Positions 1-64,000 of a DNA stretch of 64,000 nt are shown here, one piece after another. Source of the stretch: Longimicrobiales bacterium. Lineage in GTDB: Bacteria; Gemmatimonadota; Gemmatimonadetes; Longimicrobiales; Gaopeijiaceae. Location: contig CBDFIQ010000002.1 in NCBI GenBank assembly GCA_965248195.1, positions 320,001 through 384,000 of the forward strand, written 5' to 3'. The position numbers and the translations under genes are program-made. The notes under the pieces are model-generated. The model ran no database searches. It was given only the letters and a program-made list of their open reading frames with translations, and was not told where the DNA came from. How positions within the stretch are numbered: the first letter of the stretch is position 1; each line of letters starts with the position of its first letter.

Positions 1-823
1 CTCCGTAGGCGTTCTTGAGCACCGCTTTGAACATCAGAAACCACATCCCCACCGGGCCGTAACCATCCTTTAACCGCGCCACGACGAGGCGGTGCTCGAA
101 CTGGCTCATTTGTGCGCCGACCTGGATCATCAGCTTGTACACGGACCCGGTGTTCCACGGCGCGTACCAGATGCGCCCGAGCCCTTCCCCGACGGAATGC
201 GGACGAAAGACCCCGGCCGCACCTCCAGCAGCGCAGATGACCGCCTTCGCCTTGAAGACGTAGATCTTCGGCTCTCGAACGCTGAACCCGATGGCCCCCG
301 CGATGCGCCGCGGGTCCTTGGCGTCGGTGAGCAGGTGTGACATGAAGATGCGTTCGTACACGTTCTGGTCGCCGACGGCCTTCTTGGCGGCCTCCGCCAC
401 GATCGGCTTGTACGACTCACCATGGATCATGACCTGCCAGCGCCCTTCCCGCTTGTAGCGTCCATCCTCCGTCTTGAAGAACGGGAGTCCCCACTCTTCG
501 AACATGTGGACGCTCGAGTCCACGTGCCGCACGATGTCATACACCAGGTCCTCTCGACTCAGCCCCATGAGGTCCTGCCGGACATACCGCACGAAGTCTT
601 CGGGCTGGTTCTCCCCCCATTTCATCCCCATATAGCAATTGATAGCGGACAGGCCCATCGCCACCGCTCCGCTTCGCTCGACGGCGCCCTTCTCCACCAA
701 CACGACCCGAAGCCCCTTCGAACGGGCCCAGTGGGCCGCTTCGTAGGCCGCTCCGCACCCCGCCATGCCCCCGCCTACGATCAGGACATCACACTCAACT
801 ACCTCTGTGGTTGGCTCAACCAT
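1..823 (-). CDS. aprA: Adenylylsulfate (APS) reductase alpha subunit, 3' end outside the window
   Basis: Not in the ORF track because it has no stop in the window. Manual translation from ATG 823 gives MVEPTTEVVECDVLIVGGGMAGCGAAYEA...VERSGAVAMGLSAINCY...DLMGLSREDLVYD...EEWGLP...GRWQVMIHGESYKPIVAEAAK...RLKDGYGPVG, which are AprA signature motifs; lies directly downstream of aprB. Confidence 0.95.
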   Translation of the reverse strand, partial: MVEPTTEVVECDVLIVGGGMAGCGAAYEAAHWARSKGLRVVLVEKGAVERSGAVAMGLSAINCYMGMKWGENQPEDFVRYVRQDLMGLSREDLVYDIVRHVDSSVHMFEEWGLPFFKTEDGRYKREGRWQVMIHGESYKPIVAEAAKKAVGDQNVYERIFMSHLLTDAKDPRRIAGAIGFSVREPKIYVFKAKAVICAAGGAAGVFRPHSVGEGLGRIWYAPWNTGSVYKLMIQVGAQMSQFEHRLVVARLKDGYGPVGMWFLMFKAVLKNAYG

Positions 824-920
824 CACACCTTGCTCCCGTAGTAAGACCGCCGTTGGTGGCCGTCGGCACGGGGTTCACAAGTCCCCATGCGCCTGGCTGT
901 TAGTCGGATTCCGGATGACG

Positions 921-1370
921 CTACGCGAGGGCCGGTGTCGGCAGCTCAGGCACTCCAAGAAACTGCGCCTGCTGGGAAAGGGCCTGCCCTTTCAGATCGT
1001 CCTGCGTCGGCACCGGCATGCCGTCGTGGGGCACGATGGATCCCCAGGGTGTGGTACGAATTGGATACTTGAATCGCTTGGTCTCTCCGTTGCGGAACTT
1101 CACGGTCCACATGATCGAGTCTGTCCCGCGCATCGACGTGATGCTGGCGCCCATCGGCGCGACGTCGGCATACGCACGGATATCGATCGCCGACTGGGGG
1201 CAGGTCTTCACGCACGCATAACATTCCCAGCACTGGTCGGGTTCGATGTTGAAGGCCTTCCCGATGGACTGGTCGAGATGCATGATGTCGGAGGGGCAAA
1301 TGTAATGACAGGCGGGCTTGTCTAACGCCTTGCACCCGTCACACTTGTCCGGATTCACATAGGTCGGCAT
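921..1370 (-). CDS. aprB: APS reductase beta subunit (2x[4Fe-4S])
   Basis: MPTYVNPDKCDGCKALDKPACHYICP, CWECYACVKTCPQ and IMWTVKFRNGETKRFKYPIRTTPWGSI are typical of AprB. Confidence 0.95.
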   Translation of the reverse strand: MPTYVNPDKCDGCKALDKPACHYICPSDIMHLDQSIGKAFNIEPDQCWECYACVKTCPQSAIDIRAYADVAPMGASITSMRGTDSIMWTVKFRNGETKRFKYPIRTTPWGSIVPHDGMPVPTQDDLKGQALSQQAQFLGVPELPTPALA

Positions 1371-1528
1371 CGGTCATTATCTCTGTCGGCCCGACTATGC
1401 CCGGCCGGTGGTGAGCTGAATCAGTGAAACCTCATCTCGCCTGCAGGCTGCTCACGCGGATCCCGCCGATCGGTCAAACCAGGACGTTTGAGAGTCTGCG
1501 TTCCTGTGCGTGGCGTCGAGGCGGCTAT

Positions 1529-1557
1529 ATTAGAGTCGACGGGTGACCTCTTGTCAA
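1529..1557 (-). promoter_or_regulatory. Sigma70-like promoter for aprBA
   Basis: Minus strand TTGACA (1557-1552), 17-nt spacer, TCTAAT (1534-1529), about 160 nt upstream of aprB. Confidence 0.6.
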
Positions 1558-1657
1558 ATAAAGGGGCTCTTCCGGGTTCGTCGTGGTGATTTTGATGGGA
1601 AAGGCCCACCCGGCCCGGCCGTCTGCGACAGGATGGCTCCCAAGGAGTGGGGGAACC

Positions 1658-1686
1658 TTGACACCATTTCCCCAAAAAGTTATCAG
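1658..1686 (+). promoter_or_regulatory. Possible sigma70-like promoter facing xsc
   Basis: TTGACA, 17-nt spacer, TATCAG (weak -10). Confidence 0.3.
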
Positions 1687-1710
1687 TCCGGAAATTTCAC
1701 GCAGGCCCTA

Positions 1711-1853
1711 TCGGCTTTGCGGAATGGACGAGATCGTGGTCACGGGCACGCCTGGAGGCACCCGAAGAAGGGCGATCGCAAATACGGTTGCCCGGGGTGG
1801 ATGCGGTGGCAGCCCTCGCGGCGGCGCCGATCCAAGATGTTGACGACCTCCTC
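1711..1853 (+). pseudogene. Frameshifted remnant of a SusC/RagA-type TonB-dependent receptor (TonB-box region)
   Basis: Stitching three frames gives SALR / MDEIVVTGTPGGTRRRAIANTVAR / VDAVAALAAAPIQDVDDLL, resembling the DEIVVTG...GNSV-type region of SusC-like receptors. Confidence 0.55.
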
Positions 1854-1935
1854 GTCGTGCTCAACGGTGCCCTTGCGCTGGACGACGAGAGACCGGCGTA
1901 TGCGCTCGCCGGCACGACGATTCGCAATCAGCGGC
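1854..1935 (+). pseudogene. C-terminal remnant of an amidohydrolase/D-aminoacylase
   Basis: VVLNGALALDDERPAYALAGTTIR resembles the C-terminus VFVNGEAALSSGAFMGTLAGRVIR of the intact D-aminoacylase at 6873-8459. Confidence 0.4.
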
Positions 1936-2070
1936 CCTCCCCGCGCCGGTGCCGGGTGACAGAGCAGGACCGCGGTCCGCGATTGACGTGGGAGACAGTG
2001 ACACCCCGCTGCTCGATTGCCTGGGTGGTCTTACCGAGGCTCGAGAAATCCGAGAACAGAGAGGCTGGAG

Positions 2071-3801
2071 ATGGCGAAGAAAAAAATGACGCCCTCCGAG
2101 GCGCTGGTCGAGACACTCGTTGCCGAGGGAGTGGAGGACCTGTTCGGCTTGGTTGGCTCAGCGTTCATGGACGCCCTGGACCTGTTCCCTGACGCCGGTA
2201 TTCGATTCATTCCCGTGGCCCACGAGCAGGCGGCTGCGCACGCTGCTGATGGTCTGGCCAGGGTGACGGGAAGGCCCCAGGCCTGCATTGCCCAAAACGG
2301 GCCGGGCGCGGCGAATTTTGTGTCCGCCATCGCTGCAGCTTACTGGGCGCACTCTCCGGTAGTGGCCATCACTCCCGAGACGGGGTCGAGGGGGATCGGT
2401 ACCGGCGGCTTTCAGGAGCTGGACCAGATGCCCATGTTCGAGAAGCAGACCGTATATCAGGTGCGGGTCAACCGCCCCGACCGCATGGCCGAGCTGGCCA
2501 GGCGCTGCTTCTATCGGGCCAAGGCCGAGCTCGGCCCGACCCACCTGAACATTCCCCGGGACTATTTCTATGGGGACATCGAAGACGAGATCGTCGCCAC
2601 TCCGACGCTCGGGGCGGGTCGTCCGCCCAAAAAGGATATCGAAGCTGCGATCAGCTTTCTGAAGGCCGCCGATTATCCGGTCATCGTCTCGGGAGGTGGT
2701 GTCAGTCAGGGTGACGCCGTGGATGAGATCAAGGCCCTGGCCGAGTACCTGAGCGCGCCGGTGATCACCACCTACTTGCACAACGACGCGTTCCCGTACA
2801 GCCACGAGCTCGGCTGCGGACCCATCGGCTACTGTGGCTCCAAGGCAGCCATGCGGACCATCGCCAAAGCCGACGTGGTGTTGGCCTTGGGAACCAGACT
2901 GGGGATTTTCGGCCTGCTTCCCCAGTACGATATGACCTACTGGCCCGAGGAGGCCACGCTCATCCAGGTGGACAGAGACCCGAAGCAATGGGGCTTGAGC
3001 AAGATTCCGGACCTCTTTTCCGTGGCGGACGTGAAGGAGTACGCTACGGATTTGCTGCGGGAGCTGAAGAACTTCCAGCCGAACCCGGAGAGAAACGAAG
3101 AGCGCATCGCCGACGTGGCCAGGGAAAAAGAGACGTGGGACAAGGAGCTCGAAGACTGGTCGTCGTCTACGAACAAGGTGATGCATCCCCGGCGCTTCCT
3201 CTGGGAGCTGACTCGCGTTCTGCCTGAGGATGCACTGGTGACTACGGACGTCGGGAATACCTGCTCCATCACCAACGGGTACCTCAGATTCAAAGGGCCC
3301 CGACAGCACCTCCCCGCCTTGACCTGGGGCAACTGCGGTTTCGCCTACGGCTGCGCCATGGGGGCCAAAATCGGGAAGCCGGACGCCCCGGTCTTTGCCA
3401 TTCAGGGAGACGGGGCCTGGGGCATCAGCGGGTTGAGCGAGGTGATGACCGCCGTCCGGGAGGACATTCCGGTGGTCGCCATCGTGATCAACAACCACGA
3501 ATGGGGTGCGGAGAAGAAGAACCAGATCGACTTTTACGGCGACCGCTTCGTCGGCACCAACCTGCCGGACAATCCGGATTTCGCCAAAGTGGCCGAGGCG
3601 ATGGGCGCGGTGGGCTTTACCGTCGAGGATTACCGGGATGTCCAGGACGTAGTGCGGGAAGCCATGGCTTGCGGCAAGCCCTGCGTGATCAACGCGGTGG
3701 TCGAGGGCGGAGAGAAGGTGCTGGCGGAGCCTTTCCGACGGGACGCATTGGAGATGCCGACCCGCTATCTCGACAAGTACGCACACCTGAGTCTGGAATA
3801 G
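2071..3801 (+). CDS. xsc: Sulfoacetaldehyde acetyltransferase (ThDP-dependent)
   Basis: KMTPSEALVETLVAEGV, GSAFMDALDLFP, AQNGPG, AAAYWAHSPVV, GGFQE, ThDP motif GDGAWG...NNHEWGAEKKNQ, EPFRRDAL; GGAG ribosome-binding site before ATG 2071. Confidence 0.92.
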   Translation: MAKKKMTPSEALVETLVAEGVEDLFGLVGSAFMDALDLFPDAGIRFIPVAHEQAAAHAADGLARVTGRPQACIAQNGPGAANFVSAIAAAYWAHSPVVAITPETGSRGIGTGGFQELDQMPMFEKQTVYQVRVNRPDRMAELARRCFYRAKAELGPTHLNIPRDYFYGDIEDEIVATPTLGAGRPPKKDIEAAISFLKAADYPVIVSGGGVSQGDAVDEIKALAEYLSAPVITTYLHNDAFPYSHELGCGPIGYCGSKAAMRTIAKADVVLALGTRLGIFGLLPQYDMTYWPEEATLIQVDRDPKQWGLSKIPDLFSVADVKEYATDLLRELKNFQPNPERNEERIADVAREKETWDKELEDWSSSTNKVMHPRRFLWELTRVLPEDALVTTDVGNTCSITNGYLRFKGPRQHLPALTWGNCGFAYGCAMGAKIGKPDAPVFAIQGDGAWGISGLSEVMTAVREDIPVVAIVINNHEWGAEKKNQIDFYGDRFVGTNLPDNPDFAKVAEAMGAVGFTVEDYRDVQDVVREAMACGKPCVINAVVEGGEKVLAEPFRRDALEMPTRYLDKYAHLSLE

Positions 3802-3856
3802 AATCTTCGAGGACCAACAAGGGCCCGTCTCCGGTCCGGCTTGGAGGAGAACCCGT

Positions 3857-5257
3857 ATGTTCGATACGCAAGACTTGCTGTCCAACTATGATGCCAAAGA
3901 CATCATCGAGAAGGACAAGAAGCATCTGTGGCATCACATGGTTCAGCACAAGATCTTCGAGTCGCAGGATCCGAAGATCTTCGTTGAGGGCAAGGGGGCC
4001 CGGGTCAAGGACATTGATGGAAACGAGTATCTAGACGGCGCCTCCGGCGGTGTTTGGTGCGTCAATGTCGGCTATGGGCGCGAGAGCATCGCAAGGGTCA
4101 TATATGACCAGTTGGTCAAACTTCCCTACTACGCTGGAGTAGCCGGGACGGTTCCGGCGGCCCAGTTCGCGGCGAAGCTGACCGACCTGCTGCCAGGTTT
4201 GGACCACGTCTTCTTTGTAAACAGCGGCTCCGAGGCCAACGAAAAGGCCTTCAAGATCGTCCGGCAGATCGCTCACTTGAACAAGAACACGAAGTCCAAG
4301 GTGTTGTACCGGGACCGTGACTATCACGGAACGACGATCGCCTGCCTGGCCGCGACCGGTCAGCCGGAGCGCAAGGAGGCGTACGGCCCCTTCCCGGACG
4401 GATTCGTGGGCATTCCCCATGCTCTGTGCTATCGCTGTCCCTTCGGCCTGGCCTATCCCGATTGTAACATCGAGTGCGCCCGTGCCCTGGAGGATGTGAT
4501 CCAGGAGGAGGGTCCTGAGACGGTGGGCGCCCTCATCCTCGAGCCGATCACGGCGGGTGGCGGTGTTATTCCTCCGGTCGAGGAATACTATCCCATCATC
4601 CAGGAGATCTGTGGAAAATATGGCGTTATCCTGATCATCGACGAGGTCGTGTGCGGTTTTGGACGGACCGGGACCATGTTCGGTTTCGAGCATTATGACT
4701 TCACGCCGGACATCGTGACGATGGCCAAGGGTATGGCCAGCTCCTACGCGCCGATCTCGGCTACGGCGGTGCGAAGCGAAGTCTTCGAGCAGTTCCTCCA
4801 CGATCCGAGCGACAAGTACGACTATTTCCGGGACATCAGTACGTACGGCGGCTGCACAGCGGGGTTTGCCGCCGCCCTGGAGAACCTGCGTATCCTCGAG
4901 GAGGAAGACCTGGTTGAAAATGCTCGCGTGGTCGGAGATCACCTTTGCGACCGCCTACGGGAGCTGGCCGACAATGAGTATGTCGGGGATGTCCGGGGCA
5001 AGGGACTGTTCGCGGGCGTGGAGCTCGTGGAAGACAAGTCCTCGAAGACACCTGTGAGCGAGGACGTGATGAACGCGGTCATGCGAAAGATCACCGAGAG
5101 GGGCGTGCTGGTGGGCAAGACTACCAGAAGCCTTCCCGGCCTGAACAACACCATCAACATCGCACCGCCTCTGATCGTAACGAGGGCGGATGTCGACGAG
5201 ATCGTCGATGCGGTGAAGTGGGGCATCGAGCACGGCTGCCAGGAGGTTCTGGGCTGA
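3857..5257 (+). CDS. tpa: Class III aminotransferase, probable taurine:pyruvate aminotransferase
   Basis: HLWHHMVQHK, SGGVWCVNVGYGR, NSGSEANEKAFK, YRDRDYHGTT, DEVVCGFGRTG, PLP lysine in TMAKG, YFRDISTYGGC; 55 bp after xsc. Confidence 0.85.
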   Translation: MFDTQDLLSNYDAKDIIEKDKKHLWHHMVQHKIFESQDPKIFVEGKGARVKDIDGNEYLDGASGGVWCVNVGYGRESIARVIYDQLVKLPYYAGVAGTVPAAQFAAKLTDLLPGLDHVFFVNSGSEANEKAFKIVRQIAHLNKNTKSKVLYRDRDYHGTTIACLAATGQPERKEAYGPFPDGFVGIPHALCYRCPFGLAYPDCNIECARALEDVIQEEGPETVGALILEPITAGGGVIPPVEEYYPIIQEICGKYGVILIIDEVVCGFGRTGTMFGFEHYDFTPDIVTMAKGMASSYAPISATAVRSEVFEQFLHDPSDKYDYFRDISTYGGCTAGFAAALENLRILEEEDLVENARVVGDHLCDRLRELADNEYVGDVRGKGLFAGVELVEDKSSKTPVSEDVMNAVMRKITERGVLVGKTTRSLPGLNNTINIAPPLIVTRADVDEIVDAVKWGIEHGCQEVLG

Positions 5258-5299
5258 GCCGCGTCCGTTAGGAGAGAGGTCAGGCGTGCGTCGTCGGGT

Positions 5300-5403
5300 T
5301 CGGGTGCTTCGTGCTGCGGGGTGACTTCCTGGAGATGGCGGGGCTTCGCCTCCTGCGTGGCGGGCAGGTCCACCTCGAAGAGCAGCACCTTAACCGGTCT
5401 CAC
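5300..5403 (-). pseudogene. Possible fragment of an LCM-family SAM-dependent methyltransferase
   Basis: VLLFEVDLPATQEAK resembles the FEVDxPxxxxxK motif; no intact gene surrounds it. Confidence 0.3.
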
Positions 5404-5769
5404 CTATTAAATGCGGGGACCCTTACGAGCACGTACGTAATGTGCCCGCCTTCCGGCACCAAGTAGCTGTGAGGGGTCCCCGCCGGAATGTGGATCATAT
5501 CCCCCGTGCCCAGAGCATACCGCACTCCGCCCGCAATGCCCGTAACCCGGCCACCTGTGCGGTTGAGCATTTCGCCGCCCACGAGCAAAGTCGCTTGGCC
5601 GCTCTTTACGAACACGACGTCGAGGCCGTCCTCATGTATCTCGGGGAATCCGTCAGAGGGCGGCATCCCGCTGTTCTAGTTCCGAAGAACTCCACATGAC
5701 GAATCGCGGCGGGGCGGCCTGAAGCACCGGCGCGAGGACAGCAGCAACCGTCAAGACACGAAGTGGCAC
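5400..5769 (-). pseudogene. Exported cupin protein, disrupted by an apparent internal deletion or frameshift
   Basis: GTG 5769 gives a signal-like PLRVLTVAAVLAPVLQAAPPRFVMWSSSELEQRDAAL then stop at 5653; the cupin motifs (PEIHEDGLDVVFVKSGQATL...GDMIHIPAGTPH) are in another frame. Confidence 0.55.
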
Positions 5770-5792
5770 GATGATGGTCTTCTGAGTTCCGG

Positions 5793-6680
5793 CTAACGGT
5801 TGCGAGTCCTCTCGAATTCCTCCGCCAACTCCGGTGACAGCGGGTACACATCGCGGAAGCGATAGCGCTTGTCCAATAGCAGCTCGAGCTGGAACTTCTC
5901 TCGGGCTTCGCTCCGAGCCGCATACTCCAACACGTCGTCGAGGAGCTCCGGCGGGAAGAAGAAGACTCCACCGGCGTCCCCGACCACGATGTCACCCGGC
6001 AGCACCGTGACACCGCCGATCCGGACTGGCACGCTGTACTCCACGCCGAGCCAGGAAGTTGTAATCGGGTCCGAGAACCGGTGTAGAACCGGGAAACCCT
6101 CGAAGCGGTCGTCTTGCAGTCCGGCGAGGTCGCGCATGCCACCGTCGATGACGACACCCGCCACCCCACGCATCTGGATTCCGGTGGCTCCCATGTCACC
6201 GAAGAGATTGTGGCCGTCGGTGCCCCCGAGCTCGGCGACCACGACGTCGCCGGGGTGGGCTTCCTCGGACGCGCGCGCATAGTATCTGCGATCCCAGTTT
6301 CCCTCCTCGGCAAGGATATTGGCCGCTCGGACCAAGTCCGGTCGCGGGGGAAGGAACCGCATTGTTAGGGCCCGCCCCACCACACGTTCGCCGGGACGAG
6401 TGTTCGCGAATCCCCGAGCATAATTGGTGCGGTAATCGCCGACCGCTCCGAAGATGACCTCGAGAGGGATCGATCGGAGCTGATCGAGCTGTTCCTGCGT
6501 CACCTCGGGCCGGCTCGGCGCCAGGACGTCCATGATCGCGGAGTACGAGGTCCGGTTCGTCCTGAAGCCGTCGGGCGCTCGCACATCGGGCCTGAAGGTC
6601 TGGTCGAAGGGCTCCTGCGCGTACGCCCCTCCGGCCCAGATGAGCAACGTCACTAGGGTGAGAGCGTGAGTCGGGTTCAT
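5793..6680 (-). CDS. RraA/HMG-aldolase-like protein with signal peptide
   Basis: GRALTMRFLP, GDVVV, FGDMGAT, GVVIDGGMRD, PVRIGGVTVLPGDIVVGD; N-terminal AYA signal cleavage site. Confidence 0.8.
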   Translation of the reverse strand: MNPTHALTLVTLLIWAGGAYAQEPFDQTFRPDVRAPDGFRTNRTSYSAIMDVLAPSRPEVTQEQLDQLRSIPLEVIFGAVGDYRTNYARGFANTRPGERVVGRALTMRFLPPRPDLVRAANILAEEGNWDRRYYARASEEAHPGDVVVAELGGTDGHNLFGDMGATGIQMRGVAGVVIDGGMRDLAGLQDDRFEGFPVLHRFSDPITTSWLGVEYSVPVRIGGVTVLPGDIVVGDAGGVFFFPPELLDDVLEYAARSEAREKFQLELLLDKRYRFRDVYPLSPELAEEFERTRNR

Positions 6681-6872
6681 GGCAATTTCCTCCGAATCAA
6701 AGTGTAGCGTAGGGAAAGTTCACTCGGACGGTACTCGGTAACGGCCATCCAAGGCTGCGTTGAAGCGTGCGACGCCGTCAGACATGGCGGACAAAATGCG
6801 TCTATGACGTGGGAGGGTGCAAGCGGCTCGCACGCTCCCGGGCCAGTTTCTAACGGTCTAGTGTGCGACGGC

Positions 6873-8459
6873 CTAGCGCTTCCGAATCACCCGCCCCGCC
6901 AACGTGCCCATAAAAGCGCCGGAGGATAAGGCGGCCTCTCCGTTCACGAATACCTCGATCATGCCCTCGGCGAGTTGATGGGGCTCAGTGAAGGTGGCGG
7001 GGTCGTTCAAGCGGGCTAGATCGAAGATCGCGACGTCGGCGTAGGCTCCGGGGCGCAGCACCCCTCGGTCGGAGATACGCAAGACCTGCGCGGGGAGTCC
7101 CGTCATGCTCCGGATGGCAGCGGCGAGGTCCACGATCCCCTCCTCCAACACGAATTGGCGAATTTTCCTGGGAAAAGTGCCGTAGGATCTGGGATGAGGC
7201 ACACCTTCCATCCATGGCACGAGGCCACCATCCGAAGACGTCATGTTCCAGGAGGGAGCCATCAGCGTTGCGATGTCGTCTTCGTGCATGTTGTATGAGA
7301 TAATGCTGGGCCCCCCCCGCCTTAGGAGGTCGATCGCGGTGTCGATCGGGTCCTCACCACGCTCTCTTGCGAGATCTGAGAGGAGCCGCCCCTCGATAGA
7401 CTCGTCGGGGCGGAATCGTCGGAACTGGATACGGTCTGCGCCACCCCTCCTATCCAGATTCTCGACCATTGCCGTGCGGATATCGGCCATGACCCCTGGG
7501 CGGTCGAAGCGCGCCATGAGGGAATCGTTGCCACCGGCCTGGGACCACCGCGGAAGAAGGGCCGCGCCGAGACCGGTGGAGGACGCCGCGTAGGGGTACT
7601 GATCGGTGTAGACCTCGATACCCTCTTCCCGGGCGGCTTCGATTCTCTGGGTGATGACGGTTCCGAATCCCCACACTCGTGGGCCCAACGCCTTGACATG
7701 GGTGATCACGCCTGGAATCCCGGCTCTGCGGGCGACGTCGATTACCTCTTCCACCGACGCCACGAGGCCGACGCTGTAGTCGGATTCGTCGCGAATATGA
7801 CTTGTATAGGCCCCCCCGAAGGGGGCCACCACCTCTGCCAATTCAACGATCTCGTCCGGATCCGAGAAGCTCCCAGGAACGTAGAACGTCCCCGACGAAA
7901 GCCCGTATGCGCCCTCCTCCATGGCCCTTCGCACCAAGCCGCGCATCTCCTCCATCTCCGCGGCCGTAGGTGCGCGATCTGCGGCTCCCAAGATGAGCCG
8001 GCGAATCGACCCGTGGCCCACCAACTGTGCCGTGTTGACACCCAAGCCATCTCTCAGCAGCTCCCTTCTCTGACGAGCCAGGTCCACGGGGCCTCCGCCG
8101 TCGGGATTGATCACCACGGTCGTGAGCCCCTGCGCCAGCAACGGCTCACCGTGGCTGAGTCCCGCTGTCGCCAGCCCAGGCCCCGCGTGAGAGTGTGCGT
8201 CGATGAAGCCCGGGGTCACGTACAGTCCCGTGGCGTCGATCTCACGGCCAGCCGTGGCCGCGCCGAGATCTCCGACTGCCGCGATTCGGTCTCCGTCCAG
8301 GGCCACGTCGGCCAGGAACCACGGGTTGCCAGTTCCGTCGATCACCCTGCCGTTACGAATGATGACGTCATAGGTCTGAGCATGAGTGTTCGACGGAGTG
8401 GCCAGCGCCAGGAACAGCGCGAGCAGCGAGCCGACTGTGGAGAAACGAGAAATACGCAT
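6873..8459 (-). CDS. N-acyl-D-amino-acid deacylase (amidohydrolase), exported
   Basis: PGFIDAHSH, YTSHIRDE, HPRSYGTFPR, GAYADVAIFD; signal peptide. Confidence 0.9.
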   Translation of the reverse strand: MRISRFSTVGSLLALFLALATPSNTHAQTYDVIIRNGRVIDGTGNPWFLADVALDGDRIAAVGDLGAATAGREIDATGLYVTPGFIDAHSHAGPGLATAGLSHGEPLLAQGLTTVVINPDGGGPVDLARQRRELLRDGLGVNTAQLVGHGSIRRLILGAADRAPTAAEMEEMRGLVRRAMEEGAYGLSSGTFYVPGSFSDPDEIVELAEVVAPFGGAYTSHIRDESDYSVGLVASVEEVIDVARRAGIPGVITHVKALGPRVWGFGTVITQRIEAAREEGIEVYTDQYPYAASSTGLGAALLPRWSQAGGNDSLMARFDRPGVMADIRTAMVENLDRRGGADRIQFRRFRPDESIEGRLLSDLARERGEDPIDTAIDLLRRGGPSIISYNMHEDDIATLMAPSWNMTSSDGGLVPWMEGVPHPRSYGTFPRKIRQFVLEEGIVDLAAAIRSMTGLPAQVLRISDRGVLRPGAYADVAIFDLARLNDPATFTEPHQLAEGMIEVFVNGEAALSSGAFMGTLAGRVIRKR

Positions 8460-8732
8460 TTGTGTGCCCTTGGCGGATGCTGGTCCCGCAGGCCTCCTCG
8501 GGGGTGGCAGGCTCCCTCGCGGGTGGGGGAAAGGTGAGGGCCGGCGTCACAACGGGCAACATCGGGCCTCACGCGACGCCCGCGCCAAGTCGCTAGCGGT
8601 CCCAGTCCCGCCGACCTACGTTTCCGGCTCAGAGGGCTCCACGAGCGTTCTTGCGGAGAGAAACAGGGGGTCCGAGGAAAACGAGCTCTGGTGGCCACCA
8701 GAGGCGATCTCGCACCCCGAGAGGAGTGATCT

Positions 8733-10448
8733 ATGACTCGGTTCGCACATCTTTCGGTAGCAGGTCTAGCAGTTCTGGCAGCGATGATCATACTGGTACC
8801 GAGCAACCTGGCGGGCCAATCCTACCGTCCCGTCACCGACGCACGACTCGTGAGTCCCGAACCCGAGAACTGGCTTTCATATCGGGGAAATTACAACGGG
8901 TGGGGATACAGCCCGCTCGATCAAATCGACGCGTCCAACGTGCAGAATCTCACCCCGGTGTGGGCGTTCTCGACCAACACGACGGGCGGCCACGAATCCC
9001 CACCGGTCATCAATGACGGGGTGATGTTCATCACCACTCCGGGCAATCGACTGTATGCCTTGGACGCGCAGAACGGAGACCTGCTGTGGCGCTACCAGCA
9101 TGAGCTTTCTCCGGATCGGATCGCGTTGCACAACACCAACCGGGGCGTGGCCTTGTTCGGGGACAACGTGTACATGGCGACGCTGGACGCACGGGTGGTG
9201 GCGCTCGACGCCCGCTCCGGAGAGGTCGTGTGGGACACGCCGGTGGCAGACAATTCCGCAGGGTACTACATGACCCTGGCGCCCCTGGCCGCCCGGGGGA
9301 AGATCATGGTCGGAGCCTCCGGTGGCGAGCTGGGCATTCGTGGCTTTGTCGTGGCGCTCGATGCGGAGACGGGTGAGGAGGTCTGGAGGACCTATACGGT
9401 GCCTGGGCCGGGTGAGCCGGGAAACGACACGTGGCCGGGTGAGACGTGGCGTACCGGGGGAGCCGCCGTGTGGCTTCCGGGTCACTACGATCCCGACCTG
9501 GGTCTCACCTACTGGGGCACGGGCAACCCCGGCCCCTGGATTGGAGACCAGCGCCCGGGGGACAATCTGTACACCAACTCGGTGATCGCCCTCGCCATCG
9601 ACACCGGCGAGCTGGTGACTCACCACCAGTACCATTGGAACGGGTCCTGGGATTGGGATGAGGTTTCGACGCCGCTTCTCGTCGACGTGGAGCGAGACGG
9701 ACGGACGATTCCCGGACTCGTCCACCCGGGCCGGAATGGGTATCTGTGGATTCTGGAGCGCGACGCGGAGACCATCCGTTTCGTGGACGCACAGCCTTTC
9801 GTGCGCCAGAACGTCTTCACCAGCCTCGACCCGGAGACGGGTCGACCGACGTACAATGAAGATCGGAAGCCGGGTACGGGGAAGCCGGCCGAGTTCTGCC
9901 CGTCGCTGTGGGGAGGCAAGGACTGGCCGCCCGCGGCCTACAATCCCACCACTAGGTTTCTTTATATCCCTGCGAACGAGAACCTCTGCGGAACCTCCGT
10001 CGGAGTGGAAGTCGAATACCAGGCCGGCCGTCGCTTCACCGGGGCGGAAACGACCATGACCCTGGCCCCCGGTGCCGACCACATCGGTGAGCTCCAGGCG
10101 TGGGACCTGGACTCGGGTGAACGGGTGTGGACCAAGGAGTTCGACTCCCAGAACTGGGGCCCCGTGCTCACGACCGGAGGGGGCCTCGTCTTCATGGGTG
10201 GCACGAGCGATCGGTACTTCAGGGCGTTCGACGCCCGAACCGGCGAGGTGCTGTGGCAGCAGCGTACCAACTCCGGGGTCATCGGCGTGCCGTCGACCTA
10301 CGCGGTCGATGGAGTACAATACGTCGCGGTCCAGTCGGGCTGGGGCGTGGACGCTGCCTCGATGGGCCGGCGCATCGATGGGCTGCGGGGGACGAACACG
10401 TTCGTTCCGCAGGGTGGCGTGGTCTGGGTGTTCGCGCTCGAGCGGTGA
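8733..10448 (+). CDS. PQQ-dependent alcohol dehydrogenase family quinoprotein
   Basis: GYSPLDQI, Trp-docking repeats, GASGGELGIRG, WGTGNPGPW, WDWDEV, FCPSLWGGKDW; signal peptide. Confidence 0.9.
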   Translation: MTRFAHLSVAGLAVLAAMIILVPSNLAGQSYRPVTDARLVSPEPENWLSYRGNYNGWGYSPLDQIDASNVQNLTPVWAFSTNTTGGHESPPVINDGVMFITTPGNRLYALDAQNGDLLWRYQHELSPDRIALHNTNRGVALFGDNVYMATLDARVVALDARSGEVVWDTPVADNSAGYYMTLAPLAARGKIMVGASGGELGIRGFVVALDAETGEEVWRTYTVPGPGEPGNDTWPGETWRTGGAAVWLPGHYDPDLGLTYWGTGNPGPWIGDQRPGDNLYTNSVIALAIDTGELVTHHQYHWNGSWDWDEVSTPLLVDVERDGRTIPGLVHPGRNGYLWILERDAETIRFVDAQPFVRQNVFTSLDPETGRPTYNEDRKPGTGKPAEFCPSLWGGKDWPPAAYNPTTRFLYIPANENLCGTSVGVEVEYQAGRRFTGAETTMTLAPGADHIGELQAWDLDSGERVWTKEFDSQNWGPVLTTGGGLVFMGGTSDRYFRAFDARTGEVLWQQRTNSGVIGVPSTYAVDGVQYVAVQSGWGVDAASMGRRIDGLRGTNTFVPQGGVVWVFALER

Positions 10449-10473
10449 GGTGCGGCCGGAGACGCGAACTGGG

Positions 10474-11343
10474 TTATTGCGCCGACGGCCCGTTGGCAGA
10501 GTTGGCCGACAGCGTGCCCGCGACGAACGCGTTGGTCGCTTGAAGCGTGGCCAGGATCGAAGCCCTTTCGACTCCGTCGTTGGCAGAGGCGGCACCCGTC
10601 AAGGGGATCCGGCGGCCTCGCACCACCGCCTCCACCAGCACGACGACGACATCATGCTGCGGATTACGGAGGCGGCGCGCGGCCATGAATCTGAGCACGA
10701 CGCTCAGCCCGTCGTCACGCCCGGCTCTAAGAAATTCCTGGATCACGTCGAGAGCGGCGCTCGCCGGCACCTCCAAGGAATCCTCCTCCGTTCCGGCCGC
10801 TTCGCGTTGGGCACCGATGGAGCGGTCGTTGTCGGCTATTCGTACCGAGATCCCGAACCCTCCCCGGGGGTGCTTTTCCAGTTGGAGGTCCTGGAGTTCG
10901 AGGCGCCGGTAGTCGATCTCCGATCCACCCGTCGGCTCACCACGCGTCCCTGCAAGACTGAACTCCAATAGTCCGGTGTCCGGAACCGAGGGCTCGGGAT
11001 CGGGCAGGTCGGTCGTCGGCTCTTCGGGTGCGGCGGGGGAGGGCGGCGAATCGGCCTTCTCTGACCCCAAGAGAGCCTTCAATTCCTCCCGGGACAGACG
11101 GCTCTGCACGACGGTTATCTGGTTCGACGGCACCTCGATGCCGAGTCCCCAGGTGAGCGCTGACATCACGGCTCGAGAGACCTCAGACACCGGCATCTCG
11201 GAGGTCGCAATGATGTGTACCTGGGCTCCCTTCTCCTCGTCCAGGATGACTCGCGCCGACACGACCGCCGTCAGTGAGCTCAAGAGCACTTCGACGCGTT
11301 GGACGAGCCCCCCCTCAAGATCCTGGCTGTCGCTCGGCGTCAT
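10474..11343 (-). CDS. Conserved hypothetical protein, two domains joined by a Pro-rich linker
   Basis: ATG 11343 overlaps the upstream stop (ATGA); C-terminus ASILATLQATN is similar to the upstream gene product. Confidence 0.65.
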   Translation of the reverse strand: MTPSDSQDLEGGLVQRVEVLLSSLTAVVSARVILDEEKGAQVHIIATSEMPVSEVSRAVMSALTWGLGIEVPSNQITVVQSRLSREELKALLGSEKADSPPSPAAPEEPTTDLPDPEPSVPDTGLLEFSLAGTRGEPTGGSEIDYRRLELQDLQLEKHPRGGFGISVRIADNDRSIGAQREAAGTEEDSLEVPASAALDVIQEFLRAGRDDGLSVVLRFMAARRLRNPQHDVVVVLVEAVVRGRRIPLTGAASANDGVERASILATLQATNAFVAGTLSANSANGPSAQ

Positions 11344-11888
11344 TGTGGCCGCTCCCGCTCCTCCATACCGCGGGAGCGATCTCCCCAAGTCAGCCAATGG
11401 CTCACGATGCGGGTCGCGGCTTGGAGTGTCGCGAGAATGATCGCCAGGTCCGACATACCGACGAGTGGACACGACGCGACCAAGGGCGTCGCTTTGTCAT
11501 TCTCTGATGCCGTTACCATCACCACCGCCACGGGAAAATCGCCCACAGATACCTCGACCACGCTATCGAGAACGAGGGTGGGTTCGGAAACGCCCAGGTA
11601 GAAAATCTGTAGGCAGGCGTCGAGGGCTCTCAGGGTGGCGAGCGCGGGGACTCGGAGCCGAGCAGGGGCGTCTACAGGTCCGGAGGCCGCGCCACTGAAG
11701 GTGCGGCCCTCGCAAGTGACCTGAGCTTCCACCTGAACCAAGCCAGGCTGGACTTCCCGTACGCGATGGCCGACCAATCGGACGGACCCGTCGTAGGGCA
11801 CCGGAACCTTCCCCGCGGGGCTCCGCAGCTCTCCCGGGGGTGCGCTTGTTTCTCCAGAAACAAGACCACGGTCGTCAGAATCTAGCAT
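11340..11888 (-). CDS. Hypothetical protein, paralogous to the C-terminal domain of the downstream gene product
   Basis: Motifs VPALATLRAL and AIILATLQAA; start uncertain (11888 or 11921). Confidence 0.6.
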   Translation of the reverse strand: MLDSDDRGLVSGETSAPPGELRSPAGKVPVPYDGSVRLVGHRVREVQPGLVQVEAQVTCEGRTFSGAASGPVDAPARLRVPALATLRALDACLQIFYLGVSEPTLVLDSVVEVSVGDFPVAVVMVTASENDKATPLVASCPLVGMSDLAIILATLQAATRIVSHWLTWGDRSRGMEERERPQ

Positions 11889-12084
11889 GAGCCTACCGGC
11901 CCCATCGGTACGTGAGTCCACACATTCGGCTTCTCACTGCCATCTCAAACGTTATTTAAGCAGGGGAAGTGTTCTGAAACAAATGTTGTGGGGCGCACGG
12001 CTTTTGGAAACCATCTTCTGAGTCCCGCGAGGCCGACTACGGCGGCGTCAGCGCGGGCGTCTCTCCACCAGGGAGGTGGGAAGC

Positions 12085-13383
12085 CTACCGCTCTCCGATA
12101 ATCGCGTCGTACACACCCGTTTTGAAATCCTCCCGAAAACCCTCGCCTCTCGCAGGGGAAAGCTGCGCCATCACGATCGTCACCATGTCCTCGACCGGGT
12201 CGATCCAAAAGCGCGTTCCAGCGGATCCGTCCCACCAGAATTCTCCGTCGTTCATCGGATAGGAGAACTCACGGGCGTCGATCACGATGCTGAAACCCAG
12301 CCCCCACCCGCGTCCGAGGGACCGAGGATTGAGCGGGAGGAGCGCGTCAGGCACGCGATTGACGGTCATCATCGCGACCGTTCCGGGCCGTAGGAGCCGC
12401 CGCCCGTCCAGCTCCCCTCCGTTGAGGAACATCTGAGAGAAGCGCAGAAAGTCCATCGTGGAGGCCACCAGACCGACGCCACCCTCGATCAGAAGGGGCT
12501 GTTCGGTAAATGGCACGTCCTCGATCTGATGCGGCCGGAGCTCGCCCTCGGGCGACGGGCGATAGACCGTGGCCAGGCGATCGGCCCGTTCCGGTTCGAC
12601 CCAGAACCCCGTGTCCGTCATGCCAAGCGGCTCGAACACGCGCCGTTGCAGGAAGTCCTCCAACGGCATACCCGACCAGACCTCGATGAGCCGTCCGAGA
12701 ATCGTGGTCGAGATGCCATACCGCCAGTTGGTTCCCGGATCCTCGAACAGCGGTGTGCGGGCCGCGTTGTCGACCATCTCTCGGAGCGAAATAGAGCGTG
12801 AGCGTACGCCCTCGGCCCGGTATATCGAAGAACTGCGGCTACCCATGCCGGACGTATGCAAGAAGAGGTGCTCGACCGTGATGTCACCGCGGCGCGACTG
12901 CGTCCGGTCCATGCTCGGCGAGCTTGCTTCTGCAAAGACCCTCTGATCCCCGAACTGGGGCAGGTACCGCGAGACGGGATCGTCGAGTTGGAACGCTCCC
13001 TCCTCCCACAGAATCATGGCGGCCAGGCTGGTAATGGACCGGGTCATCGAATAGAGACGGAAGATGGCGTCCTCCGGCATCGGGCGAGCGGCTTCGATGT
13101 TCGCCTGTCCCAGCGCCTCCATGTAGACCAGTCTACCGTGCCGCACAACGGCCCCGACGACGCCGGCGATATGTCCGGCGTCGATGTGGGCCTGAAGCGC
13201 GTCGGTCACTCGGCCGAGCCGTGCGCTCGAGAGCCCGACGGACTCGGGTGTTGCGGTCGGAAGGCCCTGCCCCTGTGCCGCCGCCGGGCCACCTACGGCC
13301 AGGACGCCCAGCGCGAGGGGTGCAAGTAGGGTGCAGCAGCGGCGGCCGATCAGGACATGCAGGCCGGGCGTCGGGTTCTTCAT
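12085..13383 (-). CDS. Serine hydrolase, class C beta-lactamase/esterase family
   Basis: IFRLYSMTRS, LFLHTSG, WRYGIS, VFEPLGMTDT, WDGSAGTRFWIDP; start approximate. Confidence 0.85.
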   Translation of the reverse strand: MKNPTPGLHVLIGRRCCTLLAPLALGVLAVGGPAAAQGQGLPTATPESVGLSSARLGRVTDALQAHIDAGHIAGVVGAVVRHGRLVYMEALGQANIEAARPMPEDAIFRLYSMTRSITSLAAMILWEEGAFQLDDPVSRYLPQFGDQRVFAEASSPSMDRTQSRRGDITVEHLFLHTSGMGSRSSSIYRAEGVRSRSISLREMVDNAARTPLFEDPGTNWRYGISTTILGRLIEVWSGMPLEDFLQRRVFEPLGMTDTGFWVEPERADRLATVYRPSPEGELRPHQIEDVPFTEQPLLIEGGVGLVASTMDFLRFSQMFLNGGELDGRRLLRPGTVAMMTVNRVPDALLPLNPRSLGRGWGLGFSIVIDAREFSYPMNDGEFWWDGSAGTRFWIDPVEDMVTIVMAQLSPARGEGFREDFKTGVYDAIIGER

Positions 13384-13616
13384 CACAGGGATATGGTGGT
13401 GTGGGTGGGCATACCGCAACTGCGGGGCTTACGTGGATCCCGGGGTCATGCGGCCTCGAGGTTGCTAGGACGCCGCAGATGGTCGACTCGACGAATATTC
13501 CCCAAAAACAATTTCCTTGCGATTTTTTCGACCTCATCACAGCGTTGAATAAGAAGTTTTCCCCGGAGCCCGCCTCCCTCCTGTGGTTTTTCGTGAAGGC
13601 CCCCCAAGGAGGGAGC

Positions 13617-15068
13617 ATGCCAGAACGTTACTTTGCCAGGTTCCTCGTCGCCTCGCTCTTGCTCCCAGTCGTCGCCTGTTGGGAGCCCATTACCGCCCCG
13701 ACCGACGTCACGGCGCCGACCCTCGTCGAGGAGCCTTGCGTCGCACCTGGTACCGGCCTGATCTCGTGGTGGGCGGGCGACGGCACGTTCGAGGACATTG
13801 CGGGGCCCCTCAATGCCGCCAACGACATCGGCTTCAACTCCGCGAACGGGTTGCGAACCGCCCAACTCGACAACGGCGACGTAACGTTCGAAAGCGGTCT
13901 GGTGGGTCAGGCATTCAGCTTCACACCAATCACGGGGGCCTGGGAGGCTGAGTTCATCGAAATACCGGACGCCGTCGATCTCCAGGCTCCGGAGTTTACG
14001 ATCGACCTGTGGGCCAGGCGCACCGGGGACGGCCAGAACGCCGACGACAAAGACGCTTACGGAAATGTGCTCATCCAGAAAGCCATCAACGATCGCATCA
14101 ACGAGGGAATTTCCTACTCCATCTGGTGGAACGGGGCGGGCATTATCAAAGCTGGAGTCAACCTCGGTGGTGTCCTGTCCCGTCTGGAGAACGGAGTGGC
14201 CTCTGTTGCAGACGAGTGGGTGCACATAGCCCTCACGCTCGACGGCTCGACGCTGAGACTCTACGTCGATGGAGCCGAGGTGGATCAGGATCTCGACGCG
14301 AGCGGCGCACTAGAGTACGGCGAGGGTTCGGTCGTCATCGGTGGTACTGCTGAGTTCGCTCGTTCCGCCGGATTCCCGCGGGGCTTTCACGGATTGATCG
14401 ACGAAGTGGACCTCTTCGGCCGTGCCCTCTCCGCCGACGAAGTTAGAGATATCTACGATTCGGGCGCCCATGGTAAGTGCAAGGCCGGCGAGCCGAACCG
14501 CGAGCCGGCGAATGCGGCCCCGAGCGTGGGGCAGATCGAAGGTGGCTCGATCGACGAGGGCGAAACTTTCGAGCGCGCCGTCTCCTTTACCGACGACGAC
14601 TCAGAATCGTGGTCGGCTACCGTGGATTACGGTGACGACGACGGTGACGATTTCACCGAGGTCGGCACGAGCTTTGATTTTTCACATAGTTATGCTCAAA
14701 ACGGCGAGTACTCGCTCACGGTGACCGTGACGGACGATGCCGGCGCGACGAGTTCCTCCTCCGCTACATTCGTCGTGAATAACGTGGCCCCGTCGGTGGA
14801 CGCGGGTCCGGGCGGCGTCTTCGACGGAGGGGTCTTCGAGTACTCCGGATCCTTTGCCGATCCTGGAGCGGACGAGTGGACCGCAACGGTGGACTGGGGT
14901 GACGGCAGTCCAGTCGAGCCGTTGACGCTCGACGGCATGACCTTCGATCTGTCACACACGTTCGCAGGCGGCGGGCTCTACACCCTGAAGGTCACCGTGA
15001 CGGACAGCGATGGCGGATCGGGCGTCGGCACCGCCGAGGTACGATGCGATGGTAGCTGTGATGGGTGA
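13617..15068 (+). CDS. Surface lipoprotein with a LamG-like domain and two PKD domains
   Basis: GGAG plus ATG 13617, lipobox VVAC, WVHIALTLDG...LYVDG...FHGLIDEV, VDYGD/VDWGDG...H.Y/F...Y.L.VTVTD. Confidence 0.8.
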   Translation: MPERYFARFLVASLLLPVVACWEPITAPTDVTAPTLVEEPCVAPGTGLISWWAGDGTFEDIAGPLNAANDIGFNSANGLRTAQLDNGDVTFESGLVGQAFSFTPITGAWEAEFIEIPDAVDLQAPEFTIDLWARRTGDGQNADDKDAYGNVLIQKAINDRINEGISYSIWWNGAGIIKAGVNLGGVLSRLENGVASVADEWVHIALTLDGSTLRLYVDGAEVDQDLDASGALEYGEGSVVIGGTAEFARSAGFPRGFHGLIDEVDLFGRALSADEVRDIYDSGAHGKCKAGEPNREPANAAPSVGQIEGGSIDEGETFERAVSFTDDDSESWSATVDYGDDDGDDFTEVGTSFDFSHSYAQNGEYSLTVTVTDDAGATSSSSATFVVNNVAPSVDAGPGGVFDGGVFEYSGSFADPGADEWTATVDWGDGSPVEPLTLDGMTFDLSHTFAGGGLYTLKVTVTDSDGGSGVGTAEVRCDGSCDG

Positions 15069-15139
15069 TACTCCGCCGCTCTTTCAGTTGCCGCCTACCC
15101 ACAGGAGACAGAACGCCTGAGGGGCGGGAATCGTGACAC

Positions 15140-16141
15140 TCATGCGTCCCCCTGGGTGGAGAGTCGGCCCCTGAGGTGCCGGTGAAGCCCGCTCGCGCCC
15201 CGATGCCCGACGTTCTTCGCCGCGATTCGGTTCGCCTGGATCATCGCCGGCTGGAGTTGGTCCCCCCCCAGGAGTTGGGCGAGGAAAGTGGCTCCCCAGA
15301 CGTCCCCACAGCCCGTGGGATCCCCCACCACTTCAGGGCCGTCGGCGGGTGCCATCCCACTGAGGGTGGGGCCGGGGGTCGCCATTCGATGTCGGGTGTC
15401 GGGCCATAACAAGGGATCGCTCTTGAACGCGGCGCCCGCGATGTAACCGGCCCCATCAGGGCCGAGAGTGACGGCGATCAACTTCAGCTCGGGACCCACG
15501 ATCTTGGCCGCCAGCTCCCACGGATCCCCGATCGCCTGACCGAGCAGCGCGAACTCCTCGGCGTTCATCTGCACAGCGTCGAAGCAGCGAAGCCACGCTC
15601 CCCACGACGGCAACTCCTGGGGGATGCGAAGGCCGCCGCGGCCGACGCCTAGAAAGAGCGAATGTAAATCGGCGTAGGTAGGCCCAGTGAAAACACTTCG
15701 GAGAGACCGAGCCGTGTCCAGCTCCATCTCGAAGCCGGAGACGAAGTTCACGTAGAGGGCGTCGCACGTCCCCGCCAACGGCCCGAGCTCTGCCCACAAC
15801 CAGGGAGGCACGCCACCAGTCAGGCTCTCGGTACGCCGCTCCGGCCCCGTGTAGACGAGTTCCACCCTGTTGTTCGGCTGTGGGACGACGCGGATCCCCG
15901 TTTCTACGTCGCACCTCGGAAAGGATCGTAGAAATCTCCAGGCCGACTCGGACAGGTCGGACCCCACCTTGACGATCGGCACGATCTCCCAATCGTCCGG
16001 AAGAGCCGCCTCGAAAGCCGACAAGGCATACGCCACCCCACCCCACTCTTCCACCTGCTCGAGCCGCCCATCCCGATGTTTGATCGTGTCCCAGACGAGG
16101 GTTCCGACCACTCCGAGGCGCTTTGGAGTCCCGTCATGCAT
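15140..16141 (-). CDS. PfkB-family carbohydrate kinase
   Basis: WGGVAY, QMNAEE, VTLGPDG, DPTGCGDVWGA signature. Confidence 0.85.
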   Translation of the reverse strand: MHDGTPKRLGVVGTLVWDTIKHRDGRLEQVEEWGGVAYALSAFEAALPDDWEIVPIVKVGSDLSESAWRFLRSFPRCDVETGIRVVPQPNNRVELVYTGPERRTESLTGGVPPWLWAELGPLAGTCDALYVNFVSGFEMELDTARSLRSVFTGPTYADLHSLFLGVGRGGLRIPQELPSWGAWLRCFDAVQMNAEEFALLGQAIGDPWELAAKIVGPELKLIAVTLGPDGAGYIAGAAFKSDPLLWPDTRHRMATPGPTLSGMAPADGPEVVGDPTGCGDVWGATFLAQLLGGDQLQPAMIQANRIAAKNVGHRGASGLHRHLRGRLSTQGDA

Positions 16142-16449
16142 TGTAAGTTGACCCCCGAAAGACAAGTGGCGTCGACCCCGCAGGTGGCAGCCGCTTGTCA
16201 TATGCAACGGTTACCAAACGCCGAAACTTAGCGAGCCTTGAACCCTCCGCCGTAAACACGGCGCTGCAAAGCCCCCTGACCAGGCCCCCAGCGACCAGGC
16301 CACTAGCCTGTTCGCCGGTCATCCTCGAAATCCGCATACGTCGGTTTCCGAAATTACAGATGCACGTATTGCCCGCGGCGGTGCTCCCGGAATAGGTTGC
16401 TCCTTCCCGAGCTTCAAGAGAAGGCCTACCTCCCGCCAGGAGTAGTACA

Positions 16450-16968
16450 ATGATCCCGCCCACCATGGCCTTTCTAGGCCACGTAATAGCGCGTCACGTG
16501 CAAGCGGCGACGAGCGCGCGTTTCAAAGACTTTGCCGCCGGTGCGCTGGTGCTTGCGCTCGTCGCGTGTACCGATGCGCCCGACAGCGGAGCAGGGGGCG
16601 CACCCTCCGAGGGGCCGGCTGCTGCTTCTGCTTCGGTGCGGATCGTCCAGCCGGCCGACGGCGCGACGGTGCAGGGTGGCTCGGTGTTGGTAAGGCTGGA
16701 GGTCTCGGGCTTGACCATCGCGCCTGCGGGTACGATGGAGCCGGGTACGGGGCACCATCACCTGATGGTGGACGCTGGGCTTCCGACCGCCGGCTTGCCG
16801 ATCCCGACGACCCCGGGCGTTCACATCCATATGGGTCAGGCGCAGACCGAATACGAACTCACCGGCCTCGAGGCTGGTGAGCACATGGTGATCGCCGTGG
16901 TGGGTGACGGCTCGCACATCCCCCTGACTCCCGGGGTGGTCGACACCGTGCGCTTCGTCGTCAATTAG
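16450..16968 (+). CDS. DUF4399-like lipoprotein
   Basis: Lipobox LVAC; GTGHHHLMVD, HIHMGQAQTE, GDGSH; start uncertain. Confidence 0.75.
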   Translation: MIPPTMAFLGHVIARHVQAATSARFKDFAAGALVLALVACTDAPDSGAGGAPSEGPAAASASVRIVQPADGATVQGGSVLVRLEVSGLTIAPAGTMEPGTGHHHLMVDAGLPTAGLPIPTTPGVHIHMGQAQTEYELTGLEAGEHMVIAVVGDGSHIPLTPGVVDTVRFVVN

Positions 16969-16979
16969 CCAAGGCGATG

Positions 16980-17013
16980 AAAAAAACGCGGAGGGGGCGT
17001 CGCCCCCTCCGCG
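16980..17013 (-). terminator. Intrinsic terminator between convergent genes
   Basis: 12-bp perfect stem cgcggagggggc/gccccctccgcg with 3-nt loop, followed by a T-run on the minus strand. Confidence 0.85.
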
Positions 17014-17060
17014 ATCATCCTGCTTGGTGTACGCTTAGCGCTTTAATGGGGCGAAAACCT

Positions 17061-17492
17061 CTAGCGGGTAAGGACGACCACCATCGTAGCGTCCACTTCG
17101 ACACCCTCGGTAAAGTCGAACACATCTTCTAACGTCAGCGTCAAAGTGTCGCCGACCCTAGCGATCGTAATCGTTTCCGTGTCGCCCTCGCCCGATTCGG
17201 TGATCGTCATGGTGTTGCCGAATACAGTGTAGGTTCCCGTCTCGTTCTCACTCGCCTCCCCGGGGAAGCCGAAGGCCCACGAAAACGTGCCGTCCGCGCC
17301 CAACGTGAGGGACATTGTGGTCCCCTCGTCCCTGACGTCCACTGTCAGCGTGGGGTCTGCTACGCTGGTAAAGACGATCGACGCGGCCGTCCATGTGCCC
17401 GCCAGGTCGTCTAGCTCAACGCCCGTCGCCTCAGTGCAGGCGGTCATCAAGATCAGAGCCAGCGCGGAAATAGTCAGATTTCTGATGTTCAT
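17061..17492 (-). CDS. Lipocalin-like lipoprotein
   Basis: Lipobox LMTAC, LAGTW motif, LGADGTF...GTYTV.GNTMT. Confidence 0.7.
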   Translation of the reverse strand: MNIRNLTISALALILMTACTEATGVELDDLAGTWTAASIVFTSVADPTLTVDVRDEGTTMSLTLGADGTFSWAFGFPGEASENETGTYTVFGNTMTITESGEGDTETITIARVGDTLTLTLEDVFDFTEGVEVDATMVVVLTR

Positions 17493-17805
17493 TTGTCTTC
17501 TTCCCTTTCGATTCAATGAGAACTTTTTTACCGATATGTCACTTCGTATCGATTGCGGTGAGTCCCGACGTATCACAGACCATCTGCGCACCTGAGGCGG
17601 TCCAGGCGCCTCATCAACGCTTCACACGGCAGGAAATTCACCGATATTCGGCTCATCGCATCGGAATACGGAGCCACGCGGGCGCGGCAGAAACTCTTCC
17701 CGCCGGCAAACGCCCGCTGAGTTTGTCGCAAGCACGGTGCCACGATATAACTAGCTGGCTCCGCGCAACCCCTCAGGAGACGGGCGAGATCGAGATGGGA
17801 TCACG

Positions 17806-19062
17806 ATGGCTGAACGTCGCGTCGTAGTCGTGGGTGGCGGCGTGATCGGGGTGTGCTGCGCGTACTTCCTGGCCAAGGGGGGCGCCGGCGTAATCTTGGT
17901 CGAGCGGGACGAGATCGGTGGTGGCGCGTCGTTCGGCAACGCCGGAACGATCGCGGCCGGGCATCCACCCCTCAACAAGCCGGGCAGAATCCGGCGCTCC
18001 CTGCTGGAGCTTCTCAACCCGAAGAGCCCGCTCTACATCCCGGTGCGCTGGGATCCCGGCCTATTCCGGTGGCTGTGGACGTTCCGGACGTTCTGCACCG
18101 ACCGCCACCTTTCGGTGAGCATGGGGGCGTTGGCGCCGCTCGGGCATGCCTCACTCGACCTGTTCGACGTCCTGGTCGAATCCGAGAATCTGGATTGTAA
18201 CTACGAACGTAATGGCTACTACGAGATCTGCCGCACGAAGAAGGGACTCGCCGAAGCGAGGCATGATGCGGCTATGATGCGGCAGTACGGTTATCACCCC
18301 CACGAAATTGGCGGAGACGAATTGAGGGAGATCGAGCCCGCCATCCTCGAGGGCGTCGCGGGGGGTGTTCATTTTCCGGAGGCGGCCACATGCGACCCCC
18401 ACCGCTTCGTCCTCGAGCTGGCGGACCGATCGGTACGCCATGGAGCACGGATCGAGACCGGGCGGGGCGTCTCGGAGATCCTGAGTACCGGGAGCGCGGT
18501 GAATGGTGTACGCCTCGAGGACGGCGAGATCCTGGCCGCGAGTGCGGTGGTTCTCGCGACGGGATCCTACAGCGGGGACCTGACGTGGCGGTTCGGACTC
18601 CAGATTCCGGTTCGCGCGGGGAAGGGCTACCACCGTGATCTGGAGCTCGGGGATCCTGGCGCACGCCTAGTGGGTATCGCGTGTGTTCTTGCCGAGACGT
18701 CCGTGTTTTGCACGCCGATGGTGGGGTTTACACGGTTGGCCGGCACCCTCGAGTTCTCGGGGGTCAACCACGAGATGCGACCGCGGCGGCTGGAACAACT
18801 GACCACCGCCGCCGAGGAGTACCTGGATGGTGTCCGGGGCGCTTTGATCCGCTCGGAGTGGTGCGGGCTCAGGCCCTGCACTCCGGACGGGATTCCATAC
18901 GTGGGTCCGGTTCCGGGGCAATCCGGGCTCTTTGTGGCGACAGGGCACGCGATGCTGGGGCTCACACTCGGTCCGGTGACCGGTAAATTGATCGGGGAGC
19001 ATGTGTTGGAGGGAGGCACGTCACTCCCGGCTGGCGCCCTCGGACTCGAAAGGCTGAGGTGA
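17806..19062 (+). CDS. FAD-dependent D-amino-acid dehydrogenase (DadA-like)
   Basis: VVVGGGVIG, GASFGNAG, AGKGY, WCGLRPCTPDG, ATGHAMLGLTLGPVTG. Confidence 0.85.
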   Translation: MAERRVVVVGGGVIGVCCAYFLAKGGAGVILVERDEIGGGASFGNAGTIAAGHPPLNKPGRIRRSLLELLNPKSPLYIPVRWDPGLFRWLWTFRTFCTDRHLSVSMGALAPLGHASLDLFDVLVESENLDCNYERNGYYEICRTKKGLAEARHDAAMMRQYGYHPHEIGGDELREIEPAILEGVAGGVHFPEAATCDPHRFVLELADRSVRHGARIETGRGVSEILSTGSAVNGVRLEDGEILAASAVVLATGSYSGDLTWRFGLQIPVRAGKGYHRDLELGDPGARLVGIACVLAETSVFCTPMVGFTRLAGTLEFSGVNHEMRPRRLEQLTTAAEEYLDGVRGALIRSEWCGLRPCTPDGIPYVGPVPGQSGLFVATGHAMLGLTLGPVTGKLIGEHVLEGGTSLPAGALGLERLR

Positions 19063-19228
19063 GCGGCACCGCTGATTATTGCGGCTCGGTTGCTCTCGTT
19101 CCGCGGGATCGGGGGGCCGCCAGCCAGAGCCGGTCAGAGGACCGTGGGATGATCGGCTTGGGATTTGGAAAGGGCGGCTTTATCGTTTTGAGGGCAGTAC
19201 CCCCTTACGCAGGAGAAGTGATCCGCAG

Positions 19229-20026
19229 ATGACGCCTTGGGTGACCCGGCTTCTGGTGACGAACGTGATCGTGGCTCTGGTGCTCCGGCCAGGGACCCTC
19301 CTATACGCCATCCTGACTCTGTTCCCTCCGGCCGTCGTGGGACTCGACCAGTTTTACATACCAGAAATGCCGTTCAGGCCTTGGACGCTCTTCACCTACA
19401 TGTTTTTGCACGCGGGGCTGATGCACCTGATCTTCAACATGATCGGGCTATTCTTCTTCGGCCCGCGCCTCGAAGCGCGGTTGGGGGCGAGAGGATTCTT
19501 GGGGCTCTACTTCCTGAGCGGACTAGGCGGTGCAGCGTTTTCATTCGCCTTTTCCTACGGCGCTCCCGTCGTGGGGGCGTCGGCGGCGGTCTACGGCATA
19601 ATTATTGGCTTTGCCATGTATTGGCCCCGGGAGTTGATTTACATCTATGGGATCGTGCCGGTCCAAGCTCGCTGGCTCGCAACCTTCATCGTGGCCATCA
19701 GCTTGTACAGTGGAATCTCGGGATCGGATGGCGGCACGGCACACTTCGCTCACCTGGGCGGACTCGCCGTGGGTGCAGGGTTTCTTCGTTGGCGGGACCG
19801 GCGTCTTGGCAAGGATCGCCGGGACTTTCAGCGCAAGGTCAACCACTCCCCCTCGCTGAAGGTGTCGGACCACGATGCCAGAAGCCGCTGGGCCGCTATC
19901 GACTTGGCGTCGATGCACGCCCTCAACCGGAACGAGGTCGAGGAGCTGTTGGCCCGACTCGATCGACAAGGAATGGGCGCACTTTCGTTGGAGGAGCGCC
20001 AGTTCCTCGACCGCATGTCGGGATAG
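19229..20026 (+). CDS. Rhomboid intramembrane serine protease
   Basis: PWTLFTYMFLH, HLIFNM, GASAA (catalytic Ser), AHFAHLGG (catalytic His). Confidence 0.9.
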   Translation: MTPWVTRLLVTNVIVALVLRPGTLLYAILTLFPPAVVGLDQFYIPEMPFRPWTLFTYMFLHAGLMHLIFNMIGLFFFGPRLEARLGARGFLGLYFLSGLGGAAFSFAFSYGAPVVGASAAVYGIIIGFAMYWPRELIYIYGIVPVQARWLATFIVAISLYSGISGSDGGTAHFAHLGGLAVGAGFLRWRDRRLGKDRRDFQRKVNHSPSLKVSDHDARSRWAAIDLASMHALNRNEVEELLARLDRQGMGALSLEERQFLDRMSG

Positions 20027-20048
20027 TCAGAAGTCCTTCAACAGCGTT

Positions 20049-20867
20049 CTAGACCAGGCGCTTGTAGTCGGCGAGGTGCCGGAGCGCCTCCTTGGTGAGG
20101 CCACTTTTCTCGTAGAGGCGAGAGAGGTTGTAATGGGCCGAAGCCGTGTCTGGCTCGAAGCGGAGAGCCCTCTCGTAGGCTTCTATCGCCTCTCCCACTC
20201 TCTCGAGATCCTCCAGCGCCACGCCCAGATTGAACGCCGCCAGGGCCGATTCGGGGTTTGCGGAAAGAGCCTGGCGATAGTGAACCTCGGCCGATTCGAT
20301 CTCGCCCGCCTCATGGAGGAGGCGTCCCAGGTTGAGGTGGGCGTGCACGTGGCCAGGGTTGAGCGCGATCGCACGTTCGTAGGCTTGGGTGGCACGGTCG
20401 GTCGCGACACCCTCCAGATCCAGCGCCAGGTTGTACCAATCGTCGGCCGTCATGGCCGAGAGGGGGGTGCGCTCCACCATCGCCCCCGCGATGGGTGCGA
20501 TCTTTTCCGCCAGTTCCTGGACGGAAAAGTCGAGATGCACCTGCCCGGTCCGGGGGTCCCACACGGTTTTCTCTTCTTTGACCACGACGGAGTCACCGTC
20601 GGAGGTGATGTGGAGGGCGCTGAGGGCTTGATCTTCGGGGAGCTGCCCGCGGAGCGAGTGGAGTACGCTTTTCACCCGGCGTAAGGGAATCCCTGACGTT
20701 ATCAAGTCACGTGTAGTTCTGAGGAGGATGATGTCGGCGAAGGAGAATCGATACTCGTTCCTGCCGCCGCGCTCCGGGTCGACGAGGCCCGAGCGCGCGA
20801 GCGAACGAAGGCGGGACGCCGAGACGCCGAGAATCTCGGCCACTTGTTGGGTGGTGTACCCTCTCAG
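20049..20867 (-). CDS. MerR-type HTH plus TPR-repeat protein
   Basis: YTTQQVAEILGVSASRLRSLARSGLVDPER...YRFSFADIILLR HTH; four TPR-like repeats (WYNLA, AHLNLG, AAFNLG, AHYNLS); reading frame overlaps the ku stop; start either CTG 20867 or GTG 20843. Confidence 0.85.
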   Translation of the reverse strand: MRGYTTQQVAEILGVSASRLRSLARSGLVDPERGGRNEYRFSFADIILLRTTRDLITSGIPLRRVKSVLHSLRGQLPEDQALSALHITSDGDSVVVKEEKTVWDPRTGQVHLDFSVQELAEKIAPIAGAMVERTPLSAMTADDWYNLALDLEGVATDRATQAYERAIALNPGHVHAHLNLGRLLHEAGEIESAEVHYRQALSANPESALAAFNLGVALEDLERVGEAIEAYERALRFEPDTASAHYNLSRLYEKSGLTKEALRHLADYKRLV

Positions 20868-21712
20868 CTCGAGGCCCTCTTCCGGGCGGGCGCCTTCTTG
20901 GTCTTCCCCGAGGCGGCTTTTGCCGGTTTCCGTTCCGAACCCTCTTCCGAGAGGCTGGCCTTGAGGGCCGCCATCAGGTCGATGATCTGAGTTTGGGGCT
21001 CCTCCTGGGCCACCGTGACGATGTCTTCGCCGTCGATCTTTTGCTGGATGAGCTCGAGCATGCGCTCACGCACGTCGTCCTTGTAGTCGGTGGCCTCGAA
21101 CGCATCGGACGATGCCTGGTCCACGAGCTGGACGGCGAGCTCGAGCTCCGAGTCGCTCACCTCGCCCTCTTCTATCTCAACGTCCGAGAAGGAGCGCAGC
21201 TCGCCGGCGTAACGGAGTTGCTCCAGAAGCAGGCCCCCCTCGAAGGGGCGCACCATGACCAGATGCTGCTTGCCTCGCGTGGCGTGCTTTGCGATGGCGA
21301 CCCGGTCGGTCTGAGCCAGCGCGGCCGAGAGTAGCCGGTACGCGCGGGCGCCACCCTTGTCGGGTCCCAGGTAGTAGGCCCGATCGAAATAGAGCCGATC
21401 CACCTGGTCCGCTGGCACGAACTCCGTGATTTCGATCGAGTCCGTCTTGGGCTGTTCGACCGCCTTGAGCTCATCGGCGCTGAACAGGACATACTGGCCC
21501 TTTACGAACTCGTAACCCTTCACGATGTCTTCGCGGGGGACGATCTCGTCGTCTTTGGGGCAGATGTACTGCTGCTTCACACGGGTGCCACAGGTCTTGT
21601 GCACCATGTTGAAGGAGATGCGGGACTTGGATTCGGCCGTGGCATACAGCCTTACCGGTAACGAAACCAGCCCGAACGAAATCGTCGATGTTGCGATTGA
21701 ACGTGCGGCCAT
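20864..21712 (-). CDS. ku: NHEJ DNA end-binding protein Ku
   Basis: ARSIATSTISFGLVSLPVRLY, IVKGYEFVKGQYV, IIDLMAALKASL, basic C-terminal tail. Confidence 0.95.
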   Translation of the reverse strand: MAARSIATSTISFGLVSLPVRLYATAESKSRISFNMVHKTCGTRVKQQYICPKDDEIVPREDIVKGYEFVKGQYVLFSADELKAVEQPKTDSIEITEFVPADQVDRLYFDRAYYLGPDKGGARAYRLLSAALAQTDRVAIAKHATRGKQHLVMVRPFEGGLLLEQLRYAGELRSFSDVEIEEGEVSDSELELAVQLVDQASSDAFEATDYKDDVRERMLELIQQKIDGEDIVTVAQEEPQTQIIDLMAALKASLSEEGSERKPAKAASGKTKKAPARKRASS

Positions 21713-21749
21713 ATGGAAACGACTCCTTGAACCCTGGGGCGCGGGGTAT

Positions 21750-21761
21750 AAACATATGTTC
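21750..21761. promoter_or_regulatory. Candidate LexA/SOS-type palindrome between ku and ligD
   Basis: GAAC-ATAT-GTTT on the minus strand matches the core of the Gram-positive-type GAAC-RNRY-GTTY box. Confidence 0.4.
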
Positions 21762-21846
21762 AGAACTTCGTGTGGCGCAACGGAAGTGGTCATCGCCAAC
21801 CGGGAGGGCGCTGGTGCGGTCGAGCAGGATTTCGTTAACCTGACCC

Positions 21847-24576
21847 ATGTCTACAGGGTCCCGAGACGACAAGCTCGAGCGCTACCGCGACAAGCGGTCC
21901 GCCCCTCAGACCCCCGAACCTCTGGGGGGATCGGCCCCCCAGGGCGAGCGGCGTATTTTCGTCGTCCAAAAACATCACGCCAGTTCGCTCCACTGGGACC
22001 TGCGACTCGAGATGGACGGCGTCCTGGAGTCCTGGGCCGTCCCCAAGGGGCCCTCCCCGAATTCGGCGGACAAACGGCTCGCCATGCACGTGGAGCCCCA
22101 CCCCCTGGAGTATGCGGAGTTCGAGGGGGTCATCCCCGAGGGTCAATACGGTGCCGGCCCGTCGATCTGCTGGGACAAGGGCGTCTGGATCGAGATCCCC
22201 GGTGACAAGCACGGGATCGAGCACGGCAAGCTCCTGTTCGAGCTCCGGGGCTACAAGCTCAGGGGCCGCTGGACGCTCGTTCATACCCCCAAGCGGGGTG
22301 ACAACCACTGGCTTCTCATCAAAGAGCGGGACGGCTACGTCGATGAACGTGGCACGGAGGCCTTCCCCGACGACTCGATCTACTCGGGACTACTCGTCGA
22401 CCAGCTCGCCCATCCGCAGGCGCGTGAAGCGGAGATCGTGGACAAGGCACGTGAGCTCGGGGGCCCGGGTGGCTCGTCCGAACTCCCTGGCTCGTCCTCT
22501 TTCAGCTCGATGTTGGGCAAGACGGGCGGTTTCGAGGTGATGTTGGCCACCGCACGTGAGGAGCCCTTCACGAAGGAGGGGTGGGTCTTTGAGATCAAAT
22601 ATGACGGATACCGCCTCATCGCGGACGGGGCGGGTGGCCAGCCGGTTCTGTGGTCGAGAAACGGGAACGACATCACAGAGACGTTCCCCGACATCGCCCG
22701 GGCGGTTCGAGGCCTTCCATACGACGGTATCGTCCTGGATGGAGAGGTCGTGGTGCACGACGACGCGGGCCTTCCGAGCTTCAGCCGCCTCCAGCAGAGG
22801 GGTCGGTTGCAGCGCAAGTCCGCCATCGTCCGCGCGGCGCTCGATCTTCCGGCGGCGTTCTACGCCTTCGATCTTCTGGCTTTCGGCGGACTCGACCTTC
22901 GGGATCTCCCGTTGCTCGCCCGCAAGGCCATCCTTCGGGAGGCCCTCCCCACGGTGGGTCCCATACGCTACTCGGATCACATCGAGACCGAGGGCCAGGC
23001 GATGTACGAACAGGTCACGGGCATGCGGCTCGAGGGCATCGTGGCCAAGAGGGCGGACAGTCCCTACCGGTCCAGACGCTCGACCTCGTGGTACAAGATT
23101 CGGGCCGTGCGAACCGATGACTTCGTCGTCGTGGGCTACACCGATCCCAAGGGCGGCCGGCCGGGTTTCGGGGCACTTCACCTGGCGCAATACGCGGACG
23201 GGGACGGCGGTGAGCTCGTCTATGCCGGAAGCGTCGGTACGGGTTTCAGCGACGACATGCTCGACGACATCATGGAGTCCCTTCGCGGCCTCGAGGCTTC
23301 CACCCTTGGGGATCCAGGCGGCTCCGGCGGGGATCCAGGCGGCTCCGGCGGGGATCCAGGCGGCTCCGGCGGAGATCCAGGCGGCTCCGGCGAGGATCCA
23401 GGCGCTCCCGGCGGGGACTCCAGTGTCTCGGGCCCAAAGGCGGGCCGTCCCGCGATTGCCGGGGGCGTTCCCAAGGGGTCGAATCATCACTGGGTTCGAC
23501 CGGAGCTCGTCGCCGAGGTACGCTACAAGGAGTTCACGGAGGCGGGGGTGATCCGACACCCGTCGTTCGTGCACCTTCGCGATGACAAGCGCCCGGAAGA
23601 GTGCGTCCGTCAAGCTGAAGACGGTGCAGGAGCTCGCGACGGTGGGATTGGCGCTCCCATGCCGGTCACCGACGACGACGTCGATCGTACCGTTCACTTC
23701 ACGAATCTCGACAAAGTGCTCTGGCCGGAGACGGGCTACACGAAGGGTGACCTCATCGAGTACTACCGGGCGGTGTGGAAGTGGATCGAGCCGTATTTGG
23801 CGGATCGCTGTCTCGTGCTCACCCGCTTTCCTGACGGGATCGACGGAAAGTCCTTCTATCAGAAGAACGCGCCCGATTGGGCCCCCGAGTGGGTGCGGAC
23901 GGAATCCGTCTGGAGCGAGAGTTCCGAGAAGCCGATCGACTACTTCGTGGTGGAGGACCTGGAGATGCTGCTTTATGTGGCCAATTCGGCGGCCATCCCT
24001 CTGCATGTCTGGTCCAGCAGAATCGCTACCATCAACCAGCCGGACTGGTGTATTCTGGATCTCGATCCCAAGGGCGCTCCCTTCGGGGACGTCGTAAAGG
24101 TCGCCCGCGTCATCCGTGACGTGTGCGACGAGATCGAGCTGCCCACCTACGTGAAGACGAGCGGCGCGTCGGGCCTTCACGTTCTGGTCCCACTGGGACA
24201 CCAGTGTGACTATGAGCAGTCTCGCCAGCTAGGCCACCTGTTGGCGCAAGTTGTGGTCTCCGAGCTCCCCGAAATCGCCACCATCACACGGACGATCCGA
24301 GACCGCGAGGGGAGAGTCTACGTGGACTTTCTACAGAACCGGCGCGGCCAGCTCCTCGTGGCGCCGTTCAGCGTCCGTCCGGTCCCCGAGGCCGCGGTCT
24401 CCACGCCGCTCAAGTGGAGCGAAGTGACGCAGCGGTTAGACATCCGGAAGCATACGATCAGAACGGTGCCGGCCCGTATGAAGCGGCTCAAGGGCGGCGA
24501 CCCGTTCTTGGGGGTCCTGAAAGATCGACCCGACCTCATCGGCGCGCTCGGGCGGTTGGCGCGGCGTGCGGGCTGA
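21847..24576 (+). CDS. ligD: NHEJ DNA ligase D (phosphoesterase-ligase-polymerase)
   Basis: FVVQKHHASSLHWDLRLE and SWAVPKGPS (PE); EIKYDGYR and EGIVAKR (ligase); RFPDGI.G.SFYQKN, LDLDP, KTSGASGLH (POL). Confidence 0.95.
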   Translation: MSTGSRDDKLERYRDKRSAPQTPEPLGGSAPQGERRIFVVQKHHASSLHWDLRLEMDGVLESWAVPKGPSPNSADKRLAMHVEPHPLEYAEFEGVIPEGQYGAGPSICWDKGVWIEIPGDKHGIEHGKLLFELRGYKLRGRWTLVHTPKRGDNHWLLIKERDGYVDERGTEAFPDDSIYSGLLVDQLAHPQAREAEIVDKARELGGPGGSSELPGSSSFSSMLGKTGGFEVMLATAREEPFTKEGWVFEIKYDGYRLIADGAGGQPVLWSRNGNDITETFPDIARAVRGLPYDGIVLDGEVVVHDDAGLPSFSRLQQRGRLQRKSAIVRAALDLPAAFYAFDLLAFGGLDLRDLPLLARKAILREALPTVGPIRYSDHIETEGQAMYEQVTGMRLEGIVAKRADSPYRSRRSTSWYKIRAVRTDDFVVVGYTDPKGGRPGFGALHLAQYADGDGGELVYAGSVGTGFSDDMLDDIMESLRGLEASTLGDPGGSGGDPGGSGGDPGGSGGDPGGSGEDPGAPGGDSSVSGPKAGRPAIAGGVPKGSNHHWVRPELVAEVRYKEFTEAGVIRHPSFVHLRDDKRPEECVRQAEDGAGARDGGIGAPMPVTDDDVDRTVHFTNLDKVLWPETGYTKGDLIEYYRAVWKWIEPYLADRCLVLTRFPDGIDGKSFYQKNAPDWAPEWVRTESVWSESSEKPIDYFVVEDLEMLLYVANSAAIPLHVWSSRIATINQPDWCILDLDPKGAPFGDVVKVARVIRDVCDEIELPTYVKTSGASGLHVLVPLGHQCDYEQSRQLGHLLAQVVVSELPEIATITRTIRDREGRVYVDFLQNRRGQLLVAPFSVRPVPEAAVSTPLKWSEVTQRLDIRKHTIRTVPARMKRLKGGDPFLGVLKDRPDLIGALGRLARRAG
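23308..23412 (+). repeat. In-frame 21-bp tandem repeat, five copies, inside ligD
   Basis: ggggatccaggcggctccggc three times exactly plus two degenerate copies, encoding GDPGGSG repeats. Confidence 0.95.
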
Positions 24577-24666
24577 AAACGAGCGGATAGCAGCCGGAGC
24601 CCGAAACCAGACGCGTCGGTTTTACGTCAGAGAGTCGGGACCGGAACCCATACGAAAGGCTAGAAA

Positions 24667-25008
24667 ATGATCCAATTCGCCCTTCATCTCGTGGTCACGG
24701 CGGCCTTGCTCTCTGTCGCCGGGTACATCGTGTCCGGCATCGAGGTCGAAGACGGAGCAGCGGCCGTGATCGGCGCACTCGTCCTGGGGTTTGTCAACGC
24801 GTTCATCCGCCCCATCCTGGTCGTGCTGACCCTCCCGATCACGTTCCTGACGCTGGGGCTGTTCGTCTGGGTCGTGAACGCCTTCATGCTCAAGCTCACC
24901 GCGGCGTTCGTCCCTGGCTTCAAGGTCGAGGGCTTCTGGGCGGCGATGGTGGGTAGTTTGTTGCTCGGTATCCTCAACCTCGCCGTTGCGGCGCTTTTCG
25001 GCATTTAG
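24667..25008 (+). CDS. 4-TM YvlD-like (holin superfamily IV) membrane protein
   Basis: GFVNAFIRPILVVLTLPITFLTLGLFVWVVNAFML. Confidence 0.85.
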   Translation: MIQFALHLVVTAALLSVAGYIVSGIEVEDGAAAVIGALVLGFVNAFIRPILVVLTLPITFLTLGLFVWVVNAFMLKLTAAFVPGFKVEGFWAAMVGSLLLGILNLAVAALFGI

Positions 25009-25025
25009 GAGAGCGGAGTGCGCCG

Positions 25026-26453
25026 CTAGCTGATGGTCCCTGACAGCGCCTTCACCAGCCGGTACAGGAACTCCTGGCCCTCATAAAACGACTCGATGAG
25101 AACGCGCTCGTCTTGACCATGATCGCGGTTGTCATCGACATCGCTGAAGATCCCGGAGACGCCGTACGTCGGGATTCCCGCCCTCCTCAAGTAGAGCCCG
25201 TCCGTAGCGCCAGTGCTCATGATCGGGACGACCGGTACGCCGGGCCACATCTCCTCGGTAATCCGCTCGATGAGCCCCAGCACGTTGGGGGTGAGAGGCG
25301 ATGGCGGGCTGGGGCTGGGTGCTGCGACGGGCGTGACCTCCACGCCGGCGCCCGCGAGCTCTCGGAGGGTGAGTAGAACCTGGGCGGGGTCATGGTTCGG
25401 CAGGATACGGCAATTGACCAAGGCACCGGCGGTTTGGGGTAACGCGTTGTCGGCGTGCCCCCCACTCAGGCGAGTGGCGACGCAGGTCGTCCTGAGACGA
25501 GCATTCAGATGTGGAAACGCTTGAAGGCGCTCCACGGCCCTTTCATTCGCTGGGTCCTCTAGCACCGAAAGGATGTCTTCAGCGATGGCCCCACCCTCTA
25601 CCGTTGCGGTTCCTCGGAAATATGCCTCCGTGACCTCGTTCAACATGACCGGGAAATGGTACTGGCGGAGGCGCATGAGCGCGCCCGCCACGTCATAGAT
25701 GGCGTTGTCCTGCCGCGGGAGAGAGCTGTGGCCACCCGAGTTGGTGGCCTTCAGCTCGAAGTCTTGGTACACCTTTTCACTGGCCTGGACGGAGTTCAAT
25801 TGGCGAACGCCATTCTTCAGGGCTCCGCCGCCGCCCTCGTTGAGCGCGTACTCTGCATCGAGATCGCGACGGTTTTCGAGGAGCCAATCGACTCCGTTGA
25901 GGGGGCCGCCCTCCTCGTCGGCGGTGAGCGCCACGATGATGTCACGATCCGGTACGAACCCTTCTTCCTTGAGCCGGATGAGGTTGGCAGTGTAAATGGC
26001 GGCTTCGTCCTTGTCGTCCTTCACACCCCGTCCGTAGTAGTAGCCGTCGGCCTCGGTGAACGTCCAAGGGTCAATCGTCCAGTCGGAGCGGAGCGCCTCC
26101 ACCACGTCGAGGTGCGCCAAGAGGAGGATGGGTGCGCGGCCCGTGTCGCGGCCGCGGAGCCTGGCGACCAAGTTGACCTTCCGATCGTCCGGGCCGACGA
26201 TGTGGACGTCCTCACGTGCGAACCCGGCGTCGAGAAGGCGACGCGCCATCGCCTCTGCCGCCGGGGCCGTCCCCTCGGACTCGACCGTATTGATCTCGAT
26301 GAGCTCCCGAAACAAATCGAGCGCCAACTGTTGATGGCGATCGAGTTGTAGCTCCTGGCTCCCTGCACTTGCCGCGGTCAGGAAGAACACGGAGGCCAAG
26401 CCGGGGAACGCGCACCGCGCCCTGCCCCACCCCCTACTGATCCAAGTCGACAT
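25026..26453 (-). CDS. M20/M25/M40 metallopeptidase, exported
   Basis: LAHLDVV, YGRGVKDDK, TADEE, LNEGG, GGHSS, GATDG, HGQDER. Confidence 0.9.
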   Translation of the reverse strand: MSTWISRGWGRARCAFPGLASVFFLTAASAGSQELQLDRHQQLALDLFRELIEINTVESEGTAPAAEAMARRLLDAGFAREDVHIVGPDDRKVNLVARLRGRDTGRAPILLLAHLDVVEALRSDWTIDPWTFTEADGYYYGRGVKDDKDEAAIYTANLIRLKEEGFVPDRDIIVALTADEEGGPLNGVDWLLENRRDLDAEYALNEGGGGALKNGVRQLNSVQASEKVYQDFELKATNSGGHSSLPRQDNAIYDVAGALMRLRQYHFPVMLNEVTEAYFRGTATVEGGAIAEDILSVLEDPANERAVERLQAFPHLNARLRTTCVATRLSGGHADNALPQTAGALVNCRILPNHDPAQVLLTLRELAGAGVEVTPVAAPSPSPPSPLTPNVLGLIERITEEMWPGVPVVPIMSTGATDGLYLRRAGIPTYGVSGIFSDVDDNRDHGQDERVLIESFYEGQEFLYRLVKALSGTIS

Positions 26454-26479
26454 TGAGAACTCTCCCGTGCCTGAAATCG

Positions 26480-27193
26480 TTACGTAAGACTGTCGATCCA
26501 GGATCGCGTCGCATCCGCGAGTTCGTTTTGAACCTCGTCATCGGTGCGACCAGACCTCTTCAACACGTGAAAACCGTGATCCGCGCCCTCGACCACATGG
26601 AGCGTAGTGGTCTGTAGGAGATCTTGGCAAACCGGCTCTAGCAGATCGAGCGGGGCCAGCTTGTCCCGAGTCCCCTGCAGAAAGAGCAGTGGGACACCGA
26701 CTTTCCCTAGGTGCTCGCTTCGCTCGATGCCGGGCTTCTGGGGAGGATGGAGGGGAAAGCCAAAGAAGACGATGCCTTGGATCGTGGAGAGGGGACCCTT
26801 CGACGCGGCCAAGGACGTCATTCGGCCACCCATCGACTTGCCCCCCGCGAAAAGGGGAAGCCCGTCCGAGACCTCCGAGGCCGCACTCGCCGCCGAACGG
26901 ACCGTCTTGAGTAGAACGGGTTGATAGTCGGGGCGTCTACGTCCGTGCTCTATGTAAGGGAATTGGTACCGAAACGTGGCGATCCGCCGATCAGCCAGAC
27001 AAGCGGCCACAGCCTCCATGAAGGGATGCCGCATCCCGGCGCCGGCACCGTGCGCCAGCACCAGCAGGCAATCCGCGTCGAGGGGCCGCATGAGCAGTGC
27101 GGATACGTCCCCCGAGCTGGTTGTCGCCTCGAACCTATGCTCGGTCAGGTCGAATTGTTGTGCGGCGGGCTTGGATCCTGAAGCCACTGGCAT
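26480..27193 (-). CDS. Alpha/beta hydrolase (KANL3/Tex30-like)
   Basis: LAHGAGAGM, GGKSMGGR, GFPLHPP, QGTRD, GADHGF. Confidence 0.85.
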   Translation of the reverse strand: MPVASGSKPAAQQFDLTEHRFEATTSSGDVSALLMRPLDADCLLVLAHGAGAGMRHPFMEAVAACLADRRIATFRYQFPYIEHGRRRPDYQPVLLKTVRSAASAASEVSDGLPLFAGGKSMGGRMTSLAASKGPLSTIQGIVFFGFPLHPPQKPGIERSEHLGKVGVPLLFLQGTRDKLAPLDLLEPVCQDLLQTTTLHVVEGADHGFHVLKRSGRTDDEVQNELADATRSWIDSLT

Positions 27194-27333
27194 GACTCTC
27201 CCCTCGATCGTGACCGGTCGAGGTTGAGAGGTAAGTCGACCCGCCGCAAGGCTCAGCGATCTAGGGCCCCGTGCGCATCCAGAGGCGAGGTGTAAGTTCT
27301 CCCAACCAGTCATCTCTTTCAGGAGGCCCTAAA

Positions 27334-27828
27334 ATGTCTTTCAGGAAGATCTACTCGCGTCGGGGAATGGCGACTGTCGCCCTGACCCTTACGATCGTCG
27401 CCTGCCAACCGCCCGTAGCAGACGCCGACGCAGCTCAGCCCGCTCTACAACCCGCGGTTCAACCTGCCGTTCAGCAGGGCGCGGCTCCCGAATATCTGAA
27501 TCCCAACGCTCGGGCGCCGTACTCCGAAGGCGTCCGGCACGGGGGACTGCTCTTCTTGGCAGGAAAGCTCGGAGGCGGCGGGGAGCGCGGAATTCAGCCC
27601 GAGACTCGAATTGCCCTCGAGTCCATTCAAGATGCGCTCGAACGCTTCGGATCCTCCATGGACCGAGTCTTGAAGTGCTCCGTCTTTCTGGCCGATATGG
27701 CAGAGTGGGGCGCCATGAACGAGGTCTACGCGGAATTCTTTCCAGAGAACAAGCCTGCCCGGACCGCCGTCGGGGCGGGATTGTCAGGAACCAATCGCGT
27801 GGAAATCGAATGCATAGCCGCGGCGTGA
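27334..27828 (+). CDS. RidA/YjgF-family protein with lipoprotein signal
   Basis: GGAGG ribosome-binding site; lipobox IVAC; APYSEG, MNEVY, PARTAV, VEIECIA. Confidence 0.85.
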   Translation: MSFRKIYSRRGMATVALTLTIVACQPPVADADAAQPALQPAVQPAVQQGAAPEYLNPNARAPYSEGVRHGGLLFLAGKLGGGGERGIQPETRIALESIQDALERFGSSMDRVLKCSVFLADMAEWGAMNEVYAEFFPENKPARTAVGAGLSGTNRVEIECIAAA

Positions 27829-27889
27829 CGTCCGAGTTGGCGATCGGACCGACGGACCGCCGGAGAGCGGGCCTGGCCCCTCAGGACTC

Positions 27890-28438
27890 GTGAACGACGG
27901 GTCGCTGGAGCTCGCGACCCTCGGTGGGGGCTGTTACTGGTGCTTGGAGGCGGTCTTCGAGTTGCTCGAGGGCGTCGAGAGCGTGGTGTCGGGCGCCTCG
28001 GGCGGCCCCGAGCCGAATCCGACGTACGAGCAACTTTGCTCGGGGCGCACTGGGCACGCCGAGGTGGTTCAGCTTCGGGTGGACCCCTCGGTCACCAGCT
28101 TTCGGGAGATCCTCGAGGTCTTCTTCGCCACGCACGACCCCACGACATTGGATCGTCAGGGAGGCGACGTCGGGCCTCAGTACCGCTCGGCGATCTTCTA
28201 CCACTCGCCGGAGCAGAAGGAGACCGCAGAAGCGGTAATTGCAGAGTTGACCGCGGACGGTGTCTGGGGCGGTCCGATCGTCACGGAAGTCACTCCTTTC
28301 GACGCATTCTATGCGGCTAAGGAGGACCACCAGGCGTATTACCGAAGCAACGGTGGTCAGCCTTACTGTCAGGTCGTGATCGATCCCAAGGTCAGAAAGC
28401 TCCGGGAGAAGTTCGCTCACAAGCTGAAGAACGAATGA
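27890..28438 (+). CDS. msrA: Peptide methionine (S)-sulfoxide reductase
   Basis: GGGCYWC, TGHAEVV, HDPTTLDRQG.DVGPQYRS, HQ.YY. Confidence 0.9.
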   Translation: MNDGSLELATLGGGCYWCLEAVFELLEGVESVVSGASGGPEPNPTYEQLCSGRTGHAEVVQLRVDPSVTSFREILEVFFATHDPTTLDRQGGDVGPQYRSAIFYHSPEQKETAEAVIAELTADGVWGGPIVTEVTPFDAFYAAKEDHQAYYRSNGGQPYCQVVIDPKVRKLREKFAHKLKNE

Positions 28439-29316
28439 CGGTCACCCTGATCACTGGGGCGAGCACGGGGATCGGTGAAGCCACCGCGTTTCACTTTGCC
28501 CGTCTGGGCCATACGGTCTACGCCTCCATGCGGACGCCCGATGCTTCCGGCGGTGGGCTCCGACGTGCGGCGGAAGAGGAGGGGCTGGATCTGGAGCTCA
28601 TCGCGCTGGACGTCGACGACTCCGCGTCGGTGGCCTCCGCGGTCGGCTGCGTCCTCGAACGTTCCGGCCAGATCGACGTTCTCGTCAACAATGCCGGTGT
28701 CGGGAAGCTCACAAGCGTCGAGGAGGTGCCCGTCGAGGACGCCAAGGCCGTCTTCGAAACCAACGTCGTCGGGCCACTCCGGATGATGCAGGCCGTGCTT
28801 CCGGGAATGAGAGAGCGACGGAGCGGCACCATCGTGAACATCTCGTCGGTAGCGGGACGCATCGTGAGCGCCGGCCATGGCATCTATTCCGCGAGCAAGT
28901 ACGCCCTGGAAGCTTTGAGTGAGGCAGTCGCCATCGAGACGAGGCGGCTCGGGATCCGAGTCATCGTGATCGAGCCGGGGTTCATCGCGACGCCGATCCT
29001 CGATAAGGCTGGTGACATCGAGATCGGCGATGGGCCGTACGTCCCTCATTTGCGAAGGATGCAGGCGTTGTACAAACATGCGCGGGGTGGCGCGGAGCCC
29101 CCGAGCGTGGTCGCCGAGGTGATTGCCGACGCGCTCGACGACCCGAGTCCACGCTTTCGTTACCTCGCCGGGGAGCGTGCTCCACCCGTCCTCGATGGCC
29201 GCGCGCGAATGACCGACGAGGAGTGGATCGACTTGGGGCGAGAGATGACGGATGAGGAATACCGGGCCGAGAGTGGGCGGTGGTTTTCTCCGGAGGGGGG
29301 TGCAGAGACGCAATAG
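28435..29316 (+). CDS. Short-chain dehydrogenase/reductase
   Basis: TGASTGIG, NNAG, YSASK; ATGA overlap with msrA. Confidence 0.9.
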   Translation: MTVTLITGASTGIGEATAFHFARLGHTVYASMRTPDASGGGLRRAAEEEGLDLELIALDVDDSASVASAVGCVLERSGQIDVLVNNAGVGKLTSVEEVPVEDAKAVFETNVVGPLRMMQAVLPGMRERRSGTIVNISSVAGRIVSAGHGIYSASKYALEALSEAVAIETRRLGIRVIVIEPGFIATPILDKAGDIEIGDGPYVPHLRRMQALYKHARGGAEPPSVVAEVIADALDDPSPRFRYLAGERAPPVLDGRARMTDEEWIDLGREMTDEEYRAESGRWFSPEGGAETQ

Positions 29317-29328
29317 GCGGCGAGATCG

Positions 29329-32300
29329 TCACCGGGTTCCGTACCTGAGGAAAAGCACCGGTACCACCACCATGTTCAGCGCCAGGGACGTGAGGATCCC
29401 GCCCAGTACGACCACTGCCATCGGGCTCTGAATCTCGTTCCCGGGCTCCCCCCCTGAGAGCGCCAAAGGCAGGAGGGCTAGGCCCGCAGTCAGCGCCGTC
29501 ATCATGATCGGATTCAGCCGTTCCATCGAGCCCTGGATAACGGCATGGCGGAGTAGCGCTCCCTCGTAGAGCAGGTGGTTGTAGTGGCTCACCATCAGGA
29601 TCCCGTTCCTAACGGCGATCCCGAAGAGGGTGATGAACCCCACTAACGTCGCGACGTTGAGCACTCCCCCAGTCATCCACACGGCGATAATTCCGCCTAC
29701 CAAGGCCAAAGGCAGGTTCACCATGACCAGGAGAACCTGGCGAACGGAGCCGAACTCGATGAAGAGAAGCAGGAAGATAGCCGCCAGGGACAGCAGACTC
29801 ATGAGTCCGATCGTGCGCGTGGCCCCGCTCGCGGATTCGAACTGGCCGCCGTATTCAATGTAGTACCCGGGGGGTAGATCGACCGCCGTCTGTACTCCTC
29901 TTTCGATGTCTTCCACTACACTCCCTACGTCCCGGCCCGCAACGTTGGACTGAACTACGATCATGCGCTGGACGTCCTCGCGTGAGATGGCGTTGGGGCC
30001 CATGTCGAAGCGAACATCGGCCAGAGATCCGAGGGTGACCTGAGAGCCGACGGGCGTGTCGATCCTCGCGCGGCGCACGGCTTCGAGGCTCCCCCGATAT
30101 TCAGGTGCGAACCGGACCACGAGATCGAAGGCCCGCTGGCCCTCCAATACTTGGGAGACTGCCTCCCCCGCGAAAGCGACGTCGATGGCATCGGCAAGAA
30201 ACGAGGGCGTCACCCCATAACGTGCCATGGCGGGCCGGCCCATATGCACCCTCACTTGGGGGACGTCCGCTTGCTGCTCCACGGCGACGTCTACTGTGCC
30301 CTCGACCGCCTGGATCACGGTTTCGATTTCCCTGGCCAGCGCTCGTAATTCGTACAGGTCGGGCCCGAAGAGCTTCACGGCGATGCTGGCCCGCGTTCCC
30401 GAGAGCATGTGATCGATCCGGTGGCCGATCGGCTGGCCTATCGTGATCTCCGTTCCCGGTACGGCGGCCAGGTTCGCACGCAACTCTTCCAGAACCGCGT
30501 CGTAGTCGTAGCCAGCCAACTCCAGCCGCGCATCGATCTCGGCGGCGTTTACCCCTTGGGCGTGCTCATCGAGCTCGGCTCTGCCTGTGCGGCGGGCGGT
30601 CTCTACGATCACCGGATGACCCAAAAGGGTCTGCTCAATCCGCCGTCCGAGGGCGTCGGACTCGTCGAGGGAGGTGCCGGGCACGGTGAGGGCACTGATC
30701 ACGAGCGAGCCTTCCTGGAACTCCGGAAGAAACGAACGGCCCAGGAACGGCAGGACGGCTAGCGACGCAACCGAGAGTACGGCGGCACCCGTCACGACGG
30801 GCCGTGGATGTTGGAGGATTCGCTCCAAAATCGTCGCGTAGAATCGCTTCAGCGTTCGCGCTACCCAGCTGTCCTCGTCCGTCTGCATCGCCCTCGACCG
30901 AGGCAGAAGGTAGGTGGAGAGAGCAGGAGTGACGGTGAGCGCGACGATGAGAGATGCCAGGATCGAGACGATGTACGCCAATCCCAGCGGCTGGAGCATG
31001 CGGCCCTCGACGCCAGAGAGAAAGAAGAGCGGCAGGAACACCACCATGATGATCAGGGTGGCGATGACGATGCTCGCTAGGATCTCCTTGGAGGCCCCGT
31101 ATGCCACTTCGCGAACGGGCCTGCGCTCGTCGGGCGCCCTATGTTGATTCTCCCGGAGGCGTCGGAACACGTTTTCCACCACGATCACTGCGTCGTCGAC
31201 CAGTGCGCCGATTGCGATGGCCATGCCGCCCAGCGTCATCGTGTTGATCGTGATGTCCATGAGCTTCAGCGCCAACACGGCCATGATCAGAGAGAGCGGG
31301 ATCGCCAGCACGGAAATGAAGGTGGTTCTGGCGCTCCATAGGAAGAGGAAGAGGATGACGACGACCAGGATCGCTCCGTCGCGAAGCGCCTCGATCACGT
31401 TGTCGACGGCTGTCTCGATGAAGTCGGCCTGCCGAAATATGCTCCGATTGATCTCCATGCCTGCGGGTAGGATCGACTCGATATCCGAAAGCTCCTGGTC
31501 GATCCTCTGAGTGAGCTCGAGGGTGTTCGTGTCGGGTTGCTTTTGTACGGTCAGGATGACGGCCCGTTCGGCGTTGGCCGATCCTTCTCCGAGCCGGGTA
31601 GCGGCTCCGATCCGCACGTCGGCCACATCGCCGATCGTGACCGGCGTCGCTTCCCGCACCGCGACCACAGTCTGTGCGATATCGTCGAGGTGCTGAACCC
31701 GCCCGGTCCCACGGATGAGGTACTCCTGCCCCCGCTGCATGAACACACCACCCGAGGCGTTCACGTTGGAGCCTTCAGCCGCCTGCAAAACGTCCTGAAG
31801 ACTGACGTCGAAGGCGGCCAGCTTGGCTGGGCTGACCAGAACCTGATACTGTTTGACGTCCCCTCCCAGAGGAATCACTTGGGCCACGCCCGGGACCGCG
31901 AGCAGACGCCGTCGGATCGTCCAGTCGGCGACGGAACGCACATCCATGTCCGATACCGCACCTGTCCCAGTCACTGCGATCAACATGATCTCACCCATGA
32001 TGGACGAGATCGGGGCAAGGACAGGGGCACCCACGCTCTCAGGAAGCCCCGATGCTACGAGCTGGAGCTTCTCGTTCACGATCTGCCTGGCACGGAAGAT
32101 GTCAGTGCCCCAGTCGAACTCTACCCAGACAATGCTGATGCCCTGGGACGTGGAGGAGCGAACCCGGCGTACGCCGGTGGCGCCGTTTACGGCGGTTTCG
32201 ACCGGGAAAGTAACGAGGGTTTCCACCTCCTCGGGCGCCATCCCGTGTGCTTCGGTCAGCACGGTCACCGTGGGGGCAGTCAGATCCGGGAAGACGTCCA

Positions 32301-32409
32301 CGGGCATGCGGCCGGCCGTGATGGCTCCGGCGACCAGGAGCAGGGCAGCCGAGACCAACACGAAGAAGTGGTTGTCGATGGACCAGCGGATCAGGTTACC
32401 TAGCATCAT
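29329..32409 (-). CDS. CusA/CzcA-family heavy-metal RND transporter
   Basis: PVDVFPDL, NTMTLGGMAIAIGALVDDAVIVVEN, RRTGRAELDEHA, GFITLFGIAVRNG, RLNPIMMTA. Confidence 0.92.
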   Translation of the reverse strand: MMLGNLIRWSIDNHFFVLVSAALLLVAGAITAGRMPVDVFPDLTAPTVTVLTEAHGMAPEEVETLVTFPVETAVNGATGVRRVRSSTSQGISIVWVEFDWGTDIFRARQIVNEKLQLVASGLPESVGAPVLAPISSIMGEIMLIAVTGTGAVSDMDVRSVADWTIRRRLLAVPGVAQVIPLGGDVKQYQVLVSPAKLAAFDVSLQDVLQAAEGSNVNASGGVFMQRGQEYLIRGTGRVQHLDDIAQTVVAVREATPVTIGDVADVRIGAATRLGEGSANAERAVILTVQKQPDTNTLELTQRIDQELSDIESILPAGMEINRSIFRQADFIETAVDNVIEALRDGAILVVVILFLFLWSARTTFISVLAIPLSLIMAVLALKLMDITINTMTLGGMAIAIGALVDDAVIVVENVFRRLRENQHRAPDERRPVREVAYGASKEILASIVIATLIIMVVFLPLFFLSGVEGRMLQPLGLAYIVSILASLIVALTVTPALSTYLLPRSRAMQTDEDSWVARTLKRFYATILERILQHPRPVVTGAAVLSVASLAVLPFLGRSFLPEFQEGSLVISALTVPGTSLDESDALGRRIEQTLLGHPVIVETARRTGRAELDEHAQGVNAAEIDARLELAGYDYDAVLEELRANLAAVPGTEITIGQPIGHRIDHMLSGTRASIAVKLFGPDLYELRALAREIETVIQAVEGTVDVAVEQQADVPQVRVHMGRPAMARYGVTPSFLADAIDVAFAGEAVSQVLEGQRAFDLVVRFAPEYRGSLEAVRRARIDTPVGSQVTLGSLADVRFDMGPNAISREDVQRMIVVQSNVAGRDVGSVVEDIERGVQTAVDLPPGYYIEYGGQFESASGATRTIGLMSLLSLAAIFLLLFIEFGSVRQVLLVMVNLPLALVGGIIAVWMTGGVLNVATLVGFITLFGIAVRNGILMVSHYNHLLYEGALLRHAVIQGSMERLNPIMMTALTAGLALLPLALSGGEPGNEIQSPMAVVVLGGILTSLALNMVVVPVLFLRYGTR

Positions 32410-32416
32410 CGACGCC

Positions 32417-33937
32417 CTAGTGGCTGTGGCCGCCCGCAAAGGCGCCACCGGACAAGGAGGCGAGGCGAACCTGATAGGCGCCCACGGTCACGACCCTCTC
32501 CCCGAGGTTGAGCCCAGCCAGGATTTGGGTTCGAGTCCCGTCACGGGCACCCAGCGTAAGGGCCCGACGCACAAAGGTTTCACCACCGGTCTGTACGTAT
32601 GCCACTGCGGTTCCATTGTCATCGAGGATAGCGTTGTTGGGAACGGCTAACCCGTTCGCCACCCCCCCGATGGGCACGGTCGCCTGCGCCAACTGGCCGA
32701 AGGTGAAGGACCCTTTCGAGGACGCAACCTCGAAGACCACCGGCACGGTGCGAGTCTCCGGGCTCATGACGCTTCCGACCGATAGACGCCGGGAGGTCAC
32801 GAATACTTGGTCCGAGTCCTCCGTCGTAAACGTGGCCCGGGCTCCCTCGGGGACACTCGTCGCCGTCGAGGCCGACATCTGCACGCGGAGCCACGCTGTC
32901 GAAGGATCCACGATGGTAAAGAGGGGCTCGCCGGCCTCCACACGGCTGCCAGGCAGAAAGCTCCGCTCCGCGACTACCCCAGAGATCGGAGCTCGCAGGC
33001 TCAAGCTGTAGTCACCGGCCGTGCCCCCACCCATGGCGTCCAGTTCGGCGCGTGCGACCTCCAGGTCATGACGGGCTTCTTCGAGGCGCGTCCGGGAAAT
33101 CGCTCCGGCCTCGACAAGCCGCTCACTACGTTGGACTTCCCGCACCAGCCGCTCAACTCGGCCACGTGCCTGGGCAAAGCCGCCCTCCTGAGCGGTGGGC
33201 GCAAGAACAACCAGGATCTGTCCCTCCTGGACCGGTTCACCGACCGATGGAGCGTTGCGGTTCTTGTCGGCCGGTGCGATCCCGTCCACCAAGGCGCTCA
33301 CTTGGACGAGCGCCCCATCAGGGGGAACGATCTCGCCCGGCGCCGGGACGGTCCGTTGAACCTCGTGCTCCGCTGCCGGCTCCAGCGCAAATGGAATCAC
33401 CCACTGCTGCTCCTTCAGGAACGCGATCCCCCCATCCTCATCCGCATCCTCGATCGCGAGTGCCTCCTCGAGGCGGGAAAACACGGTGACCCCCGAAAGC
33501 ACATGCCGGCTGTTCACTTGCGGGCTGGCGAGGGAAAGTTCTACTCGGTAGGTACCGGCCTCCCCCACCAGTGGATCGAGGAGGAAGATCCCGTCCCGGG
33601 CCGGAGCCTCCAGCAGGAAGGTCTCGACCCGGTTCTCTTCGCTCCTGAAGGTGACGGTCAGGCGTCCTGAGCGAATTGGCTGGAAGTCCTCCATATGCGA
33701 GAGGTGAATCGCCCAATTTCCGGTTTGCTGCCCGGCAACGGGGTGGGGATATTCGAGGAAGAGTTCGGTGGAGTCGTTCCACTGGGTCACCACCACCACG
33801 CCGATCTCCGGTTCCTGGACGTCGGTATCGGGGCCACCACAGGAACTGCTCGCGAGGGTGAGTCCGGCCAGGATCGACGCTCCAACCCTTCCGTCCATCA
33901 TCATTCGGAGTACGGACCCAAGGCGTTTGGCGATCAT
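32417..33937 (-). CDS. RND periplasmic adaptor (CzcB-like)
   Basis: LRAPISGVV, ETRTVPV, C-terminal GHSH; Cys in SSSC is a possible lipobox. Confidence 0.88.
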   Translation of the reverse strand: MIAKRLGSVLRMMMDGRVGASILAGLTLASSSCGGPDTDVQEPEIGVVVVTQWNDSTELFLEYPHPVAGQQTGNWAIHLSHMEDFQPIRSGRLTVTFRSEENRVETFLLEAPARDGIFLLDPLVGEAGTYRVELSLASPQVNSRHVLSGVTVFSRLEEALAIEDADEDGGIAFLKEQQWVIPFALEPAAEHEVQRTVPAPGEIVPPDGALVQVSALVDGIAPADKNRNAPSVGEPVQEGQILVVLAPTAQEGGFAQARGRVERLVREVQRSERLVEAGAISRTRLEEARHDLEVARAELDAMGGGTAGDYSLSLRAPISGVVAERSFLPGSRVEAGEPLFTIVDPSTAWLRVQMSASTATSVPEGARATFTTEDSDQVFVTSRRLSVGSVMSPETRTVPVVFEVASSKGSFTFGQLAQATVPIGGVANGLAVPNNAILDDNGTAVAYVQTGGETFVRRALTLGARDGTRTQILAGLNLGERVVTVGAYQVRLASLSGGAFAGGHSH

Positions 33938-33982
33938 CGTCCAATCTCCGGCGAGGGGATCATCGTCCGATCTCCGGCGAGG
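33932..33982. repeat. Tandem duplication (26-bp period) of the TolC/adaptor junction
   Basis: gatcatcgtccaatctccggcgagg and gatcatcgtccgatctccggcgagg, one mismatch. Confidence 0.9.
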
Positions 33983-35258
33983 TGGTCTCAGCTTCGGGGC
34001 CGGCGTCGAATCCGCCCATGGCGCGCTCGAGGTCGTAGTACGCGATCCACAAATCGGACCGGAGCTTCGCCTCGGCGGAGTGAGCATCCCGAAGTGCCCG
34101 CGCGGCGTCCAGAAGCTCCACGAGCGCCATCTCACCAGCGTCGTACGCCACTTGGGCGATCTCCAAAAGGTCCGGATCCCCACCCAGGATGTCCTCCTCC
34201 AGAAGAGCGCTACGGAGTTGCAGGCTGCGATAGGACTCGATGGCTTTTCGCAGATCGGCCTGCACCTGCCGTCGAGTCAACTCGAGACGCTCCTCGGAAG
34301 CCCGGATCTGCGCCTCGCTGGTCGCCACGGCTCCGCCACGTCGATCGAAAAGGGGGAGGGGAACGGATAGACCGAGGAAGGCGCCACTGAAGCCGTCCGA
34401 CTGGCGCTTGTACCCACCGGTGGCCGTTATGTCCGGGATACGCTCCGCACGAGCCAGTCGGCTGCCGGCCCTGGCCGCCCCCACCTCCGCGTCGGCTGCA
34501 ACCAATTCGGGTCTCCGGTCGATCGCGCTCTCCAGGACGCGATCCAGGTCCAACTCGAGGGGCGGGACACCGAGTAGCTCCAGGGGGGCCACCCGGATCG
34601 TTTCCTCATTCCCCGACACCTCCCCGTCCGGGAAAATCAACAGAGCGAGGTCTCTTTGGGCGGCCGATGTGGCCAGTCCAGCCTCGGCGAGCAGATTCTC
34701 GTAGCGGACTCGCTCCACCCGGATTCGCTGTAGGCTGTAGAGCGAGATGTCCCCTTCGGCTTCCCGTATGGCGGCGTTTCGTGCACCCTGACGAAAGACC
34801 TCCGTAACTCGTTCGGTCATGGCGAGACGGTCCTCTGACAAGCCGGCTTCCACGTAGGCTCGCTTCACCTCGAAGAAGAGACTGGCGCTGTCGGCGCGCA
34901 CCCGCGCCCGAGCGGCTTCCAGGGCCCATCCCGCCGCGTCCGCGCGCGCGCGCCGCTCCCCAGGGAGTGGAAAGCGCTGGGCCAGGTTCACATACGTCTC
35001 AGAGTAGTTCAGGCCATCCCGGGACAGAGGCTCGTGCGTGACGGCTACCGCAGGGTTCGGGAACGCGTTTGCCTGACGCGCGACCTCCTCAGCCTCCGCT
35101 TCCCTAGTGTGGGCGAGGCGGAGGGCTGGATTGTTCTGTAAGAAGAGTTGGAGCGCTTCATCCAGACTTACTCGGCTCGGGGCCTCTTGCGCATGTATGG
35201 CGCCGGGCCATGAGCCGAGGGCGGCGGCCAGCAAGAGCATCTTGGTCGTGTGGTTCAC
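33960..35258 (-). CDS. TolC/CzcC-family outer-membrane efflux channel
   Basis: Signal peptide; SLDEAL...NPAL, RRPEL, LSVPLPLFDR, AYDAGEMALVELLDA; GTG start after GGAG. Confidence 0.88.
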   Translation of the reverse strand: MNHTTKMLLLAAALGSWPGAIHAQEAPSRVSLDEALQLFLQNNPALRLAHTREAEAEEVARQANAFPNPAVAVTHEPLSRDGLNYSETYVNLAQRFPLPGERRARADAAGWALEAARARVRADSASLFFEVKRAYVEAGLSEDRLAMTERVTEVFRQGARNAAIREAEGDISLYSLQRIRVERVRYENLLAEAGLATSAAQRDLALLIFPDGEVSGNEETIRVAPLELLGVPPLELDLDRVLESAIDRRPELVAADAEVGAARAGSRLARAERIPDITATGGYKRQSDGFSGAFLGLSVPLPLFDRRGGAVATSEAQIRASEERLELTRRQVQADLRKAIESYRSLQLRSALLEEDILGGDPDLLEIAQVAYDAGEMALVELLDAARALRDAHSAEAKLRSDLWIAYYDLERAMGGFDAGPEAETTSPEIGR

Positions 35259-35374
35259 AAGCGTTGCTCCGGAATTGTTGTGCCGGTTCAGCACCGCCTG
35301 GGTGGGCGGCAGCCGAAACGGCTCTGATCCAGGGATGTAGGGGTGGGTGTCCGGGCGCCGGCGGGCGCTCGGAA

Positions 35375-35710
35375 TCAGACGGGGAGAGGTGGGGCGCGTG
35401 GAGAGGCCGAGGGGGGAGCGCGTTCTCGAGGGAGGTCGAGCTCGCGGCGCACGACATCCAGTGCAATGACCACCGGAGGATCGGCGAGGGCGGTCGTTTC
35501 CGCGGGCACCGCTAGTGAGATTGGACCCGCAGGTATTCGGTCCGTCTGCTCGGTCAGGACGACCCCGTGGTCGTGGTGCTCGGGGGCGACCAACTGGTAG
35601 CTATCATCACCGGCCACTCTGTGGCTGTGGGATGGCAGGCCCGTTCCCAGTGCTCCGAGGATGAGGAGCAGAAGGCCGGACAACAGCCGTTGAGAGGGTG
35701 ATCGTCGCAT
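35375..35710 (-). CDS. Small exported His-rich leader protein with C-terminal RAPP motifs (DUF2946/CruR/CutF-like architecture)
   Basis: MRRSPSQRLLSGLLLLILGALG...SHSH...EHHDHG...RERAPPSASPRAPPLPV*, 116 nt upstream of the TolC gene. Confidence 0.75.
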   Translation of the reverse strand: MRRSPSQRLLSGLLLLILGALGTGLPSHSHRVAGDDSYQLVAPEHHDHGVVLTEQTDRIPAGPISLAVPAETTALADPPVVIALDVVRRELDLPRERAPPSASPRAPPLPV

Positions 35711-35769
35711 GGCGAGTATCATTATGGGCACGCCAGGCTGAGTCAAGCGGGGACCCATCCGCTCTGGAG

Positions 35770-36447
35770 TCAGCCTCCCGCCGAATCGCTGCTGGTGTCA
35801 TCCCCCATCTCGTGCTTGAATCCCATGTACCAGTGCGACCCGTCGCAGAAGGGTTTGTTGCGGGATCCACCGCAGCGGCAAAGAGCTTGGCGCTCACGGG
35901 AGTCGTACGCCTCGCCATCGCCCGCTTCCACTTGCAGACCGCGTACGCTGTAGGGCGCATCTTTTGCCACGGTGATACTAGGCCCCTCGGGGTGCTCGAC
36001 AGGCTCGGGAGAGCCTGGCATCGAGTAGCTCAGAGCCCCGGACGGGCACAAGCTCACCACCCGGATGATCTCGTCGGCCTCGGCTCCGTTTGGATCGATC
36101 CACGGCTCAACGCCCAACTTGAACACTGCACTCAGCTTATCCGTGCACACCCCGGCGTGGGCACAGCGGCTGCGATCGTCGTGAATCGTGACGCCCTCAG
36201 CCGCGTACTTCTGAGCTCGATCCGCTGCGGTGTCTTTGCTGGCAAACTCCTGACCGTTGAAGTTGTTGCTCTTGTGCGTCCCGTCGCAAAACGGTTTTCG
36301 GCTGGATCCCCCACAGCGACAGAGGGAATACGCCGGCGGAGCCTCGATGGCGCCGCCCTCGTGATCGAGGATCGGCACTCCTCCCTCCACCCGGTAGGGA
36401 CCGCCGGTCAGCACACGGATTTTCTGCTCGTTCGTCGCGTCAGCCAT
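35770..36447 (-). CDS. Tandem CDGSH iron-sulfur protein with a central divergent ferredoxin domain
   Basis: LCRCGGSSRKPFCDGTH, CAHAGVC...CPSGAL, LCRCGGSRNKPFCDGSH. Confidence 0.9.
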   Translation of the reverse strand: MADATNEQKIRVLTGGPYRVEGGVPILDHEGGAIEAPPAYSLCRCGGSSRKPFCDGTHKSNNFNGQEFASKDTAADRAQKYAAEGVTIHDDRSRCAHAGVCTDKLSAVFKLGVEPWIDPNGAEADEIIRVVSLCPSGALSYSMPGSPEPVEHPEGPSITVAKDAPYSVRGLQVEAGDGEAYDSRERQALCRCGGSRNKPFCDGSHWYMGFKHEMGDDTSSDSAGG

Positions 36448-36578
36448 TCTTCTGCTCCATGTACACCCCTGCCGTGGATAGTAGGAACCCAATCACAAGT
36501 GGCGGGACGGCACCCAGGCCGCCTTCCTCTTCTTCAACAATAGCGGCCCCGTCAACGCTTCGCGTAACTCGGCTCCCC

Positions 36579-36612
36579 AAGGGTGATCGAAGGGGGTCGT
36601 GCGATCACCCTT
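36579..36612. terminator. Stem-loop directly after the ABC transporter stop
   Basis: 11-bp inverted repeat aagggtgatcg/cgatcaccctt with 12-nt loop; no clear U-tract. Confidence 0.45.
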
Positions 36613-38361
36613 CTAGATCCTCGCCTGCACGGTGTAGAGTTGGTGGTAGCGCCCGTCGATTTCGATCAGCTCGTCATGGTGCCCACGCTCGACGATCTCG
36701 CCGTCTTCGATGACCAAGATGAGATCGGCCCGCTGAATGGTCGAGAGACGGTGGGCGATGACCACGGTCGTGCGATCCTGGAGAAGTCCACCCAGACTCT
36801 GCTGGATGAGCGCTTCGCTCTCCGTGTCGAGGCTGGACGTGGCTTCGTCGAGTAGCAGCACGCGTGGATCGGACAGTAGCGCCCGGGCGATGGTGACACG
36901 CTGGCGTTGGCCTCCCGACAACTTGACCCCCCGCTCACCGATGACCGTGTCGAGACCATCGGGGAAACGATCGGTGAACTCCGTGACGTAGGCCTGCTCG
37001 GCCGCATCCTGAAGCTCCGCGTCCGTGGCACCGGGCCGTGCGAAAAGAAGGTTTTCACGGATCGTGCCGTCGAAGAGGAAGTCGTCCTGCAGTACCAGGC
37101 CGAGTTGTGATCGGTAGCTCGACAGCTTTACCGTGGCCAGGTCGATGCCGTCCATCAGGACCCTGCCGGCATCCGGCGTAAGGAATGTCGCGGCCAGTCC
37201 GGCGAGCGTCGACTTACCCGATCCCGAGCTGCCTACGAGCGCGATGACCGTACCCGGCTCGGCGTCGAAGTTGATGCCGCGGAGCACGGGTTTGTCTTCT
37301 TCGTAGGCGAAGCTGACGTCCTCGAACACGAGATGCCCCTCGACGCTGGGCATCGTTCCGGTACGTCGGGGATCGTCGTCCTCGGCGGGCCAGGAGAGGA
37401 TCTCCGCCGTCCTATCGAGACCCGCGAACGCCTCCGTCATTTGGGTCCCGATGTTGGCCATCTGCACGATCGGTGCGATCAGAAATCCCATGAACAGCGT
37501 GAACGAGAAAAGATCGCCCAGCGTCATGGATCCCTGAAGGATCTGCCGGCCACCGTACCCCATGATGAGCACGCTCGCGGTGCCGATGAAAAACGTGCCG
37601 AGGCTCGTGACGGTGCTCGACGTGGTCAGCGTCTGCTTGACGTTCTGGAAGATGCGCAGCACCCCGGCCTCGAAGATCTCGCCCTCCTTCTCGATCGCAT
37701 GAAAACCCTTGATGACGCGAATTCCCCCGAGGGCCTCCGTAAGCCGCCCTGTCACCTCCGCGCGCAGTTCGCCGCGTTCGCGGAACGCCGGACGCAGCGT
37801 CTGAAACGCCCGGATGGATACGAAGCCGAACAGCCCCAACGGGACGAGGACGAGAAGCGTCATCACGAAGTCGATGCGCGCGAGGAATGTGAACGCCACG
37901 ATCGCGGTGATGGTGCCCCCGACCAGTTGAACCAGGCCGGTGCCCACGAGATTACGGACCCCTTCGACATCGTTCATGATGCGGGAGACCAACTCTCCGG
38001 TTTTCACGCTGTCGAAAAATCGCACGGGCAGGGTGAGTACATGCCGCTGCACCTGGGAGCGGAGTTGGGCGATCAGGTGTTGCGCTTCGACGCTCAGGAG
38101 GAGCGTGAGCAGGTAGGCGGTACCCGCCTGAACGATTACGGCGACCACCAAGAGTCCCAGTAGCCTGAAGAGCAGGTCGAACTGACCCTGGCCGAGTACG
38201 TCGTCGACCAGGTACTTGGTCGAGGCCGGAAGCACCAGCCCGCTGAGCCGATTGAGAAGTATCAGGAGGAGGCCGAGCGCGATGAGTTTTCGGCGGGGCC
38301 AGATGATCTCTCGAAAGGCGTGCTGGAGGCTGTTCCCGGTGACTTTGGTACGCTTGGCCAA
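36613..38361 (-). CDS. ABC exporter, fused permease/ATPase
   Basis: GSSGSGKST, LSGGQRQR, LLLDEATSSLD, IAHRLST; TTG start. Confidence 0.92.
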   Translation of the reverse strand: MAKRTKVTGNSLQHAFREIIWPRRKLIALGLLLILLNRLSGLVLPASTKYLVDDVLGQGQFDLLFRLLGLLVVAVIVQAGTAYLLTLLLSVEAQHLIAQLRSQVQRHVLTLPVRFFDSVKTGELVSRIMNDVEGVRNLVGTGLVQLVGGTITAIVAFTFLARIDFVMTLLVLVPLGLFGFVSIRAFQTLRPAFRERGELRAEVTGRLTEALGGIRVIKGFHAIEKEGEIFEAGVLRIFQNVKQTLTTSSTVTSLGTFFIGTASVLIMGYGGRQILQGSMTLGDLFSFTLFMGFLIAPIVQMANIGTQMTEAFAGLDRTAEILSWPAEDDDPRRTGTMPSVEGHLVFEDVSFAYEEDKPVLRGINFDAEPGTVIALVGSSGSGKSTLAGLAATFLTPDAGRVLMDGIDLATVKLSSYRSQLGLVLQDDFLFDGTIRENLLFARPGATDAELQDAAEQAYVTEFTDRFPDGLDTVIGERGVKLSGGQRQRVTIARALLSDPRVLLLDEATSSLDTESEALIQQSLGGLLQDRTTVVIAHRLSTIQRADLILVIEDGEIVERGHHDELIEIDGRYHQLYTVQARI

Positions 38362-38669
38362 AAGCTTAGAATCCCGTGAGTAGTGTCACGCCACACGAAG
38401 GCAATGAATGATCGCGCACTTCATGCTCAGAGGTTATAGTCCTGTAGAATCATCATGTCGAGCGATCATGGAGATTTGATCGGCCAATCCTGGCGCATCC
38501 TCGGCTCGCCGTCTGGCGGCGGCCACACTGATCTCGGCTGTTCGCCGGGTCCAGCGGCGTCACGAGACGCGGTACCGGGAGCCCTCGTCGGTTCGGAGGC
38601 TTGTCGGGAATGCCACCGCAGAGATCCGGTAAGCCAATAGAGAGATTCACCCAAAGAAACGAAGATGAG

Positions 38670-40793
38670 ATGCACCAACACGGCGCTGTAAAACTGATCG
38701 GTCTGGCGGGATCACTGTTCACCGTGATGGTGGTAGCAGGGCTGATGCTCGCAGCCACCGATCAACCTACTGAGTTTACGGGCCAGGTGTTGAGCGCTTC
38801 TGGCGCTTTGGTCGTCGGCGGCGAGGCCACTAATCCCGGCCATCCCGTTGTCGGCGCAACGGTCCATCTAGTCCCGATCACGGCGCTTGACGTCACCACG
38901 CGAATGACTGCCAGTGCCATCTATGCTCCACCATACCCTGCAGAACTCTATGACGAACCGCTGGAGGACGCTATTCGACTAGGAGGAACAGGCTTTCCGC
39001 AAGCCACGACGGACTCGCAAGGCGAGTTCGTCATAACTAGTGTGCCCGACGGCAAGTTCTTCATTCATGTAACACCCGCCACAGGAGATACCGAGCACCT
39101 CCCCGGTGGGGACCAGAGCAGAAGAAGCTATCCAGCCGAATTGTTGCGCGGTGAATCGAGGACCATCAGGATCTCGAGCAGTCCTTCTCCGGCTGCCGTG
39201 GCGGTCGGAAGCTCGAGTTGTATGACATGCCATCAGGATGAAAGACACTGGCAACAAACCGCCCACAAAATCGGTTGGACCGTACCGGGAGCTCCCGGGC
39301 CGATGCAGGACTTCTCGAGACACCCGGACTACTTCGACGCACTCGAATCATTCCCCGAGGCGGACAATTACGAGAGCGGAACGCACCTGGAGCTGGGGGA
39401 TTACGATGCCCGGAGGAACAACGACAAATTCAAGTTGAGAGGATTTGGCGATTCTCGGCTGCCGATCGAGACGACCTATGCCGATGTCTATTTGTGGAAG
39501 AACAATGACGACGGCAAGTACTACATCACGATGGTGAACAGCCTCAACCCGACGGACCCCAATAGCCCAGCCCACCTGGAGATAAAGCTCCTATACGGCG
39601 GGGCGGTTCACGACCAGCGGTACATCGTCTCAGTTCCTCCGGGCCTAGGATCTCGGCTGGGATGGTATACCCTGCTTCGGTATAACATGACCGGGCGTGA
39701 CAACAGGTTGAACAGAGCGCGGCGAGTTTGGCACGACTACAAGTTCTACCTCTGGTGGGCCCCTGGTGAGGACGCCCAATACGGGACTTCCGACGATTTG
39801 ATCAAGGCTCCGCCGGTCAACACGAATACCGTTCAGACCATGTGCGCCAGCTGTCATCTAACGGGCTGGGAACGGTATGAAGACGAGGCCACCGGCCAGT
39901 TTCTGGTACGAGCCGTGAATGATCCCGGTGGCGCGATGAACATAGACGATGACCCCGAGATGGACGAGATCAATATCGGCTGCGAAAATTGCCACGGCCC
40001 CGGGTCGGAGCATGTGGCCAACGAAGGAAGATCCCGCTTTATCGTCAACCCCAAGTTTCTTTCGGCAGAGCGGTCCAGTGTGGTCTGCGGCAGGTGCCAC
40101 GACAGACGACAAGGGTATGGCGGAGAAATCGTGGGTTACACACAAGCTCTCAGCATGGCAGGAGAGCTCGCGAGGCCGGGAATAAGCCGCCACGCACTAA
40201 TTACGGAGTATACCGACCCGATCAAAAAGGGGCCTACCGTGCAAGGTCCTGGAAGAGAGAACAACATCTGGCCTGACGATATCCACTCGAGCAAACCTCA
40301 CCAGCAGTATTCGGATTTCCTGAAGTCGAAGATGTACAGAAACGATCGATTGCTGGTCACCTGCTCGGACTGCCATGACATGCATGGTGGCACACCGTAC
40401 TCACGCTCGCTGATTCACGACCCCGATGACTCCAGCTCCCCTCTGTGCCAGAGATGTCACCGTGTAGACATTCTGTCTCATATGGAAACGGAATTGAACG
40501 CGAAGATGAAGGGCGATCTGACACGCTGTATCGACTGTCATATGCCTGGAACAGCCAATACCGGGGGCATCGCAGGCAATTTTGGCAGGATGATAGAGAC
40601 GCCTCCATATGCCCATGCGGCCGACGAAGAGAATAACGCCTACTGGGAAGGCGCCATAAAATCGCATGTATTCGATGTGCCCTTGAAAACAAACGTTGGG
40701 GTCGACGGGGTGTTGCCGGGCAGGGCGATGCCCATTCCTTACACAGGCGCCTGCGGGACTTGCCATATTGTGAACGAGTTACCGTTCAGATAA
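38670..40793 (+). CDS. Octaheme c-type cytochrome with an N-terminal carboxypeptidase-regulatory-like beta domain
   Basis: Eight CxxCH motifs (CMTCH, CASCH, CENCH, CGRCH, CSDCH, CQRCH, CIDCH, CGTCH); N-terminal signal or anchor. Confidence 0.88.
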   Translation: MHQHGAVKLIGLAGSLFTVMVVAGLMLAATDQPTEFTGQVLSASGALVVGGEATNPGHPVVGATVHLVPITALDVTTRMTASAIYAPPYPAELYDEPLEDAIRLGGTGFPQATTDSQGEFVITSVPDGKFFIHVTPATGDTEHLPGGDQSRRSYPAELLRGESRTIRISSSPSPAAVAVGSSSCMTCHQDERHWQQTAHKIGWTVPGAPGPMQDFSRHPDYFDALESFPEADNYESGTHLELGDYDARRNNDKFKLRGFGDSRLPIETTYADVYLWKNNDDGKYYITMVNSLNPTDPNSPAHLEIKLLYGGAVHDQRYIVSVPPGLGSRLGWYTLLRYNMTGRDNRLNRARRVWHDYKFYLWWAPGEDAQYGTSDDLIKAPPVNTNTVQTMCASCHLTGWERYEDEATGQFLVRAVNDPGGAMNIDDDPEMDEINIGCENCHGPGSEHVANEGRSRFIVNPKFLSAERSSVVCGRCHDRRQGYGGEIVGYTQALSMAGELARPGISRHALITEYTDPIKKGPTVQGPGRENNIWPDDIHSSKPHQQYSDFLKSKMYRNDRLLVTCSDCHDMHGGTPYSRSLIHDPDDSSSPLCQRCHRVDILSHMETELNAKMKGDLTRCIDCHMPGTANTGGIAGNFGRMIETPPYAHAADEENNAYWEGAIKSHVFDVPLKTNVGVDGVLPGRAMPIPYTGACGTCHIVNELPFR

Positions 40794-40818
40794 TAGGCAT
40801 GGCGGATGGGAGGGTAAC

Positions 40819-41541
40819 ATGGTCGTGAAGACCCGCAGGCTCATTGCACTCGTAGGTCTTGGCGTCGGTGTGCTCGTGGCGGCGCCGGGAGAGGCCCAGG
40901 AGGGTGAGGGGTGCAAATTCCTGTGCGTACCGGAGCTGAAGATCGAGCCTACGCTCACCTTCGAAAATCTCGGAAACCGGGCGCGGGTCGAGGTCGCTGG
41001 GATCGTACAGGAGACGGCGCGAGAGACCGTCTTCGAGCTGATCTTCGCGTTGGAGGTACCCACCGAGATCCCGCGAGTAGGGCTGAGCTTCGAGTTGATC
41101 GTCGCCGCCTTCGCGAGTACCTCCGAGCACCCGTTTACGGGCGCCACGGCGGCGGGGTTGGGCCGGGACGACATCCGCGACAACGTGGTAGAAATCGAAA
41201 GCGAGCTCAACCTGGATCTGGTCGACTCCGATCAGACGGGGGGTTGGCTGTCGTCCCACTTTGACATCGTCGACAAGTTCAGTCCGGGTGAACGGCCGGA
41301 CGCCGCCAGCGTTTATACGCACAAGCTCGACTTGGAGTTGGATACCGCGTTCCACCTCTTCAATTGGCTGCCCGAGGGTCGCTGGCTACGGAACGCGGAA
41401 CTGGAGCTCTCTATCGACTACCTCGCGACGGGTTTGCCGAGGGCGGGCGACCTGATCGGGGACGAGCTCTTTCTCGACGATGCGAGCCCCTGGTCGCTCT
41501 CCCTCGTTATCGTGCTTCCATTGGCTCCACTGGATCCGTGA
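40819..41541 (+). CDS. Exported hypothetical protein, possible outer-membrane beta-barrel
   Basis: Signal peptide (GEA-QEG), amphipathic strands such as ELELSIDY and WSLSLVIVLP; GGAGG ribosome-binding site; 25 bp after the cytochrome. Confidence 0.6.
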   Translation: MVVKTRRLIALVGLGVGVLVAAPGEAQEGEGCKFLCVPELKIEPTLTFENLGNRARVEVAGIVQETARETVFELIFALEVPTEIPRVGLSFELIVAAFASTSEHPFTGATAAGLGRDDIRDNVVEIESELNLDLVDSDQTGGWLSSHFDIVDKFSPGERPDAASVYTHKLDLELDTAFHLFNWLPEGRWLRNAELELSIDYLATGLPRAGDLIGDELFLDDASPWSLSLVIVLPLAPLDP

Positions 41542-41581
41542 GGGCATTTGGTGCGCCTGGGCAGATAGGGGGTCGCGGCCA

Positions 41582-42235
41582 TCACTCCGGGGTCACCGAC
41601 CAGTCGAAGTGGCTGTGGAGGGCATGTGTGCCGTTGTTCCTCACCGCGATTTCGCCGTCGTCGTACGTCGTGTCGCCCTGTGCGATCACCTGAGTGGAAG
41701 CGTGAACTTGATTGAACATATTTCTGAAGGTAACGGGCTGCTTCCGGTCCCACCCTCGGATGTTTTCGATCGTACTCTCCAGAAGCCCCTCGACCACGAC
41801 CCGCTTCACCGCATCCTCGTCGGTGATCTCGATGGGAAGCGTACGGGTGGGCAGCCGTCGTTCGACGAAACCATCGAGTAGCTCCCAGGGTCCGCCTGCG
41901 CGCCCCGTGAGGATGGTTTCCACAGAAGATCGTTGCGCCTGGGAAGCACGCGCGTCGATGATGACGGTTTCGGTCCAACCGCCAGAGATCATGTGTTGTG
42001 GACAGTCATATCCGATGACGGCGGTTACGCCCGTGAGGTCCACGGCGCCGTACGAGCCCTCATCGAAGCGCATCGCCCAATAGCCGATGCAGCGCTCATG
42101 GGTACATTTGTTCGAGAAGTGGACGTGACCCGGACAAACCACCTGGCAGTTGCAGTTCTCGAACAGGAGGCCCTTGGCCCACCAAGCGGGGAAAGGTGCG
42201 CTGGATTCGGTCATCTCGCTGCCAGGCCTCTTCAT
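41582..42235 (-). CDS. DUF1326-family metal-binding protein
   Basis: W..KG.LFENCNCQVVCP, IIDARAS.AQR, ILTGRAGGPW. Confidence 0.8.
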   Translation of the reverse strand: MKRPGSEMTESSAPFPAWWAKGLLFENCNCQVVCPGHVHFSNKCTHERCIGYWAMRFDEGSYGAVDLTGVTAVIGYDCPQHMISGGWTETVIIDARASQAQRSSVETILTGRAGGPWELLDGFVERRLPTRTLPIEITDEDAVKRVVVEGLLESTIENIRGWDRKQPVTFRNMFNQVHASTQVIAQGDTTYDDGEIAVRNNGTHALHSHFDWSVTPE

Positions 42236-42243
42236 CTACGGCT

Positions 42244-43368
42244 TCACCAGCTCACACGCAGACCGGTCGTCGAAGCGACGCCGGCGTATGCCCCACCATC
42301 CTGGGCACTGTCGTTCATATCTGCGAACTGTAGACCGCTCTGCAATTTCAGCTTGTGGCCGTAGAAGTAGTAATTGACCCCTACGTAGAACTCGTTGTAG
42401 CGATCCCCACGACCAGCCGTCACCTGACTCTCGTATCGCGCCAAGCGGACACCGTTGGCATCTTTACTGCGGAGGTAGGTGTGGCGGCCAGCAACCTGGA
42501 GGCGAGAGGTAAGGTTAAAGAACGGCATCGTCATCACACCCCACAAGTCGCTCTGGGCCATGTAACCAGACCCCGTGGAGAAATCAGCCTGGAAACCCCA
42601 CCGATCGACCTCGAACCTGAAGTTCACGGAAGCCACGTGCTGAAGCTGTAGTGTGAAAGTGTTGTTCGAATCAGGATCCTGATATACGTAGTCTCCTCTC
42701 AGCCGCGCGTCTTCAACTCCAAGAGCCTCGGAGAAGTCGTAGCCAAGGGACAGGAGCCCAAAAGCACTCCCGTTGAACTCACCAAACCACCGATTCTCTT
42801 TGCCTCCAGTGTAAACGCCCAACTGGTAAACCCAGTTCGAGTGCCCGCCCGAAGCGCTTACGCCGGGGATGTACTCCTCGGGAAACCACATGTTGTTGGC
42901 GAGATTGCTGCGATCTATGGTCAGAAGCTCCTTTGACGAGGTCGACCCGTCCATGGTGAATGAAACTCCTTGCTTACCGACCGTCAGCGCGAAGAATTCG
43001 CTCGCCTCCCATTCGACATAAGTATCTGTGAGCCTCTTGTAGAACGGGTCTCTTTCCTGAGGATTGAAGTCGGCCTCCACGTGGACGGTGAGCTGATGGA
43101 ACAACTCTGATCGCACGCCGAGCCGCATACGTCGGACATTCCATTCCTCGTGCGTTCCCTGGTCTGCGTCGATGGCCGAAAACTCGTACTGAAACCTTCC
43201 GCTGAAGAGCACGCTCTGAACCGTCTCGTTCTGGTCGTTGCGGTGCCACTCGGCGAACTTCCAGATGTCATCGTAGGTTGACTGTGACGTGGCCTGCTCG
43301 GGTGCGGTCAGCGCCAATAATCCGGTCACAGTGATGGCGAAAACGCTACAAGTCCGATTGAATCTCAC
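42244..43368 (-). CDS. OprO/OprP-like porin
   Basis: SGRFQY, VRRMRLG, LTIDRS, GVNYYFYGHKLKLQ, terminal Trp. Confidence 0.8.
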   Translation of the reverse strand: MRFNRTCSVFAITVTGLLALTAPEQATSQSTYDDIWKFAEWHRNDQNETVQSVLFSGRFQYEFSAIDADQGTHEEWNVRRMRLGVRSELFHQLTVHVEADFNPQERDPFYKRLTDTYVEWEASEFFALTVGKQGVSFTMDGSTSSKELLTIDRSNLANNMWFPEEYIPGVSASGGHSNWVYQLGVYTGGKENRWFGEFNGSAFGLLSLGYDFSEALGVEDARLRGDYVYQDPDSNNTFTLQLQHVASVNFRFEVDRWGFQADFSTGSGYMAQSDLWGVMTMPFFNLTSRLQVAGRHTYLRSKDANGVRLARYESQVTAGRGDRYNEFYVGVNYYFYGHKLKLQSGLQFADMNDSAQDGGAYAGVASTTGLRVSW

Positions 43369-43406
43369 GCGCTGCTCCCCTTGAAATCTGAAGAGCCGTC
43401 CGGGCC

Positions 43407-45128
43407 CTACACGCTGATCTCGTGAGCTTCCCCGGCACCTTGCGGCACGCGGATGACTTCGACCAGCTCCGCGATCCGGGGCGGCGGCGCAGGCGTGAAC
43501 CAGGAGACCATGATCGCAACCATGAAGTTCACGAGCATACCCAGGGTGCCGATCCCTTCGGGCGAGATGCCGAACCACCAGTACTCGGCAGTGTTCGCGC
43601 TCGGGTTGATGAACTTGAAGTAAACGATGTACGAGGCTGTGAGCGTAATGCCTGCGATCATCCCCAGAATGGCTCCTTCGCGGTTCATGCGCTTGGAGAA
43701 AATCCCCATGATGATGGCCGGGAAGAAGGAAGCCGCCGCGAGCCCGAACGCGAACGCGACGACCTCTGCGACGAATCCTGGCGGATTGATCCCGAGGTAG
43801 CCCGCCACCATCACGGCGAGCCCGGCGCTGACGCGGGCCGCGATGAGCTCTCCGCGTTCTGTGATGTCCGGCTTGAAGCTGCGCTTGAGAAGGTCGTGGC
43901 TCACCGCGGCTGAAACCACGAGGAGCAGTCCGGCGGCTGTGGACAAGGCGGCGGCCAGCCCGCCGGCCGCCACCAGGCCGATGACCCAGTTGGGTAGGCC
44001 CGAGATTTCCGGGTTGGCCAGGACTATGATGTCCTGATCGATGGTGAGCTCGTTCTCGATCGGAGCCCCTGATGCGTCCCGCGCCCCCGGACCGACGTAT
44101 TGAATGATGCCATCCTCGTTCCGGTCATCGAACGAGATCAGCCCCGTTGCCTCCCAGGTCGAGAACCATTCGGGCATCTCCGAGTACGGCTGCTCCGACA
44201 CCGTGTTCAGCAGGTTGGTCCGCGCGAAGACGGCAACGGCGGGCGCAGCCGTGTAAAGCATGGCGATGAACACCAGCGCAAAGCCGACGCTGATGCGGGC
44301 GTCCCTCACCCTGGGCACGGTGTAGAATCGGATGATCACGTGTGGGAGACCGGCGGTACCCACCATGAGGGCGGCCGTAATGAAGAAGACGTCGATCGTG
44401 GATTTTTCGCCGGATGTATACGCAGCGAAGCCCAGCTCGCGGTGCAGATCGTTCAGACGGTCGAGCAGGAAGGTTCCGCTCGTTTGGTCCACTCCGCCGA
44501 ATCCAATTTGAGGGACGACGTTGCCGGTGATCAGGAGCGAGAGGAAGATCGCTGGCACCAGATAGGCGAAGATCAAGACGCAGTACTGTGCGACCTGCGT
44601 ATAGGTGATGCCCTTCATCCCGCCCAGGACGGCGTAGAAGAAAACGATACCCATGCCGATGAACACCCCGATCTCGATGGGTACCTCGAGGAAGCGGCTG
44701 AAGACGATCCCCACGCCGCGCATCTGGCCGGCCACATAGGTAAAGGACACGAAGATGGCGCACACCACCGCCACGATGCGTGCTGTTTGCGAATAGTATC
44801 GGTCCCCTACGAAATCGGGCACCGTGTAGGCACCGAACTTCCGGAGGTAGGGGGCGAGAAGAAGCGCCAGGAGTACGTACCCGCCGGTCCACCCCATGAG
44901 GTACACCGACCCGTCATAGCCCCGGAAGGAGATGAGCCCTGCCATGGAGATGAACGACGCCGCCGACATCCAGTCCGCCGCAGTGGCCATGCCGTTCGCC
45001 AGGGGTGAAACCCCGGTCCCCGCGACGTAGAACTCGCTCGTGGAGTGCGCCCGGGACCAGATGGCGATGCCGATGTAGAGGGCGAAGGAAAGCCCCACCA
45101 ATACGAAGGTCCAGGCTTGGACGTTCAT
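43407..45128 (-). CDS. actP: Sodium:solute symporter, ActP-like
   Basis: NGMATAADWMSAASFISMAG, GWTGGY, TVPDFVGDRY, LMVGTAGLPHVIIRFYT, AAALSTAAGLL. Confidence 0.8.
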   Translation of the reverse strand: MNVQAWTFVLVGLSFALYIGIAIWSRAHSTSEFYVAGTGVSPLANGMATAADWMSAASFISMAGLISFRGYDGSVYLMGWTGGYVLLALLLAPYLRKFGAYTVPDFVGDRYYSQTARIVAVVCAIFVSFTYVAGQMRGVGIVFSRFLEVPIEIGVFIGMGIVFFYAVLGGMKGITYTQVAQYCVLIFAYLVPAIFLSLLITGNVVPQIGFGGVDQTSGTFLLDRLNDLHRELGFAAYTSGEKSTIDVFFITAALMVGTAGLPHVIIRFYTVPRVRDARISVGFALVFIAMLYTAAPAVAVFARTNLLNTVSEQPYSEMPEWFSTWEATGLISFDDRNEDGIIQYVGPGARDASGAPIENELTIDQDIIVLANPEISGLPNWVIGLVAAGGLAAALSTAAGLLLVVSAAVSHDLLKRSFKPDITERGELIAARVSAGLAVMVAGYLGINPPGFVAEVVAFAFGLAAASFFPAIIMGIFSKRMNREGAILGMIAGITLTASYIVYFKFINPSANTAEYWWFGISPEGIGTLGMLVNFMVAIMVSWFTPAPPPRIAELVEVIRVPQGAGEAHEISV

Positions 45129-45138
45129 CGTGCGCCGA

Positions 45139-45426
45139 TCACTCGGCGTCCTCGTCGACTCCAAACTCGCGGTCGAGGCGGTTCATGAGGAACACGTACA
45201 CGAAAATCAAGACCACGAACACGTAGATGGAGCCCTGTTGCGCGAACCAGAAGCCGAGTGGGAAGCCGGTTCCCGGCAGGCGGATACGGTTCAACGGCTC
45301 GACGAAGAGGATGCCCGCGCCGTATGAAATCACGAACCATACGACCAGCAACATGCCCACGTACGTGAGATTCTTGCGCCAGTAGCCTTCATTGGAGACG
45401 GCGCGACGGTCAGGCGGGAGTGTCAT
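45139..45426 (-). CDS. DUF4212 small subunit of SSS transporter
   Basis: YWRKNL, GFPLGFWFAQQGSIYVF, LDREFGVDE. Confidence 0.88.
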   Translation of the reverse strand: MTLPPDRRAVSNEGYWRKNLTYVGMLLVVWFVISYGAGILFVEPLNRIRLPGTGFPLGFWFAQQGSIYVFVVLIFVYVFLMNRLDREFGVDEDAE

Positions 45427-45523
45427 GGCGGGGGTACTTTGGCGGCTCGACCACGGTGTGGCAAGCGGGTCGCCAGCCAAGATGAAGCGTTTGCCGTGGC
45501 GCGAGAGGCGGCCATATTGAGCT

Positions 45524-45943
45524 ATGACCGAATTCTTACCACTCGTTCTCCTTTTCCTTTTTGGGGGATTTGCGGCTGTTTCCGCGCTGTTGAAGAGCCG
45601 CGCCCGATTGAAGGCGCCGTTAGGCGTAGGCCTCACAGTGCTGGAGGGAATCTCTGGGATGGTGTTGATGGGGGCCTCCCTCCCCATGTCGGGATCCTTG
45701 GAGACGGCCTCCCGGATCGGCATCGTTACCGCGGTGTTGGTGGGAGTTTCGTCCGCGGTCCACCTGGTGAAAATCCGTGATCGTGGCCGAGATCTCGAGG
45801 CGTCGGAGGGGAAGCGGCTCTCTGCCGCCATCGGTTATCAGACAGGGGATGACCCGAGCGTGATCGGAGCGGAGCCCTCGGACGTGGATGACTCGACGCA
45901 CCCGGGAGATCCTGATGATAACCCCGGGGATACCCTCAGTTAA
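45524..45943 (+). CDS. Hypothetical 3-TM membrane protein
   Basis: Three hydrophobic segments and an acidic tail. Confidence 0.5.
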   Translation: MTEFLPLVLLFLFGGFAAVSALLKSRARLKAPLGVGLTVLEGISGMVLMGASLPMSGSLETASRIGIVTAVLVGVSSAVHLVKIRDRGRDLEASEGKRLSAAIGYQTGDDPSVIGAEPSDVDDSTHPGDPDDNPGDTLS

Positions 45944-46006
45944 ATCGCAATAAGGCCGGAGACACCGCCAGGCTGCGTAAGATTTAGCTTGTAGGCTGGC
46001 TTCTGG

Positions 46007-48151
46007 GTGGGGAATATTGAAGGACATGAAAAATTTCTCCACGCCCCTGCGTCGGGCCGGCTTAGAGATCGCGGCTTTTTCTTCGTGGTCTTGTTTCAGG
46101 AGTTGGCGCTGATTCGTTGGCTTCCGGTGCAGGTCAGGGTCATCGCCTACTTCCCGAATCTCATCCTGATCAGCTCCTTTCTCGGGTTGGGAATCGGGGC
46201 CCTGAGAGGAAGAAAGAAGTCGATGCTCTGGCTTTGGCCGCTCACGCTGGCGGTAGTCGTCGCGGTGGCGATGGGTTTGAGCAAGATCGCCTTCACCGCC
46301 GACTCGGTGAGCGAGCATCTCTGGCTGCTCTACTACGACCTCGGACCGGAGGCCATCGTCGTCGATGGAGTCCGCCTGCCCATCATTCTGCTCTTCGTAC
46401 TTTCGGCGGCTTCCTTCGTGCCGCTGGGACAGTTCGTCGGTCAGCGGCTCGATCGTTTCCGTCGCGAGTCGAGTTCTCTCTGGGGCTACAGCCTCGATCT
46501 GCTCGGGTCCCTCCTCGGAGTCATCGCGTTCGCCGTGGTTTCGTTCATCGGCGCGTGGCCGGTCACGTGGTTCGCCCTGATCGGGCTCGTAGGGCTGTTG
46601 GTGATCGCGGGCAAGAAGCGGCTTTGGGCGTATTACGGCGTCGTGATGATCGCCATCGTGGTGGCGGTGCAGGCAACCGAGCCGGCGACGGATTACAGTC
46701 CGTATTACGCCCTGGCCACCGTACCTACACCTGAGGAGCCCGGGTTTGCAGTGATCGCCAACGGCTCCATCCATCAGCGTGCGCTGAACCTGGTACAACC
46801 TCCCTCCGGGGATGACGGCGAGTACTGGCTGACCCGTACAGGATACCACCTACCTGTCCGGCAGATGGCGGGCCCAAAAGGCAGGGCGCTCGTCCTGGGA
46901 GCGGGCACCGGCAACGACGTGGCGATGTTGCTCGACGAGGGATTCTTGGAGGTTCACGCCGTCGAGATCGATCCGATTATTCTCCAGATGGGGCGCGACC
47001 ACCCGAACCGCCCGTACGACTCGGACAGGGTCACGGTGTTCAATCAGGATGGGCGCGCCTTTTTGAGGGACACGGAATACCGATACGACCTGATCGTATT
47101 CGGGACTCTGGACTCGATGACCCGTTTGTCTGCCCTCTCGAGCGTGCGTCTCGATAACTTCGTTTATACGAGGGAGGCGATCGAAGCCGCCGCCTCACGC
47201 CTGACTCCCGAAGGGGGGCTCGTCCTGTATTTCATGATCGGGGACAGTTACATCGGCGATCATCTCACTGGCATCCTTGCTAGTACTTTCGACGCTCTTC
47301 CAGCGGTTCATTTCACCAACTATGCCCTCTTCAATACGATCTTCGCGTCAGGGCCCGCCTTTGCCCATCTTTCGCAGCCGACGCCCGAGGCGGTTGACGA
47401 ATACTACAACGTGACCCTCCCGTCGCTCGATCTTCCCACCGACGATTGGCCTTTTCTGTACCTTCCGAAAAGGGGGGTCGGCGGGTTCTACTTGTCGCTC
47501 ATGGCCACTTTCCTCGCCATCGCCGTCGTCGGGATCCTGGTGAGTTCCCGTGAGCTGCGCGAAGGGCTGCTCAAGCGGGGCGAGGTAGACTGGGAGATGT
47601 TTCTCTTCGGTCTCGCATTTCTCCTGATCGAGACCAAGTTCGTGACCACGATGAATCTGGTGTGGGGGGCCACATGGCTCACGAGCGCGGTCGTATTCGG
47701 GGCCATTCTGGCCATGATCTTGATTGGCACCGTGCTCATGGAGTTGCGCCCCCTTCCCTGGGCTTGGGCAGCCGCCGGGCTCGTTCTTGCGCTGTTCGCC
47801 ACCTACCTGGTTCCGACAGAAGCCTTGGCCGGACGCTCAACGGCCGTTCGTCTGTTGCTGTCTGTTCTTATGGTCGGAGGCCCGATTTTCTTCGCCTCCG
47901 TATGCTTCGCGCTGCGCTTCCGGGTGCGTCCGGCGGCGGACATCGCCTTCGGGTGGAACCTACTGGGTGCGGTGGCTGGGGGGCTTTTGGAGTTCTTCTC
48001 GATGTCATTGGGCCTCAAGGCGTTGACGCTGATCGCGATCGTAGCCTACCTCAGCGCCTTCCTGATCCGCTCGCGGATGTCAGGCCCTCAGGTCGCTGAG
48101 GCGGCGGCGAACCGTGACGCTCAGCCCCACGTTCTTGCAGAGGTCCGCTAG
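46007..48151 (+). CDS. Membrane-integral spermidine-synthase-like SAM-fold protein
   Basis: N- and C-terminal TM bundles flanking LVLGAGTGNDVA, VEID, DGRAFL, YDLI, TDDWPFLY; start uncertain. Confidence 0.8.
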   Translation: MGNIEGHEKFLHAPASGRLRDRGFFFVVLFQELALIRWLPVQVRVIAYFPNLILISSFLGLGIGALRGRKKSMLWLWPLTLAVVVAVAMGLSKIAFTADSVSEHLWLLYYDLGPEAIVVDGVRLPIILLFVLSAASFVPLGQFVGQRLDRFRRESSSLWGYSLDLLGSLLGVIAFAVVSFIGAWPVTWFALIGLVGLLVIAGKKRLWAYYGVVMIAIVVAVQATEPATDYSPYYALATVPTPEEPGFAVIANGSIHQRALNLVQPPSGDDGEYWLTRTGYHLPVRQMAGPKGRALVLGAGTGNDVAMLLDEGFLEVHAVEIDPIILQMGRDHPNRPYDSDRVTVFNQDGRAFLRDTEYRYDLIVFGTLDSMTRLSALSSVRLDNFVYTREAIEAAASRLTPEGGLVLYFMIGDSYIGDHLTGILASTFDALPAVHFTNYALFNTIFASGPAFAHLSQPTPEAVDEYYNVTLPSLDLPTDDWPFLYLPKRGVGGFYLSLMATFLAIAVVGILVSSRELREGLLKRGEVDWEMFLFGLAFLLIETKFVTTMNLVWGATWLTSAVVFGAILAMILIGTVLMELRPLPWAWAAAGLVLALFATYLVPTEALAGRSTAVRLLLSVLMVGGPIFFASVCFALRFRVRPAADIAFGWNLLGAVAGGLLEFFSMSLGLKALTLIAIVAYLSAFLIRSRMSGPQVAEAAANRDAQPHVLAEVR

Positions 48152-48180
48152 GCTACTTCTTCATCTAGAGTACTTCTTCA

Positions 48181-49434
48181 TCAGCCTTCTGCGTCCAGCA
48201 ACGCCATCACCAGCCCGCTTCGGACCTTCGGCTCGAACCAGGTCGATTTTGGTGGCATTTGCCGGTTCTGGCGGCACACCTCGATGAATTCGTCCATCGT
48301 CACCGCGGGGAGCGTTACCGCGTAGGCCGCCCGTCCCTGGTCGACCTCCCCTTGTAGCCAGGCGGCGTCCTTATTGGCACCGACAAAGGTGAGACGGTCG
48401 TCGGCAGCGTCGGCAATCCCGAAGACGTGCGCGAAGAGATTCTTCTGGACGATGCCGTAGTCGATGGCTTCTGCCGCGTCGTCCGGATCGAACGTCCCGG
48501 GAAGCGGCTGGAGGCGTAGCCAGCCGCGCTCCGGGGTGTAGAGTCCGATGTCATGAGTCTCGGTGGGCTGGTAGAAGTCCGCCACGGCGGGGGAATCGAG
48601 TCCGAACCTCTCCCCGATTCCAGCAGTCAGCCGATCCGTCGGAAGCGCTGAGGTGTGCACGAGCCGATTGTACGGCCGGATACCCATCGTGCGGGCGGGA
48701 AAAAAGACGCTCAGGAAATACTCGTATCCGAGCATCGCCGCGGCGGCGCTCCGGTGATTCCCGTCCGCAACGTACGCGTGCGGCTCTTTCGCGAGGAGTG
48801 CTTGCAAGCGCTGGATGGCCTGCTCGTCGCTGACGATCCACACACGGTGCCGGTTCGTGTGTTGATCGAGCACCTCGAAGTCCGGTGGAGTGCCTGATGC
48901 GTGTGCCTCCAGGTGACTCTGGAGCTCGCCCGACACGTCATCCACGCCGTTATTCACCATGCCGATGATCGTACGGGTGGCCTGGATGAGGTCGGCCCGG
49001 CCGCGTGCCTTGGCTTCACGGACTCCCTCGTTCCGGATGATGGTCCCGGTGGGGGTCCTCTCAGTCCGGATCTCGTCGGTCCGAGCCATGCCGCCCAGAC
49101 CGATCTGCCGCACGTCCGGGCGACTGGGGTCTTCGATCTCGTAGACCCAGAGGATGTCGCGTATCTCTTCCGTCAGCTCGCTCGCTTTGAGCTCCTCCAT
49201 CTGGATGCGCGCCTGGGCCAGCGCACCCTGGGAATCGCGGACCCCGATCGTTTCGAGCGAATTCGCGTGGCAATGAGCCATAGTCACGCGCAGCACACTC
49301 ATGGGATTGTCCTGAAGGAGATCCCAAATCTCGTGATCCCCCTGGAACTCGTCGTAGTTCGGAGCGCTGACGCGCGCGGCCGCCGCCGAATCGATGGGGA
49401 CGAGGGCGCGGTGGACCGGGGTGATCGTGATCAA
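48181..49434 (-). CDS. DUF1015-family protein
   Basis: YVADGNHRSAAA, IRPYNRLV, MPPKSTWFEPKVRSGL; TTG start inferred. Confidence 0.85.
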   Translation of the reverse strand: MITITPVHRALVPIDSAAAARVSAPNYDEFQGDHEIWDLLQDNPMSVLRVTMAHCHANSLETIGVRDSQGALAQARIQMEELKASELTEEIRDILWVYEIEDPSRPDVRQIGLGGMARTDEIRTERTPTGTIIRNEGVREAKARGRADLIQATRTIIGMVNNGVDDVSGELQSHLEAHASGTPPDFEVLDQHTNRHRVWIVSDEQAIQRLQALLAKEPHAYVADGNHRSAAAAMLGYEYFLSVFFPARTMGIRPYNRLVHTSALPTDRLTAGIGERFGLDSPAVADFYQPTETHDIGLYTPERGWLRLQPLPGTFDPDDAAEAIDYGIVQKNLFAHVFGIADAADDRLTFVGANKDAAWLQGEVDQGRAAYAVTLPAVTMDEFIEVCRQNRQMPPKSTWFEPKVRSGLVMALLDAEG

Positions 49435-49652
49435 GAGATGGGCGACCCGTTGTGGGGCCTTCTTGCAGAGGGTTTGACGGAACGGGCTCCAGTCGTCGAG
49501 AGGCGAAAGATAACGCTGAAATCCGGCCCGTGTGCTCTGCAATGGTTCTCGGCGGAGTCCCGACCCGCCCATCCCCTGATGCGGAGGCCCTCGGGACGAG
49601 GGGTATCAACTTTCGGGCGTCAAAGCCGGGTTAGGGCGTCTGAGGGAGGCCT

Positions 49653-52600
49653 CTAGTACGCCCCCGGGTCCGGCCCGCTCCTCCCATCCCCGACCCTCAC
49701 CAAGCGTACGCGAGCCTTTCCGAACATCTCCTGGAGCGCCTCTATCGTTTCGCGGCTGGGGTCCGCCTTGAGTGTCCGCGACCGAAGGATCGGGGCCGCG
49801 ACCCCGTTGTCGCTGCCCAGGAGGAGCTCGACCGGGGCCGTTCCGGGGTGGGCGACCAGAATCTCCTTGGCTCGGGCGAACACGTCGTCGTCCAGTTCGG
49901 CGCCAATCGGCAACTCGATCTGAAGGGCCAACTGGCCGCTGTTGGCGACGCCCTCGAGCAGGAGGGCATCGTCGAGGAAAATCGGCGGGTCTTCCTCGTC
50001 ACGCTCCCGTCCGCTCACCTTCCCGGAAATGAGCACCACGGCGTCCTGTTGAAGGGTTTCCTTGTACTTCTGCCAGTTCTCCTTGAACGCAAGGATGATG
50101 GCCGTGCCGTGAAAGTCCTCGACCGTGATCTTACCCCATTCAGAGCTGTCTCGGCGTGAGATCTGCCGCTGCACCTTGGTCACCACGCAGGCCAGGTCGA
50201 GCGGCCGGCCGAGATGGTCCTTCAAGTTCGCAGTGTTCACGTAATCGAAGGCCCGCACGACCTCTGCATACCGATCGAGCGGGTGGCCGGAAATGAAAAA
50301 GCCCAGGGCTTCCTTCTCTCTCTTCAACCGTTCATGCTCTGGCCACTTTGGGATGTTCGGAAGGCCCGGGTCCTTGCGCTCGAGGGCCGCGTCTCCGGTG
50401 CCGAAGAGAGAGGCTTGGCCGGCTTCTTCTTCGGCTTTTCGGGCGCTGATCTCCGAGTAGGCGGTATCGAGCCCTGCGAGGAGTTGCGACCGGTACCCGA
50501 ACGAGTCCAATGCTCCCGCCGTGATAAGGGCCTCGACGGCACGTTTGTTCAAGCTCCGAAGATCGACACGCTCCAAGAACTCGAACATCGCCGTGAAAGG
50601 CCCGTCCGAGTCCCGTGCGGTGAGGATCGACTTGACCGCGCTCGAGCCCACGCCACGAATGGCGCCCAGACCGAACCTGATGTGGGTCTCACCGACCGCC
50701 GTGAACTTCCAGCCCGACTCGTTCACGTCGGGCGGGAGGACCTGGATGCTATCGACCAGTCTCGGTAAGTAGCGCGGTAGTTCCCGGCACTCTCCGATGT
50801 ACTTGACCACGTCGTCGGTGTTGGACACGACCGCCGAGAGCATGGCCGCCATGAACTCGGCGGGGTAGTGAGCCTTCAACCATGCGGTGTGATAGGCGAT
50901 CACCGAGTACGCGGCGGCATGTGAGAGGTTGAAGCCGTACCGTCCGAAGGTCTCGATCTGCTCGGCGAGGCTCTCCGCCGTCTTCTTCTCCACGCCTCGC
51001 GCGACGGCCTTCGTGACGAACTGCCGGAGCTCCTCTCGGATGAGTGACACGATCTTCTTGCCCATCGCCATCCGGAGCACATCGGCCTCGGCCATGTCAT
51101 AGCCGCCCAGGATGTTGGCGATCCGCATCACCTGCTCCTGGTACACGATGATGCCGTAGGTCCGCTCGAGGACCGGCTGGAGGTCGGGATGGTCGTAGCT
51201 GACCTCCTCCTGTCCTAGCTTCCGCCGGATGTAAGCGTCTGTCATTCCCGTGTCGAGCGGACCGGGGCGGATCAAGGCGTTGGTGGCCACAAGGTCGTCG
51301 AAACGGTCGCAGCGCATGGCCCTGAGCTTTTCGATCGCCAACTTCGACTCGAACTGGAACACCCCCGACGTTCCACCGTTTGCGAGCATCTTGTATACGG
51401 CGGGGTCGTCCAAGGGAACGTCGTCCATGGACTCGAAGACGGTGCCGGACTCGGGGTGCCTCAACTCGCCTATCCTGGCCACGATCGCCTCCACAGCGTC
51501 GTGGATGACCGTGAGCGTCTTGAGGCCCAGGAAATCTATCTTGAGCATTCCTGCGTCCTCGAGGCATTTCATGTCGTACTGCGTGACGTACATGGCCTCG
51601 GAGGTGTCTCCGTTCGCGCCGTTCTTTCCGGTCTGGATGCATACCGGCACGTAGTCGTCCAGCGGGCCCGGCGCGATCACGACGCCCGCGGCGTGTACCG
51701 ACGAGTGCCGGGAAAGACCCTCGAGCGTCATGGAGTAGTCGAAGAGCTGCTTGTATCGGCCCCCCTCCTCGTACAGATCCTTCACCTCCTTGAGTTTCTT
51801 GATCGCCTCTTCGACGGTGAAGGATTGGCCTGGAGCGTTGGGAATCATCTTCGCGATGCGGTCGGTCTCGGACGGCTCCATCCCCAGGGTTCGACCTACG
51901 TCACGGATCACCGCGCGGGACTTCATGGTCCCGAACGTGATGATCTGCCCGACCGCGTTCTTTCCGTATTTTTCCTTCACGTACTCGATGACCTCGCCCC
52001 GCCGTTCATAGCAGAAGTCGACGTCGATATCCGGCATCGAGATCCGCTCGGGATACAGAAAACGCTCGAAGAGGAGGTTGAAGGCCAGGGGATCGATGTT
52101 CGTGATCCAGAGCGAATAAGCGACGATCGAGCCCGCGGCCGACCCCCGGCCCGGACCCACCGGAATGCCGTGGCGACGAGCCCAGTCGATGAAGTCCCAA
52201 GTGATCAGGATATAGCCGGCATACCCCGTCTCGGTGATGACCCCCAACTCGTAGTCTAGGCGTTCTCTAACGGCCTCGGGAAGGGGGTCTCCATACCGCC
52301 GTTTCGCACCCTCCGTAGCCAGAAACACTAGGTATTCGTTCTCGTCGACGTGGTCGTCGGGAAGCGGGAACGCGGGCAAGTGGTACGTCTTCTCGAAGCC
52401 GAGGTTCACGCCGTCGGCGATCTTCAGGGTGTTTTCGAGGACGTCGGGCCGATCCGGGAATCGTTCGGCGATCTCCGGCGCGCTCTTGAAGTAGAGGCCT
52501 TTGTCGTATCGCATTCGGTTGGTGTCGTTTCGGTCCTTTCCGAGACCGATACAGAGCAGGACGTCGTGTGCTTCGTGATCCTCCACCTGAAGAAAGTGCG

Positions 52601-53219
52601 CGTCGTTGGTCGCGATCACCGGGAGGCCCATCTCCTCGGAGAGCTTGAAGATTTTCTCGTTGAGCTCCGACTGCCCCTCTGAGTCGTGGGCTTGGACCTC
52701 CAGGTAGTACCGGTCCTCGAAGAGGTTGGCATACCAGCCAGCCGCCTCGCGGGCGCCCTCCCAGTTATCTGCCGAGAGGTGACGCGCGACTTCTCCGGCC
52801 AGACACGCCGAGCTGACGACGAGGCCCCCGGCGTGGGCCGCCAGAACCTCCCGATCCACCCTCGGCTTGTGGTAGAAACCCTCCGTGTACCCGATCGAGG
52901 ACAGCTTCACCAGGTTCTTATAGCCCTCCATATCCCGCGCGAGGATCACTAGGTGGTAGTAGGCTCGCTCTCCCTGACCGGCCTTGGAGCGGTCCCGTCG
53001 ATCACCCGGCGCCACGTACGCCTCCATTCCGATGATCGGCTTGATGCCCTCCTTCTTGGCCAGCTTGTGGAAGGCCCAGGCGCCGAAGAGACAACCATGG
53101 TCGGTGAGGGCAAGGCCGGGCATCTCGAATTCCTTGGCCCGGTGGACGAGGTCGGTGAGGCGGTTGGCTCCGTCGAGGAGCGAGTATTCGGAGTGTGTGT
53201 GCAGGTGGACGAAGCTCAC
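49653..53219 (-). CDS. dnaE: DNA polymerase III alpha subunit
   Basis: HLHTHSEYSLLDG (PHP domain), GPGRGSAAGS, MPDIDVDF, KIDFLGLKTL, YGFNLSH. Confidence 0.97.
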   Translation of the reverse strand: MSFVHLHTHSEYSLLDGANRLTDLVHRAKEFEMPGLALTDHGCLFGAWAFHKLAKKEGIKPIIGMEAYVAPGDRRDRSKAGQGERAYYHLVILARDMEGYKNLVKLSSIGYTEGFYHKPRVDREVLAAHAGGLVVSSACLAGEVARHLSADNWEGAREAAGWYANLFEDRYYLEVQAHDSEGQSELNEKIFKLSEEMGLPVIATNDAHFLQVEDHEAHDVLLCIGLGKDRNDTNRMRYDKGLYFKSAPEIAERFPDRPDVLENTLKIADGVNLGFEKTYHLPAFPLPDDHVDENEYLVFLATEGAKRRYGDPLPEAVRERLDYELGVITETGYAGYILITWDFIDWARRHGIPVGPGRGSAAGSIVAYSLWITNIDPLAFNLLFERFLYPERISMPDIDVDFCYERRGEVIEYVKEKYGKNAVGQIITFGTMKSRAVIRDVGRTLGMEPSETDRIAKMIPNAPGQSFTVEEAIKKLKEVKDLYEEGGRYKQLFDYSMTLEGLSRHSSVHAAGVVIAPGPLDDYVPVCIQTGKNGANGDTSEAMYVTQYDMKCLEDAGMLKIDFLGLKTLTVIHDAVEAIVARIGELRHPESGTVFESMDDVPLDDPAVYKMLANGGTSGVFQFESKLAIEKLRAMRCDRFDDLVATNALIRPGPLDTGMTDAYIRRKLGQEEVSYDHPDLQPVLERTYGIIVYQEQVMRIANILGGYDMAEADVLRMAMGKKIVSLIREELRQFVTKAVARGVEKKTAESLAEQIETFGRYGFNLSHAAAYSVIAYHTAWLKAHYPAEFMAAMLSAVVSNTDDVVKYIGECRELPRYLPRLVDSIQVLPPDVNESGWKFTAVGETHIRFGLGAIRGVGSSAVKSILTARDSDGPFTAMFEFLERVDLRSLNKRAVEALITAGALDSFGYRSQLLAGLDTAYSEISARKAEEEAGQASLFGTGDAALERKDPGLPNIPKWPEHERLKREKEALGFFISGHPLDRYAEVVRAFDYVNTANLKDHLGRPLDLACVVTKVQRQISRRDSSEWGKITVEDFHGTAIILAFKENWQKYKETLQQDAVVLISGKVSGRERDEEDPPIFLDDALLLEGVANSGQLALQIELPIGAELDDDVFARAKEILVAHPGTAPVELLLGSDNGVAAPILRSRTLKADPSRETIEALQEMFGKARVRLVRVGDGRSGPDPGAY

Positions 53220-53328
53220 GAGTGCTCGGTCTAAGACGCCTGTTGGAGATGGGAACTCGGCCCCCCGGTGGAGTCCGAAAAGGCCTATCCTTTTCCCATT
53301 CTACACACCCGCGCTACGGCCGACAAAT

Positions 53329-53766
53329 TTACTCGATCACCCAGGTGTATTTGTCCCCGGAGTTCCATTTCGGTGAAGCCAGCATTTCCAGTGCCGTGCG
53401 TCCGAGAATCGAGTCCGACGTGATCAGGGTGACCCCGATCATGAAGGGCGATCCGCCCCAATTGTCGAAGTCCAGGGTGTAGTCCTCCTTCTCGAGGTCG
53501 AAGCCGCCGGGAAGGTACACATCGAGCCCCGGCGGGACGATGCCGCTGGCCACGTCGGACGGCCAAGCCTGTTGGTCCGACTGGTAGTTGTACACAGCTA
53601 CCCGAACGACCTGCATGTCGCTGATGGCATCCGCCGCCCGGGCCTTGACGATGACTCTGGTGAGTTGGGGCTGCGCGATGGCCGCTAGGATGCTGACGAT
53701 CAGCACCACGACGAGGAGCTCGATCAGGGTCACCCCCTTACGGCCTGTGATCGTGCGCTCAATCAT
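53329..53766 (-). CDS. Type IV pilin/pseudopilin-like protein
   Basis: Prepilin cleavage motif RKG|VTLIELLVV with Glu at +5. Confidence 0.85.
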   Translation of the reverse strand: MIERTITGRKGVTLIELLVVVLIVSILAAIAQPQLTRVIVKARAADAISDMQVVRVAVYNYQSDQQAWPSDVASGIVPPGLDVYLPGGFDLEKEDYTLDFDNWGGSPFMIGVTLITSDSILGRTALEMLASPKWNSGDKYTWVIE

Positions 53767-54299
53767 ATCGCCGGCGCTCCTCCGGAAGGTGACGACACCG
53801 TCCCGGAAACGATCGCGACGGCGTCACCGAGGAGGTCTTCTACCGGATCTTCAGAGGTGAAGTCCACCGTAATTCCCCCGACCGTGCCGGTCAGCCTAAA
53901 GGTGTTTCCGGCCTCCAGGCTGTATAGCACCTCATCGGGACCGTCGCCCACTTCCTCAAGGTCGTGGGGAAGGTGCCCATTCTCTGCTACATACCGCTGG
54001 ATGTTGATGAACTGCATGAACATCTCCATGCGGAGGCCGGCCTCTTGATTGGCGGGTGCAATAGTCGGCGTCACCGGAAGGAGCACCGATGGTGGGAAAG
54101 CCCAAAGCCAAATCGAAACCAGCGCCAAAACAGGCGGGAGGACCGGGTGCAGACGAGCGCGTCCGGAACCTGGAGCCGCGACACCCCGGCGCTCCTTGCG
54201 AAGCGCCTGGTCCTTCAGGACATCGCTTAAGGCGTCTCCATACTCATTGGATTCCGGCCAGCTAGGCGTCTCGGACTTGTTTTTGTGCTTATCGCCCAT
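53763..54299 (-). CDS. Single-TM hypothetical protein with a pseudopilin-like C-terminal segment
   Basis: IQRYVAENGHLPHDLEEV; ATGA overlap with the pilin gene. Confidence 0.6.
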   Translation of the reverse strand: MGDKHKNKSETPSWPESNEYGDALSDVLKDQALRKERRGVAAPGSGRARLHPVLPPVLALVSIWLWAFPPSVLLPVTPTIAPANQEAGLRMEMFMQFINIQRYVAENGHLPHDLEEVGDGPDEVLYSLEAGNTFRLTGTVGGITVDFTSEDPVEDLLGDAVAIVSGTVSSPSGGAPAI

Positions 54300-54349
54300 G
54301 GATGTTATAGCGGCCCCAAAAAAATTCAGCCCACTCCAGCCTTTTGCCT

Positions 54350-54381
54350 ACTCCTCACTAATTGGCGGACTCCTCACTAAT
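54350..54381. repeat. 13-bp direct repeat upstream of the pilin operon
   Basis: actcctcactaat at 54350 and 54369. Confidence 0.8.
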
Positions 54382-54449
54382 ATGCATCGATGCCCCTCAG
54401 TATCCCACCCGGAACCTGTCAACGACAATGGGACACTCTACGGGATTAA

Positions 54450-55457
54450 TTAGAGAGCAATATCCTGTGTGGTGAGGGAAGGGATGGGAGGATTGATGTA
54501 GACGGCCTCCGGGAGCGGTTTGGGCTTCGGCACACCTGTGACGAAGCGTTCGGGATGAGCGGCCCATGCTTCGCGGAGCACGGATTTCCTGCCGGCAATG
54601 ACCTGATCGGCGTTCCCGAAGTGGACCTGCTCGGGGGTTAGCATCGAGATACCGCCATGGCGGTGCTCGGCATTGTACCAGCGGAAGAACGATCGACACA
54701 ACGTCTTGGCCTGGCCCTGATCCCCGAACCGCCCGGGAAACGAGGGATGGTACTTCAAGGTTTTGAACTGAGCCTCGGAAAACGGGTTGTCATCCGACAC
54801 CTGAGGCCGGCTCAACGAGCGAGTCACGCCGAGGTCAGCGAGAAGTTGAGCGGTGCATTGGCTCGTCATTGGAGCTCCCCGATCCGAGTGCAGGGTCAGG
54901 ACCCGGGGCTGGACGCCATGCTTCAGGCAGCTCTGCTGGATCAACCGGCCGGCCAGGGCCGAGTTCTCCCGGTCCGCCACCATCCAGCCCACGACGTAGC
55001 GGCTGTAGATGTCCATGATGACGTAGAGGTAGTAATAGCTCCACTTCTTCGGCCCGAGTAGCCGCGTGATATCCCAGGACCACACCTGGTTCGGCGCCGT
55101 GGCCATCAACTCGGGCTTCTTGTACTCGGGATGGGTGCGCTGCGCCCGGCGTTCCTGAACCGGCACCTCGGAGGCCAGAACACGATACATCGTGCGTTCG
55201 CTGCACAGGTAGACCTCTTCGTCGAGCAGCGTGGCCACCACCTCGGCGGGTGAGCGGTCCACGAACCGCTCCGAACACAGCGTGTCGAAGACCTCGCCTC
55301 GTTCCGTCTCGCTCAATGCCCGGGCGGGCGTCGGGCGGGGCTGCCGTTGCCCGGTCGATGGGCCTCGACGACGGTAGAACGTCGATCGGGAGACCTCGAG
55401 AGCCGCGCACGCCGGTTTTACACCGACGTGCTTAGCCAGCTCATCGGCCGCCTTCAA
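54450..55457 (-). CDS. IS3-family DDE transposase OrfB
   Basis: PNQVWSWDIT, HSDRG, DNPFSEAQFKTLK, WYN..HRH. Confidence 0.92.
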   Translation of the reverse strand: MKAADELAKHVGVKPACAALEVSRSTFYRRRGPSTGQRQPRPTPARALSETERGEVFDTLCSERFVDRSPAEVVATLLDEEVYLCSERTMYRVLASEVPVQERRAQRTHPEYKKPELMATAPNQVWSWDITRLLGPKKWSYYYLYVIMDIYSRYVVGWMVADRENSALAGRLIQQSCLKHGVQPRVLTLHSDRGAPMTSQCTAQLLADLGVTRSLSRPQVSDDNPFSEAQFKTLKYHPSFPGRFGDQGQAKTLCRSFFRWYNAEHRHGGISMLTPEQVHFGNADQVIAGRKSVLREAWAAHPERFVTGVPKPKPLPEAVYINPPIPSLTTQDIAL

Positions 55458-55903
55458 GAGTTCGTCCCGTCGTCGAGGCTTATCCCCAGCAGCCCCGCAA
55501 CTTTTCCCTGCACGTCGATGATCAGGTGTGCCTTCCTGAGCTCATTCTCGAGCCGTGCGTTTTGCCGCTCCAGCTTGCGTACCTTCTCATCCAGCGGATT
55601 CCGCTCCGGCTTGCGGCCGCGTTTCTTCGACAGGGCCTTCAGCGACCCGCTATGCGCCGCCTTGCGCCACGTCGTCAGGTGCGACGAGTACAGGCCCTCG
55701 CGCCGCAGGAGCTGACCCACCTCGCCGGGCTCGGTGCACCGGTCCGCTTCTTCGACGATCCGCAGCTTGTACGATGGACTGAACCGCCGGCGTAGCGGCC
55801 TATCTACTACCTCCGGGTCCGCAGGAGCTGCCGCGCTTCGCTTGGCCTCCCCGATTCCAGGGGCACTACCATTCTCTTCCATTCTCTCTCGCAGTCCCAA
55901 CAT
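55454..55903 (-). CDS. IS3-family OrfA (HTH plus coiled coil)
   Basis: RRRFSPSYKLRIV, LLRREGLYSSHLTTWR; 4-nt TTGA overlap with orfB. Confidence 0.88.
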   Translation of the reverse strand: MLGLRERMEENGSAPGIGEAKRSAAAPADPEVVDRPLRRRFSPSYKLRIVEEADRCTEPGEVGQLLRREGLYSSHLTTWRKAAHSGSLKALSKKRGRKPERNPLDEKVRKLERQNARLENELRKAHLIIDVQGKVAGLLGISLDDGTNS

Positions 55904-56062
55904 GTTCGTTTTCTCTGCCTTCGCCCTACTCTAATTCTTTGCGTGCTCCGTGTCTCACGTACGTTGGCAGAGAGGGACCCTTTTCCATGGGGGCCTTGTA
56001 CGTGCTCCTTTGGGAGGGTATGAAAGAGAGGTTCATCGCACTGACCTCGACAGGAATTGGCC

Positions 56063-57601
56063 ATGTGGCTGTGGGTTCTAGGACTCGCGTTGGTGGGAGT
56101 GTCGCTCTACGACGTCTTCCAGAAGCGACGCGCCATTCTTCGAAATTTTCCGATCATCGGCCACTTTCGATACCTGTTGGAGTCGGTCGGTCCCGAGCTG
56201 AGGCAGTACATCGTCACAGACAACGACGAGGAGCGGCCCTTTTCGCGGGACCAGCGGAGGTGGGTCTACGCCTCGAGCAAGAAGGAGAACAACTACTTCG
56301 GTTTCGGCACGGACAACGAACTCGAAAAGACGTCCAACTACATCATCATCAAGCATCGGGTCATGTGTGCGGGCCAAAGCGCTACCGGTGAGGCGTACGG
56401 GATGGCCCGATCCGACGAGACCTATCCCCTTCCGTGTGCGAAGATTCTGGGTGGCGCACGAGGGCGGGCCCGGTCCTTCCGGCCCGCCTCGGCCGTGAAC
56501 CTCTCTGCAATGAGCTTTGGTTCGCTGTCGAGCGCCGCCGTGAGCGCCATGAACCAGGGAGCCAGGATCGCGGGCTGCCTCCAAAACACAGGCGAAGGGG
56601 GCATTTCCCCCTATCATCATCAGGGCGGCGACCTGATCTGGCAGCTGGGGACGGGCTACTTCGGCTGCCGCACCAAGAGGGGTCGATTCGACTTGAACTT
56701 GTTTCTGGACCAGGTCGAAATGGGCCCCGTGCGTGCGGTGGAAATCAAGCTCAGTCAGGGGGCGAAGCCCGGCCTTGGCGGATTACTTCCGGGGGTCAAG
56801 GTGACGGGGGAGATCGCCCGGATTCGGGGCGTGCCCATAGGGAAGGACGTATTCAGTCCGGCAACACACTCGGCCTTCGCAGGGGTCGATGAGATGCTGG
56901 ATTTCGTGGAGATGTTGGCCGACACCACCGGACTACCGATCGGCATAAAATCCGCGGTGGGTGAGCACCGATTCTGGGAGGAGTTGGCGAACCTCATGTC
57001 GAAGGGGGATCGGGGGGTCGACTTCATTTCGATCGACGGCGGAGAGGGGGGGACCGGAGCTGCACCCCTCGCGTTTTCCGATCATGTGGCGTTGCCCTTC
57101 AAGATCGGCTTCAGCCGTGTGTATCGGATTCTCGCCGAGGCCGGGATCCACGAGGATGTGGTCTTGATGGGGTCGGGAAAACTGGGTCTGCCGGCCAACG
57201 CGATGGTCGCCTTTGCGCTCGGCTGCGACACGATCAACGTGGCGCGTGAGGCGATGATGGCCGTCGGATGCATCCAGGCCCAGAGATGTCATACGGGACA
57301 TTGCCCCACCGGAGTGGCGACCCAGAATCGTTGGTTGGTGCGGGGCTTGGATCCGACCTCGAAGGCTGCCCGTTTGGCGAACTATGTGGTCACGCTTCGC
57401 AAGGAGATCCTACAGCTCAGTCGCACGAGCGGCGTAGCCCATCCGGGGCTCCTGTCCGGAGACATGATCGAGATCCTGGATGGGCGTTTCGGATCCGCGA
57501 CGCTCGATGAGATCTTCGGATACCGGGCGGAGTGGGGCTTTCCGTCAGAGGCGGACCGGCGCGAGATCGTAGATGTGATGGAGGGACACCCGCCCGCATG
57601 A
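56063..57601 (+). CDS. FMN-binding glutamate synthase family protein (stand-alone)
   Basis: SAMSFGSLS, NTGEGG, EIKLSQGAKPG, DGGEGGTGAAP, GCIQAQRCHTGHCPTGVATQ. Confidence 0.9.
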   Translation: MWLWVLGLALVGVSLYDVFQKRRAILRNFPIIGHFRYLLESVGPELRQYIVTDNDEERPFSRDQRRWVYASSKKENNYFGFGTDNELEKTSNYIIIKHRVMCAGQSATGEAYGMARSDETYPLPCAKILGGARGRARSFRPASAVNLSAMSFGSLSSAAVSAMNQGARIAGCLQNTGEGGISPYHHQGGDLIWQLGTGYFGCRTKRGRFDLNLFLDQVEMGPVRAVEIKLSQGAKPGLGGLLPGVKVTGEIARIRGVPIGKDVFSPATHSAFAGVDEMLDFVEMLADTTGLPIGIKSAVGEHRFWEELANLMSKGDRGVDFISIDGGEGGTGAAPLAFSDHVALPFKIGFSRVYRILAEAGIHEDVVLMGSGKLGLPANAMVAFALGCDTINVAREAMMAVGCIQAQRCHTGHCPTGVATQNRWLVRGLDPTSKAARLANYVVTLRKEILQLSRTSGVAHPGLLSGDMIEILDGRFGSATLDEIFGYRAEWGFPSEADRREIVDVMEGHPPA

Positions 57602-57649
57602 GGACGCGCTAATGGCGGTAGTGCGTCAGTTTCAAACTGACCCACTACC

Positions 57650-59137
57650 CTAATAGCGGTACGTCTCGGGCTTATACGGCCCTGCCTTGTCCACGCCGAT
57701 GTACTCCGCCTGCTGGTGCGAAAGGTCGGTGAGCCGAGCGTCCAACTTATCGAGATGGAGCCGAGCCACCTTCTCATCCAGGATCTTCGGGAGTACGTAG
57801 ACCTTCTTCTCGTATCGGTCCCGGTTCCTGGCGAGCTCGATCTGCGCGATCACCTGGTTGGTGAAGCTGGCCGACATGACGAAGCTCGGATGCCCCGTGG
57901 CGCACCCCAGGTTGAGCAATCGCCCTTCGGCGAGGATCAACACGCTGTGCCCATCTGAGAAGAGCCACTCGTCGTATTGCGGCTTGACGTTCTCCCTGCG
58001 GACGCCGGGCATACGTTCCAGGCCGGCCATGTCGATTTCGTTGTCGAAGTGGCCGATGTTGCCGACGATGGCCTTGTCCTTCATGCCCGCCATGTGCTCG
58101 GCTGTAATGATGTCCCTGTTTCCGGTGGCCGTCACGAAGATGTCGGCCTCGCCGAGCACGTCCTCGAGCCGGCGCACCGTGAAGCCCTCCATACACGCCT
58201 GGAGCGCGCAGATGGGGTCGATCTCGGTGACAACCACCCGGGCGCCTTGATTCTTGAGCGCCTGGGCACAGCCCTTCCCGACATCACCGTAGCCGCAAAC
58301 AACGGCCATCTTGCCCGAAATCATTACGTCCGTGGCCCGATTCAGCCCATCGATGACCGAATGACGACATCCGTAAAGGTTGTCGAATTTCGACTTGGTC
58401 ACGGAGTCGTTCACGTTGATGGCGGGGAAAAGCAGAGTGCCGTCCCTCTCCATCTCGTACAGGCGATGCACGCCCGTCGTGGTCTCCTCCGAGACGCCGA
58501 TGACGTTCGCCGAGATCCGATTCCATTTCTGCGGATCCTTGGCCAGCGAGCTACGCAGAAGTTCGAGAATGATCCCCCACTCCTCGGGCTCGCTCTCGGG
58601 GTCGAAATCGGGGACGCTGCCCGCCTTCTCATATTCGACGCCTCGATGGAGTAGGAGTGTGGCGTCACCGCCGTCGTCCACGATCAGGTCAGGACCGCTG
58701 CCGTCGGGCCACGCCACCGCCTGGTCGGTGCACCACCAGTACTCCTCCAGCGTCTCGCCCTTCCAGGCGAAGACAGGAATGCCCTTGAGGTCTTCCGGTG
58801 TGCCGTCGCGACCTACCGCTACCGCTGCTGCCGCGTGATCCTGCGTCGAAAAAATGTTGCAGGAGACCCAACGCACGTCGGCGCCGAGATCTACGAGCGT
58901 CTCGATCAGCACGGCGGTTTGCACGGTCATGTGGAGTGAACCCATGATCTTGAGACCGCCGAGCGCCTGCTCGGGGCCGTATTCCGCGCGAGCCGCCATG
59001 AGGCCGGGCATCTCTTGTTCAGCCAAGCGGATCTCCTTGCGTCCCCACTCGGCGAGCGAAAGGTCCGCGACCTTATAGGCCGGGCGAGCCTCATGGGTGG
59101 CTGCCCCACCCTCGGGGTCCAAGACTGCAGTATCCAT
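57650..59137 (-). CDS. ahcY: S-adenosylhomocysteine hydrolase
   Basis: [59 protein letters not shown]; start 59137 or 59152. Confidence 0.97.
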
Positions 59138-59249
59138 GCGTTCAAGCCTCATCTAAGAGTTCGAGCCTTCATGCAAGAAAGGACCATTTCGGGTAAGAAC
59201 GGAAAAAATCGGTCTCCGGGTGGTTTCAGCATGCCTGCTCCGGGTGAGC

Positions 59250-60200
59250 TCAACATGACCGAGTCGCCGACGTGACGAAGAGCAAGGGTCCTGATGCCTC
59301 GGGACGGGCGGGCAGTGGCCGGTATGCGAAGTCCGCGAGTCCCTCGTCCCGATGCCATCCGGCCAGATCCGCCTCATCGAAGCCCGGCCACACATGACCC
59401 ATCTCTTCCTGGTACCCCTCTCTCGAGTGACGCCGCATGTCCACGACTATCAGTCGCCCGGCCGGCTTGAGCGCCCTCCGAGCCTCCTTCATTATTGTCG
59501 GCGGATCGACGACGTAATGGAGCACCAGGAGCAGCACGGCCACGTCTAGCTCCCTGTCGTCGATCGGGAGCTTTTCGAGGTCACCGCGACGCAGGTCTAC
59601 GTTGGGCGTGCCGTCCAGGCGGTCGTGCGCCGCTTCGAGCATCTCCTCGGAAGCGTCCACCGCGACGACCCGGCCCACGAAAGGAGCCACACGCGCGGCG
59701 AAGTGCCCGGTCCCCGCACCGAGATCCCCCAGGGTGGCGGTTGGGTCGAGGAGGCCGAAGAGCGGAAACATCTCCGAGTCACTTCCGAACAACTCCCCCC
59801 GGACGGTGTCCCAGCGCCGCGCCACACCCGAAAAGAACTCCCGTGAGCGCCCTCGGCGTTCAAGGAGGACCGCTCGGGCGCGTTCGTCGTCCTCCTCCGC
59901 CAACCCCGCCGCCGCCACATCGGGACGAACCAACCCCCACAGCTCCCGTACCGCCGGGTCGAGAGGGGCGACCATCCGGTAGTACCGGCTGGTCCCACTC
60001 GCCCGTGACGTCACCCATCCGTCATCCGCAAGGATCTTCAGGTGGCGGCTCACCGTCGACTGCGGCAGCTGGGAGACCTGAACGAGCTCGGAGACCGTGA
60101 ACTCACTTTGCTCCAAAAGGAGAAGGAGGCGGCCCCGGGCAAGGTCGCCCAAGGCGCTCATTCGGTCGAAGATCCGGGGTTCGATGATTGTAATATCCAT
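59250..60200 (-). CDS. sahR: ArsR-HTH plus SAM-methyltransferase-fold regulator (SahR-like)
   Basis: LPQSTVSRHLKIL HTH, REFF...W, DLGAGTG, LHYV; directly upstream of ahcY. Confidence 0.8.
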   Translation of the reverse strand: MDITIIEPRIFDRMSALGDLARGRLLLLLEQSEFTVSELVQVSQLPQSTVSRHLKILADDGWVTSRASGTSRYYRMVAPLDPAVRELWGLVRPDVAAAGLAEEDDERARAVLLERRGRSREFFSGVARRWDTVRGELFGSDSEMFPLFGLLDPTATLGDLGAGTGHFAARVAPFVGRVVAVDASEEMLEAAHDRLDGTPNVDLRRGDLEKLPIDDRELDVAVLLLVLHYVVDPPTIMKEARRALKPAGRLIVVDMRRHSREGYQEEMGHVWPGFDEADLAGWHRDEGLADFAYRPLPARPEASGPLLFVTSATRSC

Positions 60201-60212
60201 AAATCCGGATTG
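60193..60212. promoter_or_regulatory. Candidate SahR operator overlapping the regulator's start codon
   Basis: ATATCCATAAATCCGGATTG, an ATCC-N8-GGAT dyad resembling the ATATC-N10-GATAT SahR-type motif. Confidence 0.5.
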
Positions 60213-60361
60213 AACGATACAACACTTCTGGGCCGTAAGCAACCGCTTAGAAGCCACCCGCGTCAGCGAAACGAAGAAGCGGCCGCGATTTCCGCCGAAG
60301 CTGGGGCGATTTCCGCAGAAACTGCGATCGAGGACGATCGGCCGGTGGACAAACGGGTGAA

Positions 60362-60391
60362 CAAACCACTCGTGGCCAAACCACTCGTGGC
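60362..60391. repeat. 15-bp perfect tandem duplication
   Basis: caaaccactcgtggc twice. Confidence 0.85.
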
Positions 60392-61402
60392 CTACGCCGC
60401 CCCCCGGCACCGGAACGTGTTGAGAATGGTCTCGAGCTGCAGGACGTATTGGTACTTGTCTCTTGCCGGGGCATAAAGCCAAGCGTCGATCATGTAGTGT
60501 CGACCCTGCGCAGGGCAGGGGACGGACCATATGATCAAGGGCCCACCAGCCGGGAACTGGTCCTCCGGTGGGTTGGACCATACCGCACGGAACTCCTCGA
60601 GGACCAGGTCGCCCATCTGGAGCCGGCGTGTCTGGGCCAGGTCCAGGTCGACGACCTGCGGATAGATGTAGTACCGATCGGTGAGATCCGTCCGCCAGGC
60701 CAGCAACTCTTCTTGGCCCAACTCCTCAGGAATCGGACTCCTCCAGGTCACAGCGATCTGGCGGATCAGCTCAGCAGGCTCGGGATTGTCGTTCCTGAAG
60801 ATATAGACCGAATCTACCCTCCGGCGCTGGTACACGGACGGGAGGAGCATGGTGAACCCCGCCTCATTCCAGAGCGTGTCGGCGAGCAGGGAATCACGGC
60901 CGCTCATGAACATTCGGTTGCGCACCCATCCGCGGTACTGGCCGTCCAGGAGCTCGTGGAGGGGCTCCATGAGCTCGGCCGCTCCGTCCGCTCCCTCAGA
61001 GGGCAAAAGAAGGATGGTCACGTTCTGTCCTCGGGCCCAAAGGTCCCCGACCTGGAGGATCTCCGGTGGATCGAAGCTCTCGCGTTCGGTGCGCGCCAGC
61101 GCTTCGGCCATCCATGGGGAATCTGGCGTGCCGATGAGCAGAAGCTGGCGGAAGCGCTGAAGCAAATCCCACTCCCGGCCCGCCGGAACCTGATGCGTGA
61201 CGCGGAACGTCTTCTCGGGCCGCACCGTGAGGATCCTGGTCTCCATCGCCGATTCGACCATCTCGCCGACGGCCGCCCACTGCTCCTCGGACGCCGCTGC
61301 GATGATGCTGTTTACCTCGCCCCAGGCTCTGGGACTTTCACCGCAAGCTGCGAGTGCGGAGGTGAGTAATACGGTGATGACGATTGTGTGAGCCTGGCGC
61401 AT
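60392..61402 (-). CDS. DUF4837-like lipoprotein
   Basis: Lipobox LAAC, GEVNSII, DLWARGQ, PAGGP, WLYAPARDKYQY. Confidence 0.7.
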   Translation of the reverse strand: MRQAHTIVITVLLTSALAACGESPRAWGEVNSIIAAASEEQWAAVGEMVESAMETRILTVRPEKTFRVTHQVPAGREWDLLQRFRQLLLIGTPDSPWMAEALARTERESFDPPEILQVGDLWARGQNVTILLLPSEGADGAAELMEPLHELLDGQYRGWVRNRMFMSGRDSLLADTLWNEAGFTMLLPSVYQRRRVDSVYIFRNDNPEPAELIRQIAVTWRSPIPEELGQEELLAWRTDLTDRYYIYPQVVDLDLAQTRRLQMGDLVLEEFRAVWSNPPEDQFPAGGPLIIWSVPCPAQGRHYMIDAWLYAPARDKYQYVLQLETILNTFRCRGAA

Positions 61403-61478
61403 GAGTCCTCCCGGCGGGTGGTGCCGACGAAAAGATGTGAGAACTGTACCGCGGCTGTCGCCCCACCGTTCCCGTGCA

Positions 61479-61514
61479 CCAGACTGGGCGCACGGTCCAG
61501 ACTGGGCGCACGGT
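61479..61514. repeat. 18-bp perfect tandem duplication
   Basis: ccagactgggcgcacggt twice. Confidence 0.85.
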
Positions 61515-61543
61515 GAGGATGATCACCGACCGGACTTCTACCG

Positions 61544-64000
61544 TTAGGGCAGGTTGGAGTCCGAGGGGGCCTCGAGCTCTTCGGATGCCGCAGGCAAGAC
61601 CGGCTTGGTCCGGAAAACGCTCCGGGTGACGAAGCCCTCGTGCTCGCTCGTTTCCCTCTGGATGCGATTCTCGCCGCTGGCTAGGTAGCGCAGCAGCGCG
61701 GAACTGTGCGCCAGCCCGGCGGTGGCGACGAGCTGAAGCCACTCCCCCCGAGCCGTTTCGTCGGGTGCCTCAGTAGTCGTCGCGAAGTACATGATGCGCG
61801 GATTCGTCGGCCCGCTGCCGCTAACCTCCTGGCCCGTGAGCGCCTGCGAGACGAGCATGCCGCTGTGGAAGTATTCGCGGAAGTTCTCGACATCCTGCGC
61901 GCCATACTTCCGATAGCGTGCGTAGAGGCGTTGGTTCATCTCCTCCACGGCGGGCTCTCCCGTGATCGCCGCGGCCACCGAATCGAGGATGGCGAACTGG
62001 GCGGTCGTGATGTCCTCGTACTCGTCGTCATCGACCCAGTTGAATCCCGGGATGAACCAGCCGCGGGGGGACCACCAGTCGCGTTGGCCGCCGTTGCGGC
62101 TCCGCACCCACGCGCTGTACCCGGCGAAGTACTGGACCCACTCGTGGGTGGGATACCCGTGCATGTTGATGTAGATGTCCGGAAGCCATGTCTCCCAGAG
62201 CCGCGGCCGTACCTTGGACTCCGGATAGATCGGATCGTCCGAGTCTTGGCCCGCCTCGATATCGACCCCCAACGCGCCCAGGTACCCGGCGTGCAACATG
62301 AAATCGGGGTTGGTCTCCTGCATCTGTACCGCAAGGCGGGCACCGTCGGCGTTGGTGATCGGGTGGAGCACGACGTTCACCCTTTTGAGGAGATCGGCGT
62401 ATGCCGAATCCGTCGCGAGGAGCTCCCCGAGGCGAAGGATGTGGCTTGTGCTCGACACCTCGTTGGCGTGCTGGCGTCCCGAAAGGAGCAGGGTGGGCTT
62501 CAGGGCGTTCAGCTTCGCCTGAGAAACGAGCTCGGCATCCATGGGGAGAAGAAAATCTGCGGCGTACACGTTTTGGCCCAGGAAGGATTCAGTCATGTAA
62601 TAGACGTCCACGCCTGGGAACGTGTTCAGCTTCGCCAGGATCTGATCGTTCTCGGAGGGCGGGATCGGCAAATCCCACTGTACCATCCGCTCGCCTTCAT
62701 ATCGGAAGCCGTCATCGAGAAGCACGGGGTTGTCGGTGGAGGCGGGCCCCCGGCTGCGGGGCAAGAAGGCCATCCGCGTGAACGCCGTGCTGTCCTCCAG
62801 CGTGAAACGGAACGCCAATTCCTCGACTCGATCGAGGCTCAGCGCCTCCTCGATCATCCCATTTTGGTGGAGGTCCCGCAACGCGTCGACCATCCCCGAG
62901 AGCAGTTCGATGGATAGGAAGCTCCGATCGATGCCCTCTTCGGATCCTCGGCTCCGGAATTCCTCGTAGCGGTCGGTCGAGTCGCTCACCACGACCTCGA
63001 AAAGCATCCGGGAGAGCCCCTCGTCTCGTGCGCGTACCGCGACCCCTCTGAGCTTCGGGGGGTCCACCGGCAGGCTGCTCATACGGTAGCGTTGCGTTAC
63101 GGGTTCCGACTCGGCCCGCCGCACGGTCATCTCCAACTCGGGAATGGCCCTCGCTTTGCCGGTGAAGGAGATCGTGGCGTGCCCCGGCCGGCCTGTCCCG
63201 TTGGGATCGATGTATGGAAGAATCCGCCCCCCGTAGCTCATGGGTCCGGCCCCGTAGCGTCCACCGATCAAGTTGAAGAGCGTCAGCGTCTCGAAGTAGA
63301 GATCTTCGTGTAATGCTTCCAGTGAGGAGACGACCTCTTCGTCGATGCCGATCCGGTAGTTCGGCTCGCTCATTCTGAGATCAATCCGGAACTCGTCGTA
63401 GTACGGCGCGTTCGCGGACGAGGGCCGGCCCTGCTGAATATCCATGACGTAGTCGACGATCCTCCGATACGTGTCCGTCTGGAGGACGTCCCAAAAGGTC
63501 TCGGGGTCGGTCTCGATACGGCGGTCTAGGACCGCTTGACCATCCACCTCGACGGTTACCCAACCGGTGGTCACTCGTACCTGCTCATATTCGGGAAACA
63601 GGTCGAAAAAAGGCCGTACTACGTACTTCGGGGTGAACGAGTCCTCTAACAGGATGGCTCCACCGGTACTTCGAACCGTGACCATGTAGATGGGATCGTC
63701 ATCGACCCGGGGCGTAAACGTAACGGCCGACTCGGGGATCCCGAGGTCACGCGCGAGCACAGCGTCGATCGGATAAAGCTCCTGGAGCCATCGAGTGGGG
63801 GATGCCACCCTCTGCCAACGGACCTCCTCAGATTCCTTCAGCGTGTGATAGGCGATCTCGATGCTTCCGATCGCCATGCCCCGAAGTCGTGGAAGAACGG
63901 AGTCGTTGAGCCAGCTGAATCCCTGCTTGTAGGCACTGAGAACCTCGACATCGAAAGCGTCCCGGGAGGCGCCTCGTGTCTCCAGCGCCGTTCTGATCTC
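61544..64000 (-). CDS. M14 zinc carboxypeptidase-family protein, 5' end outside the window
   Basis: GRQHANE, NADG, INMHGYP; the frame stays open from 63877 to the window edge (EIRTALETRG...). Confidence 0.85.
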   Translation of the reverse strand, partial: EIRTALETRGASRDAFDVEVLSAYKQGFSWLNDSVLPRLRGMAIGSIEIAYHTLKESEEVRWQRVASPTRWLQELYPIDAVLARDLGIPESAVTFTPRVDDDPIYMVTVRSTGGAILLEDSFTPKYVVRPFFDLFPEYEQVRVTTGWVTVEVDGQAVLDRRIETDPETFWDVLQTDTYRRIVDYVMDIQQGRPSSANAPYYDEFRIDLRMSEPNYRIGIDEEVVSSLEALHEDLYFETLTLFNLIGGRYGAGPMSYGGRILPYIDPNGTGRPGHATISFTGKARAIPELEMTVRRAESEPVTQRYRMSSLPVDPPKLRGVAVRARDEGLSRMLFEVVVSDSTDRYEEFRSRGSEEGIDRSFLSIELLSGMVDALRDLHQNGMIEEALSLDRVEELAFRFTLEDSTAFTRMAFLPRSRGPASTDNPVLLDDGFRYEGERMVQWDLPIPPSENDQILAKLNTFPGVDVYYMTESFLGQNVYAADFLLPMDAELVSQAKLNALKPTLLLSGRQHANEVSSTSHILRLGELLATDSAYADLLKRVNVVLHPITNADGARLAVQMQETNPDFMLHAGYLGALGVDIEAGQDSDDPIYPESKVRPRLWETWLPDIYINMHGYPTHEWVQYFAGYSAWVRSRNGGQRDWWSPRGWFIPGFNWVDDDEYEDITTAQFAILDSVAAAITGEPAVEEMNQRLYARYRKYGAQDVENFREYFHSGMLVSQALTGQEVSGSGPTNPRIMYFATTTEAPDETARGEWLQLVATAGLAHSSALLRYLASGENRIQRETSEHEGFVTRSVFRTKPVLPAASEELEAPSDSNLP

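Follow-up and report, generated by a model that had tools for sequence, protein, structure and literature searches.

A 111-amino-acid open reading frame (ORF) at 35375..35710 on the (-) strand of the window, that is, of the whole 64,000-nt stretch of DNA that was analysed, encodes a leader peptide that in all likelihood stalls its own ribosome and controls the metal-efflux operon that follows it. Its two histidine clusters probably sense a divalent metal, and the sequence features of the locus favour, with some reservation, an output mainly by Rho-dependent termination rather than by exposure of the Shine–Dalgarno (SD) sequence. The complete model, a cis-acting ribosome-arrest upstream ORF (uORF) whose metal-held stall would block Rho and permit transcription of the pump, seems to us slightly better than an even proposition.

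The leader has 51 close homologues, and its family 86 representatives at 50% identity. All features below are given in window positions and lie on the (-) strand unless stated otherwise. Translation confirmed the ORF as originally predicted, with 111 residues, HSH at 28–30, HHDH at 45–48 and no Cys. The signal-like N-terminus that had also been claimed (residues 1–26, 35633..35710) fits with a predicted helix at residues 5–23, a hydropathy of 2.27 over 15 residues and the nearly invariant G24; the N-terminus is basic. The AlphaFold model (pTM 0.26) shows helix 5–23 only and predicts no fold for the mature part. A Foldseek search of this model against the PDB returned 0 matches, and the leader matched no Pfam or NCBIfam profile (NCBIfam none at E up to 1). 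His cluster 1 (H28-S-H30) is encoded at 35621..35629 and His cluster 2 (H45-H-D-H48) at 35567..35578. The C-terminal tail, RERAPPSASPRAPPLPV followed directly by the stop codon (translation of 35375-35710), ends in RAPPLPV and holds a first motif, R97-A-P-P (35411..35422; R-x-P-P in the family), and a second, R105-A-P-P (35387..35398), the likely main arrest site. When all six-frame ORFs of at least 60 aa in the whole 4.86-Mb genome were searched for R[AG]PP within the last 25 aa, the leader was alone among the 245 ORFs found in having two such motifs. A longer, 127-aa start of the leader was ruled out because the −35/−10 boxes of the promoter (see below) would lie inside the added codons. Tat export was ruled out as well, the RR not being conserved among homologues and lacking the residues that follow it in the Tat consensus.

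Across 94 aligned leaders with a mean column identity of 35%, H48, P100, R105, P107 and P108 are invariant (94/94), and conservation reaches 90% or more at G24, R97, P99 and A106; H28 and H30 fall outside the 90% columns, though they are invariant in 36 close sequences. The last motif is RAPP in 79 of the 86 representatives, RGPP in 3, RPPP in 3 and missing from 1. At the upstream site R-x-P-P is found in 79/85 representatives (exact RAPP in 51), with a spacing to the last motif of 8 residues in 58 and of 9 in 21. The double RAPP of the original prediction is thus real in the window's leader, which has two, whereas family-wide the first site is the looser R-x-P-P. Cys is absent from the mature part in 73/85 representatives and CxxC occurs in 1/86. 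The distance from His cluster 2 to the Arg of the last RAPP is 59–61 residues in 64 of the 70 representatives scored, and it stays fixed while the middle of the leader diverges, a pattern expected of a nascent-chain ruler. His cluster 2 lies ∼ 60 residues from the active site when the ribosome is at the last RAPP, which is roughly the combined length of the tunnel and the translocon. The idea that a double motif marks efflux was rejected: two RAPP motifs are present in 47/51 efflux and 0/47 uptake homologues (see below), but these represent two lineages only. Also counting against it, the upstream site is reduced to PP(P) in many of the divergent leaders, 17 in all, that are described at efflux loci in the next paragraph but one, and tandem RAPP/RGPP is known from uORFs before SecD and TonB receptors. 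Weak matches to the leader family in G203 and G300 were judged spurious.

The leader profile matched 11/401 genomes of the phylum, 35/401 of the order and 9 metagenome loci; homologues occur in the order and class of the window, and one homologue record is a Gemmatimonadota genome. A TolC gene lies downstream of the leader in all 47 homologous loci that have downstream DNA (an insertion intervenes in one and TolC is truncated in another), and the order TolC-MFP-RND is kept in 29/29 leader loci long enough to judge. The leader–TolC gap is 116 nt in the window and 91–149 nt in a set of 46 loci, from which L008 and L023, whose contigs stop within the leader, L027, which carries an insertion, the duplicate L012 and G575, at a contig edge, were left out. 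It had been asked of the original prediction whether RAPP, the His clusters, their spacing and the synteny recur in homologues. All four are kept, which makes a stalling, metal-sensing leader the best reading. At one locus (L054, G567) an insertion sequence of ∼ 810 nt, which has inverted ends, encodes its transposase in split form and is taken to be IS5-like, sits at the leader stop codon and parts the leader from hairpin 1 (see below) and TolC, a natural uncoupling.

The synteny was also approached from the pump, taking 40 of 63 matches to adaptor homologues. TolC was undetected in 10 of these loci and upstream DNA was absent in 1. Of the remaining 29 TolC loci, 17 have a divergent leader that is rich in His and ends in RAPP, and no RAPP leader was found at 10 related pumps (genera g2, g3 and g58; L079, L082, L099–L101, L104, L106, L107, L109 and L114). 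Before the related TolC genes of L092 and L093 (G008, G017), His-rich ORFs end in TDLSPP(T/I)A and not in RAPP, possibly another type of arrest tail. At L133 (G021) a member of the leader family precedes a DFG-type RND gene with a lipoprotein-like outer factor, beside a CopC gene. No recurrent regulator gene was found among 92 neighbouring proteins of 26 leader loci; the scattered neighbours include one DtxR-like gene, kinases, DUF4198 (twice), HupE/UreJ, CDF, ZIP and CopC. For the window itself, a scan of 7 neighbouring proteins revealed no regulator, in agreement with the earlier statement that a metal-sensing transcription factor is not adjacent. The product of the upstream gene (35770-36447, (-)) combines a Fer4_19 domain with two iron-sulfur domains of the CDGSH type; we do not count this gene as part of the unit because it is kept in only 4 homologous loci.

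The operon consists of an outer-membrane factor (TolC/OEP, 33960..35258, GTG start at 35258; PF02321, E 7.7e-43), a periplasmic adaptor (MFP, 32417..33937; TIGR01730 above cut-off) and a heavy-metal RND transporter (29329..32415) that scores 846 bits against TIGR00914 (CusA/CzcA family; cut-off 701) and is NieA/HME5-like. The predicted tolC-adaptor-czcA order 116 nt downstream of the leader was therefore correct as to gap, TolC, adaptor and RND, but the pump is not a CzcA in type: the CzcA (HME1/HME2) signature DFG-x3-DGA-x3-VEN is missing from TM4, which reads AIGALVDDAVIVVEN, and the protein looks Ni-type. All 28 TM4 motifs examined among homologous loci share this motif type. The motifs HAQGV and HRIDH of the window pump resemble HAEGVH and HRLDH of NieA, described as a putative nickel pump (PMC7060636). 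Nickel or cobalt as the pump substrate is our guess from this likeness to a pump that is itself putative; one leader-family member precedes a DFG-type pump, which counts against it.

A sigma-70-type promoter, TTGACT-17 nt-AATGAT (35718..35746; 1 site versus 0.1 expected in shuffles), ends 7 nt before the ATG of the leader. In a survey of 43 of the 46 loci (the other 3 have no assigned start), TTGAC occurs at −40..−30 in 35/43 leader loci versus 3/860 control windows, and an SD-like motif precedes the leader start in 0/43. From the promoter position and the missing SD we infer that the mRNA is leaderless, with a start predicted at or beside the ATG. A CGTA motif at the leader loci, which we take to be an ECF promoter consensus element, was considered and rejected as an ECF promoter, a conserved −35 not being seen by eye. 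The 4 RNA-labelled runs that were examined are contigs of mixed relatives, which carry no information on transcript strand, ends or level.

The last 17 codons of the leader (35378..35428) are G-poor, C/U-rich and weakly structured, and form a candidate Rho loading site or anti-SD. The G deficit at silent sites amounts to a z of −3.5 in the window and averages −2.28 over the 46 loci, being negative in 46/46; the loci are related, and the codon table of G000 served for every one of them. Controls gave 0.04 (213 Pro-rich windows), 0.12 (1075 gene ends) and −0.54 (37 TolC ends), the leader body ranged from −0.33 to 0.18, and the tail G-count z of the 17 divergent leaders is −1.74. TolC gene ends are negative in 31/38 cases, so the sign of the deficit is weak and only its size separates the leader tail. 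The tail is also less structured than synonymous versions in 43/46 loci. A canonical rho gene is present in the genome; a second, Rho-like gene (G000:C2:1495372-1496511) scores below cut-off. No intrinsic terminator was found at the leader locus, and an Rfam scan of the region gave 0 matches at E up to 1.

Hairpin 1 (35350..35373) follows directly after the stop codon, with z below −2 in 32/46 loci and 7 consensus pairs in 17 close loci. Some 9 nt past it lies a conserved 9-nt motif (35333..35341, consensus CGTACATCC), present with at most one mismatch in 18/46 loci versus 0.7% of shuffles. The consensus for transcription pausing is given as G-10, Y-1, G+1 (PMC12288461), a layout that fits 24/43 loci when G is counted at −11 or −10; this reading is partly circular because C-1/G+1 belong to the motif used for aligning. 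The CGTACATCC site is pause-like, and polymerase may pause there. Hairpin 2 (35279..35322) is a predicted fold with 8 consensus pairs in the 17 close loci, 4 of them with compensatory changes, and has z below −2 in only 17/46 loci. The full intergenic consensus of the 17 close loci comprises two hairpins and 15 pairs, 5 of them compensatory, and leaves unpaired the invariant GGAG ribosome-binding site of TolC (35267..35270); RNAalifold on 36 diverse post-stop regions returned no consensus pairs. Two RNA pairings that had been claimed are not conserved. The short hairpin agccgtttcggct is present (35311-35323), but the predicted fold places it within a single arm of a longer stem-loop, and the 8-bp pairing over the stop codon appears in the predicted fold, but with all 8 pairs in just 2/46 loci and at least 7 in 13/46.

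These features are consistent with a model where a metal (probably Ni or Co) would bind to the His clusters while the nascent chain is being exported and so prolong the arrest, the metal-bound chain holding the ribosome at the C-terminal RAPP. The stalled ribosome would cover the C-rich tail, so that Rho could not load and the pump genes would be transcribed. In the metal-free state, export would pull the chain through and the ribosome would depart, whereupon Rho could catch the polymerase paused past hairpin 1. Leaders with RAPP or RGPP arrested in 7/7 cases tested from Streptomyces; on E. coli ribosomes most Streptomyces RAPP peptides gave no arrest. Since a minimal RxPP can arrest (PMC10951233), the first R-x-P-P may be a real second stall point; it could instead be a tunnel-binding part that strengthens the last RAPP. 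The RNA of the leader looks CruR-like (rut-like tail, long gap, Rho), yet an exporter needs the polarity of CutF, and we propose that metal prolongs the stall only because the pump should be induced. Against the model, the stall would mean ON here while metal relieves the stall of CruR, and prolongation of a stall by His-bound metal is a proposal. The 10 related pumps that lack a RAPP leader and the 2 loci whose His-rich ORF ends in SPP also weigh against it.

The same arrest peptide might instead act on translation, the CUCC-rich tail pairing long-range with the TolC SD until a stalled ribosome frees it in a CutF-like manner. In folds of the naked RNA the tail pairs with the SD with P above 0.5 in 37/46 loci, so its bias does not single out Rho, and CTCC occurs 125 times versus 37 expected. 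Pairing probability is 0.72 versus 0.37 for synonymous tails (18/23 loci tested), and holding the coding tail open lowers the median cost of opening the SD from 12.2 to 8.9 kcal/mol, whereas at the window's own locus this cost rises, 6.2 to 10.5. The duplex itself is no better than with synonymous tails (24/46), a locus's own tail performs only weakly better than foreign tails (rank 0.60; 28/46), and the partner site of the SD is scattered from −76 to −3. A fixed anti-SD helix was ruled out on this scatter and on weak covariation. Moreover, the TolC SD lies ∼ 100 nt from the leader stop and is unpaired in the intergenic consensus, beyond the reach of CutF-style melting. We regard a translational output as unlikely and prefer blocking of Rho.

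The genome encodes a second leader of 111 aa and the same build (G000:C2:621754-622089, (+); L022:2755-3090). It has a signal-like start, C-x-H-x-HHDH-x-x-C, a single RAPP, a C-rich tail and a post-stop hairpin, with TTGACA 36 nt before the ATG. The genes that it heads encode an exported protein of no assigned class, a binding protein of the ZnuA type and an ABC-3 permease. Its homologues end in a single RAPP without exception (47/47).

That a leader of this build heads a ZnuA/ABC-3 uptake operon bears on another reading, in which the arrest is real but metal is not the inducer: either metal would relieve stalling, by analogy with CruR, or the leader would monitor export capacity, as SecM and ApdP do, with His only tuning it. 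CruR provides the precedent for relief by metal, and folding outside the membrane usually pulls on the nascent chain. The His clusters, however, are kept at a fixed distance from RAPP, the operon is a heavy-metal exporter and CutF is a precedent for metal-induced stalling. We judge this reading improbable, and metal-prolonged arrest remains our preferred one. Its most elaborate form is a Cys-free, two-step sensor that inverts CruR: Ni or Co bound by His residues exposed to the periplasm would lock the ribosome at the tandem RxPP/RAPP on a leaderless mRNA, blocking Rho and inducing an efflux pump that has no transcription factor, while the single-RAPP sister leader would shut a Zn/Mn uptake operon off. 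We put this forward as a speculation, with doubt outweighing belief; if true, one chassis would give opposite metal responses.

A third reading, which we think very improbable, is that the leader is a CzcI-like exported metal-binding protein acting in trans on the pump, its Pro-rich tail having no regulatory role. CzcI does precede czcCBA, and quenching of the pump has been reported for it (PMC10127602), but it lacks a C-terminal proline motif, the best-conserved part of the leader. No folded domain is predicted for the leader, and both the hairpin and the bias at silent sites suggest that it acts in cis.

The family touches on how the same arrest motif might serve metal-off control of uptake and metal-on control of efflux. 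According to the available portions of the literature, a metal response has been tested only for copper/cysteine leaders (CruR, CutF), yet hundreds of His-rich RAPP leaders precede efflux pumps. The present family is a clean test case, its ligands being invariant, its spacing fixed, its promoter defined and its tail a candidate for Rho loading, and the uptake leader of the same genome is a built-in comparison. The conserved tandem motif, the predicted leaderless promoter, the rut-like tail and the uptake counterpart together make this a good test system.

CruR (Bp2923 of Bordetella pertussis, DUF2946) stalls at RAPP and shields a C-rich rut site, so that polymerase passes; copper relieves the stall (PMC9426467). 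Like the leader, it is the first gene of a metal operon, begins signal-like, has only three residues after its RAPP and a fixed ligand-to-RAPP spacing, and precedes a long intergenic region with a C-rich unstructured tract; it too folds poorly (PMC9426467). By composition, the leader's tail would qualify as the unstructured tract with C over G on which Rho acts in CruR. CruR differs in its ligands (CxxC 45 residues from RAPP, compared with His at ∼ 60), in having one RAPP, in its Cu uptake operon, in the relief of the stall by metal and in a signal peptide that is dispensable (PMC9426467). The C-terminal RAPP of DUF2946 recurs in the leader family (79/86 representatives), but the CxxC ∼ 45 residues before it does not, the leader being without Cys. 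The DUF2946 profile (PF11162) gave 0 matches for the leader, 1/94 members at E 0.057 and nothing over cut-off in the genome; language-model neighbours of the leader were auto-named DUF2946 at 0.95 and share no common Pfam family. The leader would work like CruR and CutF, yet it falls outside DUF2946. An ORF of the DUF2946 family stands at the head of czrCBA in Caulobacter.

CutF of Rhodobacter capsulatus stalls upon copper binding and melts a stem-loop over the SD (PMC9973294; bioRxiv 10.1101/2025.02.05.636593). It resembles the leader as proposed here in that the nascent chain senses metal during export and the gene that follows serves detoxification, and its metal-induced stalling is the polarity needed here (PMC9973294). 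Its CxxxC and its PPP tail, rescued by EF-P, are different (PMC9973294; 10.1101/2025.02.05.636593), and it acts via a stem-loop over the SD, whereas the TolC SD of the leader is ∼ 100 nt away and outside the local stem. A stem hiding the SD near the stalled ribosome was not seen; intergenic SD partners occur in 3/46 loci. The leader does pass three of the filters used for CutF-like proteins by Ozturk 2023 (<150 aa, PP in the last 15 residues, same-strand neighbour <1000 nt); for a further one, an N-terminal signal peptide, it shows a basic N-terminus and a hydrophobic helix. That study names outer-membrane efflux (TolC) genes as the commonest neighbours of CutF-like proteins, and its His-only clusters 14 and 17 share His-only ligands and a Pro-rich tail with the leader and have a signal where the leader has a signal-like N-terminus; Ni/Co is proposed as their metal (PMC9973294). 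These clusters, compared here by description only, lie beside HupE/UreJ and not TolC-RND (PMC9973294). Ozturk 2023 also places CzcI, without a Pro tail, among CutF-like proteins (PMC9973294). CzcI of Cupriavidus metallidurans is likewise small, exported and encoded ahead of an RND metal pump, with czcI2 leaderless, but it has no C-terminal proline motif and is described as acting on the pump protein (PMC10127602, PMC9973294); in the leader the Pro tail is invariant. ApdA and ApdP are also small and exported and share the arrest core RAPP, but precede secDF and monitor protein export (PMC10951233).

Our searches of the literature listed no experiments on a RAPP leader of the His type upstream of an efflux pump, and we found no mention of a tandem or double RAPP in the available parts of PMC10951233 or PMC10987492. 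The main text of Fujiwara 2025 does not mention efflux, TolC or czc (PMC12992588), and no efflux leader was found among its arrest-tested peptides as far as these are set out in the portions available (PMC12992588). Its source data, however, contain at least 530 RAPP uORFs before TolC, at least 620 before RND adaptors and at least 50 before CusA/CzcA, as well as tandem RAPP/RGPP before SecD and TonB receptors (PMC12992588). Many of the catalogued RAPP uORFs are, like the leader, His-rich without CxxC, and one row (MSR21050.1) has the motifs of the leader family before a TolC gene (PMC12992588). The stalling metal sensor first proposed for this locus is therefore the best reading after the conservation tests, but its novelty was overstated: existing catalogues already contain efflux TolC genes preceded by RAPP leaders, leaders with His as sole ligand, and tandem motifs. 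What this analysis adds is a conserved sigma-70 promoter so positioned that the mRNA should be leaderless, a tail that is poor in G, lacks structure and looks like a Rho loading site, and a hairpin immediately past the stop codon.
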